From NCBI GenBank assembly GCA_964388035.1, contig CAYLZE010000004.1, positions 50,486-114,485 on the forward strand: a DNA stretch of 64,000 nt, in the 5' to 3' direction. Shown in pieces: positions 1 through 64,000 of this stretch (position 1 is its first letter; each line of letters starts with the position of its first letter). Position numbers and translations under genes: made by a program. The stretch comes from an uncultured archaeon (GTDB lineage: Archaea > Asgardarchaeota > Lokiarchaeia > Sigyniarchaeales > SOKP01). The notes below the pieces were generated by a model, which made no database searches, had not been told where the DNA came from, and was given only the letters and a program-made list of their open reading frames with translations.

Positions 1-278
1 ATGAGAGTTTTCATGAGATCAAGTTCTGATTCAATATATTTTTGATTTTCGATGATATTATTTAATTGAGGGGCCAACCCTTTTATTTGAATAGTGGCCT
101 TATTCAACTCATCAATTTTATCCGTGAGCATGTGGAGTTTCGAATTCTGTTGTCCGATTTTGGTGATTAAATCTAACCCGAATTTTTCAAGAATGGAAGA
201 AAAGCTCTCCATCTTGTTCGTTAATGAAGTTATTTCATCTTGAAGGGTTTTCTTATCCATTTGATTTTTCTCTGGCAT
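1..278 (-). CDS. Hypothetical coiled-coil protein, 5' part only (runs off the window edge)
   Basis: ATG at 278, open to position 1: MPEKNQMDKKTLQDEITSLTNKMESFSSILEKFGLDLITKIGQQ...; heptad-like; absent from the ORF track because no stop lies in the window. Confidence 0.7.
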   Translation of the reverse strand, partial: MPEKNQMDKKTLQDEITSLTNKMESFSSILEKFGLDLITKIGQQNSKLHMLTDKIDELNKATIQIKGLAPQLNNIIENQKYIESELDLMKTL

Positions 279-460
279 GCTATATCTTCCATTCAATGAA
301 GATGGTACTTTAGAATAAATTTATTAAGAAAATTCGATGATAAAAAGTTATATTAATAATAAATATATTAATAAATTAATATTTGCAAGATAAAAATAAT
401 TGCATCTGAGAAAAGCTAATATTATTTAGTTGAAAAATCTCCTAGTCATTTTGAAAAGAG

Positions 461-1363
461 GTGGTTAAATTCATAGAATATATCAATATTCTCACTAAAG
501 ATGGAAAATCGTTATTATTCCGGAATTATGGGGATACTGAAATCGATAGAGATTTACTGGCAGGCTTTTTAAGTGCTTTTTCAGGATTCATGAAAGAAAT
601 CAGTCAATCCGATATTAAATCTACAAATACAGAAGATTTTAAATATTTTTATACCATTATCAAAAGCATTATCATCGTGGTTTGTACGGATTTGACCGAT
701 GAGGATGATCAGGTAAATTCAAAAATAAACATGATCAAAGGTAAATTCATGGAACAATATGGAAAAATCATAGAGGATGGCAGCTGGTCGGGAAATAGGT
801 CAATGTTCACGGACTTTCAGAGGGAATTGGATAATATTATTCTTGGTCAGATAAAAATCTCAATTATTGGATTTGGAGGAGTAGGCAAGACCACTCTTCT
901 TCACTTGATATGCGGAAAAGATATTAATTTAGAATACGTGCCCACTATCACGGCAGACATCACTTCTTATGAAGGAGATGAGTTGGCAAATCAAGCTGTG
1001 GTCTTCTGGGACTTTGCTGGCCAAGCAAACTTCAGGAGTTTATGGGAAAGCTTATTAGATGGAACGGATATTGCGCTATTGGTATTGGATTCGACGTATG
1101 AAAATTTGAATTCTTCAAAAGATATTTTAATTGAAATATTAGATAAATATTATAAAAATACCTTAGTTATTGGCATTGCAAATAAACAAGATTTACCAAA
1201 TAGATTAACTCCCGAATTTTGTGAAAAAATTTTATCTTCCACGGACAGGTATCCACCGATCTCCGTCTTTGGGATGATTGCCATTAATCCCAATTATCGG
1301 GAAAAAATATTAAGCCTTTTAAGAGAAGCTATAAAACAAATCAAAATCAAGAACTTGTCGTAA
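461..1363 (+). CDS. Small GTPase (Arf/Rag-like) with N-terminal longin-like domain
   Basis: G1 GFGGVGKT, G2 PTI, G3 WDFAGQ, G4 NKQD in the C-terminal half; N-terminal ~125 aa starts with longin-type strands INILTKDGKSLLFRNY. Confidence 0.85.
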   Translation: MVKFIEYINILTKDGKSLLFRNYGDTEIDRDLLAGFLSAFSGFMKEISQSDIKSTNTEDFKYFYTIIKSIIIVVCTDLTDEDDQVNSKINMIKGKFMEQYGKIIEDGSWSGNRSMFTDFQRELDNIILGQIKISIIGFGGVGKTTLLHLICGKDINLEYVPTITADITSYEGDELANQAVVFWDFAGQANFRSLWESLLDGTDIALLVLDSTYENLNSSKDILIEILDKYYKNTLVIGIANKQDLPNRLTPEFCEKILSSTDRYPPISVFGMIAINPNYREKILSLLREAIKQIKIKNLS

Positions 1364-1499
1364 ATATAGAACCTTGATTTTTTCACCCTTGCTTCTAAGT
1401 AGAATGAAAATTCTTTATTTAGATTAATAGTTTTGAATAAGAAACTTTTTTTAATTTAAGACATATATCTTATTAGCTTAATATTTTGAGGTAGAATGA

Positions 1500-3269
1500 T
1501 TGCTGAACATTGAATTTATTGAAGAAAAGCTTAATATCGAAGAAGAATCAGAAGATCAACGGGTAATTCATTTACCAGAATTGACTGAAGAAGAGAAAAG
1601 AATAATAGATCCAATTGTCGCTCCTACGAGCGGGTTACGTATTCAAATTTATGATATTGAACAAGGGAACGAGAACAAGAAGGATAGATACACGTTAACG
1701 AATCGCAAATTATTTCTTTTTTTACGGGTCTTTAAAGCTATTAGCGAGAAATTTAAAGATTTAAATGGAGAGAATCTAAAAGTACTTATTGTAACTGACA
1801 ATAGGTCCAGTAAAAACACGCTATTGAAATTAGCTTCCGAAATCTTTACTTGGGATGGGTATCAAGTGTTTTATCAACAAGATGAGGAAGGAGAATCTAG
1901 GGTGTCCTCCCCATATGGAGCTGCCTCCGTGGCATTAATTAAGGATATCAAGCTTGTTATTGTGCTGACCGCGAGTCATAATGATCTCTCTTGGAATGGT
2001 ATTAAATTCTACATTGAATATCCCATTCCCATATCAGGGGATTTATTCAAAGAAGTTTCGGAAAGGGCGCTGAATGTTAATAGGATTCCCCTAAAGCGTT
2101 GTAAGCCCCAATTAATTGACGCCATTTCAAAAAATAATGAATACATTCAAAATTTATTGGCCAACATCATCGATATAAAGAGTATTCGAAACCAAAATAT
2201 TGTTATTTGGCCTTATTTGGGAAAAGCAAAAGGAATAGTGGATCTTTTCACGAGTTATGGAGCGAATGTGATTACCATTGATGAAGAGATTAATCCTCCC
2301 AATCCTATAAAGGTCGTTAAAGAATCTAAGTTGCAAGCCACCATGGAGCAGTCCAACTCTAAAGTTGCCCTCTTATTAGATGCTGATAGAGATAGAATCG
2401 CTTTATATGTAAAGCAAGAAAATGATTATTTTTATTTCATTCCAAATGAAATCTATTCGGCAATGCATAACATTCTTGCAAAGAATTTTAATACGAATAT
2501 AATTAATGTGAGAACGATTCCTAGCGATCCGAGAGGAGATAATGCCAGTATTATCAACGTATTTACGGGAGTCGGATACAAACATTTAGGCGTGATCTTA
2601 TATTTCCTTTTTGATATTCCTGTCGATCAATCAAAAATAGATACTGCTATCTTATATTTTCAAGATACAGAAAAAAAATTGGTTAAAATTAAAGAAGCCG
2701 GTCCATTAAAAAGTCAAATTTTAGCTTTAATGAAAAAACAGGGATTATCCCAACAAAAATTCATGATTGTAATGTGGGAGGAATCTGGAGGGCATACTAT
2801 CAATATTTTAAATGTAACCAAGAATTCACAAAACAACGAGTATTCTTTTACCACGGAATTACCGCTCATAGCTGATAAATATCCCGTACCTGCTTTAGTC
2901 TTAATTACGGAGCTAATTTATAGAGGATATTCTATAAATCAATCTATTGATTGGAATGTAAAAGGGATTAATCAAACCATAGAAGCTAATGACGAGGAAA
3001 AAATAAAAATCATGCAAAAATTTGAAAAGAATGATAATTCCGATATTAATATAGGAGGTAAATCGTATCAGATTCACGCGTTATCAGATAACTTGGGGGA
3101 TATTGATATCTATCAGTTAAAAAGCAAAAACTCGACTCTTTATTTTAGGCCCTCAGGCACGGGACCTGAAGTACGCTTCTACATCTTTGGAAAGAGAGAA
3201 ACGCACTTGGATGAGATTAATCGCGTTCAAGACTTTGTCAAACAAAATTATTTAGAGAATGAAAAATAA
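1500..3269 (+). CDS. Phosphoglucomutase/phosphomannomutase (alpha-D-phosphohexomutase) family protein
   Basis: Phosphoserine motif TASHN, metal loop DADRDR, WEESGG, C-terminal RPSGTGP. Confidence 0.85.
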   Translation: MLNIEFIEEKLNIEEESEDQRVIHLPELTEEEKRIIDPIVAPTSGLRIQIYDIEQGNENKKDRYTLTNRKLFLFLRVFKAISEKFKDLNGENLKVLIVTDNRSSKNTLLKLASEIFTWDGYQVFYQQDEEGESRVSSPYGAASVALIKDIKLVIVLTASHNDLSWNGIKFYIEYPIPISGDLFKEVSERALNVNRIPLKRCKPQLIDAISKNNEYIQNLLANIIDIKSIRNQNIVIWPYLGKAKGIVDLFTSYGANVITIDEEINPPNPIKVVKESKLQATMEQSNSKVALLLDADRDRIALYVKQENDYFYFIPNEIYSAMHNILAKNFNTNIINVRTIPSDPRGDNASIINVFTGVGYKHLGVILYFLFDIPVDQSKIDTAILYFQDTEKKLVKIKEAGPLKSQILALMKKQGLSQQKFMIVMWEESGGHTINILNVTKNSQNNEYSFTTELPLIADKYPVPALVLITELIYRGYSINQSIDWNVKGINQTIEANDEEKIKIMQKFEKNDNSDINIGGKSYQIHALSDNLGDIDIYQLKSKNSTLYFRPSGTGPEVRFYIFGKRETHLDEINRVQDFVKQNYLENEK

Positions 3270-3430
3270 AGAACAAATTTTCAATATTAGACCTTGTTCT
3301 ATTATAATTTACCCCTTATAATTTGAATTTTAATTTCATGATATTACCTCTATAAATAAGAATATAAGAGATTAGAAAAACGATAATTTCAATGTATAAA
3401 AAAGCCTAAGGGGGGACGCGTGCACTTCTA

Positions 3431-4633
3431 TTATTCTTCGTCAATTTCGTTTGATTTCGGGGGGAGTGATTTCGGTTTGGGTTTATTCTTAGCTTCGATT
3501 TCTTTAAGTTTTTCTTGAGTTTTCTCTTCAAATTCTTCGTCATTTATGGGTTCTGCTTCTACTAATCCCCTGGGTTGAGATTGAGTATCGCTCAGCGCTT
3601 CTTTTTGAGCGACTTTTTCCGCTAATAATGTCTTGGAACGCTCTAAATACTTTTTTCTTGCTTCTTCTTTTTCTTTTTCATCCTGTACCTTAACTTTAAT
3701 CAAATCATTCCAAACTTTTCTTTCTTCAACAGAACCAAAACTATCGACTCTCATGGTGTCATTTTCAAGTCTTATAATGCTTTTTTGAGCTAAATTTTCG
3801 ATGACTTTATCCGCATGTTCCTTTTTCCATTCTGTTTTCTTTAATAAATTCTCTCGAGTTAAATACGCCTCATCATATAATAAACTAATGATTACCTTAT
3901 CGGAAACAGATAAATCCCAATCTAAGGTTTCATTCAGCACAATTAGTTGAAAAGTAGGATCTATTTCTACAATATCATGAATAATGTTTGTTTCCTTCAT
4001 GATTTTTAAAATGGATAAAACGTCCTTATCTTTTATGTTTTTAATTTCTTGAAATGCATGATATTTAAGCTGTTGAATCGGGATGAAATCATAATTGATT
4101 AATTGATTATCCTGCAAGATCTTTTGAAAACGTCTCGTCATCTTATCTAAGAACATCCCCATGCCAAGATCGTGGCGCTTTGGAATGGATTTATAAAATT
4201 CCTCATCAAATGATTCTAAAATTGAAATCGCTGACTGTAAATCTTCTAAATCTTTTTTCCGTTGTTCTTCCGATACGGGTTCGGCCGTTTTTAATTTGGA
4301 CATGAAGGTATTGTAGTCTATAGAACCTTGTCGGATCAAGTTTAATTCATGATCTCCTATATTAAATTTGGACTGCAATTCTTTGATTTTCTTTTGTACT
4401 TTATGTTCTACTTCTTCTTCTGTTTCGGCAATGATTTCCGTAATTTTTGTATATTTTTCAATGAAATACTGTTTTTTCTCAATAGTCACGTACTTATCAA
4501 GCAACTTATCTAATGATTTTTGTTTTTCACTCCTGTCTGACCGAATTTTATCAAATAAGTCTTTAACCTTGCGAATAAAGGAAAAGAAAAATACGGGAAT
4601 TAAGAAAAGTATCATGAATTCTATAACTGACAT
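3431..4633 (-). CDS. EAP30/Vps22-Vps36 (ESCRT-II)-like winged-helix protein with N-terminal membrane anchor
   Basis: DLSVSDKVIISLLYDEAYLTRENLLKKTEWKKEHADKVIENLAQKSIIRLE matches the second winged-helix pattern of Vps22/Snf8; hydrophobic N-terminus followed by basic residues; coiled-coil flanks. Confidence 0.6.
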   Translation of the reverse strand: MSVIEFMILFLIPVFFFSFIRKVKDLFDKIRSDRSEKQKSLDKLLDKYVTIEKKQYFIEKYTKITEIIAETEEEVEHKVQKKIKELQSKFNIGDHELNLIRQGSIDYNTFMSKLKTAEPVSEEQRKKDLEDLQSAISILESFDEEFYKSIPKRHDLGMGMFLDKMTRRFQKILQDNQLINYDFIPIQQLKYHAFQEIKNIKDKDVLSILKIMKETNIIHDIVEIDPTFQLIVLNETLDWDLSVSDKVIISLLYDEAYLTRENLLKKTEWKKEHADKVIENLAQKSIIRLENDTMRVDSFGSVEERKVWNDLIKVKVQDEKEKEEARKKYLERSKTLLAEKVAQKEALSDTQSQPRGLVEAEPINDEEFEEKTQEKLKEIEAKNKPKPKSLPPKSNEIDEE

Positions 4634-5024
4634 ATCTTGCCTTCTTATTATTAGTTTTTTTATTGTATCAATTTCATTTTAAACATAGAAAATAAAATAA
4701 CCTTATAATATAAATAGCAACTCACGTTTTAAAACTTCTATGCATTCATGTAAAGATTTAGTGAGTTTGTAAAGAAGTTAATAATTCTTGGTTTTAAATC
4801 TTTTGGCATGGAATTTAAAATTATAAGGAAATTATTCATATCTAAGATAAAAAATAAGAGGAAATCAGAAGGTGGATAAGCATGAAACACCCCTTAATTA
4901 ATGAGTTTAAACCGTTTTACGTTAGATCCTCCAAAAAATTCAAACTTTAAGTGTAATTCGAAATTATCAAAATTAATAATTACATGATCAAAATTAAAAC
5001 CGTAGTAAAAGAGGAAAATGAAAA

Positions 5025-6312
5025 ATGCAAGAAAAAATAATTGATGATAATATTCACGAGAGAATGTCCTTAGAAAACGTGTTCAAGATATTCAATGATA
5101 ATATCTTTCCAATGCTTAATGAAGAAGAGCGCGGGTATTGCAATGAACTTCAACAATTTTGCTTGGAACTGCAGCCACGGATTGATAAATCAAAAGACGT
5201 GTATGAATTATTTCCGGATTTAGGAAAAAATGGTTATATGCAGAGAATCAATTTATGGCAAGATTTCACTCCTTATGGCATGAAGAAAGAAATCCTCCTA
5301 GGAACGCACTTGTCTCTTTTAGATCCTCAGTTGGAATTAGCACGCTTGGCGAGTGGTATTCTTTGTGGCAATCCTACATTCCATTATTATCGACACGGTG
5401 GTACCGGAGATACGATTCAGAAAGTTCAAGATGAGTTAATGTCTGGTGCAAAAATAGGGTGCATAGGAATAACTGAACCGAAAAGAGGGTCTGACGCTGT
5501 AAATATGACAACTACATGTATAAAGTCAGATGATGGAATAATTTATAACGGAGAGAAGGTCTATACAACTAATGGGCCTAAAGCGGATTATTTCTGTACT
5601 TATGCCGTATACGATACTGAACATCCTCGAGAAACCATGGTTCAAGCCATGATTAAGCGAGAATTCGGAGTGAGAACAGAAAGACTTAAAATAAATTCCG
5701 TTCCCCGAGTGCATATTGCTCATACAATTATAAAAGATGTTAGGATTCCTCAAGAATATATTCTAGCTGATAATGGTGATGGCTATGTTCGTTTATTTGA
5801 AGGGTTGGTTCCTGAACGGTTAGGTATAAGTGCTTAGTGGTCTCCACTCACTACCAAATATGGGTTCAGGAATTGGAATTGCATGGGCAGGATTGATTTA
5901 TGGTATTATTTATACGAATTTAAGGAGACAATTTGGCCAAGAAGTAATAAAATATGAAGGCGTGGGATTTGGACTGGCAGAATTGCTCTCAAAATGTACC
6001 GCAGCAACTTCCCTAGCACTGCAAGCCGCTACGATTTACGATGAGAAAGTATTATTCTCAGAGCGTCCTAATAAAGAAGCAGAAAAATGGGTTGCGGCAG
6101 TATCATCCCAAGGTAAGTATTATGTTTCAAAACTTACTCACGATGTATGCTATGAAGTTCAGCAGCACATGGGTGGAGTATCCGTCACGGATAATACTCC
6201 CGTAGATGAACTCATGGATACGAGCAAGATCGAAGAAGTAATTGGCGGAGCTCGTAACATCCAATTGTTTATAATACAAAACCTCTTGCGTAGGTATAAG
6301 AATATTTTATAA
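5025..6312 (+). CDS. Acyl-CoA dehydrogenase interrupted by a 31-nt insertion; reconstructed join(5025..5827,5859..6312), 418 aa
   Basis: ORF 5025-5837 has ITEPKRGSD and NGEKVYTTNG; ORF 5830-6312 has RRQFG, QHMGG and EVIGGA. Removing 31 nt gives ERLGIMGSGIGIA, in register with RIGIAAQALGIA of the intact paralogue at 39517. Confidence 0.85.
5828..5858 (+). other. Putative BHB-type archaeal intron / structured 31-nt insertion
   Basis: Internal hairpin AGTG-CTT-AGTGG-TCT-CCACT-CACT; GGT(A) pairs with (T)ACC between two 3-nt bulges on opposite strands; exon-exon stem TTCCTGAAC (5809-5817)/GTTCAGGAA (5864-5872); contains the in-frame TAG. Confidence 0.6.
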
Positions 6313-6646
6313 TCTTTTTTATTTTTTTCTTTTTCAACCATTTCTCTTTACTCATCTGCATCTCCTCTTTATAGCTTTCTTTAAAATAAAGGAGATTTAC
6401 GTTCTCATTAGCTTCTAAAATACTTATCTTTCAGAGTAATTCTTTTTCGGCATAAAAAACATTTAAAGATTTGGTTCTAAATGAAAACCCCCCCCTTTTA
6501 GACAAAAAAACCTCTCTCTCTCTCCTAAATAAAATGAATAGAAATTGGACTCTGATTCTTTTTTAATAATGGTTTGATTTTTTATAATTAGAATTATGAT
6601 TTTAATTCATAATAATAAAATAAATAAAAAAAAATAACAAATAATC

Positions 6647-7411
6647 ATGATAGGTGAGAAATTAGTGTCTAATGAAATAGTAAATAAAAATTGGCATGAT
6701 TTTGGTTCAAAAATGCATGTTATCGCCATTTTAACGATTCTTACTTTTGTGCTTCCCTTCGCTGGCATCATTCAGTTAATCTTCATTTTTCTCGCATTGG
6801 CAGACATAAGAAAGATAATGTATCAATCACCTGATGCGGATCTTAGTGAATTTCGTACCAAATATATTGCTGGGTTCTTAGTGAAGCTCATCGGATTTAT
6901 TCTAATTTATAGTGCTATCGTTTCCATGATACCTTTTGCCTACTTTCACTTTTACTTTCCCATTATTGGGTTTGCTATGGCAATAGTTTTTGGAGGTGTT
7001 ATTTTATTAGTCAGCGCGATTATAGAATATAAAGCATGGAGCTGCCTTGAAACTTTCTTTGAGAACTATCAAAGCAATTTTCCTGATGCAATTGCAAGAG
7101 ATACTTTAAAAGGCATTAAAAACATCAAAACTGCAGTGATTTTCAGAATTACGATTGTTCTTAGCTTTGTTTCCGTGATTTTGGAGATTATAGGCTATTT
7201 CCGAATCGGTTCTCTAAAGAATTTACCCATTCAACGAGCACAAGTAGTTCCACAACAACCCATTCAAAGACCTCCTGCTCAACCACAATATGAACCAGCG
7301 CCAGTTGCACCCATAAAGCAAAAAACACCCTCAGAATTTTGTCCTCACTGCGGAGCAAAGTCTTCTTCCTCGGGTGTCTATTGTAGCGAATGTGGAGCTA
7401 GTTTAAGCTAA
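6647..7411 (+). CDS. Membrane protein with Pro/Gln-rich linker and C-terminal zinc ribbon
   Basis: Several hydrophobic segments, PQQPIQRPPAQPQ linker, CPHCG...CSECG. Confidence 0.75.
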   Translation: MIGEKLVSNEIVNKNWHDFGSKMHVIAILTILTFVLPFAGIIQLIFIFLALADIRKIMYQSPDADLSEFRTKYIAGFLVKLIGFILIYSAIVSMIPFAYFHFYFPIIGFAMAIVFGGVILLVSAIIEYKAWSCLETFFENYQSNFPDAIARDTLKGIKNIKTAVIFRITIVLSFVSVILEIIGYFRIGSLKNLPIQRAQVVPQQPIQRPPAQPQYEPAPVAPIKQKTPSEFCPHCGAKSSSSGVYCSECGASLS

Positions 7412-7488
7412 ATATAATTTTTTTCCTTTATTCTTTATTTTTTTAAACCTTTTTTTATCTATATTTTTGTAAATCTTATCTAAAGATT

Positions 7489-8226
7489 CTATTCCATGTC
7501 ATCAATTTTTTTTTGCGGATCAGAAGAATCTCCAAAAAGGATTTTCTTATTCTTCACGACATATTTCCAGCCAAAGCCAGCAATCTTTTCTAAAGGTCCG
7601 TTTATTCCTTTTGGTTTTCCGGTTTTAGTATAGACAATGTTTGTATTCTTAATGGCTTTAATCACGTTATAAGGGGTTTTAAAAATCTCAATGAGTGATT
7701 TTGCTTTAGAGGGTCCCGTATCTATTAATCCCTCGAGGATGAAAGCTCGCCGTTCTTCATCATTCATTCCTTTAGGGGCTTTTCGAGATAAAATGGGCAC
7801 GCCGTCTTTAACTTGTTCTCGATAAGCAATTCTTTCAATCACTATGGCAGTATCTTCCATGTTTCTTGTAGGAATGATAGATATGCCCAATTTATAAGAA
7901 ATGAAAGCCAGAGAACCGTATATTGAGCTAATATTCATGCCCGTTGTTTCAAAAACCTCATCGTTTAATCCTTCTAAAATAAGAATCTGTGTTGGATATG
8001 TCTCTTTCAAACGTAGAAGTTGCTCAAAGAGGCGATTATCCATTAGAGAGGTGACATAATCAAAACCTTCTTTCCTCTCACATGCTACATCCTTGCTAAT
8101 GACTATATCCGCAATATCTAATTGTTGCGATTCAAAAGAAATGGTTTCCTTCTTTTTACTCATAATTTCCATTAACTTTCGTTCTCGAGAATCAATTATT
8201 ATATGAGGAATTTTTCGTTCGTTCAT
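7489..8226 (-). CDS. ERCC4/XPF-family structure-specific nuclease, short form (nuclease + HhH, no helicase)
   Basis: IIIDSRE, ADIVI, ERKxxxD, ILILEG motifs; C-terminal HhH-like GLIDTGPSKA. Confidence 0.85.
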   Translation of the reverse strand: MNERKIPHIIIDSRERKLMEIMSKKKETISFESQQLDIADIVISKDVACERKEGFDYVTSLMDNRLFEQLLRLKETYPTQILILEGLNDEVFETTGMNISSIYGSLAFISYKLGISIIPTRNMEDTAIVIERIAYREQVKDGVPILSRKAPKGMNDEERRAFILEGLIDTGPSKAKSLIEIFKTPYNVIKAIKNTNIVYTKTGKPKGINGPLEKIAGFGWKYVVKNKKILFGDSSDPQKKIDDME

Positions 8227-8387
8227 TTTTATTAAGAAACCAATATTGTTATTAATGAAGTAAATATGTCCTATACTTATTTAAATGAAAAAGAAATTTT
8301 TTATAAATCATTTAGATCCTTTTTCTCTATTTACTTATTTGTTATTATAAATTTATGCTTAATATCCTCATTTTTCGTTCTAAAATA

Positions 8388-8933
8388 TCAAGTTTCTAGA
8401 AATACTTCTTTGTTTGATTTTGCAATATTTTTTGTATCGTTTGGAATGGGTCCATTTTTGAGATAATTCCAGATTTTAGGGATGCTATATAATTTATTGT
8501 AGACTAAAATAAAAAGTAGCATAATGATTCCGATGATTTCTGTAATTACTAATAAAGGATTGGTATAAGATTGGAGCCAGCTTTCATAGGGATAATCGAC
8601 AAAGGAAATATCATAATTAATAAATGGATAAAATAAGGGAATTGCGGGAAGATCTAATATTAAATGAAATGTTATTCCTAATAAATAAGAAAGGGAAAGG
8701 GATGGTTTATTTCTAGTGAAAAGGAATAAAATTATAAAAGAACCTAAAGCAAATAGGAGCGTATGAGCAAACCCTCTTCCATTTTCCAATTGCAACATCA
8801 TTAATGGTTTATCAATTAAATCAGGAAGTAGAGATCCAATGACTAAAATCAATCTATTTACATTGAATTTATTTTTTAAATAGGGAATTTCAAAAAGAAT
8901 CAAAGGCAATGCTACGTGAAATATGAGAAGCAT
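8388..8933 (-). CDS. Membrane-bound metal-dependent hydrolase (YdjM-like)
   Basis: N-terminal His, GSLLPDLID, RGFAHTL, HLILD. Confidence 0.75.
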   Translation of the reverse strand: MLLIFHVALPLILFEIPYLKNKFNVNRLILVIGSLLPDLIDKPLMMLQLENGRGFAHTLLFALGSFIILFLFTRNKPSLSLSYLLGITFHLILDLPAIPLFYPFINYDISFVDYPYESWLQSYTNPLLVITEIIGIIMLLFILVYNKLYSIPKIWNYLKNGPIPNDTKNIAKSNKEVFLET

Positions 8934-9026
8934 GATTTTTTTTTTTAACTTGAATGAATGGTTTGATCAATACATTATCCTTTCTAAAGTTAATCCTTTA
9001 TAGTTTCCTTTATCATCCAACTCGTG

Positions 9027-9587
9027 TCATTTTCTCACATCTACATGTTCCATTCTTTTCGTAACTGTTTGATCCTCATCCATGCGCATTTTTGGAATTA
9101 AATATTCCTTTAATCTGTCATAATGATATAATTTATTTTTTAAAATGAGGAATAATAGCACGATTCCAGAAATTAATTCTGTAGTTATAATGAATAAATT
9201 ATTGAAATATTTGGAAACGTAATATTCCACGGGTTGATCTATTACCGTGTAATTGTAAGAAATGAAAGGAGAAAAGATGGGAATAGAAGGCATGTCTAGA
9301 CCTAAATGAATCATCGCCCCGATTAAGAAGGGAATCGAAATTTGTTTTTTACCCTTTGCTATTAAATGAACCCCCAAGAATGATAGGAATACAAACAAAA
9401 AATTATGGCAATACATGATTCCGGTGACTTTAGTAATTAAGTGAATGGATTTATCTATTATATCAGGATACAAGCTTCCTATGATTAATGCGAGCCGATT
9501 GACGTTGAACCGTTCCTTTATTCTTGGTATTTCGAATAACAATAAAGGAACAGCTAAATGGCATAATGGATATATTTCTATCACCAA
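9027..9587 (-). CDS. Membrane-bound metal-dependent hydrolase (YdjM-like), tandem paralogue
   Basis: GSLYPDIID, CHN, HLGLD; colinear with 8388-8933. Confidence 0.75.
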   Translation of the reverse strand: MVIEIYPLCHLAVPLLLFEIPRIKERFNVNRLALIIGSLYPDIIDKSIHLITKVTGIMYCHNFLFVFLSFLGVHLIAKGKKQISIPFLIGAMIHLGLDMPSIPIFSPFISYNYTVIDQPVEYYVSKYFNNLFIITTELISGIVLLFLILKNKLYHYDRLKEYLIPKMRMDEDQTVTKRMEHVDVRK

Positions 9588-9601
9588 GAATGTTTAAATT
9601 A

Positions 9602-10927
9602 TTAAACTTGAAATATCGCTAAGATAAATCGGAAGTAAAAAATGAAAATTAATAACAGAATTATTATCAATGTGAACTTTAAAGATACTTTCATTAAATA
9701 CGTATAACTTAATTTTTTCTCTTGATATAGACCTAAAGAATCATATAATCGAATCATGTCTGTAGTACCCCAACCCTGAGAGTTTTTATCATATCCTAAA
9801 TCTTGGCACGCATTCTTGAGACATTCTAAGACCCCTTCAGAGGATAAATTTTCATTATACTCCAACAAAGTTGCAATGATTCCCGTGGCGATAGCTGCTG
9901 CAGCACAGGTGCCTGAAAAGGTGATAAATTTATTTTTCGATAATGGGATACTTATTTTTGATCCTAAAAAGCAAATATCTGGTTTATTTCTTCCATCTAA
10001 CGTGGGTCCTCGACTACTATAATACGCCACTTTTTTAGATTTCGTGAGAGCCCCAATTGCGATTACCTTTTTAGCCGCGGCAGGACTCCCGATCGTTTGA
10101 AATTCGGGACCTGAATTACCTGCGGGACAAATTATCTGAATGCGATATTCTTCTACAAGTTTATCGCATGCTAAACATAAAATATCCGCTCCATCTGAGG
10201 CTTGAAAAGTGGAAAATGATATTAAAAGGATATTAACTCTTTTTTGTTCGCTCACTAAAATATCGAATAATTTTAGAAGATCTGAAATTAAATATCGTCC
10301 ATTTTGATTGCGTGGGGGTAAGTCCACGATTTTAGCTTTTGGAGCCACCCCCATCAAATAACCTTTCATTGAATGGTGCGTAGTGATTATGCCCGTCATG
10401 AGAGAACCATGTGTAATATTTTCAACATGATCTTTCTCAAGGTGCTTCTTTCGGAAAGGATTTAATTCTTCATTTTTATACTCTAAAGACCGGGATATGA
10501 ATTTTAAATTCACGTTTATTCCCTCATCGATAATACCAATCAGTATTTTATAGCCCGTGTATACCATTGAGGAACTTCTATACTCTGCGAGTTTTAACTG
10601 ATCGAAAGAATCATCCATAGCAAGATAAAGGTCCAGATCTTCTTCTATACTTTTGATTAATTTTACTTTTTCGAATTGCTTGATCTGTAGTTCCGTTAAG
10701 TTTATTCTAATCGAAGGAATGATCTGGAATTTTTCTAAAATAGTTAGGTCTCTATTTTTTTTAATAAATTCTTCTCGATCTTCTTCTTTCTCAAAACTAA
10801 TTAACACTTGATAGATTTTCTGGTTATACCCATAAAGAATATCTTTTGGGACATTATCGCGATTTACTTTTAAATGGTGTTCAAGTTTCTTTAAAAGTAA
10901 GGGATGGATTTTACCGTGATACATCAT
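9602..10927 (-). CDS. Subtilisin-family (S8) peptidase with propeptide and C-terminal TM helix; nucleophile position is Cys
   Basis: IGIIDEG (Asp), THGSLMTG (His), PAGNSG (oxyanion Asn), SSRGP, KPD, SGTCAAA in place of SGTSMA. Confidence 0.85.
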   Translation of the reverse strand: MMYHGKIHPLLLKKLEHHLKVNRDNVPKDILYGYNQKIYQVLISFEKEEDREEFIKKNRDLTILEKFQIIPSIRINLTELQIKQFEKVKLIKSIEEDLDLYLAMDDSFDQLKLAEYRSSSMVYTGYKILIGIIDEGINVNLKFISRSLEYKNEELNPFRKKHLEKDHVENITHGSLMTGIITTHHSMKGYLMGVAPKAKIVDLPPRNQNGRYLISDLLKLFDILVSEQKRVNILLISFSTFQASDGADILCLACDKLVEEYRIQIICPAGNSGPEFQTIGSPAAAKKVIAIGALTKSKKVAYYSSRGPTLDGRNKPDICFLGSKISIPLSKNKFITFSGTCAAAAIATGIIATLLEYNENLSSEGVLECLKNACQDLGYDKNSQGWGTTDMIRLYDSLGLYQEKKLSYTYLMKVSLKFTLIIILLLIFIFYFRFILAIFQV

Positions 10928-10964
10928 TTTTTTTATTTTTGTTATGAAATCCTTATCTTTTCAA

Positions 10965-11762
10965 TTATGATTCAAGGATCTTCAATGCTTCTTCCACGCT
11001 ATAATTTTCATGAATGAGTTTTGATAACGCTTTAACTAAATTTATTGGATTTTCAGATTGAAATACATTTCTTCCGAACGCAACTCCGGCACCTCCAGCT
11101 TGTAAGGAGTCGTATACCATTTGTAATAATTCTCTATTTGTATCCATTCGGGGACCACCTGCTATAATCACCGGGACGTGAACGCTCTTTACAATATATT
11201 TGAAGGAGTCTATATCTCCCGTATAGTTGGTCTTTACAATATCCGCACCTAATTCTGCTCCAGCTCTCACGGCAATATTAACTACCGCGGGAGCATTCTC
11301 ATCTTCAATTTTCTTACCTCGAGGATATACCATTGCTAAGAGAGGCATGCCCCATTCTCTACTGCCTTCCACCACCGTCTGCATATCTTGGAGCATCTCT
11401 GGCTCATCATCAGCTCCGATATTAATATGAATGGAAACACCATCCGCACCCATTTTAAGAGCTCGCTCCACGCTACACACGAGTACCTTTCGATTAGGAT
11501 CGGGGGCTAGATTAGTAGCTCCAGAAAGATGAATGATTAAACCTATATCCCTTCCATATTGCCGGTGTCCAGCTCCAACCATTCCAGAATGCTCTAAAAC
11601 CGCATTAGCTCCTCCCATTGCAACCTTATCAACCATGTCCGCTAAATTTTCCAGCCCTTTTATTGTCCCTAATGTAAGTCCATGGTCCATGGGTATAATT
11701 ATCGTTCTTTTACTCTTTCTATCGATAATACGTTCCAAGCGAATTTTTTTACCTATGTCCAT
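10965..11762 (-). CDS. DhnA-type class I aldolase, likely 2-amino-3,7-dideoxy-D-threo-hept-6-ulosonate synthase (AroA')
   Basis: [17 protein letters not shown] (Schiff-base Lys), IAGG, GRNVFQ. Confidence 0.85.
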
Positions 11763-11855
11763 TTAAATCACTTGAATTACTTGAATTAATCATGCTATAA
11801 AATATGCATGTATTAATATAAGGTTATGGATAGTGGTATTTAGAGTTTTTTTAAT

Positions 11856-13427
11856 TTACCATGGTCTTCTAATAATAGAAGGTCGGGGCTTTTCCACTTT
11901 ATCGGGATGATCTATATTAAAATGTGCTCCACGACTTTCCTTCCTAGACATCGCACACCTAATTATAATTTCTGCAACCATGGAGATGTTTCTTAATTCG
12001 ATGAGATCTTTTGTAATTTGGAAATTCCAATAATAATAATCAATTTCATCATAGAAAAGATTCATCCGTTTGAGAGCTCTCTTTAGCCGATTATCTGAGC
12101 GCATTATTCCAACCAAATTCATCATGCTCATTCTAATTTCATCCCAATTTTGAGTGATCATGACCCCTTCAGAGGAAGGTACAGCCACACCTGGCTCCCA
12201 TTCCTTAAATTCCTTCAGCTTTAAAGAGGGTAAATTCTTAAAGATATCTAATGCACAATTATGAGCCATCACTATCCCTTCTAATAAAGAATTGCTTGCT
12301 AAACGATTTGCACCATGTAGCCCACTGCAAGCGCTCTCTCCAATAACGTATAATCGTTTAACATCAGTATAACCTTTCACATCCGCTTTTACACCACCAC
12401 AGCAATAATGAGCGGCAGGTACCACGGGAATTGGTTCATTTGTTATATCTATATTGAATTCCAAGCCCTTCTTATAAATTCCTGGAAAATGCTGTTTGAT
12501 AAAAGAAGGCTCCCTATAAGAAGCGATATCTAAATACACGAAATCGTCTCCTGATTTCTTTAATTCTGCATCAATAGCTCGCGAAACGATATCTCTCGGT
12601 GCTAGATCTTTGAGAGGATGATATTTTTTCATGAATGCATTTCCTTCTAAATCTTTTAAAATAGCTCCTTCGCCCCTCATGGCTTCAGTAATCAAAAAAG
12701 ACTTTGCATAGGGATGATACAGGCAAGTGGGATGGAATTGATAAAACTCCATGTTCATGATCGTGGCTCCTGCTCTATAAGCCATGGCAATTCCATCTCC
12801 TGATGCAGTATCTGGATTACTTGTATATAAATATACTTTTCCCGCCCCTCCTGTAGCTAACACTGTTACTTTCGCGGCAATATTATAAATCTCCCCTTTA
12901 GAAGCATTCAACACGTATACGCCGTAACATTTTAAATTTTTTGCGTATAAATTTATCGCGCACCAATGTTCATGAATTTCAATATTGGGAAATTCCCGCA
13001 ACTTAAGGAGTAATTTTTTCTCAATTTCTCTACCTGTTAAATCATTTGCGTGCAATACCCTCCGTTCTGAATGACCCCCTTCCTTCCCCAATTCATAGTT
13101 TCCTTCTTCATTTTTAGTAAATTGAACACCCCATTGAATTAAATCTTTAATCCGGTCTGGACCTTGGGTCACTATCGTTCTCACAACTTCTTCATCGCAT
13201 AAATCATCTCCCGCAATTAATGTATCTTTTACATGTTTATTAAAATCATCATTTTCATCCCATACGCTTGCGATTCCTCCTTGAGCGAAATAAGTGTTAC
13301 AATCTTTCAGCTGTTCTTTCACTATTATCATTATATTAATATTCTCATCGAGCATGGCTAACTTAATAGCTAATGCTGCTCCTGATATACCAGCACCTAT
13401 AATTAATACATCCGTTTTTAGTTTCAA
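11856..13427 (-). CDS. nadB: L-aspartate oxidase
   Basis: GAGISG, AQGGIA, EGGHSERRVLH, QFHPT, TEAMRGEG, LAPRDIVSR, HGANRLASNSLLE; TTG start 7 nt after GAGGT. Confidence 0.93.
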   Translation of the reverse strand: MKLKTDVLIIGAGISGAALAIKLAMLDENINIMIIVKEQLKDCNTYFAQGGIASVWDENDDFNKHVKDTLIAGDDLCDEEVVRTIVTQGPDRIKDLIQWGVQFTKNEEGNYELGKEGGHSERRVLHANDLTGREIEKKLLLKLREFPNIEIHEHWCAINLYAKNLKCYGVYVLNASKGEIYNIAAKVTVLATGGAGKVYLYTSNPDTASGDGIAMAYRAGATIMNMEFYQFHPTCLYHPYAKSFLITEAMRGEGAILKDLEGNAFMKKYHPLKDLAPRDIVSRAIDAELKKSGDDFVYLDIASYREPSFIKQHFPGIYKKGLEFNIDITNEPIPVVPAAHYCCGGVKADVKGYTDVKRLYVIGESACSGLHGANRLASNSLLEGIVMAHNCALDIFKNLPSLKLKEFKEWEPGVAVPSSEGVMITQNWDEIRMSMMNLVGIMRSDNRLKRALKRMNLFYDEIDYYYWNFQITKDLIELRNISMVAEIIIRCAMSRKESRGAHFNIDHPDKVEKPRPSIIRRPW

Positions 13428-13908
13428 GGGAATTACCTCAACTGTTTTTGAGTATTCATTAAATAATAGAATCTAAGATCAATGATTCATTTAAAACCTT
13501 TTTAATTTAAGAAATTTTAGAATTTATGCTTTACCTTTCTATTTAATCTCATAATTTTCAATCTTTTATAGTGATAGGAGTTTAAAAATCTGCTAATTAA
13601 TTTCTAAAGACCGATTTCCTTTTTTCATTCCTTTTGTAATTTAATGCTATCTATTCCTTTATGTTTCTTTATTAGCAACTCAATCTATTGTATCGTCCAT
13701 ATCAACACTAAGAATTTCCACTATTCTTCATGGAATGCGTTTTTACATTTCACTCCTAAATTTTTACTCTTTAAATTTTACTGAATTAGATACTTATTTA
13801 TTTCATTTAGAATCCTCTAGCTAAAAGGACTTTTGCTCGATCATCATGAACCCATGGATTTGAAGCTTGTGATCAATATTAATTTAACATGGTAAATTTA
13901 ATCCATTA

Positions 13909-14406
13909 ATGCCTAAAATTAAAAATGTATTATTTCTTTGTGCGGGTAATACTTGTAGAAGTCCATTTGCCGAATATTTCTCGAAATGGCTTAAAAAAAA
14001 TAAATATGGCACTCAATTAAATGAAGTTAATTTCGATTCCGCGGGGTTATATCATTATTATGAAGTCCCTCAACCTGGAACCGTGAAATATCTTGAAAGC
14101 AAGGGAATTGACATCAGTGATTTTAAAGCAAAAGAAGTTACGAGAGAACTATTGGAAAAACAAGATTTAGTCCTGGCTTTTGAAAAAAAACATCATGTAA
14201 ACAAATTATTGAGAAGATTTAAAGATATAAAGGATCTAGAGAAGAAAGTTTTTTTATTACGCGAATTTGCCGGAGAAAAAGAGAATTTAGAAATTTTGGA
14301 TCCATTTTATTTTGGAGAGGAAAAATATACTGAAACTATGAAAACAATTGAAGAGGCGGTCATTAAAACCATCGAAAGAATCATTCAAATAAATGAGTCT
14401 ACTTAA
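13909..14406 (+). CDS. Low-molecular-weight protein phosphatase (LMW-PTP/YwlE fold)
   Basis: P-loop CAGNTCRS, DSAG, DPFY. Confidence 0.9.
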   Translation: MPKIKNVLFLCAGNTCRSPFAEYFSKWLKKNKYGTQLNEVNFDSAGLYHYYEVPQPGTVKYLESKGIDISDFKAKEVTRELLEKQDLVLAFEKKHHVNKLLRRFKDIKDLEKKVFLLREFAGEKENLEILDPFYFGEEKYTETMKTIEEAVIKTIERIIQINEST

Positions 14407-14445
14407 AAATTCTAAATTTTTTTATGAATTAAAAATAAACTATGT

Positions 14446-14934
14446 CTAAGTTTCTTTATTCAATTCCAGAAGTCTCTGCATTAGTCGGGTTACTTGTTGT
14501 TCAATAATTCTCATGATCTTCATGTAAGTTTTAGGATTTTCGTAGTAAGGATCAATAATATTAAGGTTGTCACGCACTCCATTGAACTCCTTTAATGTAA
14601 AAACTTTTGATTTTATATTTTTAATGTCAGCATGGTCATGTAATATCTTTTCTTTATGAATGGTTTCCATGGTTAGAATGAGATCTTGTTTTGCTATTAA
14701 ATCCCGGTTTAGAATTTTTGGCACGAAATCCGAATGATCCACTCCTTTTAAATCTAAAAAGTAACGGGATTCAGGTTGCATGTAAGAAAAAGCGTTTATA
14801 AACCCCGCGCTATCGAAATTAACATCAGAAAGTTCGGGATACTTTTCTTTTAAACTTCTGGCGAGAGCCCATGCAACGGGAGAACGTGCCGTATTTCCAT
14901 GGCAGACAAAAAGAATATTTTTTATTTTTGTCAT
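14446..14934 (-). CDS. Low-molecular-weight protein phosphatase, convergent paralogue
   Basis: P-loop CHGNTARS, DSAG, DPYY. Confidence 0.9.
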   Translation of the reverse strand: MTKIKNILFVCHGNTARSPVAWALARSLKEKYPELSDVNFDSAGFINAFSYMQPESRYFLDLKGVDHSDFVPKILNRDLIAKQDLILTMETIHKEKILHDHADIKNIKSKVFTLKEFNGVRDNLNIIDPYYENPKTYMKIMRIIEQQVTRLMQRLLELNKET

Positions 14935-15186
14935 GGTTTTTTAAAGATTTACTTTTTATTAAAATAATTGCTTAAAAAATATGAATTATTTATTTTAATA
15001 TTAAGAATGGAATACCATGTGCCATGCGTACCTTAAATTGAATGAATTTTCTCCCAACCTCAATAAACTATTGTAAGTTCTAAAAAAAGGTATAAATAAC
15101 ATTAAAACTAAGATTATCTTTAAGGTAAATGATTAATGCAATTAATTTAAAAAAACTCAAAAACATGGGTTTACACCGAGAAAATC

Positions 15187-16452
15187 ATGAAAGCTCTCGT
15201 TTTTGATTATGACTTGAAAAAACTTGCTATTGGGCGCCTGACCGGATTATTTGGGCCAAAAGGATATCTTACACGCTTTGGATATTTACGCTGCATGGAA
15301 GTTCCAGAACCTAAAATAATAAACGAGGATTGGGTTCTCATTCGGACCCATTATTGCGGAATTTGTGGTTCAGATACAAAACAAGTCTTCTTGGATGGCA
15401 ATCAAGACAATTCCATGACTGCCGTGATCTCTTGGCCTCAAATATTGGGCCATGAAGTCGTAGGAGAAATAGTAAAAGTGGGGAATAAATCAACTCATGA
15501 AGTAGGAGAACGAGTGGTTCTAAATCCGTGGTTAAGTTGCATCCCAAGAGGAATTCAACCTGTTTGCACGGCATGTCAACAAGGAAAAAATACACTATGT
15601 AGAAATTTTAAAAAAGGGATTCTTGCTCCTGGGATTCATACGGGTAATAGTTCGGATGCTACGGGCGGATTTGCTGAATTGGTTCCCGCTCATGATTCAA
15701 TGGCGATTTCCATACCTGATCAATTCTCCTGGAAACAAGCTATTCTTGCTGATCCATTTTCCGTGGCATTTCATTCCATATTGAAAGTAAGACCTCAACC
15801 GGGTTCTACATGTGTAGTTTATGGTTGTGGAAACCTGGGATTACTTACAATCCATATATTGAAAAACATTTTCGAAGACCTAGTTGTTATTGCCATTGCT
15901 CGCTTTCCGCAACAGAAGAAATTAGCCGAAACATTTGGAGCAGATCTTATCATGGAATCCTCATCCCCTAAAAACATCATCGAAAAGATTGGAGATTACT
16001 TGCATTATGACATTTATTATCCCCGTCCTAAAAATCCCTGGTTAATCGAAGGCGTCGATTATTTATTCGATACGGTTGCTTCCAAAGAAACTCTTGAAAC
16101 AGGCATACGAATCACGAAGGCTCGCGATAAAAAACGTCCTGGTTCTGGTACAATTGTTGTTACGGGTGTTTCTACTCCGAAAAGATATGAATGGACGCCC
16201 ATTTATTTTAAAGATCTGAGAATCATTGGCAGCAATGCGTTTGCAGTAGAAGACTTTGAAGGGCACAAGGAGCATGCTTATTACCATTATTTTAGATTTC
16301 TCGAGGAGGGACGCGTTGATCCCTCCCAAATGATTTCTCATATCCTCCCATTTTCAAGTTATAAAGATGCATTAGTGGCAACAAGAAATCAAGGTAAATC
16401 AGGAGCAATTAAAGTCGTATTGTCCCATGTAAAAGATATGGAGGTGAAATAA
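15187..16452 (+). CDS. Zinc-binding medium-chain dehydrogenase (MDR)
   Basis: CGICGSD, GHE, four structural-Zn cysteines, GCGNLG. Confidence 0.9.
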   Translation: MKALVFDYDLKKLAIGRLTGLFGPKGYLTRFGYLRCMEVPEPKIINEDWVLIRTHYCGICGSDTKQVFLDGNQDNSMTAVISWPQILGHEVVGEIVKVGNKSTHEVGERVVLNPWLSCIPRGIQPVCTACQQGKNTLCRNFKKGILAPGIHTGNSSDATGGFAELVPAHDSMAISIPDQFSWKQAILADPFSVAFHSILKVRPQPGSTCVVYGCGNLGLLTIHILKNIFEDLVVIAIARFPQQKKLAETFGADLIMESSSPKNIIEKIGDYLHYDIYYPRPKNPWLIEGVDYLFDTVASKETLETGIRITKARDKKRPGSGTIVVTGVSTPKRYEWTPIYFKDLRIIGSNAFAVEDFEGHKEHAYYHYFRFLEEGRVDPSQMISHILPFSSYKDALVATRNQGKSGAIKVVLSHVKDMEVK

Positions 16453-16457
16453 AGAGC

Positions 16458-17717
16458 ATGAAACAAGCTGAGAATGAGAATAAAATGATGCCTGCCCTCG
16501 TATTTGAAATGAAACTCTGGAAGTTGTTTAAAAGCAAGGTACGTGGATTAAGAAATCCTAGTGGATACTGGAAGCCAGGAGGGGCAATTAATCTTAAAAA
16601 TGTTCCCATTCCTTCATTAATTGCAGAGGACTGGGTGCTAATTAAAAATGCCCTGTGTGGCATCTGCGGGAGTGACATGAAAGAAGTTACCTTAAATGGT
16701 GCGGTGGATAATCCTTTAAGGTCTTTTCTTTCATTCCCCCAAATAATGGGACATGAAGTTGTGGGAGAGATTGCGAAAGCTGGAAAAAAAGTAAAAAATT
16801 TAAAGGTTGGTGATCGAGTCGCAATTAGTCCTTGGTTTGCTTGCTTACCACGAGGTATTACGCCTGCTTGTGAGAGATGTCAAGAAGGGGATTACACTCA
16901 TTGTCGAAACTTTCAAAGAGGCATGTTACCGACAGGAATGCATTTAGGGGTAACTAAAGGATTTGGTGGATATGCACCTTTTCTTACCGTGCATGAATCT
17001 CAGTGTTTTACAATCCCTGAAGAAGTTGATTATGATATGGCAGTGTTAGCAGATCCATTTTCAGTCGCGTTTCATTCTTGTCTCTCGTTGGATCCCGATC
17101 CAGATTCTCTTATTTTAGTCTTTGGATTAGGGATCATTGGATTATTAACCGTTCTTTCTTTAAAAAACATTTTTCACGTAAAAAGGATAGTTGCAGTAGG
17201 ACGCTATTCATTTCAAAAAACAATGGCATTAAAATTAGGAGCGGAACATGTTTTTATGACGAGTGGCGCCCAATTAATCGAAGATATTGCCCAGTATACG
17301 AATGCTTTACTATATACACCGTCAAAAGGGCTGAAATGGACGATGGAGGGGGTTGATGGCATTATTGATACCATCGCATCTGCAACAACATTAGAGATTG
17401 GTCTGCGTATTATAACGACGCAAGGACGCATTATCCTAACGGGAGTTTCTACCCCAGAAAGATGCGAGAATACCCCTCACTATTTTAAAGAGATTGAAGT
17501 AATTGGCTCCAATGCATTCTCAATCGAAGAATTCCAAGGAGAGACGAAGCATGCGTTTGAGTTTTTCTTAGAATTTTTAAAAGAGAAAAGGATTAGCACT
17601 GGTCCATTAGTAACTCATAAATTCCCTTTGGAACAATATCAAGATGCTTTCAATATTCTTAGTGACAAGAAGAGCTCGGAAGCCATGAAGGTAGTTTTTG
17701 ATTTTCAGAATATTTAA
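16458..17717 (+). CDS. Zinc-binding medium-chain dehydrogenase (MDR), tandem paralogue
   Basis: CGICGSD, GHE, GLGIIG; colinear with the upstream gene. Confidence 0.9.
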   Translation: MKQAENENKMMPALVFEMKLWKLFKSKVRGLRNPSGYWKPGGAINLKNVPIPSLIAEDWVLIKNALCGICGSDMKEVTLNGAVDNPLRSFLSFPQIMGHEVVGEIAKAGKKVKNLKVGDRVAISPWFACLPRGITPACERCQEGDYTHCRNFQRGMLPTGMHLGVTKGFGGYAPFLTVHESQCFTIPEEVDYDMAVLADPFSVAFHSCLSLDPDPDSLILVFGLGIIGLLTVLSLKNIFHVKRIVAVGRYSFQKTMALKLGAEHVFMTSGAQLIEDIAQYTNALLYTPSKGLKWTMEGVDGIIDTIASATTLEIGLRIITTQGRIILTGVSTPERCENTPHYFKEIEVIGSNAFSIEEFQGETKHAFEFFLEFLKEKRISTGPLVTHKFPLEQYQDAFNILSDKKSSEAMKVVFDFQNI

Positions 17718-17996
17718 TCCTTTTGGATAGTTGGCATTTTTTCAACACATCTTTCTGGTAATATTTCAATAATTTCATAATATCGAGTGAAAAGCTATGC
17801 CTTTTTGACATTTTATTATCTTTTTTCCTAAAAAATACAAATGTCAAATTCACAATGCATACAATTATATAGTAAAAATCTAAAGAATTTCTAAACAAAC
17901 ATGATTTATCGCAATTTATCTTTTTTCATCAAAAAGATATAAATAAGATAAAATAGTAATATTAGTTAATTAACTTAAAGGAAATCTGGTATAATT

Positions 17997-18728
17997 ATGG
18001 GATTAGAATCTTTAACCGAAATTGAATTGATTCAAGTCACTTTTGCTTTGTTATTCGTTATCGTTTCTTTAATTGTTGGAATAAGAATCCTCTTAAAGTA
18101 TTTTACCGTAAGAAACAAGGTTTTTGTTACTGTAGGACTTACATGGGTTTTCCTTAGCTCTCCGTGGTGGGGTAATGCAATTTCTTTTTTTACATTTGCG
18201 TTTAATGAACAAGAAATCAGCCTTTTTCTAGATTTATTTTTAGGGAATATCTTTATTCCACTAGCCGTAGTTCTTTGGGTGTATTCTTTCTGTAAATTGG
18301 TATATCCTCATCTCACTAAAACACTGGTATCTGTTTACGGAATTATATCCTCAATTTATGAAATCTTGTTGCTTTATTATTTTTTCACAGATTTAAACGT
18401 GATCGGAAAAGCAACCTCACGATTTAATACTGAGCACAACCTATTTCCATTCATGTTTCAAATCTTGGCAATAGCAACCGCTCTCATAACGGGAATTATT
18501 TTATCAAAAAATTCAATGGATTCCGAGGATGCTCGTATTCAATGGAAGGGGAGGTTTTTGTTACTAGGGTTCATTTCTTTTACTTTCGCAGCTGTCTTTG
18601 ATGCAGCTATTCCCATGGGTTCATTACTTTTAGCTATTATTAGAGCTGTGTTAATTTCAAGTGCGATCGAATATTATCTAGGATTTCTCTTACCCGATAA
18701 AATCGCACATTGGTTAATAAAGAGTTAA
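17997..18728 (+). CDS. Hypothetical seven-transmembrane protein
   Basis: Seven hydrophobic segments counted by eye in 243 aa; no soluble domain. Confidence 0.75.
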   Translation: MGLESLTEIELIQVTFALLFVIVSLIVGIRILLKYFTVRNKVFVTVGLTWVFLSSPWWGNAISFFTFAFNEQEISLFLDLFLGNIFIPLAVVLWVYSFCKLVYPHLTKTLVSVYGIISSIYEILLLYYFFTDLNVIGKATSRFNTEHNLFPFMFQILAIATALITGIILSKNSMDSEDARIQWKGRFLLLGFISFTFAAVFDAAIPMGSLLLAIIRAVLISSAIEYYLGFLLPDKIAHWLIKS

Positions 18729-18756
18729 TAATGAATTGAATCCTTAATTTATCATT

Positions 18757-18786
18757 TGTTTCTAATCTAACTGTTTCTAATCTAAC
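18757..18786. repeat. 15-bp tandem repeat x2 (TGTTTCTAATCTAAC)
   Basis: Exact duplication read directly in the intergenic region. Confidence 0.85.
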
Positions 18787-18891
18787 TTTTCCATTCTTGA
18801 TGATGTGCCCTTCTAACTTAAAAGATATGGTTTTAAATACTCATTCAAGTTAAAATAAAATATAAATACCCTTTTTTTAACTATATGATAA

Positions 18892-19473
18892 ATGAACAAA
18901 CTTTTAATTAAGAAAGTACTCATTGAAATTTCGGTAAATGACATTACGAAAATTCATGCCGATGTTATTGTGTTACCTACAAATAACCGTCTATTACCCT
19001 CCGGTTTTTTAAGATCACGGGTGATAACACTGGCAGGCTCCAAAGTGCAGAGAGAATGCAATTCAGCCATCAATAAGATTAATCAACTTCCAAAGGGACA
19101 AGCAGTTATTACTTCAGGAGGATGTCTTGATGCTAAATCTATCATACATGTAAATATACCCCCTCTTTTACAATTTCACATGACAAATTCATCCCAATCT
19201 GATCCTAAAGGTATGGTTTTCTCCATCTGGAATTGCCTTAAGCTTGCCGAAAGTAATAAGTTCAAATCTCTCGTGTTTCCCCCCTTAACGAAAGAAATGA
19301 TCGGTTATAATGTTCAGAGTTGCGCGAACATGATGCTATCCATACTCAACAAGTATTTTATTGAAAAAAAAACCACCACTATAAAAAAGATTCATATCTG
19401 TCTCGAAACTCTTCCTGAATATGAAGCTTTTGAAAATGAAATGGAAAATCTTTCTCAAGCTTCAAAAACATGA
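18892..19473 (+). CDS. Macro domain protein (divergent)
   Basis: NDITKIHADVIV, GQAVITSGGCLDAKSIIH, KSLVFP; canonical NAAN/GGG motifs replaced by LPTN/SGF. Confidence 0.8.
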   Translation: MNKLLIKKVLIEISVNDITKIHADVIVLPTNNRLLPSGFLRSRVITLAGSKVQRECNSAINKINQLPKGQAVITSGGCLDAKSIIHVNIPPLLQFHMTNSSQSDPKGMVFSIWNCLKLAESNKFKSLVFPPLTKEMIGYNVQSCANMMLSILNKYFIEKKTTTIKKIHICLETLPEYEAFENEMENLSQASKT

Positions 19474-19508
19474 AATAAAAGTAGAAATAAAAAAAGAGTA
19501 AATTATAT

Positions 19509-20000
19509 TCACGTGATTTCAGAACCGCAGAGTGGACAATATTTAGCTTTCTCTGAGACTTTTCCTCCGCAGACCCCGCAATATCCTGGTCTAGCAACAA
19601 CATCTCCTTTTGGTTCTTTCTTGACTTCCTCTTCCGTTCCTTTCTTTCCTAAATCATAGCCGCAAACAGGACAATATTTCGGCGTCCCTTTTATCTTATT
19701 CTTGCAAGAAGGACAAAAAAGCGGGACTTTCGCGCCACATTGCATGCAGAATCCTGCTTTATTGTCTAGTTTACTGCCACATTCGGGGCAGGGTCTCGTG
19801 TTTCTATCAACAAGATAAAGGCTAAAAACTAGAAATACTACCAGAGTTAAAATTCCGGTGGGGATATAAAACCAAAAAAACACGCGATGCCATATTCCTA
19901 AACTCACAACTAATAATATAAAAATTAGGATTAAATCGGCGAATAATACACCTAATGTTCCTTTTATGGATGGTGGATTGTATTTTTTTTTTTCACTCAT
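19509..20000 (-). CDS. Membrane protein (2 TM) with three CxxC...CxxC zinc ribbons
   Basis: CPECG/CMQCG, CPSC/CPVCG, CGVCG/CPLCG after two hydrophobic helices. Confidence 0.8.
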   Translation of the reverse strand: MSEKKKYNPPSIKGTLGVLFADLILIFILLVVSLGIWHRVFFWFYIPTGILTLVVFLVFSLYLVDRNTRPCPECGSKLDNKAGFCMQCGAKVPLFCPSCKNKIKGTPKYCPVCGYDLGKKGTEEEVKKEPKGDVVARPGYCGVCGGKVSEKAKYCPLCGSEIT

Positions 20001-20313
20001 GAAGTGAAGACCTCAAAGCAATAATTAATAAAACTATAATGAATTAGTTAAATAAAATATATCCTTCCATATTTAAAAGAGTTAAGGAGACCAGTTTTAA
20101 ATACCACCATGAGGGTACTTATAATAAACTCTAATCGCGGAATATTTCTGGTTAAAAAAAACTAACAAAGCGCAAGTAATGAATAATCTTAGTGAAAAAT
20201 CTAAATTCTCTTTTATTGCATCTAATATATTAAATATTTTAAGAAATTTCGTGAAAACCTTATAAATTTAAATTAAATTTCTTTTTTATAAATAAATATA
20301 GGAATTATTTTGC

Positions 20314-20880
20314 ATGCATCTTGATTCGAGGGGTACAAATTTGGAGACTCATGATGAAACGGATGAATTAAATAAGAGAATTTGCAATCCAAAGGAAAAT
20401 ATCAATAGTTTAAAAGGATTTGAAATCATTGCTGAAGCATTTGTCTATAAGATCTATGATTTATTTGGACGCAACATGCTTTTAACCTCATTATATCAAG
20501 TAGGTTCAGGTCCGGGTAAGGTGATTGCAGATCGGATTAAGCAAAAATATGATAAAGAAACTTTCGAGTTATTAGAAGCCTTTGAATTGCTTCTGACGGA
20601 ATTAAAAGATTTTTATTCCGTACAAGTCAAAAGTATTGAAAGAAACGAGTTAGAACGATCCATCAGAATTGTTATTGAAAATCAGTGTTTCTTAAGAGAA
20701 CCAATCAAGCGAAGGAAGAAACTAGAACCCGGTAAGGCATTATGTAGAATCTCAAAAGGATATTTTGAAAGTGCATTTACTTCACTACTCGGCAAGAAGC
20801 TTAAAAAAATTGATATTAATTTTCTTCGAAATGATGATCTAAGAGATATGTGCATTGAAGAATTAATTTTCTACTTTTAA
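20314..20880 (+). CDS. V4R/Bet3-fold protein
   Basis: LYQVGSGPG helix motif, ENQCF, LCRISKGYFES, C-terminal Cys; start may be TTG 20341 after GAGGGG. Confidence 0.55.
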   Translation: MHLDSRGTNLETHDETDELNKRICNPKENINSLKGFEIIAEAFVYKIYDLFGRNMLLTSLYQVGSGPGKVIADRIKQKYDKETFELLEAFELLLTELKDFYSVQVKSIERNELERSIRIVIENQCFLREPIKRRKKLEPGKALCRISKGYFESAFTSLLGKKLKKIDINFLRNDDLRDMCIEELIFYF

Positions 20881-21008
20881 AATTTAAAGTTCCAAAAGAA
20901 ATGAAACCTGATTTAATAATAAACACTTTTTTAAAAAAGAGAAAGAAATAAAAAACAAGAATCCAACTTTTTATTCTAAAAAATATAATTATTTGGAGAA
21001 AAAGTAAT

Positions 21009-22133
21009 TTATGCCGCTTGTCCCGCTTTTTGCCAAAATCTCATGGAAGAAACGACTTCTTCTTCTCCGATAAATCCCAATAGCTCATTATCGCTCTTTT
21101 CTCTAACAACCACAATATGGGGTTCATTATGTATATTACTCATTGCTATCATCACTTCTTTCCCCGTCTCCCCTTCGTTGACCGTTGGAAAATCTGCGAT
21201 TTTTCTCATCTTATAACCTGCAATCGTTAGTGCTCTTTCCTCAACAGACATTTTTTTAATGTCATTTGCATCCAATATACCAACCACTGTCCCTGCTCTT
21301 GTTACTGGAAAGTATTCTTTATTATAGGGCACGAAGTACCTTCTTATCGCATCACTAATCGTCATTTCAAAAGGAATGGTTAATTCACCATGATTTATCA
21401 TTTCTTTCACGTGAATCCTGGAAAGAGTCATTTGACTCATCATATCCGTGTAGGAACTTCTGGCAGAACTGTTTAAAAAAATTCCTATTAATATTAACCA
21501 AAATCCAGTCAAGGTTCCAAGAAAGAAAATTTCAAACACACCGAATATCATGAATCCATATCCAAATACTCTTCCTATTTTTGAAGCTGTTTTTGTTGCA
21601 GTCATCATGTCTTTTGTCCTGCTCCAGAGGATTGCTCTTAATAATCGGCCCCCATCCATTGGAAATGCGGGAATTAGATTAAATAAACCCAAACCTACAT
21701 TTGTTATACCCGAATACAAGCAGGTGACAGTTAATATTGACGATAAAGTTGAGGGGATAAATAAGTAACCACCTAAAAATGCGGCTCCTATTATTATACT
21801 TGAAAGCGGTCCGACGAATGCAATAACGGCCTCTTCTTTAGGAGTTTTGGGCTCATCTTCGATCTTTGAAACACCACCAAAAATATACAACTCGATTTCT
21901 GAAACTCGAATTCCGTATCTCATGGCAAATAACGAATGGGTTAACTCATGGGCCAATATGCTAAACAGAATGATAATGCCATTAATTAGCCCCAAAATAA
22001 CTGCATCAACGATGGACGCTGTAGGAACAATGCTCAAATAAAAAAAACCAGCATAAAATCCTACTAACCCCACGATTATTATGGTAGAATAGTGTACTTT
22101 TATTGCTATGCCTTTTATAGTCCCAATTTGCAT
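21009..22133 (-). CDS. Site-2 protease (M50) with C-terminal CBS domains
   Basis: HELTH zinc motif, NLIPAFPMDGGR, CBS-like C-terminus. Confidence 0.92.
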   Translation of the reverse strand: MQIGTIKGIAIKVHYSTIIIVGLVGFYAGFFYLSIVPTASIVDAVILGLINGIIILFSILAHELTHSLFAMRYGIRVSEIELYIFGGVSKIEDEPKTPKEEAVIAFVGPLSSIIIGAAFLGGYLFIPSTLSSILTVTCLYSGITNVGLGLFNLIPAFPMDGGRLLRAILWSRTKDMMTATKTASKIGRVFGYGFMIFGVFEIFFLGTLTGFWLILIGIFLNSSARSSYTDMMSQMTLSRIHVKEMINHGELTIPFEMTISDAIRRYFVPYNKEYFPVTRAGTVVGILDANDIKKMSVEERALTIAGYKMRKIADFPTVNEGETGKEVMIAMSNIHNEPHIVVVREKSDNELLGFIGEEEVVSSMRFWQKAGQAA

Positions 22134-22507
22134 TTTAAATCATCTTTTTTTTTATAATATCAATCTATTTGTGCTATTTTTATAGATTTCTAATAAATAC
22201 AATAAATTCAGATATATATTACTTCCACTTATAAATCTGAAATAAAAGTTGGAAAAATTTAACTTTTTGAAATTAATTCTTCTCATTTTTTATTAAAAAA
22301 AAATAGGATCTCGCTCTCAAAAAATAAGGTTTTTAATTTTTGATTTAATCTTTTATGAAACCGAATATCTACATTGCAAAATACCATGTAGAATTTTGAA
22401 CAAAAAAAGTCAAATATTAAAAATTTTTCGTGATTTAATTAACATGTGGAAAATTATCTACAATAAAAAACAAATAAAATTCAATTAAAATAAGGTGAAA
22501 ATGTAAG

Positions 22508-23683
22508 ATGGTAGATATTAAAAATGTGTTAGTATTAGGCGCAGGATTAATGGGCTCGGGAATTGCTCAAGTTTCCATGATGGCTGGCTATAATGTCACC
22601 CTGGTGGATGTAGAACAACGGTTTGTCGATAAGGGTGTTAAAGGTATCGAAGAGGGAGTTAAAAAACTAGAAGCGAAAGGACAATTAAATGCCGCAGAAG
22701 TGCTGGGAAAATTAAAAACCTCCATTGATTTAGCTTCTGCTGTAAAAAATGTTGATATCGTGATTGAAGCAGTCATCGAAAAAATGGAAGTTAAAAAACA
22801 GGTGTGCAAAACGGTAATGGCGAACGGACCTTCTCACGTCATTTTCGCATCCAATACCTCCACGATGAGCATCACGGAAATCGGAAAGGATTCGGGCGCT
22901 CCCGAACGCGCGTGCGGAATGCACTTTTTCAACCCCGTACCTTTAATGCGATGCATTGAAGTGATTAGAGGAGCCTCCACGTCGGATTCAACATTTGAAA
23001 TTGCAATGAAAGTGGCAGAATCCTTACCCTGCTTGCGTGGAAAGAGATACATTGCCCCTGTTTTAAAAGATAGACCGGGATTCATTGTAAATAGAATGAA
23101 TGCTCCCGTTCAAATCTATATGGGTTGGGTTTTCGACCAAGCAAGAGAAAAGCAAATTCCCTGGGAAAGAATTGATGCCGACGCTGGAGGAAAGATGCCC
23201 ATGGGTCCGTGTTTATTGGCAGATTATGTTGGATTGGATACCATGGTACATGTCATGAACTATTATAAAGAAACTCTTTCTTCTGATTTCGAGCCTCCAA
23301 AAATAGTTAAAGATTTAGTCGCAGCGGGAAATTTGGGTGCCAAGACAGGAAAGGGATTTTATGATTGGAGCAAGGGAAGAGAAGCTATAGTTGAAAAAAC
23401 TAAAAAAGCAGAACCTGCGGGCATGTTTGATTTAGTGAATACCATGGCAATTCTGTTGAACGAAGGATGCAGAATATTAGAAGAAGGCGTAGCATCTGGA
23501 TTTAAGATTATTGACGATGCTAACATGGCCGGTATGAATACTCCAGGACCCTTTGGTGCTGGAAAGAATAATTGGCAAGAATGGTCTAAATTACTCGAAG
23601 ATTTAGCTAAGAAAACGGGAAAAAGTTATTTAAAACCCTGTGATCTCATGAAATCTGGTAAATTCACGGAAATGCGAAAATAA
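22508..23683 (+). CDS. 3-hydroxyacyl-CoA dehydrogenase
   Basis: GAGLMGSGIA, EAVIE, SNTST, GMHFFNP, PGFIVNR, KTGKGFY. Confidence 0.93.
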   Translation: MVDIKNVLVLGAGLMGSGIAQVSMMAGYNVTLVDVEQRFVDKGVKGIEEGVKKLEAKGQLNAAEVLGKLKTSIDLASAVKNVDIVIEAVIEKMEVKKQVCKTVMANGPSHVIFASNTSTMSITEIGKDSGAPERACGMHFFNPVPLMRCIEVIRGASTSDSTFEIAMKVAESLPCLRGKRYIAPVLKDRPGFIVNRMNAPVQIYMGWVFDQAREKQIPWERIDADAGGKMPMGPCLLADYVGLDTMVHVMNYYKETLSSDFEPPKIVKDLVAAGNLGAKTGKGFYDWSKGREAIVEKTKKAEPAGMFDLVNTMAILLNEGCRILEEGVASGFKIIDDANMAGMNTPGPFGAGKNNWQEWSKLLEDLAKKTGKSYLKPCDLMKSGKFTEMRK

Positions 23684-23756
23684 GACAAATTCATAATCAT
23701 TTTATTTTTTCTTTTTTTAGTAGTTGTTATTTATTCTTTTTTCTTTAGAAATAGTT

Positions 23757-24692
23757 TTAAGTGAATATGGTCTGCAGATTTATTTCAAATTCTCCCAATT
23801 CTTCTTCAATAATGTTTTTATTCGATGTAGGCATGAAAAGTTTCAAAAATAATAAATTTTCTCCAATTTTAAATTGTTTTAAAAATTCAGTTCGATCATT
23901 GACATCAAAAATACGTTCCGAAAAGGTAATGTTCTTTTCCATTAATTTTTGTATTAGAATTAGATCTTCATTTACTTTCTGTCGTATTAACCCATCAAAT
24001 TGGTCTGATTCTATCGGATCACTATAATATTCAGAGAGAATTAACCCATCAGAATTATAAAGCACGCCATAAATCCCTCTCAATTTCCTTATAATTGTCT
24101 CAATATAGATGTTTAAAAAATCCACATTGATGTATTTTTGTAGCGAATACGATAAGGCTTTAGAAATCGAACCGATGTCGAAATATGATGTTTTTATGAA
24201 TTTGAATTTAAAATTAGTATTCCTTAAAGTCAATTTCGTTATAAAATCAGAATTTTCTCTAATATTCTTTTCATGTTGAATTTTAGGATCGAATTTATTT
24301 AAACAAATTATGACTTCTTCTGAATACGGTAACTTTTCATAAATCTTTAATAATTCCTCCAAGTAATTTACTGATAGCTCTATTCTGCTTTTGTCTTGAA
24401 CATCTATAAAATAGTATAGAAATTTTGTATCCTCAAAAACGATGGGATCTCTCAAATAATTCTCTCTGTACATCTCTTGTCCACCCATGTCCCAGAACCT
24501 AATCTCCCATTTATTTAAAAAGTTTAAGGAGCTATAATTAATTTTTATTGTGGGCTTAATCGCACGAACTTGTTCAAAAAAATCATACTTTTTTGCTAAA
24601 GCGGTCAGAAAACTCGTTTTACCTGCGTTATCTAACCCAGCAACTACAATTTTAAGAATTTCTAATTTATGAGCTGTATTACTATTAGCCAA
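23757..24692 (-). CDS. Small GTPase (Arf/Rag-like) with C-terminal roadblock/longin-like domain
   Basis: GLDNAGKT, PTI, WDMGGQ, NKFD, TS; C-terminal GVLYNSDGLILSE. Confidence 0.85.
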   Translation of the reverse strand: MANSNTAHKLEILKIVVAGLDNAGKTSFLTALAKKYDFFEQVRAIKPTIKINYSSLNFLNKWEIRFWDMGGQEMYRENYLRDPIVFEDTKFLYYFIDVQDKSRIELSVNYLEELLKIYEKLPYSEEVIICLNKFDPKIQHEKNIRENSDFITKLTLRNTNFKFKFIKTSYFDIGSISKALSYSLQKYINVDFLNIYIETIIRKLRGIYGVLYNSDGLILSEYYSDPIESDQFDGLIRQKVNEDLILIQKLMEKNITFSERIFDVNDRTEFLKQFKIGENLLFLKLFMPTSNKNIIEEELGEFEINLQTIFT

Positions 24693-24932
24693 ACTGTTTT
24701 CCTCTGATAAATTAATCTCAACTTTCTTGCTTAAATAATTTAAGAATTACTATTTATTTTTTATCAAAAGCTAAATTGAACACCAACTTTTAAATAACTT
24801 ATCATTTCTCTCCTTATAGAATTATTATTAGATGGTTCAGATAAAGCAAGGCAGAATGCCACATTCACTCTCGAAAATAGGATTAGATTCCTAACCTCTA
24901 GTTTTCTTTAAAGATACTATAGAAGTTAAAGC

Positions 24933-25454
24933 TTAAGAAACTGCGTCCGAAATTTTAATAGTTAAATCTGTTTCTCCTTCTAACTCCGCCCTAAAGAAGA
25001 ATCTATTGGATACCTTATTATAAATGATAACGCTCTTATATTGCAAGGGATCTATTGTCTTTGGGATGATTAATGAAAAATCTCCCCTATATTGAGATAA
25101 TTCACCTATTTCCACGATATTCCCCGGATCATCCGTTGATCTTATAAGGTTCTCTTGATCAGAAAGGTATATATATTCATTATTTAAATGTCCCATTTGA
25201 ATATCAATATAAATATCGATGAAATAAAGATAGTATTTCCCATCAGTGGCTTGTACTAAATTTACCGTGCCATGATATGTACGGGAACTATCAGCAGTAC
25301 TTTTTAAACTCCCACTAGCTAAAACGGTGGCATTAGGATCAAACTCTTCTTCAGAAGGATTTATTTGAGCAAAAACTACGGCGCCTATAATAACAACCGC
25401 AAAAATAACGACAAGGATGATTGTCACCCATTTCCAACTTTTTTTAAAATTCAT
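24933..25454 (-). CDS. DM13-domain protein with N-terminal membrane anchor
   Basis: TM helix then YIYLS...IGEL...GDFSLIIP...YKSVIIY...FFRAEL, a DM13-like pattern. Confidence 0.65.
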   Translation of the reverse strand: MNFKKSWKWVTIILVVIFAVVIIGAVVFAQINPSEEEFDPNATVLASGSLKSTADSSRTYHGTVNLVQATDGKYYLYFIDIYIDIQMGHLNNEYIYLSDQENLIRSTDDPGNIVEIGELSQYRGDFSLIIPKTIDPLQYKSVIIYNKVSNRFFFRAELEGETDLTIKISDAVS

Positions 25455-25889
25455 TTAAATAACACCTCTATAAGGGATATTGAATTTCTTAATTTTAGAA
25501 TTGAATAGTTTATATACAAACCAAAAATAAGAAAGTTATGAATATAAATCTTTTTTTAGCCCCAAGATCACGCATTTTCCCAATTGTGGAAAATTGAAAA
25601 ACCCGCCAATATTTTTCGCATTCTTGGGTTTGAGAGAATTCAAATTACACGTACAAAATAAAAAAATAATCATGAATGTACACAAAAAACATGCTAAGAT
25701 CTATAATAATTAAGAACTTATTAGAATAATTGAACTATTCTCCGTATTTGTAGATTATAAATTCAGAATTTATATTGGTTTAAAGATAATTTAAGAATCA
25801 TTATTTATCTCTTATTAAAAGCTAAATTGAAACGCAATTTTTAAAAAAATCATGCAAAAATGTATTAAAAAAGCATCCTTTTTTATAAC

Positions 25890-28730
25890 TTGGTTCTTGT
25901 GGTATCTGAAGAATTATTAAAGAAATTAGAAGATAAAACGCTCTCTATTAAACTAAATGCACTTTCAGAATTAAAAAACCTCGCAAAAAAAGGGGAAAAT
26001 ATTAAAGATGCTCTAAATGTTCTAAATGAACTTCTACTTTCTAAAAGATCGGAAATCTGGCAAGAAATCGGGAAGATAATGAAATATTATTATCAATATT
26101 TTGTTAGTTTCTATTGTCGAAATTATAATAATTTTCCCCAAGCGATGGAGGAATTATTATCATCACGGCAAGATATTAGGAAAAAAGCGGCTCAATTTTT
26201 AACCACTTTCATGCTTCTTTCTGAACCTCGTCGGTGGAACTTAATAAATGAAAAACGAATTTCACAGTTAACGAAAGAATTAGAAAGTAACCAAATTGAA
26301 AACATTTTGAAAGTCACGGCAGAAATAAGTGATTTAGCTAAGGAGTACCACGATATTACCCCATTTACTAAATATCTTGAAGAGGGTTTGGCTAATGCAA
26401 ATGAACAAGTAAGATGGAACTGTGCCAATGCATTGGGCTATTATATAAGCAATTATATCAAGAACTCCACTCATGATTATACCTACGTGCTAAAAAATAT
26501 AAGAAATTCGAATCAGGAGGAAAAATTATCTTTCCTTGATTTTTTAGGTTCTTCGACTGCTCATGATTTAGTAAGTGATCGAGATGAAAGAGATATTTCT
26601 CACGCTCTACCATTAGTTGGCATTTTATTATTTGATAAAAACATGCAAGTTAGAGAAGAAGCCATAAAGGTTCTTCTTGCTGCAACCAATGAACATTCTC
26701 TCGAAATATTAACACCCGTTTTAGTAAAAGTTCTTCTAGATATAAAGATGTCGAACATTCATGAGCCTACAGCGAGCATATTCAAGGATTTGATTCGAAA
26801 TGGATTGGATATCTCACCATTTTTAGACAAAATATTGGAAATATTCACGATAGATAATAATGAAGACTTAAAATTAGAATTGATTCTTATTTTGCGAAAA
26901 GCAGTAGAAGAAGAGTTAGATGTTACAAAATCTATTCCGATGATTACGAATTTACTTGATGATAGAAACGAAAAGATTAAGTTTGGTGCAGCTGACACCC
27001 TAAGCTACTTTTATGCAAGAACGGCACGCTGGAAAGATTTAGAATCTTTATTACAGCATGAGGATAAGGACGTCCGTCAAGAAGCGGCAGGCACTTTAAA
27101 AGTTGTGAAAAAAGAATATGATTTAACCCCCATCATTTCTAAATTAATGCTTCTCTTGAAAGATCAGGAAAAAGAAGTGCGATTCATAGCAGCAAGAACT
27201 CTACTAAATAAATTCAAAGTAATTGAGGATATCACTTCAGCTATTCCTCTTATGGCGAAATTTACTTCTGATTCAGATCCTAACCTCGTGAATAATGCCT
27301 TTATTGTCCTGAGCAACTGGATACGAGATAATATCACCTGCAAATCGCCAATTCCCCGGGTAAAATGGCATCATGTTCAACCCTTTATTCATGTAATGGA
27401 AAATCGAAAAATGAATCAATCACGGAATATTAAAAAAGCCATTATTGAAAGTCTCGCTCAATACTACGTGCATGTAAAACAATTTGATAAAATTAAAGTA
27501 TTATTAAAAAAGGCAAGCAATCAAGAAAAAAAAGATATAATGTATCGGTTAACAACTTGCGGTTATTTTACATGCGAGGTGGATGTTTCTCCTATGATTC
27601 CTGAGCTCTTAGAATTATTCTTTAATCATAAAAACTTGGAAGTTAAAAATTATTCCTTGAGAATCATTGAAGATATTTTAACTCCAAAGACTGCAAGAGA
27701 AACGTTAAAAGTAATTCAAAAGTATTCCATCAATAGCAGATGGGATTTAGAGAAAAAATTGAGACATTTTATTAAAAGAGAGGACATTCAAGCACTTTCA
27801 AAGGATTTTATTGTGGAGAAAAAAGAGCAATTATTCGATCATTACTTGCCTTTATTATCAGACGAAGATAGTATTATCCGAGAATGGGCTACCGACGAAT
27901 TGTGGAACTTTATATATAATAAGGGAGATTATTTTCTTCCCGCTATACCCATTTTAATTGAAAATTTAAAGGATAAAGATGTGTATGTTCGTCATATTAC
28001 CACATTATTGATGAGTGAAGTTGTGAAGCATTATAATGTTCCGCAAATCATTCCTGTTCTTACAGAGTTATTATTGGATGATTCAGATAAAGTGAGACAA
28101 AATGCTGCATTCACCCTTGACAACATGATTAGATCAGGATATGATATTAAAGAAACCATTCCGAATTTATTAAAAAATGTGAGCCATTCCAGTAAAGAAG
28201 TCCGTTATTTCGCAGTAAATACCCCAATAAGGTATGTCCAAGATAAAAAATCCGCTTTACTTGTATTAGAGCAATTGAATCTTTTAAACCTGAATAAGAA
28301 GGATGAGGAAATTAAAAAAATAATGGAATCGTGTGTTAAATTTCTGAACGAAATTAATACTTCTCTTGAAAAATTAATAAGGCGAAAATCGGGAACAGAA
28401 TCCCCTTCAATACCTCAAAAATTTGCTTATTTAATTCAGCTCTGGAATGAAAATTGGGGCTCTTCGTTAAGTAATCGGTTAATTGACATGTTAATTGAAA
28501 CTATTTTTCAAAGTCGAGCTATTAAAGCTTGGAATGAAAGCCTTACTATATTTTTTGTTGAAGCAGAGAGGATTATAAGCGCTCAACTTAAAGATCCAAC
28601 CATACACCCTGCCTTAAGCTTAAATGTTACTAATGCCAATTTATTAAAAATTCAAAAAATACTAAAAGATTCAGTAGAGTATGCAGAGCAAGAAGAATGG
28701 GATTCTATTTTCGATTTTAACGATTTATAA
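25890..28730 (+). CDS. HEAT-repeat (alpha-solenoid) protein, 946 aa
   Basis: Repeated LLxDxxxxVRxxAAxxL units (LLQHEDKDVRQEAA, LLKDQEKEVRFIAA, LLDDSDKVRQNAA). Confidence 0.88.
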   Translation: MVLVVSEELLKKLEDKTLSIKLNALSELKNLAKKGENIKDALNVLNELLLSKRSEIWQEIGKIMKYYYQYFVSFYCRNYNNFPQAMEELLSSRQDIRKKAAQFLTTFMLLSEPRRWNLINEKRISQLTKELESNQIENILKVTAEISDLAKEYHDITPFTKYLEEGLANANEQVRWNCANALGYYISNYIKNSTHDYTYVLKNIRNSNQEEKLSFLDFLGSSTAHDLVSDRDERDISHALPLVGILLFDKNMQVREEAIKVLLAATNEHSLEILTPVLVKVLLDIKMSNIHEPTASIFKDLIRNGLDISPFLDKILEIFTIDNNEDLKLELILILRKAVEEELDVTKSIPMITNLLDDRNEKIKFGAADTLSYFYARTARWKDLESLLQHEDKDVRQEAAGTLKVVKKEYDLTPIISKLMLLLKDQEKEVRFIAARTLLNKFKVIEDITSAIPLMAKFTSDSDPNLVNNAFIVLSNWIRDNITCKSPIPRVKWHHVQPFIHVMENRKMNQSRNIKKAIIESLAQYYVHVKQFDKIKVLLKKASNQEKKDIMYRLTTCGYFTCEVDVSPMIPELLELFFNHKNLEVKNYSLRIIEDILTPKTARETLKVIQKYSINSRWDLEKKLRHFIKREDIQALSKDFIVEKKEQLFDHYLPLLSDEDSIIREWATDELWNFIYNKGDYFLPAIPILIENLKDKDVYVRHITTLLMSEVVKHYNVPQIIPVLTELLLDDSDKVRQNAAFTLDNMIRSGYDIKETIPNLLKNVSHSSKEVRYFAVNTPIRYVQDKKSALLVLEQLNLLNLNKKDEEIKKIMESCVKFLNEINTSLEKLIRRKSGTESPSIPQKFAYLIQLWNENWGSSLSNRLIDMLIETIFQSRAIKAWNESLTIFFVEAERIISAQLKDPTIHPALSLNVTNANLLKIQKILKDSVEYAEQEEWDSIFDFNDL

Positions 28731-28962
28731 TGATTTTACTACATTTTCATTTTAATTTCGTGTGAACTTTTCAATTAATCTAATTAGTACCAAGAAATTA
28801 TTTTGAAAACGATTCTTCAAAAAAATAAAATTTTTGTAAATTTTTAATTAAAACAATCCCTATACTACTCATTGCTTTTATAAATATTGTCTGGGTATTT
28901 CCATTCTAAAATTGAACGGAGATTTCCAGATCATCTAATTGAATGAAAAAGAGGTTATAAAA

Positions 28963-29811
28963 ATGTCTGAAGGAAAAAAATATGAACATATTAAAATAGA
29001 GTGGCCGAATACTAAGGAAGGGGGTACGATCGATGGAAATTATGCAGTGATTTCCTTGAATCGACCCGATAAATTAAATGCATTACAGGTACAGACCGTT
29101 AAGGAGGTATATGAAGCTTTAGAATCCATGGAAATTGACCCCGAGATTCGATGTGTCGTTTTACGTGGTACTAAAGATTTCACGAAAAAACCGGCATTCT
29201 CATCAGGTGCTGATTTAGCAGCCCCCATGGCTCCAGAATTGAAAATGAACATTCCCATCCACATGACTCATGCCATGTACATGAGGCACAAATATTATGA
29301 TCTAATTGAAGAATTTCCCAAACCATTAATCGCTGCGGTGGATGGTTATGCCTTTGGAGGAGGATGTGAATTATCCCTGGTTTGTGATCTTGTCATCGCT
29401 AGTGAACGCTCAGAATTTGGATTCCCCGAAATTGAACGCGGCATTTTTCCCGCAAATGGTGGCACTCAAAGAATGGCTCGCCATATTGGGCTTGCTAGGA
29501 CCATGAAAATGCTTTATTTTGGGCAAAGAGAGTCAGCAAAAACCATGTTTGATTGGGGGTATGTATCTTTTCTCGTAGAAGATGAAAAATTTGAAAATGT
29601 TGTGCATGAAAAAGCCAAGTGGTTAGGAAATGCAGCTACTACTTCATTAATGGTAATAAAGCGGGCTGCTAAATTCGGAACGCAAGTACCTTTAAAGATT
29701 GGATTACAATTTGAACAACTTGGATTCGGAGTAAATAGTGCCTCGAGTGATGTTAAGGAAGGAATTAATGCATTCTTAAGAAGAAAAGAGCCAAACTTCA
29801 AGGGAGTTTAA
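28963..29811 (+). CDS. Enoyl-CoA hydratase/isomerase (crotonase) family
   Basis: LNRPDKLNAL, FSSGADL, GYAFGGGCEL, FGFPE; ATG 28963 after GAGGT. Confidence 0.92.
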   Translation: MSEGKKYEHIKIEWPNTKEGGTIDGNYAVISLNRPDKLNALQVQTVKEVYEALESMEIDPEIRCVVLRGTKDFTKKPAFSSGADLAAPMAPELKMNIPIHMTHAMYMRHKYYDLIEEFPKPLIAAVDGYAFGGGCELSLVCDLVIASERSEFGFPEIERGIFPANGGTQRMARHIGLARTMKMLYFGQRESAKTMFDWGYVSFLVEDEKFENVVHEKAKWLGNAATTSLMVIKRAAKFGTQVPLKIGLQFEQLGFGVNSASSDVKEGINAFLRRKEPNFKGV

Positions 29812-29867
29812 AACCTTAAAATTTTTACTTTTATTTTCTTTATATTATTTTATTTTTTAAATATTAA

Positions 29868-30473
29868 ATGCAATTCCTTTATATCTCAAGATTTAAATTA
29901 ATGCCCTTGTTAGCAATGTCCCCATATCCTGAAATAATTGAAGAAATCAATTTGAATGAAATTTATCTTAGAAAAATCTCTAAGAAGGATGGTCCTTTCT
30001 TTTATAAGAGTTTGCGCGATAAGAATGTGATTACTTTTCTTTCTCTTGGTCCACTCCTGTCTAAGAGGCATTCTAAAGAGCTTGTAAGTGAATATTTGAA
30101 ATCTTGGGAGAAGAACCTGCAATATAACTATATTATTGAATTACGAGACAATTTAATTAATAAAATTGGCTCTGCTAGCCTATGGAATGTTATTTGGCAT
30201 CATAAAAGAGCGGAAATAGGGATATGGCTTATCCCTGAATATTGGAATCAAGGATATGGTAAAAAAGCGCTCAACTTGATTAAATTAATAGGATTTAATC
30301 ATTTAAATTTAAACCGTTTAGAAGCACACGTGGCAACCGAGAATTTATATTCTCTTTCTTTATTTAAAAGTTCTGGCTTTCAGGAAGAAGGAAGATTAAA
30401 ACAATTTTTAAATTTGAGAGGTAAATTCCACGATGTATTTATTTTAGCTGCTTTAAATGAGACTTCACGTTAA
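29868..30473 (+). CDS. GNAT acetyltransferase, RimJ/RimL family
   Basis: RAEIGIWLIPEYWNQGYG, GFQEEG; true start may be a downstream ATG. Confidence 0.85.
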   Translation: MQFLYISRFKLMPLLAMSPYPEIIEEINLNEIYLRKISKKDGPFFYKSLRDKNVITFLSLGPLLSKRHSKELVSEYLKSWEKNLQYNYIIELRDNLINKIGSASLWNVIWHHKRAEIGIWLIPEYWNQGYGKKALNLIKLIGFNHLNLNRLEAHVATENLYSLSLFKSSGFQEEGRLKQFLNLRGKFHDVFILAALNETSR

Positions 30474-30516
30474 AAAACACATACTTCTTAATCTTTTTTT
30501 AATTATTTCTCATAAC

Positions 30517-31500
30517 ATGGATGGATCACTAATTACAATTAAATCCCAAAAAGTAAATGAGTATTTGCATCACGTGGATCTTAAAGCTTATGGCGCCCCA
30601 AGAATTCTTTCAGTATACATTGCAGAATTCGATGATGCAACCCTTTTATTTGACTCTGGTTCTTCCTTGGACACTAAAAAACTGGTGAAATACTTAAAGA
30701 AAAAAGAAATTGAGTTATCCACCATTAAATACATAATGACAAGTCATGGCCATTTTGATCACAATGGCGGTTTATGGCAACTGAATGAAATTTTAAAGAA
30801 AGATAATCGTGATTTTAAAATCCTTACAACCGAAAAGACTAAAGAACTCTTGAATAATTTCGAATATCATTTAAATCGTGCGAAGCGTACGTATGGTAAT
30901 TTTGTGGGAATAATGAAGACCATAGAAGAAAATGCATTTAAAATAATAACTCCAAGCGAAGATCCTCACCACCTTGAAATCCTTGACACCTTTCACGTGA
31001 ATGATAGTGAGGTGAATCTTGCTATATTGAGCACACCCGGACACACTCCCGACCATCAATGCCCACTCCTTATCAAGAATGGAAAAGTCGAATTCATGTT
31101 TTTCGGAGAAGCAGTAGGAACTATTTATCACTCCTCTAAATTGGTAACCATGCCCACTTCTATGCCCGTGCTATATAACCATTCCAGTTACATGGCATCC
31201 CTTCAAAAAATAAAGCAATTAATACCTGAAAGGGGGGGATTTAGCCATTTTGGATTAGTGAATGGTCGAGAGAATGTGAAGAAAATAATCGATGAAAATG
31301 AATTCTTTACGGAAGAATTTCGGACCAAGATCATTCAATATTATAATGAAAAGCCCGAAACACGATACGTGGTGGAAAAGATTACGCCGTTATTAATGTC
31401 AAGAACTGATTTAACCACTGAACATAACCCTACTTTCAATGGCATTATCTTGGGAATAGTATATGGGATGATGATGGACTTAGGATATAGAAAAGATTAA
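30517..31500 (+). CDS. Metallo-beta-lactamase-fold hydrolase
   Basis: SHGHFDHNGG, TPGHTPDH, SHFG; ATG 30517 avoids overlap with the upstream gene. Confidence 0.88.
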   Translation: MDGSLITIKSQKVNEYLHHVDLKAYGAPRILSVYIAEFDDATLLFDSGSSLDTKKLVKYLKKKEIELSTIKYIMTSHGHFDHNGGLWQLNEILKKDNRDFKILTTEKTKELLNNFEYHLNRAKRTYGNFVGIMKTIEENAFKIITPSEDPHHLEILDTFHVNDSEVNLAILSTPGHTPDHQCPLLIKNGKVEFMFFGEAVGTIYHSSKLVTMPTSMPVLYNHSSYMASLQKIKQLIPERGGFSHFGLVNGRENVKKIIDENEFFTEEFRTKIIQYYNEKPETRYVVEKITPLLMSRTDLTTEHNPTFNGIILGIVYGMMMDLGYRKD

Positions 31501-31682
31501 AATAATTGGAAATACCTGAATTCTCCTTTGCTAGTTAAATATTTTTTGCCTCTATTCCTCTTCTCCTCTCCTTCTTAAGCAAAAAATCGAAGATGATTTT
31601 TTTACATCTCACCAAACTAAAATTGATAATTAATAAACAATTCTTCTTAACGAATTACTAAATAATCTCATTAAATACTGGA

Positions 31683-32900
31683 GTGGAAAATTTGGAGGAA
31701 TTAGACTGCGATATAATTATCATAGGAGCTAGCATCGCAGGCAATTATTTAGCCTATTTATTATCTAAAAAAAAATACAGAATCATTATAATTGAGGAAC
31801 ATGAAAATATAGGGTTTCCCTTTCAGTGTGCCGGAATAGTCTCCAAAAAAATTAGCCATTTAATTAAGATTCCCTCACATATTATTCTTAATCAAGTGAA
31901 AATAGCAAAGCTAATTTCTCCTTCTGGAACATCTATCAGCCTTAAGGGGGAGGAAAGTCCATATATTTTAGATAGAATCGCACTAGATAAACATTATTAT
32001 AACCAAATAAAAGATTTGAACAACGTGACTTATCTATTAGGGGAAAAATTTAAATCATTTGAATATTATCGCCACGATCATGCTAAATTCCTTCGAGTTA
32101 CTACGTCAAAAAGAACTGTAACGAGTAAGATGCTCATTGGTTGTGATGGACCATTATCTCTTGTAGCAAGGCAATTAGGGATTAAAAATCAGCTTATTTT
32201 TGCTTCCCAAGTAAGAATTAAAGCTGCATTTAATATGAATGAGGCGGTAATGATTTTTCATCCCGCCTGGAAAGAATTATTTGGTTGGATCGTTCCGGAA
32301 GGAAATGGAATTTGCAGAATAGGACTAGCATGCAAGAAACATCCCGCATCCAAATTTAAAAATCTTTTGAAATTTCTCAATTTAAATGAAAAAGAAATCA
32401 TAAATCAACAGGGAGGGATTATTCCTTACGGTATGATGAACCGTTTAGCTTTTGATCATGTTCTATTATTGGGCGATGCTGCAGGGCAAGTAAAGGCCAC
32501 GACAGGAGGAGGAATCATCATGTTATTAACAGCAGCGAAATTTGCACTTCAAAGCATTGAAAAATGTTTTCAACTAAATGATTTTTCTCATTCCATGATA
32601 AAAGAATATTATCAAGATCCTTGTTATAATGAGATAGGATATCAATTAAAGCTTCATTATCTGCTCAGACTCTTGTTGCAAGACTTTACCATGAAGGACT
32701 ATGATTTACTTTTTAAGATCATTAAAACTGCTAAGATTGAACAACTCATAAACCTATATGGTGATATGGATTATCCCAAGGAACTTTTTTTTAAATTAAT
32801 CCGAAATCCAGCTGTTTTACAATTCTTACTTAACTTTCTTGGAAATAAAGCCTATCTCATTCCCAAAATTTTAAAAATTCTAATTAAGAAATTTGGTTAA
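31683..32900 (+). CDS. Geranylgeranyl reductase family flavoprotein
   Basis: IIGASIAG, QCAG, IGCDG, FGWIVP, GDAAGQVKATTGGGI. Confidence 0.88.
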   Translation: MENLEELDCDIIIIGASIAGNYLAYLLSKKKYRIIIIEEHENIGFPFQCAGIVSKKISHLIKIPSHIILNQVKIAKLISPSGTSISLKGEESPYILDRIALDKHYYNQIKDLNNVTYLLGEKFKSFEYYRHDHAKFLRVTTSKRTVTSKMLIGCDGPLSLVARQLGIKNQLIFASQVRIKAAFNMNEAVMIFHPAWKELFGWIVPEGNGICRIGLACKKHPASKFKNLLKFLNLNEKEIINQQGGIIPYGMMNRLAFDHVLLLGDAAGQVKATTGGGIIMLLTAAKFALQSIEKCFQLNDFSHSMIKEYYQDPCYNEIGYQLKLHYLLRLLLQDFTMKDYDLLFKIIKTAKIEQLINLYGDMDYPKELFFKLIRNPAVLQFLLNFLGNKAYLIPKILKILIKKFG

Positions 32901-32944
32901 TTGGATATATTATACCTTAATTGAATTCATGTAAAGGAGGGTTT

Positions 32945-33520
32945 TTATTTAAGATCGGTAAATCTCGATACCATTTCATGACATAATGCTTGAAAAACAT
33001 CTTCTACTTGTTTTCCCGATTTGGAGGAACACTCGATAAATTTAAACATGCCATGAGATTCACAAAATGCTTGAGCCTGTTCGATATCGACCGACCGATT
33101 CACCTCAAGATCTAACTTGCTTCCTACTAAAATAAGCGGAATCATTTTCCGTCTTTCATATGCTTTTCTTAAAATAGAATACCAATTTTCAAGATTTAAC
33201 AAACTACTATACCGAGTAATGTCATATACAAATATCCCTCCATTCGCGCCCTCTACGTAGCCAGGAATGAGGAAGCGAAAGCGATCCTCGCCAGCAAAAT
33301 CCCACAACTGGAGATAAACTTCTACTCCTTCAACATGTAAAACTCTCGATTTGAAATCCACACCGATTGTCATTTTGTAGGAATCTCTAAAAGTCCCAGT
33401 AATATATCGATTGATTAATGTGGTCTTGCCAACCCCCCCGTCTCCAAAAATGCATATCTTAAAAAAAGCGGTTCTCTCTTCTTTCTTTTGCTTATATACC
33501 TTTTCTCTGCTTCTTGGGAT
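32945..33520 (-). CDS. Rab-like small GTPase, 191 aa, apparent non-canonical ATC start
   Basis: Frame of the track ORF (32945-33373) extends upstream through KICIFGDGGVGKT; TIGVDF, LQLWDFAGEDRF, GSKLD, CSSK; GAGGTG lies 8 nt before ATC 33520. Confidence 0.8.
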   Translation of the reverse strand: MPRSREKVYKQKKEERTAFFKICIFGDGGVGKTTLINRYITGTFRDSYKMTIGVDFKSRVLHVEGVEVYLQLWDFAGEDRFRFLIPGYVEGANGGIFVYDITRYSSLLNLENWYSILRKAYERRKMIPLILVGSKLDLEVNRSVDIEQAQAFCESHGMFKFIECSSKSGKQVEDVFQALCHEMVSRFTDLK

Positions 33521-33744
33521 GTCTCTAACACCTCGTCTAATATACTAAAATAGAAAAATATTCTTATTTATTTTTAATTTAGTTCCGTGACTATAGATTA
33601 AAAAGTATTTATATAATAAAATTTTTTGTTTATCCCTCTTTTAAGAGATACTACTTAGAGGAAAATGATACCATGTTGAAAACCATTGAATTTTCTGCTT
33701 TTATACTTTTTCGCCGCTTATCATTCTATGCGTACGAAGGAACC

Positions 33745-34245
33745 TCATTTTAATACAAAATCTGAAGGATCAAAAGTCTCCGAGAAATACTCTTGAATGA
33801 AAAAAACCACGTTCATCGTGCTGCTATAGACACGTCGAATGGATTGGAATAAATGATTAATCGATATGGTCCTGTCTTCAATAAAAATTTTATCAATTAA
33901 TACAATCGTGTAATGTTGTGAAAAATCATAGGAATAATCTATTTCTGAGCGAAATAAAATTTTTTGTAAATTTTTTGAAAAAGCAACTTTATCTCGTTGC
34001 TCTAAAGCGTTGAATGCCTGCCGATGTTGCGGAGATAAGGATGTACCTAACGTGATTTCAATGTAATGTTTCCCTTTCGGTTGAGTGACCATCATGAGTC
34101 GCCCCCGCTCATTTGGATATAAAAATCGAAACCCAAAATCAAAACGAGAATCCTTAATCTCTTCTTTTAATAATCCTCCAATATCCAGAATATATCCTCG
34201 AATCGTATCCTTGAAATTAGATTGTGCACTCGACATGCCATCCAT
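33745..34245 (-). CDS. Conserved archaeal hypothetical protein (DUF2299-like)
   Basis: Size and motifs (LSPQHRQAF, DKIFIED) recall DUF2299; recognised by eye only. Confidence 0.55.
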   Translation of the reverse strand: MDGMSSAQSNFKDTIRGYILDIGGLLKEEIKDSRFDFGFRFLYPNERGRLMMVTQPKGKHYIEITLGTSLSPQHRQAFNALEQRDKVAFSKNLQKILFRSEIDYSYDFSQHYTIVLIDKIFIEDRTISINHLFQSIRRVYSSTMNVVFFIQEYFSETFDPSDFVLK

Positions 34246-34440
34246 CTTATAATTCTTGTAGATTAACCTTTTTTGAAATCGTATCTAAATGAGAAACGTA
34301 CTGTAATAATAATAAAGTCTTCCTATAAATATTATTATTAAATTGAACATGTGCCGTATTAAAGCTTCTTTGAAAGAATAACTACTAAGAAGAAGATAGA
34401 ACGAGGAATTTTGAATTGTAATGTCTAATGAAGCAGAAGA

Positions 34441-34974
34441 TTAAAATATTATTTTCCTTACTAAAGATTGAGCTAAATCAAAAAAGATATCCTCAACATT
34501 CTCTCCTGTTTTTGAGGAGCATTCTATGAGCTTAACTAAATCATAGTCTTTTACATAACTTTTTGCTTGTTCTGCCTCAACAGCCCTATAATTTTCTAAA
34601 TCTAATTTGCCCCCGACTAATATAATGGGAAAAAGCGTTGATTCTCCATATCCATCCTTAATAACTGAATACCAATTGGTTATATTCAATAAACTGCTCA
34701 TTCGCGTGATATCGTACATGAAAATTCCCCCTGAGGCGCCCGCAACATAATCCTGCATTAAGAAGCGAAATCTGTCCTCGCCTGCTAGATCCCAAATTTG
34801 AAGATATACCAGATAATCATCAATTTGAATAATCTTTGATCTAAAATCTACCCCAATGGTCAGCTCAAAAGAGTCATCAAATAAACCTGTAACATATCTA
34901 TTAATGAGCGTGGTTTTTCCTACTCCGCCGTCTCCAAAAATGCATATCTTAAAGCGCAAATCAGGTTGCTGCAT
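34441..34974 (-). CDS. Rab-like small GTPase
   Basis: GDGGVGKT, TIGVDF, LQIWDLAGEDRF, GGKLD, CSSKTGENV. Confidence 0.92.
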   Translation of the reverse strand: MQQPDLRFKICIFGDGGVGKTTLINRYVTGLFDDSFELTIGVDFRSKIIQIDDYLVYLQIWDLAGEDRFRFLMQDYVAGASGGIFMYDITRMSSLLNITNWYSVIKDGYGESTLFPIILVGGKLDLENYRAVEAEQAKSYVKDYDLVKLIECSSKTGENVEDIFFDLAQSLVRKIIF

Positions 34975-35211
34975 TTTCCTCTAATATGACCTTATTTACA
35001 ATAAAAATAATATGATTATAACAATCTAATATATTGTTAAAATAAAATAAAAATATAAATTTAAGCTTTTTTCCTCACGGGTTTTCTTAATTCCTTAATT
35101 TTCACGGGAAAAAAACGATTTTCAAGTGTGATGTTGTCTTACTTAAATGACATAGCCATTTTCAAAAATCTTTCTTTCTCTCCAAAAAAAAATCAACAAA
35201 CTTTTCTTTAG

Positions 35212-35671
35212 AAGAGTAAAGAAAGGACCAGACAAGAATTATTTAAGAGCCAAGATAGAGAGCAACAATTTTATGAAGCTTGGGCAGAAGTCATCACTGA
35301 AGATCTTGCTAATAATCCCGATAGCGCAGTTAGTTATTACAGACCGATATTTACGGGAAAAGATGCAGTTGATATATCGATAGATCAAGTTAGAGCCGCC
35401 GTGTTAAATACTATATTAGGGTCTCCCGAAACTGCTTTTACTTACTTTGGGAATGTTAACTTTTTCCGAAAGCAATGATTTCAATAAACACATTGAAATC
35501 GATTTTCTATATCATCAATACATGGAACAAGTGAGTCTATTAAAAGATTTCGTAGACGTACCTAAGTTTGCGCTAAAATATCAACATGGAAGTGATTTAA
35601 AATACTCATCATCCCCGCAATGTAATACTAAAAATGAACAACATGCCACAAAATTAAATTCATATAGTTAA
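35212..35671 (+). pseudogene. Possible degraded gene fragment
   Basis: Open stretch 35212-35478 with no usable 5' start (ERTRQELFKSQDREQQFYEAWAEVITEDLANNPD...) overlapping ORF 35447-35671 in another frame. Confidence 0.3.
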
Positions 35672-35899
35672 GAGAACGGTGAACATATAAAGATGATAAT
35701 TTTAGAATATATTTCAAAATATTAAAAAAAAACATGGCACTAAAGCTGAATCGTTAAAAAATGCAAAAATATTGAAAAAATCATATTTTTCATAATTTTT
35801 ATAAAACATATCAAATTTCTCATCATAAGATTGATTCTCATTGAAGAAATAATTTACAATAATGTAAAAACCTATTTTTAACAATACAGAAATTATTTC

Positions 35900-38005
35900 G
35901 TGATCATGTTGTTTCAAGACTTTAATTTTAATACAGTCGGAAATCAATTTATTTTAATTTATTGGCTATTTTTTGCGTTGACCCTCATCCTTTCGCTTTT
36001 TGGTTTTATTTATATTTTTTGGATAATCAAAAAGTTAAATAAGTTGGATAGTGGAACCGAAGAGATGATTAGGATTCACGATATCATTAAATCTGGCTCA
36101 AAAGCTTTTTTAAAGCGACAATATAGAACGGTAATCATTGTATTAGTGATTATTACCGCAATTCTATTTTTTATAAGCATGCCAATGGCAATTTCGTTTA
36201 TTATCGGAGCAGTTTGTTCCATCATCGCAAGTTATATTAGCATGTTTTCTTCTACCATGGCAAATGTAAAAGTAACACAAGCTTGTAAAAAAAGCATTAA
36301 AGATGCCTTAAAAATTGGCTTTGATTCGGGCTTGGTTACTGGTATTGCAGTAATATCCACTTCGTTACTGGGAATTTGTTTATTATACCTTTTTTTTGAT
36401 TTAACTATTTCTCTTATCGTCGGATTCGCATTTGGAGCATCCTTTTCCGCATTATTTGCCCAGTTAGGAGGTGGAATTTTTACCAAGGGTGCAGATATCG
36501 GAGCAGATATCGTGGGAAAGTTGGAAGAAAGACTACCAGAAGATGATTATCGGAATCCGGCAGTTATAGCCGATAACGTGGGAGACAATGTTGGTGATTG
36601 TGCGGGAAGAGGAGCCGATCTTTTTGAATCTTCTTCGGCAAATAATATTGGTGCCATGATCATCGGTGTTACCATAAGCGTGCTGTTGAATAATCCTCTA
36701 TTTATTATTTTCTCATTGATATCAAGAGCTCTTGGAAATTTTGCTGCCATTATAGGTGGTCATTTCGTAAAAATGGAAGATGAGAATTCGGATCCTGTCA
36801 AGGCATTTGGACGAGGGTTGATTACAACTTCAGTTTTTTGTTTTATTTTCTTTTTTTTCTTGACTTGGATTTCCTTTGGATCGTATTGGTGGATTCTATT
36901 TATTTGTTCGACGGTTGGAATTTTATTGGGTATTTCAACTTATTTTATCATAAATTACTATACCTCTTCTAAATTTCGACCTGTTCGAGAGATCATACGA
37001 AGTTCGGAAACGGGACCCGCAACTAATGTTATAAATGGGTTCGCAGTAGGTTTGGAATCTACTATCCTTCCCATCATTACTTACGTTCTTGGAATTCTTA
37101 TTTGTTTTGCGTTAGGATACAGTTATGGAGGCTTTTCTGGAATTGACCCATTTACTGCGGGAGTATATGGGGTGACGGTTGCAACGATGGGATTATTGGC
37201 AATGACTACCATCATTTTAGGGTTTGATGGGTTTGGTCCCGTTTCAGATAACGCTGCAGGGATCGCTGAAATGACGCATTTGGGAAGAGACGTTCGGGAA
37301 AATCTGGATCGATTAGATTCCTTGGGCAATACGACGAAAGCATTAGCAAAAGGATTCGGAATGACCTGTGCGGCATTATCTGCAATTGTTTTATATGAGG
37401 CGTATTTAGAAGAAACGCATCTAATTGATATCAATATTTACCATCCCATCATCATGGTCTCTTTATTAATAGGAGCTGCAACCCCCTATTACTTTTCGTC
37501 CTTAGCAATTAGGGCCACGGGAAAGTCCGCATATGCGATGATCAAAGAAATCCGTGAGCAATTCGTCAAAGATCCGGGCATTCTCGCAGGTACTTCCTCT
37601 CCGGATTATGAAAGTTGTATTGATATTGCTACTAAAGTCTCGCTAAAACAGATGATTTTTCCCGCGTTAATTTCAGTGATCACGCCTTTACTATTAGGCT
37701 TTTTATTTGGAACTGCCGCAATAGCTGCTTTTTTAATTTCAGGGACAATTTCGGGGATTTTATTAGGATTTTTGATGAATACTGGCGGGGGAGCTTTAGA
37801 TAATGCTAAAAAAGCCATTGAAGCTGGGGAATTGGGAGGTAAAGGAACTACGGCCCACGCAGCAGCGATTGTGGGAGATACGTTTGGTGACCCTTTAAAA
37901 GATACGGCGGGTCCGTCCCTTCACGTGTTTATCAAGGTAATTAACACAATTTCCATTACTTTTGCTCCTTTCTTTCTCTTATATGGAGCTTTAATCGTAT
38001 TTTAA
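35900..38005 (+). CDS. hppA: Membrane-bound proton-translocating pyrophosphatase, K+-independent type
   Basis: GGGIFTKGADIGAD, EDDYRNPAVIADNVGDNVGD, GPVSDNAAG, GNTTKA, GDTFGDPLKDTAGP. Confidence 0.93.
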   Translation: MIMLFQDFNFNTVGNQFILIYWLFFALTLILSLFGFIYIFWIIKKLNKLDSGTEEMIRIHDIIKSGSKAFLKRQYRTVIIVLVIITAILFFISMPMAISFIIGAVCSIIASYISMFSSTMANVKVTQACKKSIKDALKIGFDSGLVTGIAVISTSLLGICLLYLFFDLTISLIVGFAFGASFSALFAQLGGGIFTKGADIGADIVGKLEERLPEDDYRNPAVIADNVGDNVGDCAGRGADLFESSSANNIGAMIIGVTISVLLNNPLFIIFSLISRALGNFAAIIGGHFVKMEDENSDPVKAFGRGLITTSVFCFIFFFFLTWISFGSYWWILFICSTVGILLGISTYFIINYYTSSKFRPVREIIRSSETGPATNVINGFAVGLESTILPIITYVLGILICFALGYSYGGFSGIDPFTAGVYGVTVATMGLLAMTTIILGFDGFGPVSDNAAGIAEMTHLGRDVRENLDRLDSLGNTTKALAKGFGMTCAALSAIVLYEAYLEETHLIDINIYHPIIMVSLLIGAATPYYFSSLAIRATGKSAYAMIKEIREQFVKDPGILAGTSSPDYESCIDIATKVSLKQMIFPALISVITPLLLGFLFGTAAIAAFLISGTISGILLGFLMNTGGGALDNAKKAIEAGELGGKGTTAHAAAIVGDTFGDPLKDTAGPSLHVFIKVINTISITFAPFFLLYGALIVF

Positions 38006-38028
38006 CTTGTTCATTGAGGTGGAAAAAA

Positions 38029-38502
38029 ATGTCAATTTTTAAAAAAATTTTGGTGGCTGTGGACGGGTCTGATGATAGTTATGAAGCAATACAATATGCG
38101 ATTAAAATCGCAGAACCCATGGAATCACACCTGGTCTTTTTATATATAATTACTGAGGATTATATTAAAAAAATTTATAGAGGAGAAGCGGAAATTAAAA
38201 AATCCTTAAGCCAAGTGGATGACATCATGCTTCTTCAAGCCAGAACGGAAGAAATTGGAAAAGCTGTTTTTAAAAGAATAGAGGATTATCTAAAGGAGCA
38301 AAATATTTCAATAAGTTTCGAGTTCAAGATGAGGAATGGAGACCCCAGAACAGAAATTGTGAGTGAAATCAACGAAACTCCTTATGATTTATGCGTTTTG
38401 GGAGCAAGATCCGCCAGTAGATCCTTCACCACGGTATTTGGTCGAATTTCAGATTATGTTATTAAAAATACGAAAATCCCAATTCTAATGATTCGAGCAT
38501 AA
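38029..38502 (+). CDS. Universal stress protein (UspA family)
   Basis: KKILVAVDGS, GDP, VLGA, FGRISDYV; ATG after GAGGTG. Confidence 0.9.
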   Translation: MSIFKKILVAVDGSDDSYEAIQYAIKIAEPMESHLVFLYIITEDYIKKIYRGEAEIKKSLSQVDDIMLLQARTEEIGKAVFKRIEDYLKEQNISISFEFKMRNGDPRTEIVSEINETPYDLCVLGARSASRSFTTVFGRISDYVIKNTKIPILMIRA

Positions 38503-38706
38503 ATCAAACTATAACGAATTTCTAAGAAATTAAGAATTAAATTTATTTTGTACTTTCTCTTTATTCTATTAAATTACTAATATTCACTACTCTTATACAT
38601 GTAAAAGCATCATTCTTTAAATTGGGAAAAGATGACCCATTTTATCTTTTTTGGATAAAAAGTTACAACTCTTTAATTAACACCTGAAATGATATTTTTC
38701 TTCTAT

Positions 38707-39075
38707 TCATGGGGGATGCAAAGTAAAAAAAGCAATATTTCCGGTAAGGATGAAAAATATAATCATGAACGCGATAATGGCTAAATCGGTAATTAAACCA
38801 ACGATTTTAAGGCCTTTTGGAATTCCTAAATCGTCGTTTTTCCTCTGAATAAATGCCCTTACCATAGCGATAAGAAAGATGATTCCTACTAAAATTGAAA
38901 TAATATATAAAAAAATCGCAAACAATGCGTAAGTATAAATGGGACTGCCGTTTAAGGTTATATTGTTTAGAAACATCCAAAATGATACAATTAAATAGGT
39001 AGGAATTGCCAGATAAATTAATCCACTAATTAAAAAGATAAACCCCCATGCGATACCTTTAAGGGAAGTATTCAT
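38707..39075 (-). CDS. Small hypothetical membrane protein (about 3 TM)
   Basis: Three hydrophobic segments in 122 aa. Confidence 0.7.
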   Translation of the reverse strand: MNTSLKGIAWGFIFLISGLIYLAIPTYLIVSFWMFLNNITLNGSPIYTYALFAIFLYIISILVGIIFLIAMVRAFIQRKNDDLGIPKGLKIVGLITDLAIIAFMIIFFILTGNIAFFTLHPP

Positions 39076-39516
39076 TTCTCACAACCTTTATCTAGTTATT
39101 TAATAAGAAGTAAGTACAATTCATTAATTTATTGCTTGAATGGTAATATATTTAAAATATTAAAAATATTTTTCTCATTGGTTTAAAATATAGACTTGCT
39201 AGATTTTCACTTAATTTTATAATAATGTTAAAATAACACGCTTTCAGATAATTGTTGCTTTTTCGGAAATAATATTGTGAACATGTAATTTACTTACCCC
39301 ACATCAAAGAAGTGATTCACTGTGAAAAGGATGATTATAAAATCTTCCTTATCATTCCATCATTTTTAATAAAGTGATGATGTTAAATTCTAAAGAAATG
39401 AAAATTTTAAGGGAAATAAAATTTTAACTCTTGTAGATATCTGGTTATTTTACAATAATGATGGAAATCGAGATAATTTATTATTTTATTCAGAAATTAT
39501 GTAAAGATTCTAATTA

Positions 39517-40674
39517 GTGATCAACTTGGATTTTGAATTAACAGATCAGCAGAAACTCATCAAAAGGAGTGTTAAGAACTTTGCAGAAGATGTGCTAGCT
39601 CCCATGGCGCCGGTATTCGATCGAGAAGCTAAATTTAGCTGGGATATTGCAGAAAGATTGTCAGAAATTAATGCATGGGGTATACAGCTTCCTGAGAAAT
39701 TCGGAGGATCTGAATTAGATTCCATTAGCTATGTCATTGTTATAGAAGAAATCTCTAGAATTTGCGCCTCGACAGGCTTGACTCTCACGGTTCATAATTC
39801 CGTAGGTGCATATCCCATCTTAAAATGGGGTACGGAAGAACAAAAGGAGAAATATCTTTATGATTTAGCCAAAGGAAAAAAAATATCGGGATTTTCTTGG
39901 ACAGAACCAAATGCTGGTTCAGATGCTGCTGGAATAGAATCAAAAGCTGTTCAAGAAGGTGATGTGTTTATCTTAAATGGGTCGAAAATATTTGTTACAA
40001 ACGGAGGGATCGGGTCAGTAATGCTAATAGGTGCAAATTATGAAACTTCAAAAGGAGACAAGGGAATTGGTGTATTTATCGTTGAAAAAGATATGAAAGG
40101 ATATGAAATTGGGCCCCCCGAAGATAAATTAGGAATGCGGGGTAATATTACTACCAGTCTTTATTTTCACGATGTAAGAATTCCGGAAGAGAACGTGTTA
40201 GGTAGTCTTACGGAGGGATTCAGAATTGCAATGAATACACTAGATATAGGGCGGATTGGCATTGCAGCACAAGCCTTAGGAATTGCACGAGCTGCATACG
40301 AACATTCCGTGGAATATTCTAAGGGACGCATTCAATTTGGAAAACCCATTTCTAACTTTCAAGGCATTTCTTTTAAATTAGCGGAAATGTCCACTAAAAT
40401 TGATGCTGCACGCCTACTCGTGTATAATGCTGCTTTTCTTAAAGATACGAAATCAAACTTTTCTAAAGCGTCCGCAACCTGCAAATTTTATGCTAGCAAG
40501 ATTGCGCGAGAAATTTCTCAAGAAGCCATCCAGATTCACGGAGGGTATGGCTACATGAAAGATTTACCTCTAGAGCGCTATTATAGAGATGCAAAGGTAA
40601 CCGAATTGTATGAAGGCACGAGTGAGATCATGAAATTGATTATATCCCGAGAATTGTTAAGAGGAAATTTATGA
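39517..40674 (+). CDS. Acyl-CoA (butyryl-CoA-type) dehydrogenase
   Basis: TEPNAGSDA, NGSKIFVTNG, GRIGIAAQALG, QIHGGYGY, YEGTSEI. Confidence 0.93.
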   Translation: MINLDFELTDQQKLIKRSVKNFAEDVLAPMAPVFDREAKFSWDIAERLSEINAWGIQLPEKFGGSELDSISYVIVIEEISRICASTGLTLTVHNSVGAYPILKWGTEEQKEKYLYDLAKGKKISGFSWTEPNAGSDAAGIESKAVQEGDVFILNGSKIFVTNGGIGSVMLIGANYETSKGDKGIGVFIVEKDMKGYEIGPPEDKLGMRGNITTSLYFHDVRIPEENVLGSLTEGFRIAMNTLDIGRIGIAAQALGIARAAYEHSVEYSKGRIQFGKPISNFQGISFKLAEMSTKIDAARLLVYNAAFLKDTKSNFSKASATCKFYASKIAREISQEAIQIHGGYGYMKDLPLERYYRDAKVTELYEGTSEIMKLIISRELLRGNL

Positions 40675-41489
40675 CAATGAGCTTAAAATTTTTTGTACTA
40701 ATCAAACAAGTCCCTTCCACACAAAATTTAAAAATTGACAAGAAAAAAGGGACCATCATTAGAGAAGGAATTGAAAATATTATTAATCCTGATGATCTAT
40801 ATGCCTTAGAATTGGGTATTAGTTTAAGAGAACAATATGGTGGTAAAGTCACCGCAATGACCATGGGACCTCCTCAAGCAGAATTAGCCTTACGAGAAGC
40901 ACTTGCCATGGGGGTGGATGATGCCATTTTGATTTCGGATCCCATATTTGCATATTCAGATACCCTGCAGACAACGCTGGTGCTTAAGGAAGCTTTTAAT
41001 CTCATTGAGGAATATGATATCATAATCACGGGAAGCAGAACTTCAGATTCCAGCACGGGACAAGTTCCTTTTCAATTATCGGAAGCACTTGATATTCCCT
41101 TAATCACGGATATTTTTTCCATGTCACTTGAAAACAATATCCTAAAAGCTCATAGAAATTTTGGACATGAATCTCAAAACATCGTTGTCAAATTTCCTAT
41201 ATTGATAAAGGTTGTTCGTCACTTTAATAAGCCCAGACATGTATCTTTATTGGGGATTAAAAGAGCTTTCGAAAAAAAAATACAGATTATAAATTTTAAT
41301 ACTTTAAATTGCCCTGCTCATTTGGATGGATGCAATCAATCCCCAACAAAAGTGGTTAAAATCGTTGAGATAACGCACGAAAGGAAAAATGAATTTATTC
41401 AAGGCAATGTCAATGAAAAATTAACTAAATTAATCACATTAATGAAAGAACATGGAATTGAGAAAACATGGACGGGAGGGAAAAATTAG
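40671..41489 (+). CDS. etfB: Electron transfer flavoprotein beta subunit
   Basis: IKQVP, INPDD, MGPPQA, SDTLQT, DSSTGQV. Confidence 0.92.
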   Translation: MTMSLKFFVLIKQVPSTQNLKIDKKKGTIIREGIENIINPDDLYALELGISLREQYGGKVTAMTMGPPQAELALREALAMGVDDAILISDPIFAYSDTLQTTLVLKEAFNLIEEYDIIITGSRTSDSSTGQVPFQLSEALDIPLITDIFSMSLENNILKAHRNFGHESQNIVVKFPILIKVVRHFNKPRHVSLLGIKRAFEKKIQIINFNTLNCPAHLDGCNQSPTKVVKIVEITHERKNEFIQGNVNEKLTKLITLMKEHGIEKTWTGGKN

Positions 41490-41490
41490 A

Positions 41491-42510
41491 GTGACACTTC
41501 AAGAAGAAAACTTGTTGGAATATACAGACGTATGGGTTTTTACCGAAATTAAAGATCACGTGGAAGTACACGAATGTGCGCTTGAAATATTAAGCAAAGC
41601 GAGAGAAATAGCAGATAAATTGGGTCAAAATTTGGTAGCGATTGTCCTAGCGTTGGAGGCAGAGCAATATTTAGAAACCATAAAAGATTATGGGGTGGAT
41701 AAAATCATTTATATTAGTCATCCCAGTTTAAAACATTATCATGAACGTATTTTTACTTCTCTAGTTCATAAATTGGTTCGAGAGCATAAACCATCCATTT
41801 TATTATTTCCCAGTACCGAAGCTGGAAATGCCCTAGCTTCTAGAGTCGCATACCGTTGCAGGACAGGATTAGTGAGTGATATTTTAAATTTAGAATTGAA
41901 TGATGAATTCGGCAAGAATTTGATTCTCACGGATAAACCCGCATATGCTGGGAATATCCACGTAAAAATAATTACTCCTCGCACCAGGCCACAAATGTGT
42001 ACCATAACGGCGGGTACCTTTAAAAAAAAGAAACTAAAAAAACCTCAGATTGAAATCATCGAGAAACCATATCATTTCGATGAAAAGAATATCAAAATTC
42101 AAATAATAGGGTCACCTACCAGAAAAGATAAACCTACAGCTACATTATCTGATGCAAAATTTGTCATAGGTGGAGGACAAGGGTTAGCAAAAAAGGAAAA
42201 TTTTGATACATTATTCGAGTTGGCAAAATTTACAAATGGAAGGGTGGGGGGAACGCGACGTCCTATTATAAATGGATGGATGCCCGAGCATCTTCAAATA
42301 GGAATAAGTGGAGAAACCATAAATAGCGATTTGTATCTCGCCCTTGGAATCTCTGGAGCAATTCAGCATGTTGTTGGGATTACCGAATCAAAAACGATTG
42401 TGGCTGTGAATAAGGACCCGAATTGTCCTTTATTTAAAGCTGCTGATTACTGCATCGTGGCAGATGCCAATGAGATTATCCAAGGATTATTAAAATACTA
42501 TAAAGTTTGA
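41491..42510 (+). CDS. etfA: Electron transfer flavoprotein alpha subunit
   Basis: RPQMCT, GGGQG, QIGISG, GISGAIQHVVG, VNKDPNCPLF; GTG 41491 after GGAGGG. Confidence 0.92.
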   Translation: MTLQEENLLEYTDVWVFTEIKDHVEVHECALEILSKAREIADKLGQNLVAIVLALEAEQYLETIKDYGVDKIIYISHPSLKHYHERIFTSLVHKLVREHKPSILLFPSTEAGNALASRVAYRCRTGLVSDILNLELNDEFGKNLILTDKPAYAGNIHVKIITPRTRPQMCTITAGTFKKKKLKKPQIEIIEKPYHFDEKNIKIQIIGSPTRKDKPTATLSDAKFVIGGGQGLAKKENFDTLFELAKFTNGRVGGTRRPIINGWMPEHLQIGISGETINSDLYLALGISGAIQHVVGITESKTIVAVNKDPNCPLFKAADYCIVADANEIIQGLLKYYKV

Positions 42511-42547
42511 TTTATTAGGTATAATTAACTTTTTCAAGTATCTTATT

Positions 42548-43312
42548 ATGAAAAAAGTAAGAATTATTCCCAGACTAGACGTCAAAGGACCTAACGTTAT
42601 CAAGGGGATTCACTTGGAATGTCTACGCGTTGTAGGTAAGCCCGGTGAATTTGCGGAAAAATATTATTTAAATGGAGCGGACGAATTGCTCTATATTGAT
42701 ATTGTCGCAAGTCTTTATCGCAGGGATAATCTTTTAAATATTGTACATGAAGCATCTGATAAAATATTCATTCCTTTCACGGTAGGTGGAGGGATAAGAA
42801 CCTTGGATGATATAAAGGAATTTCTTAAAGCAGGTGCTGATAAAGTGGCAATCAATACTGCAGCTACTTTGAATCCCGAATTAATTGCAAAAGCGGCCCG
42901 CATGTTTGGCTCCCAATGTATTGTATTATCCATTGAAGCAAAAAAGAAAGCGGAAGATAAATGGGAAGCTTATACGAATAATGGACGAGAACGTACGGGG
43001 TTAAATGTAATCGAATGGGCTCTAAAAGGGGAAGAGCTCGGTGCGGGGGAGATCTTATTAACCTCCGTCGATCAGGAAGGAACTAAAAAAGGATTTGATT
43101 GGGACTTAATTTCTCAAATCGTGGATGTAGTTTCGATACCGGTAATTGTTTCGGGAGGTGCTGGAAGTATAGAGGATATTATAGAATGCTTTAAAGAATG
43201 CAAGGCAGATTCAGTAGCAATTGCCTCAATTCTTCATTATAACATGACGGATATTCCAAAAATAAAAGATGAATTAAAAAAGAATAATATTCCCGTGAGG
43301 ATGACGTGGTAA
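42548..43312 (+). CDS. HisF-like cyclase-fold subunit of a sugar amidotransferase system (WbuZ/AglZ type)
   Basis: IIPRLDVKGPNVIKGIHLE, DIVASLY, GGGIR, TSVDQEGT; adjacent to an N-acetyl sugar amidotransferase. Confidence 0.85.
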   Translation: MKKVRIIPRLDVKGPNVIKGIHLECLRVVGKPGEFAEKYYLNGADELLYIDIVASLYRRDNLLNIVHEASDKIFIPFTVGGGIRTLDDIKEFLKAGADKVAINTAATLNPELIAKAARMFGSQCIVLSIEAKKKAEDKWEAYTNNGRERTGLNVIEWALKGEELGAGEILLTSVDQEGTKKGFDWDLISQIVDVVSIPVIVSGGAGSIEDIIECFKECKADSVAIASILHYNMTDIPKIKDELKKNNIPVRMTW

Positions 43313-43998
43313 TCATGAATGAACAATTACCGGATGTAAGTATCATTAATTATGGCATCAATAATTTGAAAAGCGTGAGCATGGCATTTAAGAAATTAGG
43401 GAAATCTTTCAAAATAATTGAATCACCCCAAGAAGTATTAGATGCTAAATGCTTGATATTGCCTGGAATTGGCGCGTATGGAGATGGAATGGAAGGCTTA
43501 CGATCCAGAGGATTGATTGAGCCTATTAGAAAACGAGTGGATGGGGGTATCCCCATGTTAGGAATCTGTTTGGGTATGCAACTTCTCTTTTCTGAAAGTG
43601 AAGAATTTGGCATTCATGCAGGATTAAACTTAATTCCAGGAAGAGTAATTCCTTTTAGACCACCTCAAGAAGTTGAGCTTGAGGGGTATAAAGTGCCTCA
43701 TATGGGATGGAATGACATTCAGGAACCGCATCAGAGCCATTCAGGAACCGCATCAGATAGGTGGGTAAATACGCTTTTAGAATCCACTCAAAGGGGTTCT
43801 GATGTTTTCTTTGTCCATTCTTTTTATCCCGTTCCAGAAGATGAAGAAAATATATTAGCAACCTCTGTTCATGGAAATCAGGAGTTTTGTGCCGTCGTAA
43901 AGAAAAAGAATGTGAGTGGCACTCAATTTCATCCTGAAAAGAGTGGAATAATTGGAATACAAATGTTAAAGAGTTTTTGTATATTGCATAACATATAG
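43306..43998 (+). CDS. HisH-like glutamine amidotransferase (WbuY/AglY type)
   Basis: LPGIG, GICLGMQ, PHMGWN, FVHSF, QFHPEKS. Confidence 0.88.
   Translation: MVIMNEQLPDVSIINYGINNLKSVSMAFKKLGKSFKIIESPQEVLDAKCLILPGIGAYGDGMEGLRSRGLIEPIRKRVDGGIPMLGICLGMQLLFSESEEFGIHAGLNLIPGRVIPFRPPQEVELEGYKVPHMGWNDIQEPHQSHSGTASDRWVNTLLESTQRGSDVFFVHSFYPVPEDEENILATSVHGNQEFCAVVKKKNVSGTQFHPEKSGIIGIQMLKSFCILHNI
43716..43757. repeat. 20-bp exact direct repeat (22-bp period) inside the hisH-like gene
   Basis: CATTCAGGAACCGCATCAGA at 43716-43735 and 43738-43757. Confidence 0.9.
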
Positions 43999-44024
43999 AA
44001 AAATAATTTTGGGATACTTGTATA

Positions 44025-45314
44025 ATGGTTAGCCGAAAAATACTAGATCGTCAAATTCCTGAGTTACCCAAAGAGATCAAGTTTTGTAAGCGGTGCGTGA
44101 TATCCAATCAACGACCAAGGATTTACTGGACCAAGGATGGGATTTGTGGAGCGTGCAACTTTGCTGATATTAAGAATCATGAGATCGATTGGGATGAACG
44201 AGAGCAAATGCTTTCCAACTTGTGTGATGAATATCGCCGAAACGATGGGAGATATGATGTAATCATTCCGGTGAGTGGAGGGAAAGATAGTGCTCGAGTA
44301 GCTTATACCTTGAAATACAAGTTTGGGATGCACCCGTTAACGATTACCTGGGCTCCCTTCGAGTACACCCCTGTTGGATATAGGAATTTTAGGAATTTCA
44401 TTAAAGTGGGAAAATTTAATAACCTCATGGCGTGGCCAAATGGGTACTTGCATCGAAAATTATCCCGAATCTCTTTTGAAGCAGTGGGAGATGCTTGGCA
44501 ACCTTTTGCATATGGACAAGTATGTTATGCATTCCATATTGCTAAAGCATTTGATATTAAACTCGTTTTCTTCGGGGAAAATGGGGAAGCAGAATATTCA
44601 GGAGATCCTCGCGTGTTTAATTTGCGGGGCATGCCCTTTGAAATGTGGGCAGAACAGTATTTTAAAGGTATCACTGTTGATGATCTGATCCAGTACGGAT
44701 TAGAAGAAACCGATTATTTCACGGAAAAAGATTATGATGAAAGTGATCTTCAGTTCTACAAGCCACCTAATATTGATCAAATGAAAGATATGGGAATACA
44801 ATTCCATTGGTTTTCTTTCTACCATAAATGGATTCCTCAAGAAAATTACTATCTTGCTTCCGAACATACTGGTTTTGAAGCGAATCCTGAAGGCAGGTCA
44901 GAAGGGACTTACTCGAAATATGCAAGTCTAGATGATCAAACGGATGGATATCATTTTTATTTAGCCTTTATAAAATTTGGCATTGCAAGGTGTACTTCTG
45001 ATGCGGCTCACGAGATTCGAGATGGTCATATCACCCGCGAAGAAGGCGTGTCGTTAGTGAAGCGGTATGATGGTGAGTTTCCTACAAGGTGGTGGAAAGA
45101 ATTTTTAGAATATACGGACATTACCGCCGATGAGTTTTGGAGAATTGTGGATAAGTTTCGAAATCCAAACATTTGGGAGAAAGAAGGAGATATTTGGAAA
45201 CTGAAAAAGGCAGTCTATGATGAGGGAGATTATGCCTTGGATGAGATTAAACCCGCTTACATCTCCAGTCTGCCTCAACACTATTTTGATTACCAGAAAA
45301 AGTTAAAATCTTAA
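44025..45314 (+). CDS. N-acetyl sugar amidotransferase (WbuX/PseA/AglX family, PP-loop)
   Basis: CKRC...CGAC zinc motif, SGGKDS, FGENG, YSKYASLDD, KFGIAR, EIRDGHITREE. Confidence 0.9.
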   Translation: MVSRKILDRQIPELPKEIKFCKRCVISNQRPRIYWTKDGICGACNFADIKNHEIDWDEREQMLSNLCDEYRRNDGRYDVIIPVSGGKDSARVAYTLKYKFGMHPLTITWAPFEYTPVGYRNFRNFIKVGKFNNLMAWPNGYLHRKLSRISFEAVGDAWQPFAYGQVCYAFHIAKAFDIKLVFFGENGEAEYSGDPRVFNLRGMPFEMWAEQYFKGITVDDLIQYGLEETDYFTEKDYDESDLQFYKPPNIDQMKDMGIQFHWFSFYHKWIPQENYYLASEHTGFEANPEGRSEGTYSKYASLDDQTDGYHFYLAFIKFGIARCTSDAAHEIRDGHITREEGVSLVKRYDGEFPTRWWKEFLEYTDITADEFWRIVDKFRNPNIWEKEGDIWKLKKAVYDEGDYALDEIKPAYISSLPQHYFDYQKKLKS

Positions 45315-45350
45315 GCATTTTCATCTTTTCACTTTATTCTTCTTTATTTT

Positions 45351-47099
45351 TCATAAAGCAACAGGGGTAATTCCTAAATAATTAGCAATTACCCGGCGAA
45401 TGTAATCCCAGATAAATAAAAAGCCATTTTGCGGAAGGGATATGGTACATAAAAAAGTAACAACAAGAAGTGTGTTTAAAACTACTCCGGATAAGATGTT
45501 TCCCGTTTTTTGGTAAAGAACAGCAGAAAGAAAAGAGGTTAGCAAAATTATTGGGATTCCAATAGGAATATAGGTACCAAAATAATAATATCGTCCTAAA
45601 TGAACACAAAAGCTCAAAATGTAAGTGAAATAATAGAAGAATTGATATCCAAACGAAACTAATGCCATTTTCATTAGACTTTTTCGGTTAATCTTGAATC
45701 TGGAGTGAATTATTAACCGAAACATTATATCATATACCAAAAAGATGAAAAACCCGATAATGGCATAAATAGGTAGATAAATGAGTTTATCAACAGAAGG
45801 TAGCAGTCCTAAATAGTTCATTCCTATGGATAAACATAGAATTACATAGAGTATACTACAAAGAAAAATACCCATCAAGATTTGAGATAAAATATGAGGT
45901 ATTTTATCTTTAAAAGGTTGCTTTAGCATGTTCCAATAACTCGAGTTATTTCTCTTTCCTATCCTCCATAATAGCATGGAAAGACCAAATACTTGCCCCA
46001 AAAATAATACCAAAATAAATCCCGCAACCGCTAAGGGTAAGAACAAAATGATGGGAGAAAATAATACGATCCCGGGAAAACTGAACACTACGGTATAAGT
46101 AAGGATCCGAATGGGAATTCCTTTAAATGTCAAGGGATGAACCGATATTTTTTTTCTTTCTTCTTCCTTTTTGAAACGGAGCAGGCCGGTTAGGAAAGGA
46201 ATTATAGAAAAGAAAAAACCTAAGCCCCCGATGAGCTGAACAATGAAAATTAATGATCTTAAATTAGCATAGAAGTTAGAATCTACTGCTCTTATTTGGG
46301 GAAAAGAATTAATAATCCACATTTTTGCAACTCGAATGAAGTCGGGATCCCACACCCCCGTCAAATGATTGCTGTTATCATCCAAATAAATCATAGAAGC
46401 TGTTCCTTCATCAAAACAGCCATACAATTTGTTCACATCAATATCTGGATTGCCAACTTTCAATCTCGCTGCCATTCCTGATCTAATATCAATTAAGTAG
46501 GTGGTTTGATCAAATTTGGGCTGAATGATTAGGAGATTCAGGAACCGGGAATTCACGGGTATCACATCTCCCGGTAAATAGGAAAGTCCTGTTGCCATCC
46601 CTACATATGTTTTAAAATCCAAATCCGTTTTAATATAAGCATATCCAATATGACCACCCATTCCATAACCAATGTATCCAAAATTATGTGGATCGATGTC
46701 CGATCTTACTTGAAGCAAATAATTCTTGACTAGAGAAATATCATTGATCCAGGTGGGAATATCCACGGGAGAGGAGCTCTCGCCCAATCCCCTAAAGTCC
46801 ATGCAAACCGCGATAAATCCTGCTGTAGCTAGTTCAATGGCTAAATCTCGCATAGATTCCTTGTTTTGCCACGAGTCATGCCCTATAATAATTACTTTTT
46901 TCAATAGAACCCCATTCTTTTCTCGATATAAATCTTCATCAGGAGAGATGATATCGATACACACATACCCCTTGGTACTTGCTTGGATGGAAATATTAGA
47001 TGAGATTTGGATGCTTGGAGGAGTAGTAATCATTAAAAAAGTACCTATAATAAACATACTCAGAAGAATGCCGCTTAAAAGATACCTCCTATGATTCAT
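45351..47099 (-). CDS. Alpha/beta-hydrolase-fold protein fused to a multi-TM domain; nucleophile Ser absent
   Basis: DFRGLGES, GYGMGG, NH; about 8 C-terminal TM segments; paralogue of 52189-53907. Confidence 0.8.
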   Translation of the reverse strand: MNHRRYLLSGILLSMFIIGTFLMITTPPSIQISSNISIQASTKGYVCIDIISPDEDLYREKNGVLLKKVIIIGHDSWQNKESMRDLAIELATAGFIAVCMDFRGLGESSSPVDIPTWINDISLVKNYLLQVRSDIDPHNFGYIGYGMGGHIGYAYIKTDLDFKTYVGMATGLSYLPGDVIPVNSRFLNLLIIQPKFDQTTYLIDIRSGMAARLKVGNPDIDVNKLYGCFDEGTASMIYLDDNSNHLTGVWDPDFIRVAKMWIINSFPQIRAVDSNFYANLRSLIFIVQLIGGLGFFFSIIPFLTGLLRFKKEEERKKISVHPLTFKGIPIRILTYTVVFSFPGIVLFSPIILFLPLAVAGFILVLFLGQVFGLSMLLWRIGKRNNSSYWNMLKQPFKDKIPHILSQILMGIFLCSILYVILCLSIGMNYLGLLPSVDKLIYLPIYAIIGFFIFLVYDIMFRLIIHSRFKINRKSLMKMALVSFGYQFFYYFTYILSFCVHLGRYYYFGTYIPIGIPIILLTSFLSAVLYQKTGNILSGVVLNTLLVVTFLCTISLPQNGFLFIWDYIRRVIANYLGITPVAL

Positions 47100-47238
47100 T
47101 TAAAAGTCTTTTAATCCTTAATTATCTCGAAAATAATGAAGTTATTGAGAGTATAAATTAAAAGTTGCTTTAATAGGTTGGTAAGGGATAAAAGCGGGTT
47201 AGGTTGAAATAAGAACTGATAATGAAAAAGGAAAAAAA

Positions 47239-48609
47239 TTAGGTAGAATAATCATTAAATTTAGGAATTAAACCGTTCTTCATCAAGATCTTGTATTGGG
47301 ATTGAGCGTGATTTATAATTTTCCCCGCTTGTTCTGTCAATTCAGTTTCCGAAAATTTGATCCTTGCAATCCCTTGTTGTATTGCAGTAGTACCCACAGC
47401 TACAGCTTCTTTAATGAAGATATTTTCATATTCCATTGTTGGAATGATACAATCTTCGGTCAAGCATCCAGGTATCTCTTCAACAACACCGGCAAGAGCA
47501 TGGGCTGCGGCAATACACATCTCATCCGTTATAGTAGAAGCTCTAACATCCAAGGTGCCCCTAAAGATTCCGGGGAACCCTAAAGAATTATTAACCTGAT
47601 TAGGAAAATCTGAGCGCCCAGTTGCTACAATCCTTGCACCTGCTTCTTTAGCATCCCAAGGAAATATTTCCGGAACAGGATTTGCACACGCAAACACGAT
47701 AGCATCATCTGCCATCCTTGAAACCCATTCCTTTTTAATGACTCCCGGTCCAGGAACGCTTAAAGAGATTAAAACATCGGCCTCTTCCAAAGCAACCCCA
47801 CAATCTCCTACAATCTCACCGGGATTGCTCATCCGAGACAATTCGCTCTTGTAATTTTCTGAAGAAATAAGATCTGATCGATTCTTGTATAAAATACCTT
47901 TTGAATCAACAAATAAGGCTTTTCTAAGATCAAATCCATCTTCCTTCAATAATCGCGCAATTGCGTAATTAGATGCTCCTATACCATTGAATACAATCTT
48001 AATTTCGGCCTTTTTCTTTTCCACAATTTTTAAAGAATTCATGAGGGCTGCTAAGGTGACGCAAGCTGTTCCTTGCTGATCATCATGCCAAACAGGAATG
48101 GTTAATTCCGGGTCATTTCGCAATGTATCTAACACCGTAAAGCATTTGGGAGAACTGATATCCTCTAAATTAATCCCTCCAAACGTTGGTTGAACCATTT
48201 TTACGAAGTTAATAATTTGTTCAGCATCACACCATTCACCATAACCAATGCTCAAGGGAAAAGCATCCACGCCCCCTAAATATTTGAAAAGTAGAGTTTT
48301 TCCTTCCATCACGGGAAGAGAGGCCTCAGGGCCAATATTTCCCAAACCTAATACCCGAGAGCCATCCGAAACCACTGCCACGTAGTTCCATTTGCTGGTG
48401 TAATCATACACCTTATCTTTATTTTTATATATTTCTGTACTAGGGACAGCGACGCCGGGAGAATACCAGATTCCAAAGTCATTAAAATCCTTTATTTGAC
48501 ATTTTGGCATGACTTGCATCTTTCCCTTGTAGAAGTAATGCATTTTTAACGCATTCATTCCCGGGATTTTTGATCTTCTAAGTAATTCTTCCTTTGTTAT
48601 TTTTTCCAT
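47239..48609 (-). CDS. NAD(P)-dependent malic enzyme
   Basis: YSPGVA, DGSRVLGLGNIG, PVMEGK, INLEDI, HDDQQGT, ANPVPEI, TGRSDFPNQVNN. Confidence 0.93.
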   Translation of the reverse strand: MEKITKEELLRRSKIPGMNALKMHYFYKGKMQVMPKCQIKDFNDFGIWYSPGVAVPSTEIYKNKDKVYDYTSKWNYVAVVSDGSRVLGLGNIGPEASLPVMEGKTLLFKYLGGVDAFPLSIGYGEWCDAEQIINFVKMVQPTFGGINLEDISSPKCFTVLDTLRNDPELTIPVWHDDQQGTACVTLAALMNSLKIVEKKKAEIKIVFNGIGASNYAIARLLKEDGFDLRKALFVDSKGILYKNRSDLISSENYKSELSRMSNPGEIVGDCGVALEEADVLISLSVPGPGVIKKEWVSRMADDAIVFACANPVPEIFPWDAKEAGARIVATGRSDFPNQVNNSLGFPGIFRGTLDVRASTITDEMCIAAAHALAGVVEEIPGCLTEDCIIPTMEYENIFIKEAVAVGTTAIQQGIARIKFSETELTEQAGKIINHAQSQYKILMKNGLIPKFNDYST

Positions 48610-48707
48610 GATTAATTAACTCTTTTAAAATACAACTTTTATCTAGTATATACTACCTAACTACCTCAAAAAAAGTCTTTTTGGTTATAAATAAAATGAA
48701 AATAGGA

Positions 48708-50348
48708 TTAGGATTTTATATTCTTTAAAACTTCCCCTTTTCTCTCACCAGTGTGATTTCCCTGTTCTACTGTCAAGACACCATTCACGATGACATGCTC
48801 TATCCCCTCTGGATACTGCCTTCCATTTTGCAACGTTCCTTTTTCCTTAATTTTATCGGCATCAAAGATAGTTATGTCCGCTTTATATCCCTCTTTTAAT
48901 AAGCCTCTATCGGGTAGCCTTAAAATGGTAGCCGGTAAAGAAGTCATTTTTCTAATTGCTTCTTCTAAAGAAACAATCTGCATTTCCCGCACCCATCTTT
49001 GTAACACTCTTGCGAAAGCGCCATATGAACGAGGGTGAGTATTTTTCTCCATTTCTAAAAACCCATCTGAACTGGGACAGACGAATTCTTGCTTAAATAT
49101 GGGAATGACGCTCTTTACTTCATCTTTATGTTGTACTCGTATCATTATTCCTCCTTCTTCTTCTTTAATGAGATCCAAAAGACCATCCTCTAAATTTTTC
49201 TCAGGATATAGTTCTTTTAGCGCATCAAATATGGATTTTCCTTCAATTTGCGTGTTTTTAGTCACACTTATTATGCCTGTTGTTTTCGCCAATCCCTTGA
49301 ATATCATTTTTTTTAAAATGCCTTTTGGAATCAATTTGATATAAAAAGGTGCATCTGCTAAAAACATGGAATAGAGTTTTTGAAATACTTCAGAAATTAT
49401 TTTCTTTCTCAACTCAGGATCAGATAAGTTTTTCTCAAAATCTTGAAATACCCAAGTTGGCAATAAAATAAAGGAGAGGCTGGTTGAACCATCATCATAT
49501 ACCGTGGTATCGGCTGTGATTTGAAGCCCTTCTTCTTGAGCGGACTTAATATAATTTATTACTTTTGGGGTTAACTTATATGCATATTTACTAATAACAC
49601 TCCAATGGGAAATATGAGCCCTCACATTAGCTTCTCTGGCAATTCTCACTAATTCGCTCATTCCTATATCAATGACCCCAGCACCTTCATTACGCATGTG
49701 AGAGTCGTATATTCCATCATACTTACTAATTACCTTAGATAATTCAATCAATTCTTCTGTTGAAGTAATCGAACCAGGAGGATATACCAATCCAGTGGAC
49801 ATTCCAAATGCACCTGCTTCCATGTTTATTTTAACAATTTCTTTCATGGCATCCAGTTCTTCTTGCGTTGCAGAACGCTCATCAGAACCTAAAATGCACG
49901 CTCTTACATTGCCTTGAGGAATGAAAAAAGCTAAATTGATTGAAACTCCTCCTTCTCTTTCAATGGTGTTAAAGTAATCGGGGAGATTTTCGAAATTATA
50001 GCCCGTGGAAATGAATGCTTTATTAAGAAAATCAAAATAATGTTCTTTTACCTTCTCATTCGCAGGACAAATTCCAAGCCCACACATTCCAATAACCAGA
50101 GTCGTGCATCCTTGCATTATATAAGGCTCGACTTTTAATGACTGAAACAAGGTAAGATCGGAATGATTATGCATGTCTATAAACCCGGGAGCAACTATTT
50201 TATCGGTAGCATCGAGAACCTTGGCTTCGAGTGCTGATAAATCCTTACCAATTGCTTTTATTTTATCCCCTTCGATGAGAAGATCGGCTTTATATTTAGG
50301 ATTGCCCGTTCCATCAACAATTAAACCATTTTTTATTATTATTCCCAT
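48708..50348 (-). CDS. N-acyl-D-amino-acid deacylase (D-aminoacylase) family amidohydrolase
   Basis: PGFIDMHNHSD, GMCG, STGLVYPPG, SHMRNE, SSDG, HPRSYGAF. Confidence 0.9.
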   Translation of the reverse strand: MGIIIKNGLIVDGTGNPKYKADLLIEGDKIKAIGKDLSALEAKVLDATDKIVAPGFIDMHNHSDLTLFQSLKVEPYIMQGCTTLVIGMCGLGICPANEKVKEHYFDFLNKAFISTGYNFENLPDYFNTIEREGGVSINLAFFIPQGNVRACILGSDERSATQEELDAMKEIVKINMEAGAFGMSTGLVYPPGSITSTEELIELSKVISKYDGIYDSHMRNEGAGVIDIGMSELVRIAREANVRAHISHWSVISKYAYKLTPKVINYIKSAQEEGLQITADTTVYDDGSTSLSFILLPTWVFQDFEKNLSDPELRKKIISEVFQKLYSMFLADAPFYIKLIPKGILKKMIFKGLAKTTGIISVTKNTQIEGKSIFDALKELYPEKNLEDGLLDLIKEEEGGIMIRVQHKDEVKSVIPIFKQEFVCPSSDGFLEMEKNTHPRSYGAFARVLQRWVREMQIVSLEEAIRKMTSLPATILRLPDRGLLKEGYKADITIFDADKIKEKGTLQNGRQYPEGIEHVIVNGVLTVEQGNHTGERKGEVLKNIKS

Positions 50349-50667
50349 TTATCTACTCCCCAATTTAGCATGATTAACTTTTCAAGTACTGATAAAGATA
50401 AATGTTTAGCAATTATAATATTTTATAATTGTTTAATAAAAACGATGAATTCATTCAAAAATCATACGGAATAAGTGATCAATTTCTAAAGTAGACAACA
50501 GTCAAAATAATTTTTTAATATTACGTGAAAATCTAAAAACAAAAGCACACAATAATTCTAAAATTCTATTCATTTCTAAAAGAATCCTATACTTTTAGAA
50601 AATACTTATTTACATGGCTCTTTTTTATAGAAAAAAAATCATAAAATAAACATTTTAATTAGCTAAT

Positions 50668-51045
50668 TTATTCAATCGCGGCTCGAGCTCTTTCTAAATT
50701 GTCAACCCCTATTACAATTCGATTATTTTCAGCAAAATAAATTAAATCTATATTAACTCCGGCATCACTTATTTTACGAATTAACTTTCCTCCCGTACCT
50801 GGTTGTCCTACAATATGGCCAATGTCCAAGACTATTACATCTCTTATAGCACGAACTTCAAAACCGGCAGATTCAAGAACATAACGTGTCGTAGTTTCTT
50901 CTTCAACCAGAATGTGAACAATATCTTCGTCCTTAAAAGGCATTTCACATACACCTTCCATGTTGATGCCATTCGCACCCAAAATTTCTCCCAAATCGGC
51001 CAACATTCCTGGCTTATTTTTTAAAGCCACTGTAATATCTTTCAT
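50668..51045 (-). CDS. Tandem ACT-domain protein
   Basis: NKPGMLA...GINMEG and QPGTGG...GVNIDLIY; ATG 51045 after AGAGGA. Confidence 0.85.
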   Translation of the reverse strand: MKDITVALKNKPGMLADLGEILGANGINMEGVCEMPFKDEDIVHILVEEETTTRYVLESAGFEVRAIRDVIVLDIGHIVGQPGTGGKLIRKISDAGVNIDLIYFAENNRIVIGVDNLERARAAIE

Positions 51046-51118
51046 TTTTTTTCCTCTACTATTAAAAAATTTCAATTATGTCTGACAATGAAATGAATTA
51101 TTGTTCTGAAAATTAAAT

Positions 51119-51152
51119 ATGACGGTTAAGATCTGTAAAAATTAACGGTCAT
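51119..51152. promoter_or_regulatory. Imperfect inverted repeat (possible operator or hairpin) upstream of the ACT gene
   Basis: ATGACGGTTAA-N12-TTAACGGTCAT, 10 of 11 positions complementary. Confidence 0.35.
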
Positions 51153-51333
51153 GAATGATTTGAATTTAGATTTTTGAAATGATTTTGTTCAGAATTATTA
51201 TTATATATATAGATTTCTATATACGCTCCATTTTTATCAAATAATAGCTAAATTTATCACTATATAATATAGATATTGTATTTAATTATCGCTTAGGACA
51301 GGAATGACTTTATTTATGAAGAGTATTTTCCTG

Positions 51334-52095
51334 TTATTGACAATATTTAACCAACTCTTTAGCATCAAGGATGTTAACTCTTATTTTTTTTTCCCCAAAC
51401 TCTAATTCCTTAAAATAAACGGGATTACCTCTAAGATCAATAATTTCTAAATTCTCAAGGGCTCCCAGTCCTTTTATTTCGGAGATCTCATTAAAAGCTA
51501 ATTCTAATCGCATTAATTTTCTAAGATTATCCAAATTTTTAATCTCTATGATTTTATTCCGTTTGATTGCTAAAAGTACTAAATTATCGAGGGTATCAAA
51601 TCCTTCCAGTTTTTTAATAAAATTTTTTTCGATATTTAAGAACCTCAAATCTCTTAAATATTCAAGACCACTTACTTCCTTTATACGATTGCTTCCGAGA
51701 TATAATTCCTTTAGGTTCTTTAAATTGTCTAAGCCTTCAATTTTTTGCACGTGATTATCAAATAAATTTAATTCAATCAAATTAGTAAGTTCATCAGTTC
51801 TACTAATTTTTGATATTTGATTTTTATATAAGTACAATTTTTTTAAGTTTTTCAGAGATTGAAAGCCTTTCATTTCTTTAATTTGATTTAAACTTAGATT
51901 CAATACCTCTAAATGAGTTAATGTTTCAAGACCTTCGATTTCAATAAGAGAATTATTTGTAAGATTCAATTCCTTCAAATTAGTTATACCTTCTAAATCA
52001 AAAATTTCACTTATTCTATGAATATTTAAATTACTAAGATCTAACTTCCCATCGATTACGTTATACTTTTTTTTTTTATATATTATTTGCTCCAT
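51334..52095 (-). CDS. Leucine-rich repeat protein (SDS22-like)
   Basis: About nine 22-aa repeats LxxLxLxxNxIxxIxGL and a GNP cap. Confidence 0.92.
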   Translation of the reverse strand: MEQIIYKKKKYNVIDGKLDLSNLNIHRISEIFDLEGITNLKELNLTNNSLIEIEGLETLTHLEVLNLSLNQIKEMKGFQSLKNLKKLYLYKNQISKISRTDELTNLIELNLFDNHVQKIEGLDNLKNLKELYLGSNRIKEVSGLEYLRDLRFLNIEKNFIKKLEGFDTLDNLVLLAIKRNKIIEIKNLDNLRKLMRLELAFNEISEIKGLGALENLEIIDLRGNPVYFKELEFGEKKIRVNILDAKELVKYCQ

Positions 52096-52188
52096 TTTAA
52101 GTTTAAATCATTGTAATATTATCTAAGGATAAAAAATAATTAATTAAAAATTCCCTAACTTCTAAAAAGAAAAAAAGAATTAATTAAT

Positions 52189-53907
52189 TTATGAAATAAA
52201 TTGAGAAAGGAAAGCAAATCCACTGGTGGGCGTTGAAAGCGTCAAAAGAAAGAGCGTGAAGAATAGAGCTGAAATAATTGTTCCGACAATTATGTTTCCT
52301 GTTTTCTTATAGGATATTATAGAAGTAAAGGAGATCAAGAGAAAAAGTGGAATGGCGATGGGAATATAGCTCCCAAAATAATAATAATTGTTGATTAAGA
52401 CACTAAGCCCCAACAGATAAATGAATATGTAAGAAAATTGCAAAATGAATGCTAAAGAAGCGGTTTTCAGTGATCCCGTGAGATTCTTTTCGAATTTAGT
52501 AGGTATTATAAGGTAATAAAGGATACCGGGCACTAAAATAATGATGAAGAGGAGGATAAAGTATAAGGGAATATATAGAAATTTGGTATAAGACGGAAGG
52601 ATCCCTAAATAGTTCAATCCGATTGACAGATATGCGATTATATAGAGAAGAACTCCTAATACAAATCCTAGGACGATTTCTCTCAATATAACTCGTTTTT
52701 CCTCTTTTAAGGGTGTTTTAAGAATTTGGGAAAATGATAAATTGATTTTTTTCCGATAGTGCCAAAGAAGGATGAAAATTCCAAGCCATTGACCAAAGAG
52801 GAGCATTATGATAAAGCCTGCAGTAGCGAGAGGAAGAAGCAAAAAGATCGGCATGAATAGAATGATACCTGGTAATCCTAACAGAACTGAAATGAGTATC
52901 GTTTTTATCATTAGAGATAACAAGGATTCGTCGTTTAACTCAAGTTGTTTTAAATCTTCTTCTTTCGGCTTTAGTATTAGCTTTGATAACGGACCAATTG
53001 AGGAAAAGAATATCCCCATTCCCCCAATTAATTGTATTGCAAGTATCACCAACCTCACATTAGCATAAAAATTCTCATCCACGGTCCGTATTTGAGGAAA
53101 AGTATTGATTATCCAATCTCTTGCTACCCTGATGAAATTGGTGTCCCATCCCACTTTAAGATGATTGCTATCATCATCCAAATATATCATGGAAGCTGTT
53201 CCTTCATCAAAACAGCCATATAATTTGTTCACATCCACTTGATCAGATGGAATGCCTAACCGTATCGCCATGCCTTCTTTAACGCTGGAAAGTGAAAACG
53301 CTTCGTCATATCTGGCTTGAATCATTAAGAGATTCAACTTTCGCCCTGAGTTGGCGGTAATAGTATCCTCTAAAATCGTAGGAAGACCTGTTCCCACACC
53401 AATAAAGCATTTAAAAGCCGTATTCTCCTTCACGAGCTGGAACCCCACTCCACCCATCGAATATCCAATATAACCGAGATTGTTCATATCCACGTCATCC
53501 CTCGTCTCTAAATAGCTTATTATTGCCCGTATATCATCCAATAAACTTCCCTCCTCTTGATTCCCGGTACTCTGTCCTAATCCTCTAAAATCAAATGGAA
53601 TGGCAATAAATCCACTTGCAGCAATCTCTAAAGCATATCCTTTAAGATCTTCTTTATTCAAGGTTGCTCCATGTGCAATTATAATTGCTGGTTTTTTAGC
53701 ATCCCCATTTTTCGCTTGATATAAAGCTTCCTTCGGTTCAAAGACATTAAAGTAAATATTCACACCATCTATGGTTTGAACGACTTGGCTGTAGGAACTT
53801 TTTATACTCGTGGGAATCGAAAAAATCAAAATGGTGCCCACCGAAAAAATGATCCCAAATATAAGGATAAGGCTAAGTTCTTTTTTTCCTATTTTGTTAT
53901 TTATCAT
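52189..53907 (-). CDS. Alpha/beta hydrolase fused to a multi-TM domain
   Basis: IIAHG, DFRGLGQS, GYSMGG, YDE, NH; N-terminal TM and about 8 C-terminal TM segments. Confidence 0.82.
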   Translation of the reverse strand: MINNKIGKKELSLILIFGIIFSVGTILIFSIPTSIKSSYSQVVQTIDGVNIYFNVFEPKEALYQAKNGDAKKPAIIIAHGATLNKEDLKGYALEIAASGFIAIPFDFRGLGQSTGNQEEGSLLDDIRAIISYLETRDDVDMNNLGYIGYSMGGVGFQLVKENTAFKCFIGVGTGLPTILEDTITANSGRKLNLLMIQARYDEAFSLSSVKEGMAIRLGIPSDQVDVNKLYGCFDEGTASMIYLDDDSNHLKVGWDTNFIRVARDWIINTFPQIRTVDENFYANVRLVILAIQLIGGMGIFFSSIGPLSKLILKPKEEDLKQLELNDESLLSLMIKTILISVLLGLPGIILFMPIFLLLPLATAGFIIMLLFGQWLGIFILLWHYRKKINLSFSQILKTPLKEEKRVILREIVLGFVLGVLLYIIAYLSIGLNYLGILPSYTKFLYIPLYFILLFIIILVPGILYYLIIPTKFEKNLTGSLKTASLAFILQFSYIFIYLLGLSVLINNYYYFGSYIPIAIPLFLLISFTSIISYKKTGNIIVGTIISALFFTLFLLTLSTPTSGFAFLSQFIS

Positions 53908-54126
53908 GCTATAGGTTTTTTTTTAAATTTTTTTCAATAAATTGCTATAATCTTTATTTAAATTTCTTAAGCTATTAATCTTGCACTTTTTAGGGATTAT
54001 TGTTGCCATACTATTTGGATTCAATCGTAATTGAAACACGTTTAAATAATATTAAAATAAGTATTTTGAAAAAGGTGAAAAAAAAATCTTTACTTCGATT
54101 TATTAATAATAGATTTTTAATAGGGA

Positions 54127-56046
54127 TTATCGATTTTTTTTCTTTAATTCTTCAATCGATTTTTCTGCTAAAAGAAGAGCATCGGTATATTTTTCCTTAT
54201 ATTTCTTCAATTCTGCTTGTAATTCAATAACTTTATTGCTCAAATTTCTAACCTGAAGAGTCATATCCATTGATGAAGATGGTCCTGAGCCCTCGGCAGA
54301 TTGTTTTAAATGATTATATTTTTCTTGCCATATCTTTACTTGCATTTCTAATTCTTTAACCTTATTGCTATCAGGAACGGTTTTAGAAATGGCTCCACCT
54401 CTATCTTCCAGCTCATTGCATTTATCTTTCAATAAATCGATCTCTTCTTGTAATTCCTTGATCCTTACTTTTAAAGTAGCAATTTCTTCTAAATATTCTT
54501 CTATCGTGCGGGGTTTCTGCATTTCCTCGAAAATGGTTCTTCCCGCTTGTAATTCTTCTGATGATTTATTAGCTAAAATTCTTTCCTTTCTTTTCTGAAG
54601 TTCGCCCACTCTTTCTTCTGAAAGAAAATCCAAGGGATTAAAACCACTTCCCCCGTGCTTGGTTTTCCGCTTCCTCACTTGCACGTAAAGAGGTATGCCT
54701 GCTACGGCTTCTCCACTAATGATGGCTTGTCCTTTATCTAATCCAGAAATATCCTCTTTATTTTCTTTACTTAAATCTTCAGCACTCGAAATTGCAATAT
54801 CTATATCCCTAATATCAGATAAATTGTGCACGATCCACGTGCCTGCTTGTGCCCTAATCGTGGTATCTAATAATTGAGGCCTTTGAGTTCCAATTATCAT
54901 GTTTGCTCCAAATTTTCTTCCTTCTTGTGCGAAAAGTCTTACAATATCGGCAGTATCTGAGGTTTTTTTTCCGGCAAATAAATGAGCCTCGTCTAATAGT
55001 AGATAAAAGGGAGGAATCTTTCGTTCCGTGCTAGCATTATACAATTTCTTGAGTAATTTTCCAGCTACTTGTTCTTGAACTTCAAGATCTAAACCTCTAA
55101 AGTTAACAATCGTACATAAACGAGGAGCGACTAAATCAGTAACGTCTAAGGAAAATAAATATTCGAGATCAATATCTCCACCGGGATTCTTCTTCAAATC
55201 AGCAAATTCGATGATATTATCTACGAATTGGCTTTCCATTGCTTCCTTCTTTTTTTTAAGAGATATTTCTTTCTTTTTCTCTTTCATGCTCTCTTTTGAT
55301 ATTTCAGGCTCTTCTTGCTCTTCACCGGTAGGATCCTCTTGTTGATCTATCTCAAATTTATTTTCAGTTTTGTGCTCAATTACCAATTCCTTTCCGCAAA
55401 ATTCACAAATTTTAGCATCTTTCGGAATGGTCGAACCACACCACGGACATATACCTTGATCAGAAAGTTCTTCTTCCGCTTCACTCTCTTGGATTTCAAC
55501 GTCCTCGCTCGCTACCTTTAAACTCCCATATTCTCCGTGTCTGTCTAAAATCACGATAGGTATGCCCTTACTAAGAAATTCTTCACATAACACTCCCATG
55601 GTATACGATTTACCAGAGCCCGATTTTCCAGTAATGAAAATTCTACCAATATTTTTAACTAAAAGATTAACATTAAAAGGATAACCGACTAATTTTCCAA
55701 TAGATATGGATTGATCTGGAGGATTATCAATTCCCAATACCTGTCTTATTTGCTGCTCTTTGGCTAAATAAACATCAGAACCCACATCAAATGGGCGACT
55801 GGGTCTCGGACCCAACACCATTACATTCGCTTTAATACCATCTGGGTCACTCCAAATATCCGTGATGGTTAAAATATAATGTTCACGATTGCCATCTTCA
55901 TCTGTATGGCCATATATTACAAAATAGTTATTCTTCCCAACACTTGGGTCATTAATTAATAATTTAGCAGAATGAACGGTTGTTTTTCCCGTGAGTCTTC
56001 CTATTGGGGTTTCTTGTTCTTGTTCCGATGATTTTTCTTCACTCAT
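54127..56046 (-). CDS. HerA/FtsK-family (DUF87) ATPase with zinc-ribbon insertion and C-terminal coiled coil
   Basis: Walker A GKSGSGKS, DRHGEY, Walker B LLLDEAH, EGRKFG, TQRP; CPWC...CEFC insert. Confidence 0.88.
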   Translation of the reverse strand: MSEEKSSEQEQETPIGRLTGKTTVHSAKLLINDPSVGKNNYFVIYGHTDEDGNREHYILTITDIWSDPDGIKANVMVLGPRPSRPFDVGSDVYLAKEQQIRQVLGIDNPPDQSISIGKLVGYPFNVNLLVKNIGRIFITGKSGSGKSYTMGVLCEEFLSKGIPIVILDRHGEYGSLKVASEDVEIQESEAEEELSDQGICPWCGSTIPKDAKICEFCGKELVIEHKTENKFEIDQQEDPTGEEQEEPEISKESMKEKKKEISLKKKKEAMESQFVDNIIEFADLKKNPGGDIDLEYLFSLDVTDLVAPRLCTIVNFRGLDLEVQEQVAGKLLKKLYNASTERKIPPFYLLLDEAHLFAGKKTSDTADIVRLFAQEGRKFGANMIIGTQRPQLLDTTIRAQAGTWIVHNLSDIRDIDIAISSAEDLSKENKEDISGLDKGQAIISGEAVAGIPLYVQVRKRKTKHGGSGFNPLDFLSEERVGELQKRKERILANKSSEELQAGRTIFEEMQKPRTIEEYLEEIATLKVRIKELQEEIDLLKDKCNELEDRGGAISKTVPDSNKVKELEMQVKIWQEKYNHLKQSAEGSGPSSSMDMTLQVRNLSNKVIELQAELKKYKEKYTDALLLAEKSIEELKKKNR

Positions 56047-56155
56047 TTTTTATCATCATTATTTACTTTTGAATTGAATTTCATGATATTCAATTTTTCT
56101 TACCTTATGAAGAAAATTAATAAAATACCTATATAAATGTATAAGATGACAATTT

Positions 56156-57091
56156 TTAACTTTCACTCTTTTTAAAAATTATGTTTTTTTTAACCATGTG
56201 ATGGGGTTTATAGGAAAGTTTGGCTTTTCTCATCCCCTGGATGCCTAAATCTTGCTCTCGGTTTATAAATTTGATTTCCTCCGTGCAACAATTCTTCAAA
56301 AAGAGATTATTTATCGCTTGATACGAACCCTCATATTGCACGTATGCTTTCTCAAAATGGATCACAGCAGTATCTTCATTCAATTTTTCGCCAATTGTGT
56401 ACGCAATGCATTCTCCCTTGACGCAAATTATACCCCCTTTTAGGTCTAAGATGAAATAATTATTTAATGCTTCTTTTATTGCGTCCTGCTCCTCCAGCAA
56501 GTCTTCATTTTTCTGACATTGATTCATATCGCACCATTTTAATTGTAATTTTAAGCAAGGTTGAATCCATTCTTCGGTAAGTAAACTAAATTCATATTGA
56601 TACTTCTCCATGAATTTCTGTAACCACCTCCGTTTATCACGTAATTTATTGCCCGGGAGCTCAATCAACTCTTGTTTGTCATATACGTAATCCCAATTAT
56701 CTCTATCTTCAATTATTTCTAAGTTCAAGGTATTAAATTCTTCTGTTAGCTTAAGATTATTACAGACATCTTCGGGAACCCGGCGAAATTCAACATTTTC
56801 CAGCTCTTTAAACAATTCAATCATGATCAAATGGGGATTTTCACCAATTGGAGGTAAAAAGAATAGAGTTTCCTCCGTTCTAGTCCATGGTTTCTTCCAT
56901 TTTGTTAGATATGTCTTAGAGAATACAATTAAATGATCACGCCATTCCATGAATAAAAAATCATAATGTTTTCTCCATATGAACAGATTCGTAAAGGTTA
57001 ATTCAGATAAATGTGGAGGATAATTATGAAAATAAGTGTCAAATAAATTTTTATCGCCTAATTGAATCGGTCTTGCTTCCTTTATATCCAT
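56156..57091 (-). CDS. DUF2156 / aminoacyl-tRNA-dependent transferase (LPG synthase C-terminal-like) protein
   Basis: FTNLFIW, DYVY, HFEKA, GSYQAIN, INREQDLGIQGMRKAKLSYKP. Confidence 0.82.
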   Translation of the reverse strand: MDIKEARPIQLGDKNLFDTYFHNYPPHLSELTFTNLFIWRKHYDFLFMEWRDHLIVFSKTYLTKWKKPWTRTEETLFFLPPIGENPHLIMIELFKELENVEFRRVPEDVCNNLKLTEEFNTLNLEIIEDRDNWDYVYDKQELIELPGNKLRDKRRWLQKFMEKYQYEFSLLTEEWIQPCLKLQLKWCDMNQCQKNEDLLEEQDAIKEALNNYFILDLKGGIICVKGECIAYTIGEKLNEDTAVIHFEKAYVQYEGSYQAINNLFLKNCCTEEIKFINREQDLGIQGMRKAKLSYKPHHMVKKNIIFKKSES

Positions 57092-57226
57092 GAATTTTAT
57101 AAGATTAAAATATTTTTAAGAATTACCATTTTAGATTAAAGAAATTTAAATTAATGGTGCGATCCCTTCCAAATTGATCAGTATTAAAACAATAATAGAA
57201 AAAGAAAAAAAATAAATTAGAATGCC

Positions 57227-58243
57227 TTAAAGCTTCTTTGCAATCAAGTCACCGAGTCTGTTGGAGTATCCCCATTCATTATCATACCAAGAGAGCACGG
57301 AGCAGAGTTCATCAATGCAATTAGTAAAGAGACTGCTGAAAATAGAACTATGAGGATTACCAATGATATCAGAACTTACAATAGGATCTTCAGCATATTC
57401 TAATATGCCATTTAATGAGCCTTGAGAAGCTTCTTTCATTTTTGCATTAACTTCATCGGCAGAAACAGCCTTTTCCAATATGAATTTGCCATCTACTACA
57501 CTGCCATCTAATGTTGGGGCTCGAATTGCCATACCATCTAATTTTCCTTTTAAATCGGGAAAGACCAGACCAATTGCTTTTGCAGCTCCTGTAGTTGTGG
57601 GTACCATATTAAAGGCTGCAGCTCGCCCTCGTGTCATTTTTTCAGGTCCTCCTTTTTCTGCAGTATCAACAGTTTTTTGATTTCCCGTCATGGCATGGAT
57701 GGTTGTCATGATTCCCTTTTTAATTCCGAAATTATCCTTTAATACTTTCACAACGGGAGCAAGGCAATTGGTAGTACAAGACGCATTGGAAATTATTTTG
57801 TGATCTGCTGTTATTTTATCGTCATTGCATCCTAATACCACAGTAATATCAGGATCCGTGGCAGGAGCACTAATTAAAACTCTTTTTGCTCCGGCATTCA
57901 AATGTTTTTGAGCTCCATCTCTCATGGTGAAAAATCCCGTAGATTCCAATGCTACATCAATTCCATAGTTAGAATGCGGTAAATTCGCAGGATCTCGTTC
58001 AGCAGTCACGGGTATTTCTTTCCCATCAATAACTATTGCTTTTTCTCTGGCTTCAACTTTCCCAGGAAATCTTCCAAACACGGTATCATATTTTAAAACA
58101 TAAGCAAGATATTTTGGTTCGAAAAGATCATTAATAAAGACGATATCTATATCATTTTTATAATTCTGCCAAGCAACTCGAAAGAAATTACGACCAATAC
58201 GACCAAATCCGTTAATTGCTACTTTTTTTGCCAATTTTATCAC
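57227..58243 (-). CDS. gap: Glyceraldehyde-3-phosphate dehydrogenase, class I (bacterial/eukaryotic type)
   Basis: INGFGRIGR, ESTG, SNASCTTNCLAP, TTGAAKA, WYDNEWGYSNR. Confidence 0.95.
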   Translation of the reverse strand: MIKLAKKVAINGFGRIGRNFFRVAWQNYKNDIDIVFINDLFEPKYLAYVLKYDTVFGRFPGKVEAREKAIVIDGKEIPVTAERDPANLPHSNYGIDVALESTGFFTMRDGAQKHLNAGAKRVLISAPATDPDITVVLGCNDDKITADHKIISNASCTTNCLAPVVKVLKDNFGIKKGIMTTIHAMTGNQKTVDTAEKGGPEKMTRGRAAAFNMVPTTTGAAKAIGLVFPDLKGKLDGMAIRAPTLDGSVVDGKFILEKAVSADEVNAKMKEASQGSLNGILEYAEDPIVSSDIIGNPHSSIFSSLFTNCIDELCSVLSWYDNEWGYSNRLGDLIAKKL

Positions 58244-58633
58244 TTTATTTTATTATATTTTTTGTATTATTTTATAAATTATTGGTTCTAATTATGAAGA
58301 TATCAAGTGTATTAATTCACTAGATTTTATTAATTTTTTAGTTTTCCTCTACTTATTGAAAATAGACAAAACTTAGTTTAGAATTGTCCAAAGAGAGGGA
58401 ATGCAAAATAGAGAAAATTCCCGGAGAGAAGCTTAAAATTGGAGCATTTCTAAAAAATTGAAGGAATACAAATAAGGTATTTAGAACATATAATTCCATT
58501 GCTTCTTATAATTCCACCGAACGATGTCTATTTTATTCATTTGGCGATATCTGATTGATTAATTAAGTACCATGAGTAAATTTTTATACTTGGTTAGATT
58601 TCTTTGGTTAGTTAATCTCATTCAATTACTATC

Positions 58634-59239
58634 ATGAAAAAAGTTGAAAATACAAATTCGATCATCGTGGTATCTGGTCTCCCCCGATCTGGAACTTCAA
58701 TGATGATGCAAGTCCTCGAAGCTGGTGGGTTAGAAATCTTATCTGACCATAAAAGACAGCCTGATAATAGTAATCCGAAGGGATATTATGAATTAGAAGC
58801 TGTAAAAAGTTTAAACAAAGATAACTCCATAATGAAAGAAGCTCAAGGTAAAGTCGTGAAAGTTATTTCTCATTTACTTCAATATCTTCCCATGGAGCAT
58901 GATTATAAGATCATTTTCATGAAACGCAATATGGAGGAAGTTATGCGTTCGCAGCAAAAAATGCTCGGAGAAGGAGAAGAAGATTACCCTCCTGAAATGA
59001 TTGAGATATTTAAAAAAGAATTAAGCAATGTAGATTTATGGATGGAGGAGAATCCTAATATTCACCTGTTAAAAATTAATTATTCCGATATGATTCACAA
59101 TCCTGAAGAAAATATTGCTAAAGTTCTCGCATTTCTTGAACTTCCTTTAAAGAAAAAGAAGATGCTTAAAGCGATTGATCCTGACCTCTACCGAAATAGG
59201 ATTAGTAAAAAACGGAACAAAAAAAATAAGATTGAATAA
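58634..59239 (+). CDS. Sulfotransferase-family protein
   Basis: PAPS-binding loop SGLPRSGTSMMM, NPKGYYE, FMKR. Confidence 0.8.
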   Translation: MKKVENTNSIIVVSGLPRSGTSMMMQVLEAGGLEILSDHKRQPDNSNPKGYYELEAVKSLNKDNSIMKEAQGKVVKVISHLLQYLPMEHDYKIIFMKRNMEEVMRSQQKMLGEGEEDYPPEMIEIFKKELSNVDLWMEENPNIHLLKINYSDMIHNPEENIAKVLAFLELPLKKKKMLKAIDPDLYRNRISKKRNKKNKIE

Positions 59240-59255
59240 AAAAGAGGATTTATGA

Positions 59256-60029
59256 TTATTCTTCCACGGATTCTTTTCCCAATAGCCGAATAACGGCATC
59301 TGCTAGCTTATTCTGGCTTCGGCTAACTATTCCCTTAATTTTTCCTTCTTTTCCCAAAACTCTCAACATTATCCCATTCCAAACCGAACCGGGTTCTCCT
59401 TTCACTTGCTTGAAACGATCCCTGTGAATGACGACCTCAATATTTTCATACTTTTTGGCCGCTTCGGAGCACTTGAAGCATAAAATGCATTTATCGGTAT
59501 CCACTTCAATACTTTTATCTTTTCTATTGAGGGCACCCACTGCACATTCATCCGCAAACGCATCGATGACTTTCTCATCAGTTTCATTACACGTGATTTT
59601 AATGCTTCCTTCCACGACCTTTCGGACTTTCTTGCCATTTTCTAGCTCGCGTACCTCCTCTTCAAATTCAGGAAGAGAGCCGTTCTCTACCAATAATAGT
59701 TTTGGCTCTCCGTTAATCAATAGTTCTAAGGTATAGCCGGGGCAAATCCATGAGCATGAGCCACACCAGATGCATTTACTCGTGTCTACAACGATCTTCT
59801 TCTTGGATTCTATTCCCATTTGAGTGGGAGTTCCAATAGCTGTTCTCTTTAGGGGTACTTCTTTTCCATCCACTATCTGCGTGGTGACTGGACATACGTA
59901 ATGACAAAACTGACATTGAATGCACTTGCTTTCGTCATATTGGAGTACCATATCAAGATTGAGCATTTTATATTCATAATCCGTGATATTTTCATCCACT
60001 TCTATGGTTTTTTTTGAAGGTAGACTCAT
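59256..60029 (-). CDS. Polyferredoxin-like 4Fe-4S protein
   Basis: CIQCQFCHYVCP, CIWCGSCSWICP, C...CILCFKC. Confidence 0.85.
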   Translation of the reverse strand: MSLPSKKTIEVDENITDYEYKMLNLDMVLQYDESKCIQCQFCHYVCPVTTQIVDGKEVPLKRTAIGTPTQMGIESKKKIVVDTSKCIWCGSCSWICPGYTLELLINGEPKLLLVENGSLPEFEEEVRELENGKKVRKVVEGSIKITCNETDEKVIDAFADECAVGALNRKDKSIEVDTDKCILCFKCSEAAKKYENIEVVIHRDRFKQVKGEPGSVWNGIMLRVLGKEGKIKGIVSRSQNKLADAVIRLLGKESVEE

Positions 60030-60115
60030 TTTTATCAGCTTTTTTTTATAATTATTTTTATCAATTTACATGCATATTAATTTTTTTGCATTGAAATAAA
60101 ATTAAAAAAATAAAA

Positions 60116-61258
60116 TTACGCCTTCTCTAGTTCCATTTTACGGATAGCTTTTCCGGATCGGAATGGTACATCCTCAACAGAAAGGCCCGATTCATATTTA
60201 AATTTCTCTTTAAATGAATCATTTAGAGATTGAAAGTACAATGAAAGGGGTAAATTCTGAGGACAATTATTGTCGCAATTCCCACATTCTACGCATCTAT
60301 CCGCATCATGCGCGATCCTGGTCAATTGGTAGGTCACGGAATCAATGGTTTTATCTTTCTTTTTTTGCAGCAAGATGCAATCCACGCAATAACATACCGG
60401 ACACCCGCGAATGCAAATCCCGCATGCCGTACATTTGCTTAAACGTTTGAGCTTTTCTTCTTGCGGAAGTTGAGCCCAGGCTTCCAAGTCTTTTGCCCGC
60501 TTTTCTCGGGCTTTTTGGATGATCTCTTTATATTTTTGCTCATGAGCGCTTTTAATATCTTGGGGCAACATTTTCTTTTCGATACCAGATTTTTCTAAAA
60601 GAACATTCCCTTTTTCCGAGTATACTTTTAATATCATTTCTTCCGATTCTATGGGGAGCCCCACATCACTAATCGCTAAATCTGCTATAACTGGTGTCTT
60701 CCGATAACATCGCAAGCAATTTTCAGCGACCGTGAGGCTCTTGAGTTCCTTAATGCTTCCATCTTCCATCTGCACGATGAGTCCCTCGTCTCCGACCTTT
60801 TCTTTTTTGATTTTTGAAGGATCCACGTCCTTTTCTTGTCGGATTTCTCGCCCTGCTTTCGGAAGCAGCCCTCTATCTTCAAAGGAAATGATGAACAAGT
60901 TATCCAAATTAACCTGTCTTAATTTTGCGAGTTCAATTAAAGCTCGTGTATCACAAGGTCGTGCCACGACGCCAATTTTCTCTTGTCTTGCACCTTGGAG
61001 GGACTTATGGATATATTTTGCAGCGGAATCCGTTCTCGCATAACCATATGCTAGCAAGCTAGTTAAGGGAAAATCCTTTGTCTCCTCGGGACTCTTCAAC
61101 TCCTCGGGAGATACTGTAAAACGATCTATTTCTCCCGACTTTTTATCCACTTTCAATTTAGCTCCAAGAACTTTATCTACCAATTTTTCGGATAATAGAG
61201 TAGATAATAATTTGGGAAATTCATCTAATTTGATCAGATATTCTCCTATAACATCCAT
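60116..61258 (-). CDS. FdhB/FrhB-family beta subunit with C-terminal 4Fe-4S clusters
   Basis: GVVARPCDTRALIEL, CLRC, ADLAI, CTACGICIRGCPVCYC, CVECGNCDNNCP. Confidence 0.85.
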   Translation of the reverse strand: MDVIGEYLIKLDEFPKLLSTLLSEKLVDKVLGAKLKVDKKSGEIDRFTVSPEELKSPEETKDFPLTSLLAYGYARTDSAAKYIHKSLQGARQEKIGVVARPCDTRALIELAKLRQVNLDNLFIISFEDRGLLPKAGREIRQEKDVDPSKIKKEKVGDEGLIVQMEDGSIKELKSLTVAENCLRCYRKTPVIADLAISDVGLPIESEEMILKVYSEKGNVLLEKSGIEKKMLPQDIKSAHEQKYKEIIQKAREKRAKDLEAWAQLPQEEKLKRLSKCTACGICIRGCPVCYCVDCILLQKKKDKTIDSVTYQLTRIAHDADRCVECGNCDNNCPQNLPLSLYFQSLNDSFKEKFKYESGLSVEDVPFRSGKAIRKMELEKA

Positions 61259-61346
61259 GCAGTTCCACTTGACATTACTTTTTAAGTTTTTAATAGAGCA
61301 ATAATTATTACTTTTTTATTTTTTAGGTTAAATTTTTCATGTTTCT

Positions 61347-61378
61347 TATAAAATACTATAAAATACTATAAAATACTA
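61347..61378. repeat. 10-bp tandem repeat x3.2 (TATAAAATAC)
   Basis: Read directly between the SECIS hairpin and the fdhB-like start. Confidence 0.85.
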
Positions 61379-61382
61379 CTAT

Positions 61383-61454
61383 TTGTGTTAATGGAGCTAC
61401 CATTTCTTCAGCTGAGTTCTCGATTTTTTAACCCAGCTTCATTAGTTAACACAA
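61383..61454 (-). promoter_or_regulatory. Eukaryote-like SECIS element in the 3' UTR of mvhD/vhuD
   Basis: Minus strand TTGTGTTAA-CTA-ATGA-A-GCTGGGTT-AAAAAATCGAG-AACTCAGC-T-GA-...-TTAACACAA: 9-bp helix I, AUGA/GA core, 9-bp helix II, apical adenosines; starts 3 nt after the stop. Confidence 0.88.
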
Positions 61455-61457
61455 TAA

Positions 61458-61901
61458 TTAAGCTTTCGCTTTTTTTTTAGGTGTGCCACCTTTCGATCTT
61501 AAAGGACTGGGTCCCAATTCCCTGATTTTCTTATCGAATTCTATAACCGTGTTTTGGAATTTCTGTCCTTCTGCGGCTGAACAGAATCCCATCATGATCC
61601 GATCTTCGCTAAGTCCAATAGATTTTAAGATTTCTTTAATATATTCGACCTGTCGATACGCGAAGTAATTTCCGGTCTCATAATCACATTCATGCGGGTA
61701 TCATCCAATGATCATCACACCATCTGCCCCTCTTCCGAAGGAACGCATGATGACATCGGAACCAACTCTACCCGTGCACGGCACTAATACTGGTCTTACT
61801 GAGGTGGGATACTGGGCACGAATAGTTCCAGCCATATCGGCGGAACCATATCCTCATTTCCAGCAGAGGAATGCAATTATCTTGATATCGTCTTCTGACA
61901 T
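61458..61901 (-). CDS. mvhD: Hydrogenase iron-sulfur subunit MvhD/VhuD, selenoprotein with 2 Sec, 147 aa (absent from the ORF track)
   Basis: MSEDDIKIIAFLCWKUGYGSADMAG...VPCTGRV...GADGVMIIGUYPHECDYETGN...CSAAEG...LGPSPL; TGA at 61854-61856 and 61701-61703 occupy conserved Cys positions; GAGGTG before the ATG. Confidence 0.92.
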
Positions 61902-61914
61902 TTTATCCACCTCT

Positions 61915-63876
61915 TTACTCCTCTATGGGGAGTAATTCATCTATTAAGACCGTATATTGCTGATCCCTATAATAGGTTAATTCAATAGCATGACTCGGGC
62001 AGACTGCTGCACACGTTCCACAACCCCGGCATTTAATTAAATCCACCACCAGATTTCCATTTTCATTTACGGAAATAGCGGTATAAGGACATGATTCAAT
62101 GCACTTATAGCATTTAGCACATCGTTCATCCAAAGGCGTGGCACGTATCAATTCCATCTTATACTCTCCTTTGCCCATTGGTATGGCAGCACTGGAAGCA
62201 GCACCCTTTGCTTGACTCACTGCTTTATCGATTTCTTTCTGTCCTTGAGAAGATCCACAGATGTAAATTCCAGGCACCTTGGTGCTAATTGGATCGAGCC
62301 GGGCATGATACTCCTTCAGAAAGCCATCCGGACTTTTTTCCATGTTCAATACGCGAGCAATCTCAACCGTACCTTGAGAAGGAAGGGATGCAGAAGATAA
62401 CACCACCATATCAAATTCCTTGCTCACCACGGCATCCGTCCCAACGGGTTCAAACCAAGCTTTTAAATTCTTGGTTTTCGGGTCTTCTTCTATCTTTCCC
62501 ACCAGTCCTTTCATGAAGAGTATTCCCGCATTTCGAGAGCGCCTGTAATATTCCTCGTAATCCTTACCGGCACATCGCATGTCAATATAAACACACATGA
62601 TTTCTGAATCGGGATGTTCCGACTTGATGAGCTTGGAATTCTTGAGAGATAAGTTGCAGCAAACCACGCTGCACCACGCGTTCTTTTTCAGATCACGGGA
62701 ACCCACGCAGTTGATGAATAAAATCCGTTTTGGACGGGTTCTATCAGAGGGACGTTTTAAATGTCCATAAGTGGGGCCATTAGGAGCTAAAATCCGTTCT
62801 AACTGGATTTGATTAATGACATTATCATAAAGACCATAACCGTAATCTTCTCCTTTATAAAGATCCCAACCCGTAGCAACGATAATCGTTCCGACCTCTA
62901 ATTCCACGATCTTATCTTCTATGCTAAAATCGATGGCAGATTGTTCACATGCATCCACGCAAGCAAAGCATTCCACGCATGAAGCTCGTTCTATATTTCG
63001 TACAGCAGGAACTGCTTGGGCAAATGCTATATCGATGACCTTCCTTGCGGAAAGATTTTCATCGAAATAATTGGGTAAATATATCGGGCACACGTCCGTG
63101 CAACTTCCACAGCCTGTACACTTAGTTTCATCCAGAAAACGAGATTTCCTCTTCACTTGCACCTTGAAATTCCCAATATAACCATCTACTTTTACAACTT
63201 CACTATAACTTAATATGTCAATGTTTGGATGGCGATTTGCCTCAAGCATTCTTGGTCCTAATATTCAAATAGAACAATCATCGGTGGGAAAAGTTCTATC
63301 AAGTTGAGACATTCTACCTCCGATCGTGGTATTTTTTTCTACTAAATACACCTTGTATCCTGAATCCCCTAAATCAATTGCAGCAGATAATCCCGCGATT
63401 CCACCACCCACGACTAATGCCGCGGGCGTAACGGGTACTGTCTTGGTAGGAACATCCTCAAGAAGTCGAGATCGTGCGATTCCTGCCTTGATTAATTCTA
63501 CCGCTTTATTAATAGCTTTCTCCCGGTCTTCGGGTGCTTGATGGACGAAACTACAATGTTCTCTAATATTTACAAATTCTAAATATCGGGGAGGTAATCC
63601 CGCTTCAGCTAAAATGGCATGAAATACCGGTTGATGGGTCTTTGGTGTACAAGCCGCAACAACGATTCTTTTTAACTTAGCCTCCTTGATCTGCTCCTTG
63701 ATATATTCAGATCCTCCTTCCGTGCACATGCTCAAGTATTCAAATGCTTTTACGCCTTCCAATTGGTTCAATCGTTCTACAATTTGGGGGACATCTAAGA
63801 TTCCAGCAATATTAATGCCTCAGCGACACACAAAAACGCCTGTAGTAATTATTTCGTTGGTCTGAGCATCAGACAA
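61915..63876 (-). CDS. hdrA: Heterodisulfide reductase subunit A, selenoprotein with 2 Sec, 653 aa
   Basis: TTG 63876 after GGTGGA; GVFVCRUGINIAG (TGA 63820-63822) and TFPTDDCSIUIL (TGA 63265-63267) join the track fragments in one frame; GGGIAG, CVGSRD, CSVVCC and ferredoxin motifs. Confidence 0.93.
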
Positions 63877-64000
63877 TTAATCCACCTTTTTACCTTAATA
63901 CCTCCTAATATAATAGGATGTTTTGTTATTGTTTAAATAAAACGTTTTATTTAATTTAAACAATTAACAATTTAATTTAATGTTAATTCTTATACAATTT

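What the first reader, a model, noticed from the sequence alone, without database searches (positions are those of the whole stretch)
5809..5872. Candidate bulge-helix-bulge intron in the mRNA of a metabolic gene (acyl-CoA dehydrogenase)
Seen: an otherwise intact gene carries exactly 31 extra nt in the conserved ERxGIxxxxxGIA helix, adding a TAG and a +1 shift. The insert is a hairpin (AGTG/CACT, CTT bulge, AGTGG/CCACT). It pairs with the 5' exon (GGT 5823-5825 with ACC 5853-5855) between two 3-nt bulges on opposite strands. The exons pair with each other over 9 bp (5809-5817/5864-5872), in the same register as the inner stem, as BHB geometry requires. Known: archaeal splicing endonuclease EndA cuts after the second nucleotide of each bulge; mRNA substrates are rare, crenarchaeal cbf5 being the classic case. 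Caveat: two registers are possible. The perfect helix GGTA/TACC excises 29 nt (5829-5857) and stays out of frame. The shifted helix AGGT/ACCA (one A-A mismatch) excises 31 nt (5828-5858) and gives GGT-ATT-ATG-GGT, i.e. ERLGIMGSGIGIA. Inference: this lineage may splice protein-coding mRNA with its tRNA-splicing machinery, and the two registers could even act as a productive/non-productive switch.
Basis: partly seen in the sequence, partly recalled or inferred. Interest (0 to 1): 0.9.

Follow-up and report, generated by a model that had tools for sequence, protein, structure and literature searches.

The report
Mobile tRNA-type mini-intron in Asgard mRNA
A 31-base insert that breaks a fatty-acid-metabolism gene of a Loki-type Asgard archaeon is very probably an intron cut out of the messenger RNA by the tRNA-splicing enzymes; four other lineages carry a related intron at exactly the same base, in a patchy pattern that suggests it spreads between species, but no RNA was available to show the splicing.

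Summary
Observation confirmed. A clean 31-nt insert (5828-5858) breaks an otherwise intact 418-aa acyl-CoA dehydrogenase; 98 of 107 orthologues lack it. The fold alone is not beyond chance (z -1.3; blind scan equals mirror control), and the productive register is only a relaxed BHB (3 of 4 central pairs). Comparison supplies the evidence. Four other lineages carry a 33-nt, stop-containing intron at the same base, with a full 4-bp helix, compensatory changes and the same exon helix built from synonymous codons. In this genome 8 of 9 frame-breaking inserts found by homology sit at canonical BHBs, and the single pyrG has the same relaxed motif in 7 genomes. A two-subunit EndA with the broad-specificity loop, and RtcB, are present. 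The 29/31 switch is not supported. Carriers fall in five places of the gene tree beside intron-less sisters (one clade rejected, p-AU 4e-9), and their flanks resemble each other, not their sisters: likely lateral spread as a short patch. No RNA or read evidence. This scan has noted such Asgard mRNA introns many times on other DNA (317 notes); print that I could search documents only cbf5 and one 5' UTR.

The parts
5025..5827 (+). Exon 1 of the acyl-CoA dehydrogenase CDS (N-terminal and middle domains, into helix G)
   Evidence: (PF02770)
5828..5858 (+). 31-nt intron (predicted EndA cuts 5827/5828 and 5858/5859); carries TAG 5835-5837 and a +1 shift
5859..6312 (+). Exon 2 (C-terminal domain); spliced product 418 aa
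   Evidence: (PF00441); 93% identical to the G001 orthologue
5822..5825 (+). Central helix, exon strand; pairs with 5853-5856 (3 Watson-Crick pairs, A5822.A5856 mismatch)
   Evidence: full 4 pairs in relatives
5853..5856 (+). Central helix, intron strand
5826..5828 (+). 5' splice-site bulge (AT^A)
   Evidence: same cut position in four other lineages
5857..5859 (+). 3' splice-site bulge (AA^T), set in a larger internal loop
5829..5852 (+). Intron hairpin: 4-bp stem, 3-nt bulge, 5-bp stem, 3-nt loop; same architecture, different sequence and 5-nt loop in the 33-nt relatives
5809..5817 (+). Exon-exon helix, 5' arm (pairs with 5864-5872; formed in about 91% of the ensemble)
5864..5872 (+). Exon-exon helix, 3' arm
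5829..5857 (+). Competing 29-nt register (perfect 4-bp helix, TA^A bulge); excision would stay out of frame
   Evidence: not formed in other carriers
5814..5816 (+). Glu264 codon, 11 nt before the intron; probable helix-G catalytic glutamate (inferred)
   Evidence: no Glu at the SCAD-type J/K-loop position; IVD/LCAD-type placement is from own knowledge

Best explanation
A functional relaxed-BHB mRNA intron. The pre-mRNA folds so that a 9-bp exon-exon helix and the intron hairpin clamp a short central helix between two 3-nt bulges (fold: computed). The two-subunit EndA cuts after the second base of each bulge (5827/5828, 5858/5859) and RtcB joins the exons, giving the 418-aa enzyme (enzymes present: shown; cutting and joining: inferred). 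EndA prefers the 31-nt register because its bulges begin with A, the base the enzyme stacks, whereas the 29-nt register begins with U (inferred). It is one of roughly 30-40 such introns in this genome (extrapolated) and belongs to an intron family sitting at this same base in at least five lineages.
For: Clean insert against 98 orthologues. Same-base 33-nt introns with an in-frame stop and a full 4-bp helix in four other lineages, hosts only 72-78% identical. The last central pair is T-A here, T.G or C-G elsewhere, and the inner stem shows a double change. Carriers share 10-11 of 11 pairing-compatible synonymous choices, 80 non-carriers at most 9; unpaired third positions vary. Homology census: 7 of 12 coding inserts of 25-45 nt at canonical BHB vs 3-8% in nulls, P 5e-6 and 1e-8. 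Same relaxed class (mismatch next to the 3' bulge) in the single pyrG of 7 genomes from 3 genera. 5' bulge starts with A at 14 of 15 other sites, never TA; first bulge base is stacked by EndA (PMC12397907). EndA alpha keeps Tyr/His/Lys, Arg/Trp and the loop Lys/Arg of A. pernix (PMC3241643); second subunit and RtcB present. No decay: 18+5 derived residue changes vs 15+3 in the sister.
Against: No RNA, read or enzyme evidence. This copy is the only one I found where the needed register is relaxed while a canonical register competes; the complete 29-nt motif is predicted more often than the complete 31-nt motif (about 3-6% vs 0.1-0.3% of the ensemble), although the 31-type 5' bulge is favoured 0.50 to 0.31. 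The window's intron sequence is seen in one assembly only. Lack of decay cannot exclude recent inactivation. The gene is probably dispensable, so selection is a weaker argument than for pyrG.
Confidence: 0.8

Rival explanations
1. A real BHB intron by origin, but this copy has decayed: the A.A mismatch lets the perfect 29-nt register win, so the message is mis-spliced and the gene is a young pseudogene.
For: Relatives have 4 of 4 central pairs, this copy 3 of 4; complete 29-nt motif predicted more populated.
Against: The same mismatch class persists in the single pyrG of 7 genomes; the other three central pairs are all Watson-Crick here, stronger than in relatives; exon helix perfect; no other lesion or rate excess; U-first bulge disfavoured.
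Confidence: 0.12
2. Two-register switch: the cell tunes enzyme output by choosing the 31-nt (productive) or 29-nt (dead) cut.
For: Both conformers are populated (0.50 and 0.31); the cbf5 intron was proposed to be a negative regulator (PMC2738675).
Against: The shorter register is not conserved in any other carrier; competing registers are common by-products at other sites; populations barely change between 20 and 37 C.
Confidence: 0.04
3. No splicing: protein is made by +1 frameshifting before the TAG or as two halves restarting at GTG 5830 or ATG 5860.
For: The +1 frame is open from 5830.
Against: In the other carriers the insert is 33 nt with an in-frame stop, so frameshifting cannot rescue it; the break is inside helix G next to the probable catalytic Glu; it does not explain conserved pairing.
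Confidence: 0.02
4. Assembly artefact or a random hairpin insertion (template switch, transposon footprint).
For: Reads not examined; exact insert found in no other record.
Against: Related introns at the same base in many independent assemblies; no target-site duplication in the sequence; 40 kb of the window aligns to the same-genus genome.
Confidence: 0.02

Closest known systems
BHB intron of cbf5 pre-mRNA in Desulfurococcales and Sulfolobales (Watanabe 2002; Yokobori 2009, PMC2738675)
   Same: Short intron inside a coding sequence at a critical motif; mostly unconventional BHB; cut after the second bulge base; host has a hetero-oligomeric EndA.
   Different: Ordinary metabolic gene in a Promethearchaeota (Loki-type) archaeon; one of many mRNA introns per genome, not a single gene; scattered presence with exchanged flanks instead of one gain and a few losses; splicing shown for cbf5, not here.
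BHB intron in the 5' UTR of Haloferax HVO_1309 (Schwarz 2020, PMC7714728)
   Same: mRNA substrate of EndA.
   Different: Untranslated region, 46 nt, does not break a reading frame; shown by circRNA-seq and in vitro.
Asgard tRNA introns (bioRxiv 10.64898/2026.10.13.758758)
   Same: Same size class (24-43 nt in this genome), BHB boundaries, repeated gains on terminal branches, (alpha-beta)2 EndA.
   Different: tRNA genes only (the word mRNA does not occur in that paper); it found no route of arrival, whereas this mRNA intron shows a patch-like sharing between lineages.
Homing introns with exon co-conversion (group I; archaeal rRNA BHB introns with homing endonucleases) - own knowledge
   Same: Patchy distribution, near-identical introns in diverged hosts, flanks that follow the intron.
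   Different: 31-33 nt, no endonuclease gene, no ribozyme; tract only about 20 nt upstream and 30 nt downstream; no driver identified.

Membership tests
Canonical BHB intron (hBHBh') | Four central base pairs in the register that restores the frame | tested here: not met
   3 of 4 (A5822.A5856) in this copy; met in the four other carrier lineages
Canonical BHB intron (hBHBh') | Contiguous exon helix directly beyond the 3' bulge | tested here: not met
   One pair, three mismatches, then 9 bp in register
Relaxed BHB mRNA intron (cbf5 type) | Two 3-nt bulges on opposite strands, each 3' of a central helix of at least 3 pairs, with an intron helix | tested here: met
Relaxed BHB mRNA intron (cbf5 type) | Cuts after the second bulge base coincide with homology-defined exon borders and restore the frame | tested here: met
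Relaxed BHB mRNA intron (cbf5 type) | Host encodes a two-subunit EndA with the broad-specificity loop, and an RNA ligase | tested here: met
   residues as in PMC3241643
Relaxed BHB mRNA intron (cbf5 type) | Structure maintained by selection across carriers | tested here: met
   (three pair types at one central position; synonymous choices follow pairing)
Relaxed BHB mRNA intron (cbf5 type) | Spliced mRNA or excised circle seen in cells | not testable with these tools
   No RNA holder listed; read laying unavailable; the one 418-aa cluster member checked is an intron-less allele
Relaxed BHB mRNA intron (cbf5 type) | Cleavage by EndA in vitro | not testable with these tools
   bench experiment
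Homing intron | Intron-encoded or trans-acting endonuclease | tested here: not met
   31 nt cannot encode one; no trans factor was sought or found
Homing intron | Distribution discordant with host gene tree and co-converted flanks | tested here: met
   selection on pairing can explain part of the flank signal
Transposon footprint / MITE | Target-site duplication and further copies in the genome | tested here: not met
   No duplication in the sequence; single copy even at 8 mismatches

The most novel reading that the evidence does not exclude
Tiny EndA-spliced mRNA introns are mobile between Asgard species: the intron plus about 20-30 nt of each flank, which supply the exon helix, moves as a gene-conversion patch into the same site of diverged orthologues, with no intron-encoded enzyme. 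That would give a concrete route of spread for BHB introns and make dozens of Asgard protein genes depend on tRNA-type splicing.
Probability: 0.55. Interest if true: 0.9.

Novelty: new variant of a known kind. Interest (0 to 1): 0.8.

Why it matters
In the literature I could search, archaeal mRNA splicing is documented for one coding sequence (cbf5) and one 5' UTR. Here an ordinary metabolic gene, and by homology also actin, pyrG, rpl11 and several dehydrogenases, of the closest prokaryotic relatives of eukaryotes appear to need endonuclease/ligase splicing. That bears on the origin of split genes and of HAC1/XBP1-like non-spliceosomal splicing, and means many Asgard genes are misannotated as fragments. 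The site studied here adds a natural experiment on how such introns spread (a question the 2026 Asgard tRNA-intron preprint leaves open) and a two-register substrate that tests how EndA chooses between geometry and bulge sequence.

Tried and rejected
Read evidence: no RNA holder listed (no evidence either way). Motif-first genome scans gave no excess over the mirror control and were dropped as evidence. Paralogue-only split-gene search was too insensitive. No tRNA intron or other locus as donor. P0136 and P0142, long members of the carriers' clusters, are intron-less alleles, not spliced messages. Many pyrG profile splits were a natural protein loop, not introns. L334's extra 1-nt deletion is absent from its 99.9% twins L348-L352. 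Promoter scan uninformative. The careful protein tree did not finish; quick trees were used. A swap-null P of 0 comes from too few swaps and is not used.

Full report
Setting. The window is G000:C4:50486-114485 of a 5.47-Mb, 96.7% complete, 7.3% contaminated genome. Orthologues of the gene come from records named Promethearchaeota or Lokiarchaeota, so the host is a Loki-type Asgard archaeon (inference from relatives). The best DNA holders are salt-marsh metagenomes.

Observation. The gene runs 5025-6312 (+). The first ORF (PF02770) stops at TAG 5835-5837; the C-terminal domain (PF00441) lies in the +1 frame. Removing 31 nt gives a 418-aa protein that aligns without a gap to the same-genus orthologue at 89.7%. 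Of 107 orthologues, 98 span the site with no insert. By homology the insert could be 5828-5858 or 5829-5859; the BHB rule (cut after the second bulge base) selects the first.

Chance. The sequence alone does not carry the claim. Folding z is -1.29. Genome-wide, BHB patterns whose excision rescues a frame are as common as their mirror images, and a BHB-like class arises at this site in 10-17% of null placements. The productive register has 3 of 4 central pairs and an interrupted exon helix, i.e. a relaxed motif, a class that the Asgard tRNA preprint warns is permissive.

Same site in other lineages. A pattern scan of species genomes, metagenome orthologues and truncated 270-aa database proteins revealed 33-nt inserts after exactly the same base in four further lineages: L267, L273, L334/L348-L352/L356-L358 and L347/L354/L355. 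Each has an in-frame stop, so it is lethal unless removed; each forms all four central pairs with A-first bulges. Their hairpin has the same build as the window's (4 bp, 3-nt bulge, 5 bp), with other letters and a longer loop; common ancestry with the 31-nt copy is likely but not proven. The last central pair is T-A in the window, T.G in L267/L273/L348 and C-G in L347/L354, where the exon codon itself changed; the inner stem shows a further double change. L267 and L273 keep the upstream GTPase and phosphomutase genes, so they are orthologues. At 11 synonymous positions that build the exon and central helices, four carriers score 11, 11, 11 and 10; 80 non-carriers score 2-9; unpaired third positions differ among carriers. 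This is the signature of selection on the RNA fold, or of transfer, or both.

A genome-wide system. I compared G000 with 2.1 Mb of the same-genus genome, covering 1.59 Mb of G000, and listed inserts without using the motif. Of 12 coding inserts of 25-45 nt, 7 sit at canonical BHBs within 3 nt, against 3-8% in nulls (P 5e-6 shuffled, 1e-8 moved; one of the seven was known to me beforehand, and two of the twelve are duplicates). Nine break the frame; eight are canonical (one at offset -4) and the ninth is this one. Antisense placement gave none among the nine. Extrapolated, that is about 30-40 per genome, not counting introns shared by both genomes. The single pyrG carries a 31-nt frameshifting insert at one site in 7 genomes of 3 genera, with diverged hairpins and the same defect as here: a mismatch at the central pair next to the 3' bulge. 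The main actin has two such inserts, each shared in position with another genome, and the same-genus genome has one in rpl11. The pyrG and actin leads came from unchecked scan notes and were verified here at DNA level.

Machinery. Two EndA homologues and RtcB are encoded. One is closest to the A. pernix catalytic subunit and keeps Y125, H133, K164, R157, W183 and the loop residues K44 and R46, the loop that confers broad specificity (PMC3241643); the other lacks the catalytic His. Many tRNAs carry 24-43-nt introns, some outside the anticodon loop.

Which register. The 29-nt register is geometrically perfect and, as a complete motif, predicted more populated (3-6% vs 0.1-0.3%); the 31-type 5' bulge alone is favoured 0.50 to 0.31. 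For 31: it is the cut position conserved in all carriers; its bulges start with A, as do 14 of 15 other 5' bulges, none of which reads TA; EndA stacks that first base between Arg and Trp (PMC12397907); several relatives tolerate a competing canonical 35-nt register that also starts with a pyrimidine. Against: this is the only case where the needed register is relaxed and the competitor canonical. The shorter register is not conserved, so a regulated switch has no support. The exons show no decay (18 and 5 derived changes vs 15 and 3 in the sister; dN 0.086 and 0.037 with saturated synonymous sites), which cannot exclude a recent loss of function.

History. With ten codons either side removed, the six carriers fall in five places, each beside intron-less sisters; one clade is rejected (p-AU 4.4e-9, quick tree). 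The 33-nt introns of L267, L273 and L334 are 31-32 of 33 identical although their host genes are 76-77% identical and synonymously near saturation, while pyrG introns at similar distances have diverged widely. Between L348 and its intron-less sister L346, identity is 88.5% in exon 1, 72% over the 50 nt around the site and 93.9% in exon 2. The windows at the site are the only ones in the gene where carriers resemble each other more than their sisters (+0.43 against -0.22, sd 0.08), and a second intron site of the same gene (CDS base 1133, four carriers) behaves alike. The simplest reading is lateral movement of intron plus short flanks by recombination. An old intron with repeated replacement by intron-less patches, or strong selection on pairing after gain, is not excluded, and no root or direction was tested.

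Comparison with print. Searches found cbf5 (PMC2738675) and the Haloferax 5' UTR intron (PMC7714728) as the only demonstrated archaeal mRNA cases, and one preprint on Asgard tRNA introns that does not treat mRNA. The library lacks most subscription papers. The scan's own notes hold 317 similar findings in at least 91 genomes, some reporting spliced RNA; these are unchecked leads, not support.

Verdict. Works like the cbf5 intron; meets the relaxed but not the canonical BHB definition; splicing itself untested. Probability that it is a BHB intron by origin about 0.95, that this copy yields the productive 31-nt splice about 0.8. New variant of a known kind; interest 0.8.

Noticed in passing
window 63265-63267, 61854-61856, 61701-61703 (- strand): In-frame TGA codons at cysteine-like positions in an hdrA-like gene and the mvhD-like gene after it; paralogues on C32, C45 and C57 break at the same place. 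Probably selenocysteine, known for Lokiarchaeota (own knowledge); SECIS not sought.
   Followed up: partly
G000 C50:19070-19098 (L034:1571-1599): Textbook 29-nt BHB insert inside the zinc-binding motif of a Zn-dependent dehydrogenase; over 20 orthologues lack it, while four relatives share a 29-30-nt insert at another site and G013 has a third.
   Followed up: yes
G000 C50:21722, C32:9821, C45:19136, C199:1790, C10:43614, C66:9417, C10:28451: Further frame-breaking 29-37-nt inserts at canonical BHB boundaries; host genes mostly not identified.
   Followed up: partly
G000 C10:71608 and C47:4844: Two paralogous 33-nt in-frame, stop-free inserts with relaxed BHB and a 9-bp exon helix; could be introns or protein loops.
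   Followed up: partly
L264 (G000 C37), L104, L245-L249; L257, L258: 31-nt pyrG intron shared by 7 genomes; a second, 30-nt stop-containing insert near the pyrG start in G006 and G034 whose BHB register was not resolved.
   Followed up: partly
G000 C5:42813-44150; L261, L235, L260: Main actin with two inserts (33 and 31 nt) near its 3' end; G008 and G013 share one site each, G022 has another.
   Followed up: yes
L162:5649-5676 (G001): 28-nt frameshifting BHB insert in ribosomal protein L11; otherwise G001 shows far fewer private mRNA inserts than G000 in the compared part.
   Followed up: partly
L269, L274, L275, L293 (CDS base 1133 of the same ACAD): Second intron site in this gene: 33 nt, in-frame stop, four scattered carriers, same flank-sharing pattern.
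   Followed up: yes
L026 and L339, ACAD CDS base 365: 21-nt insert, with a stop in L026, that did not fit a BHB within 4 nt; unexplained.
   Followed up: no
L014 and L007: Short second copy of the ACAD C-terminal 35-40 residues downstream of the gene.
   Followed up: no
G000 C26:5970-6044 and C19:22275-22377: tRNA genes with apparent D-arm introns that ARAGORN mis-called; only 22 tRNA genes were reported for the genome.
   Followed up: no
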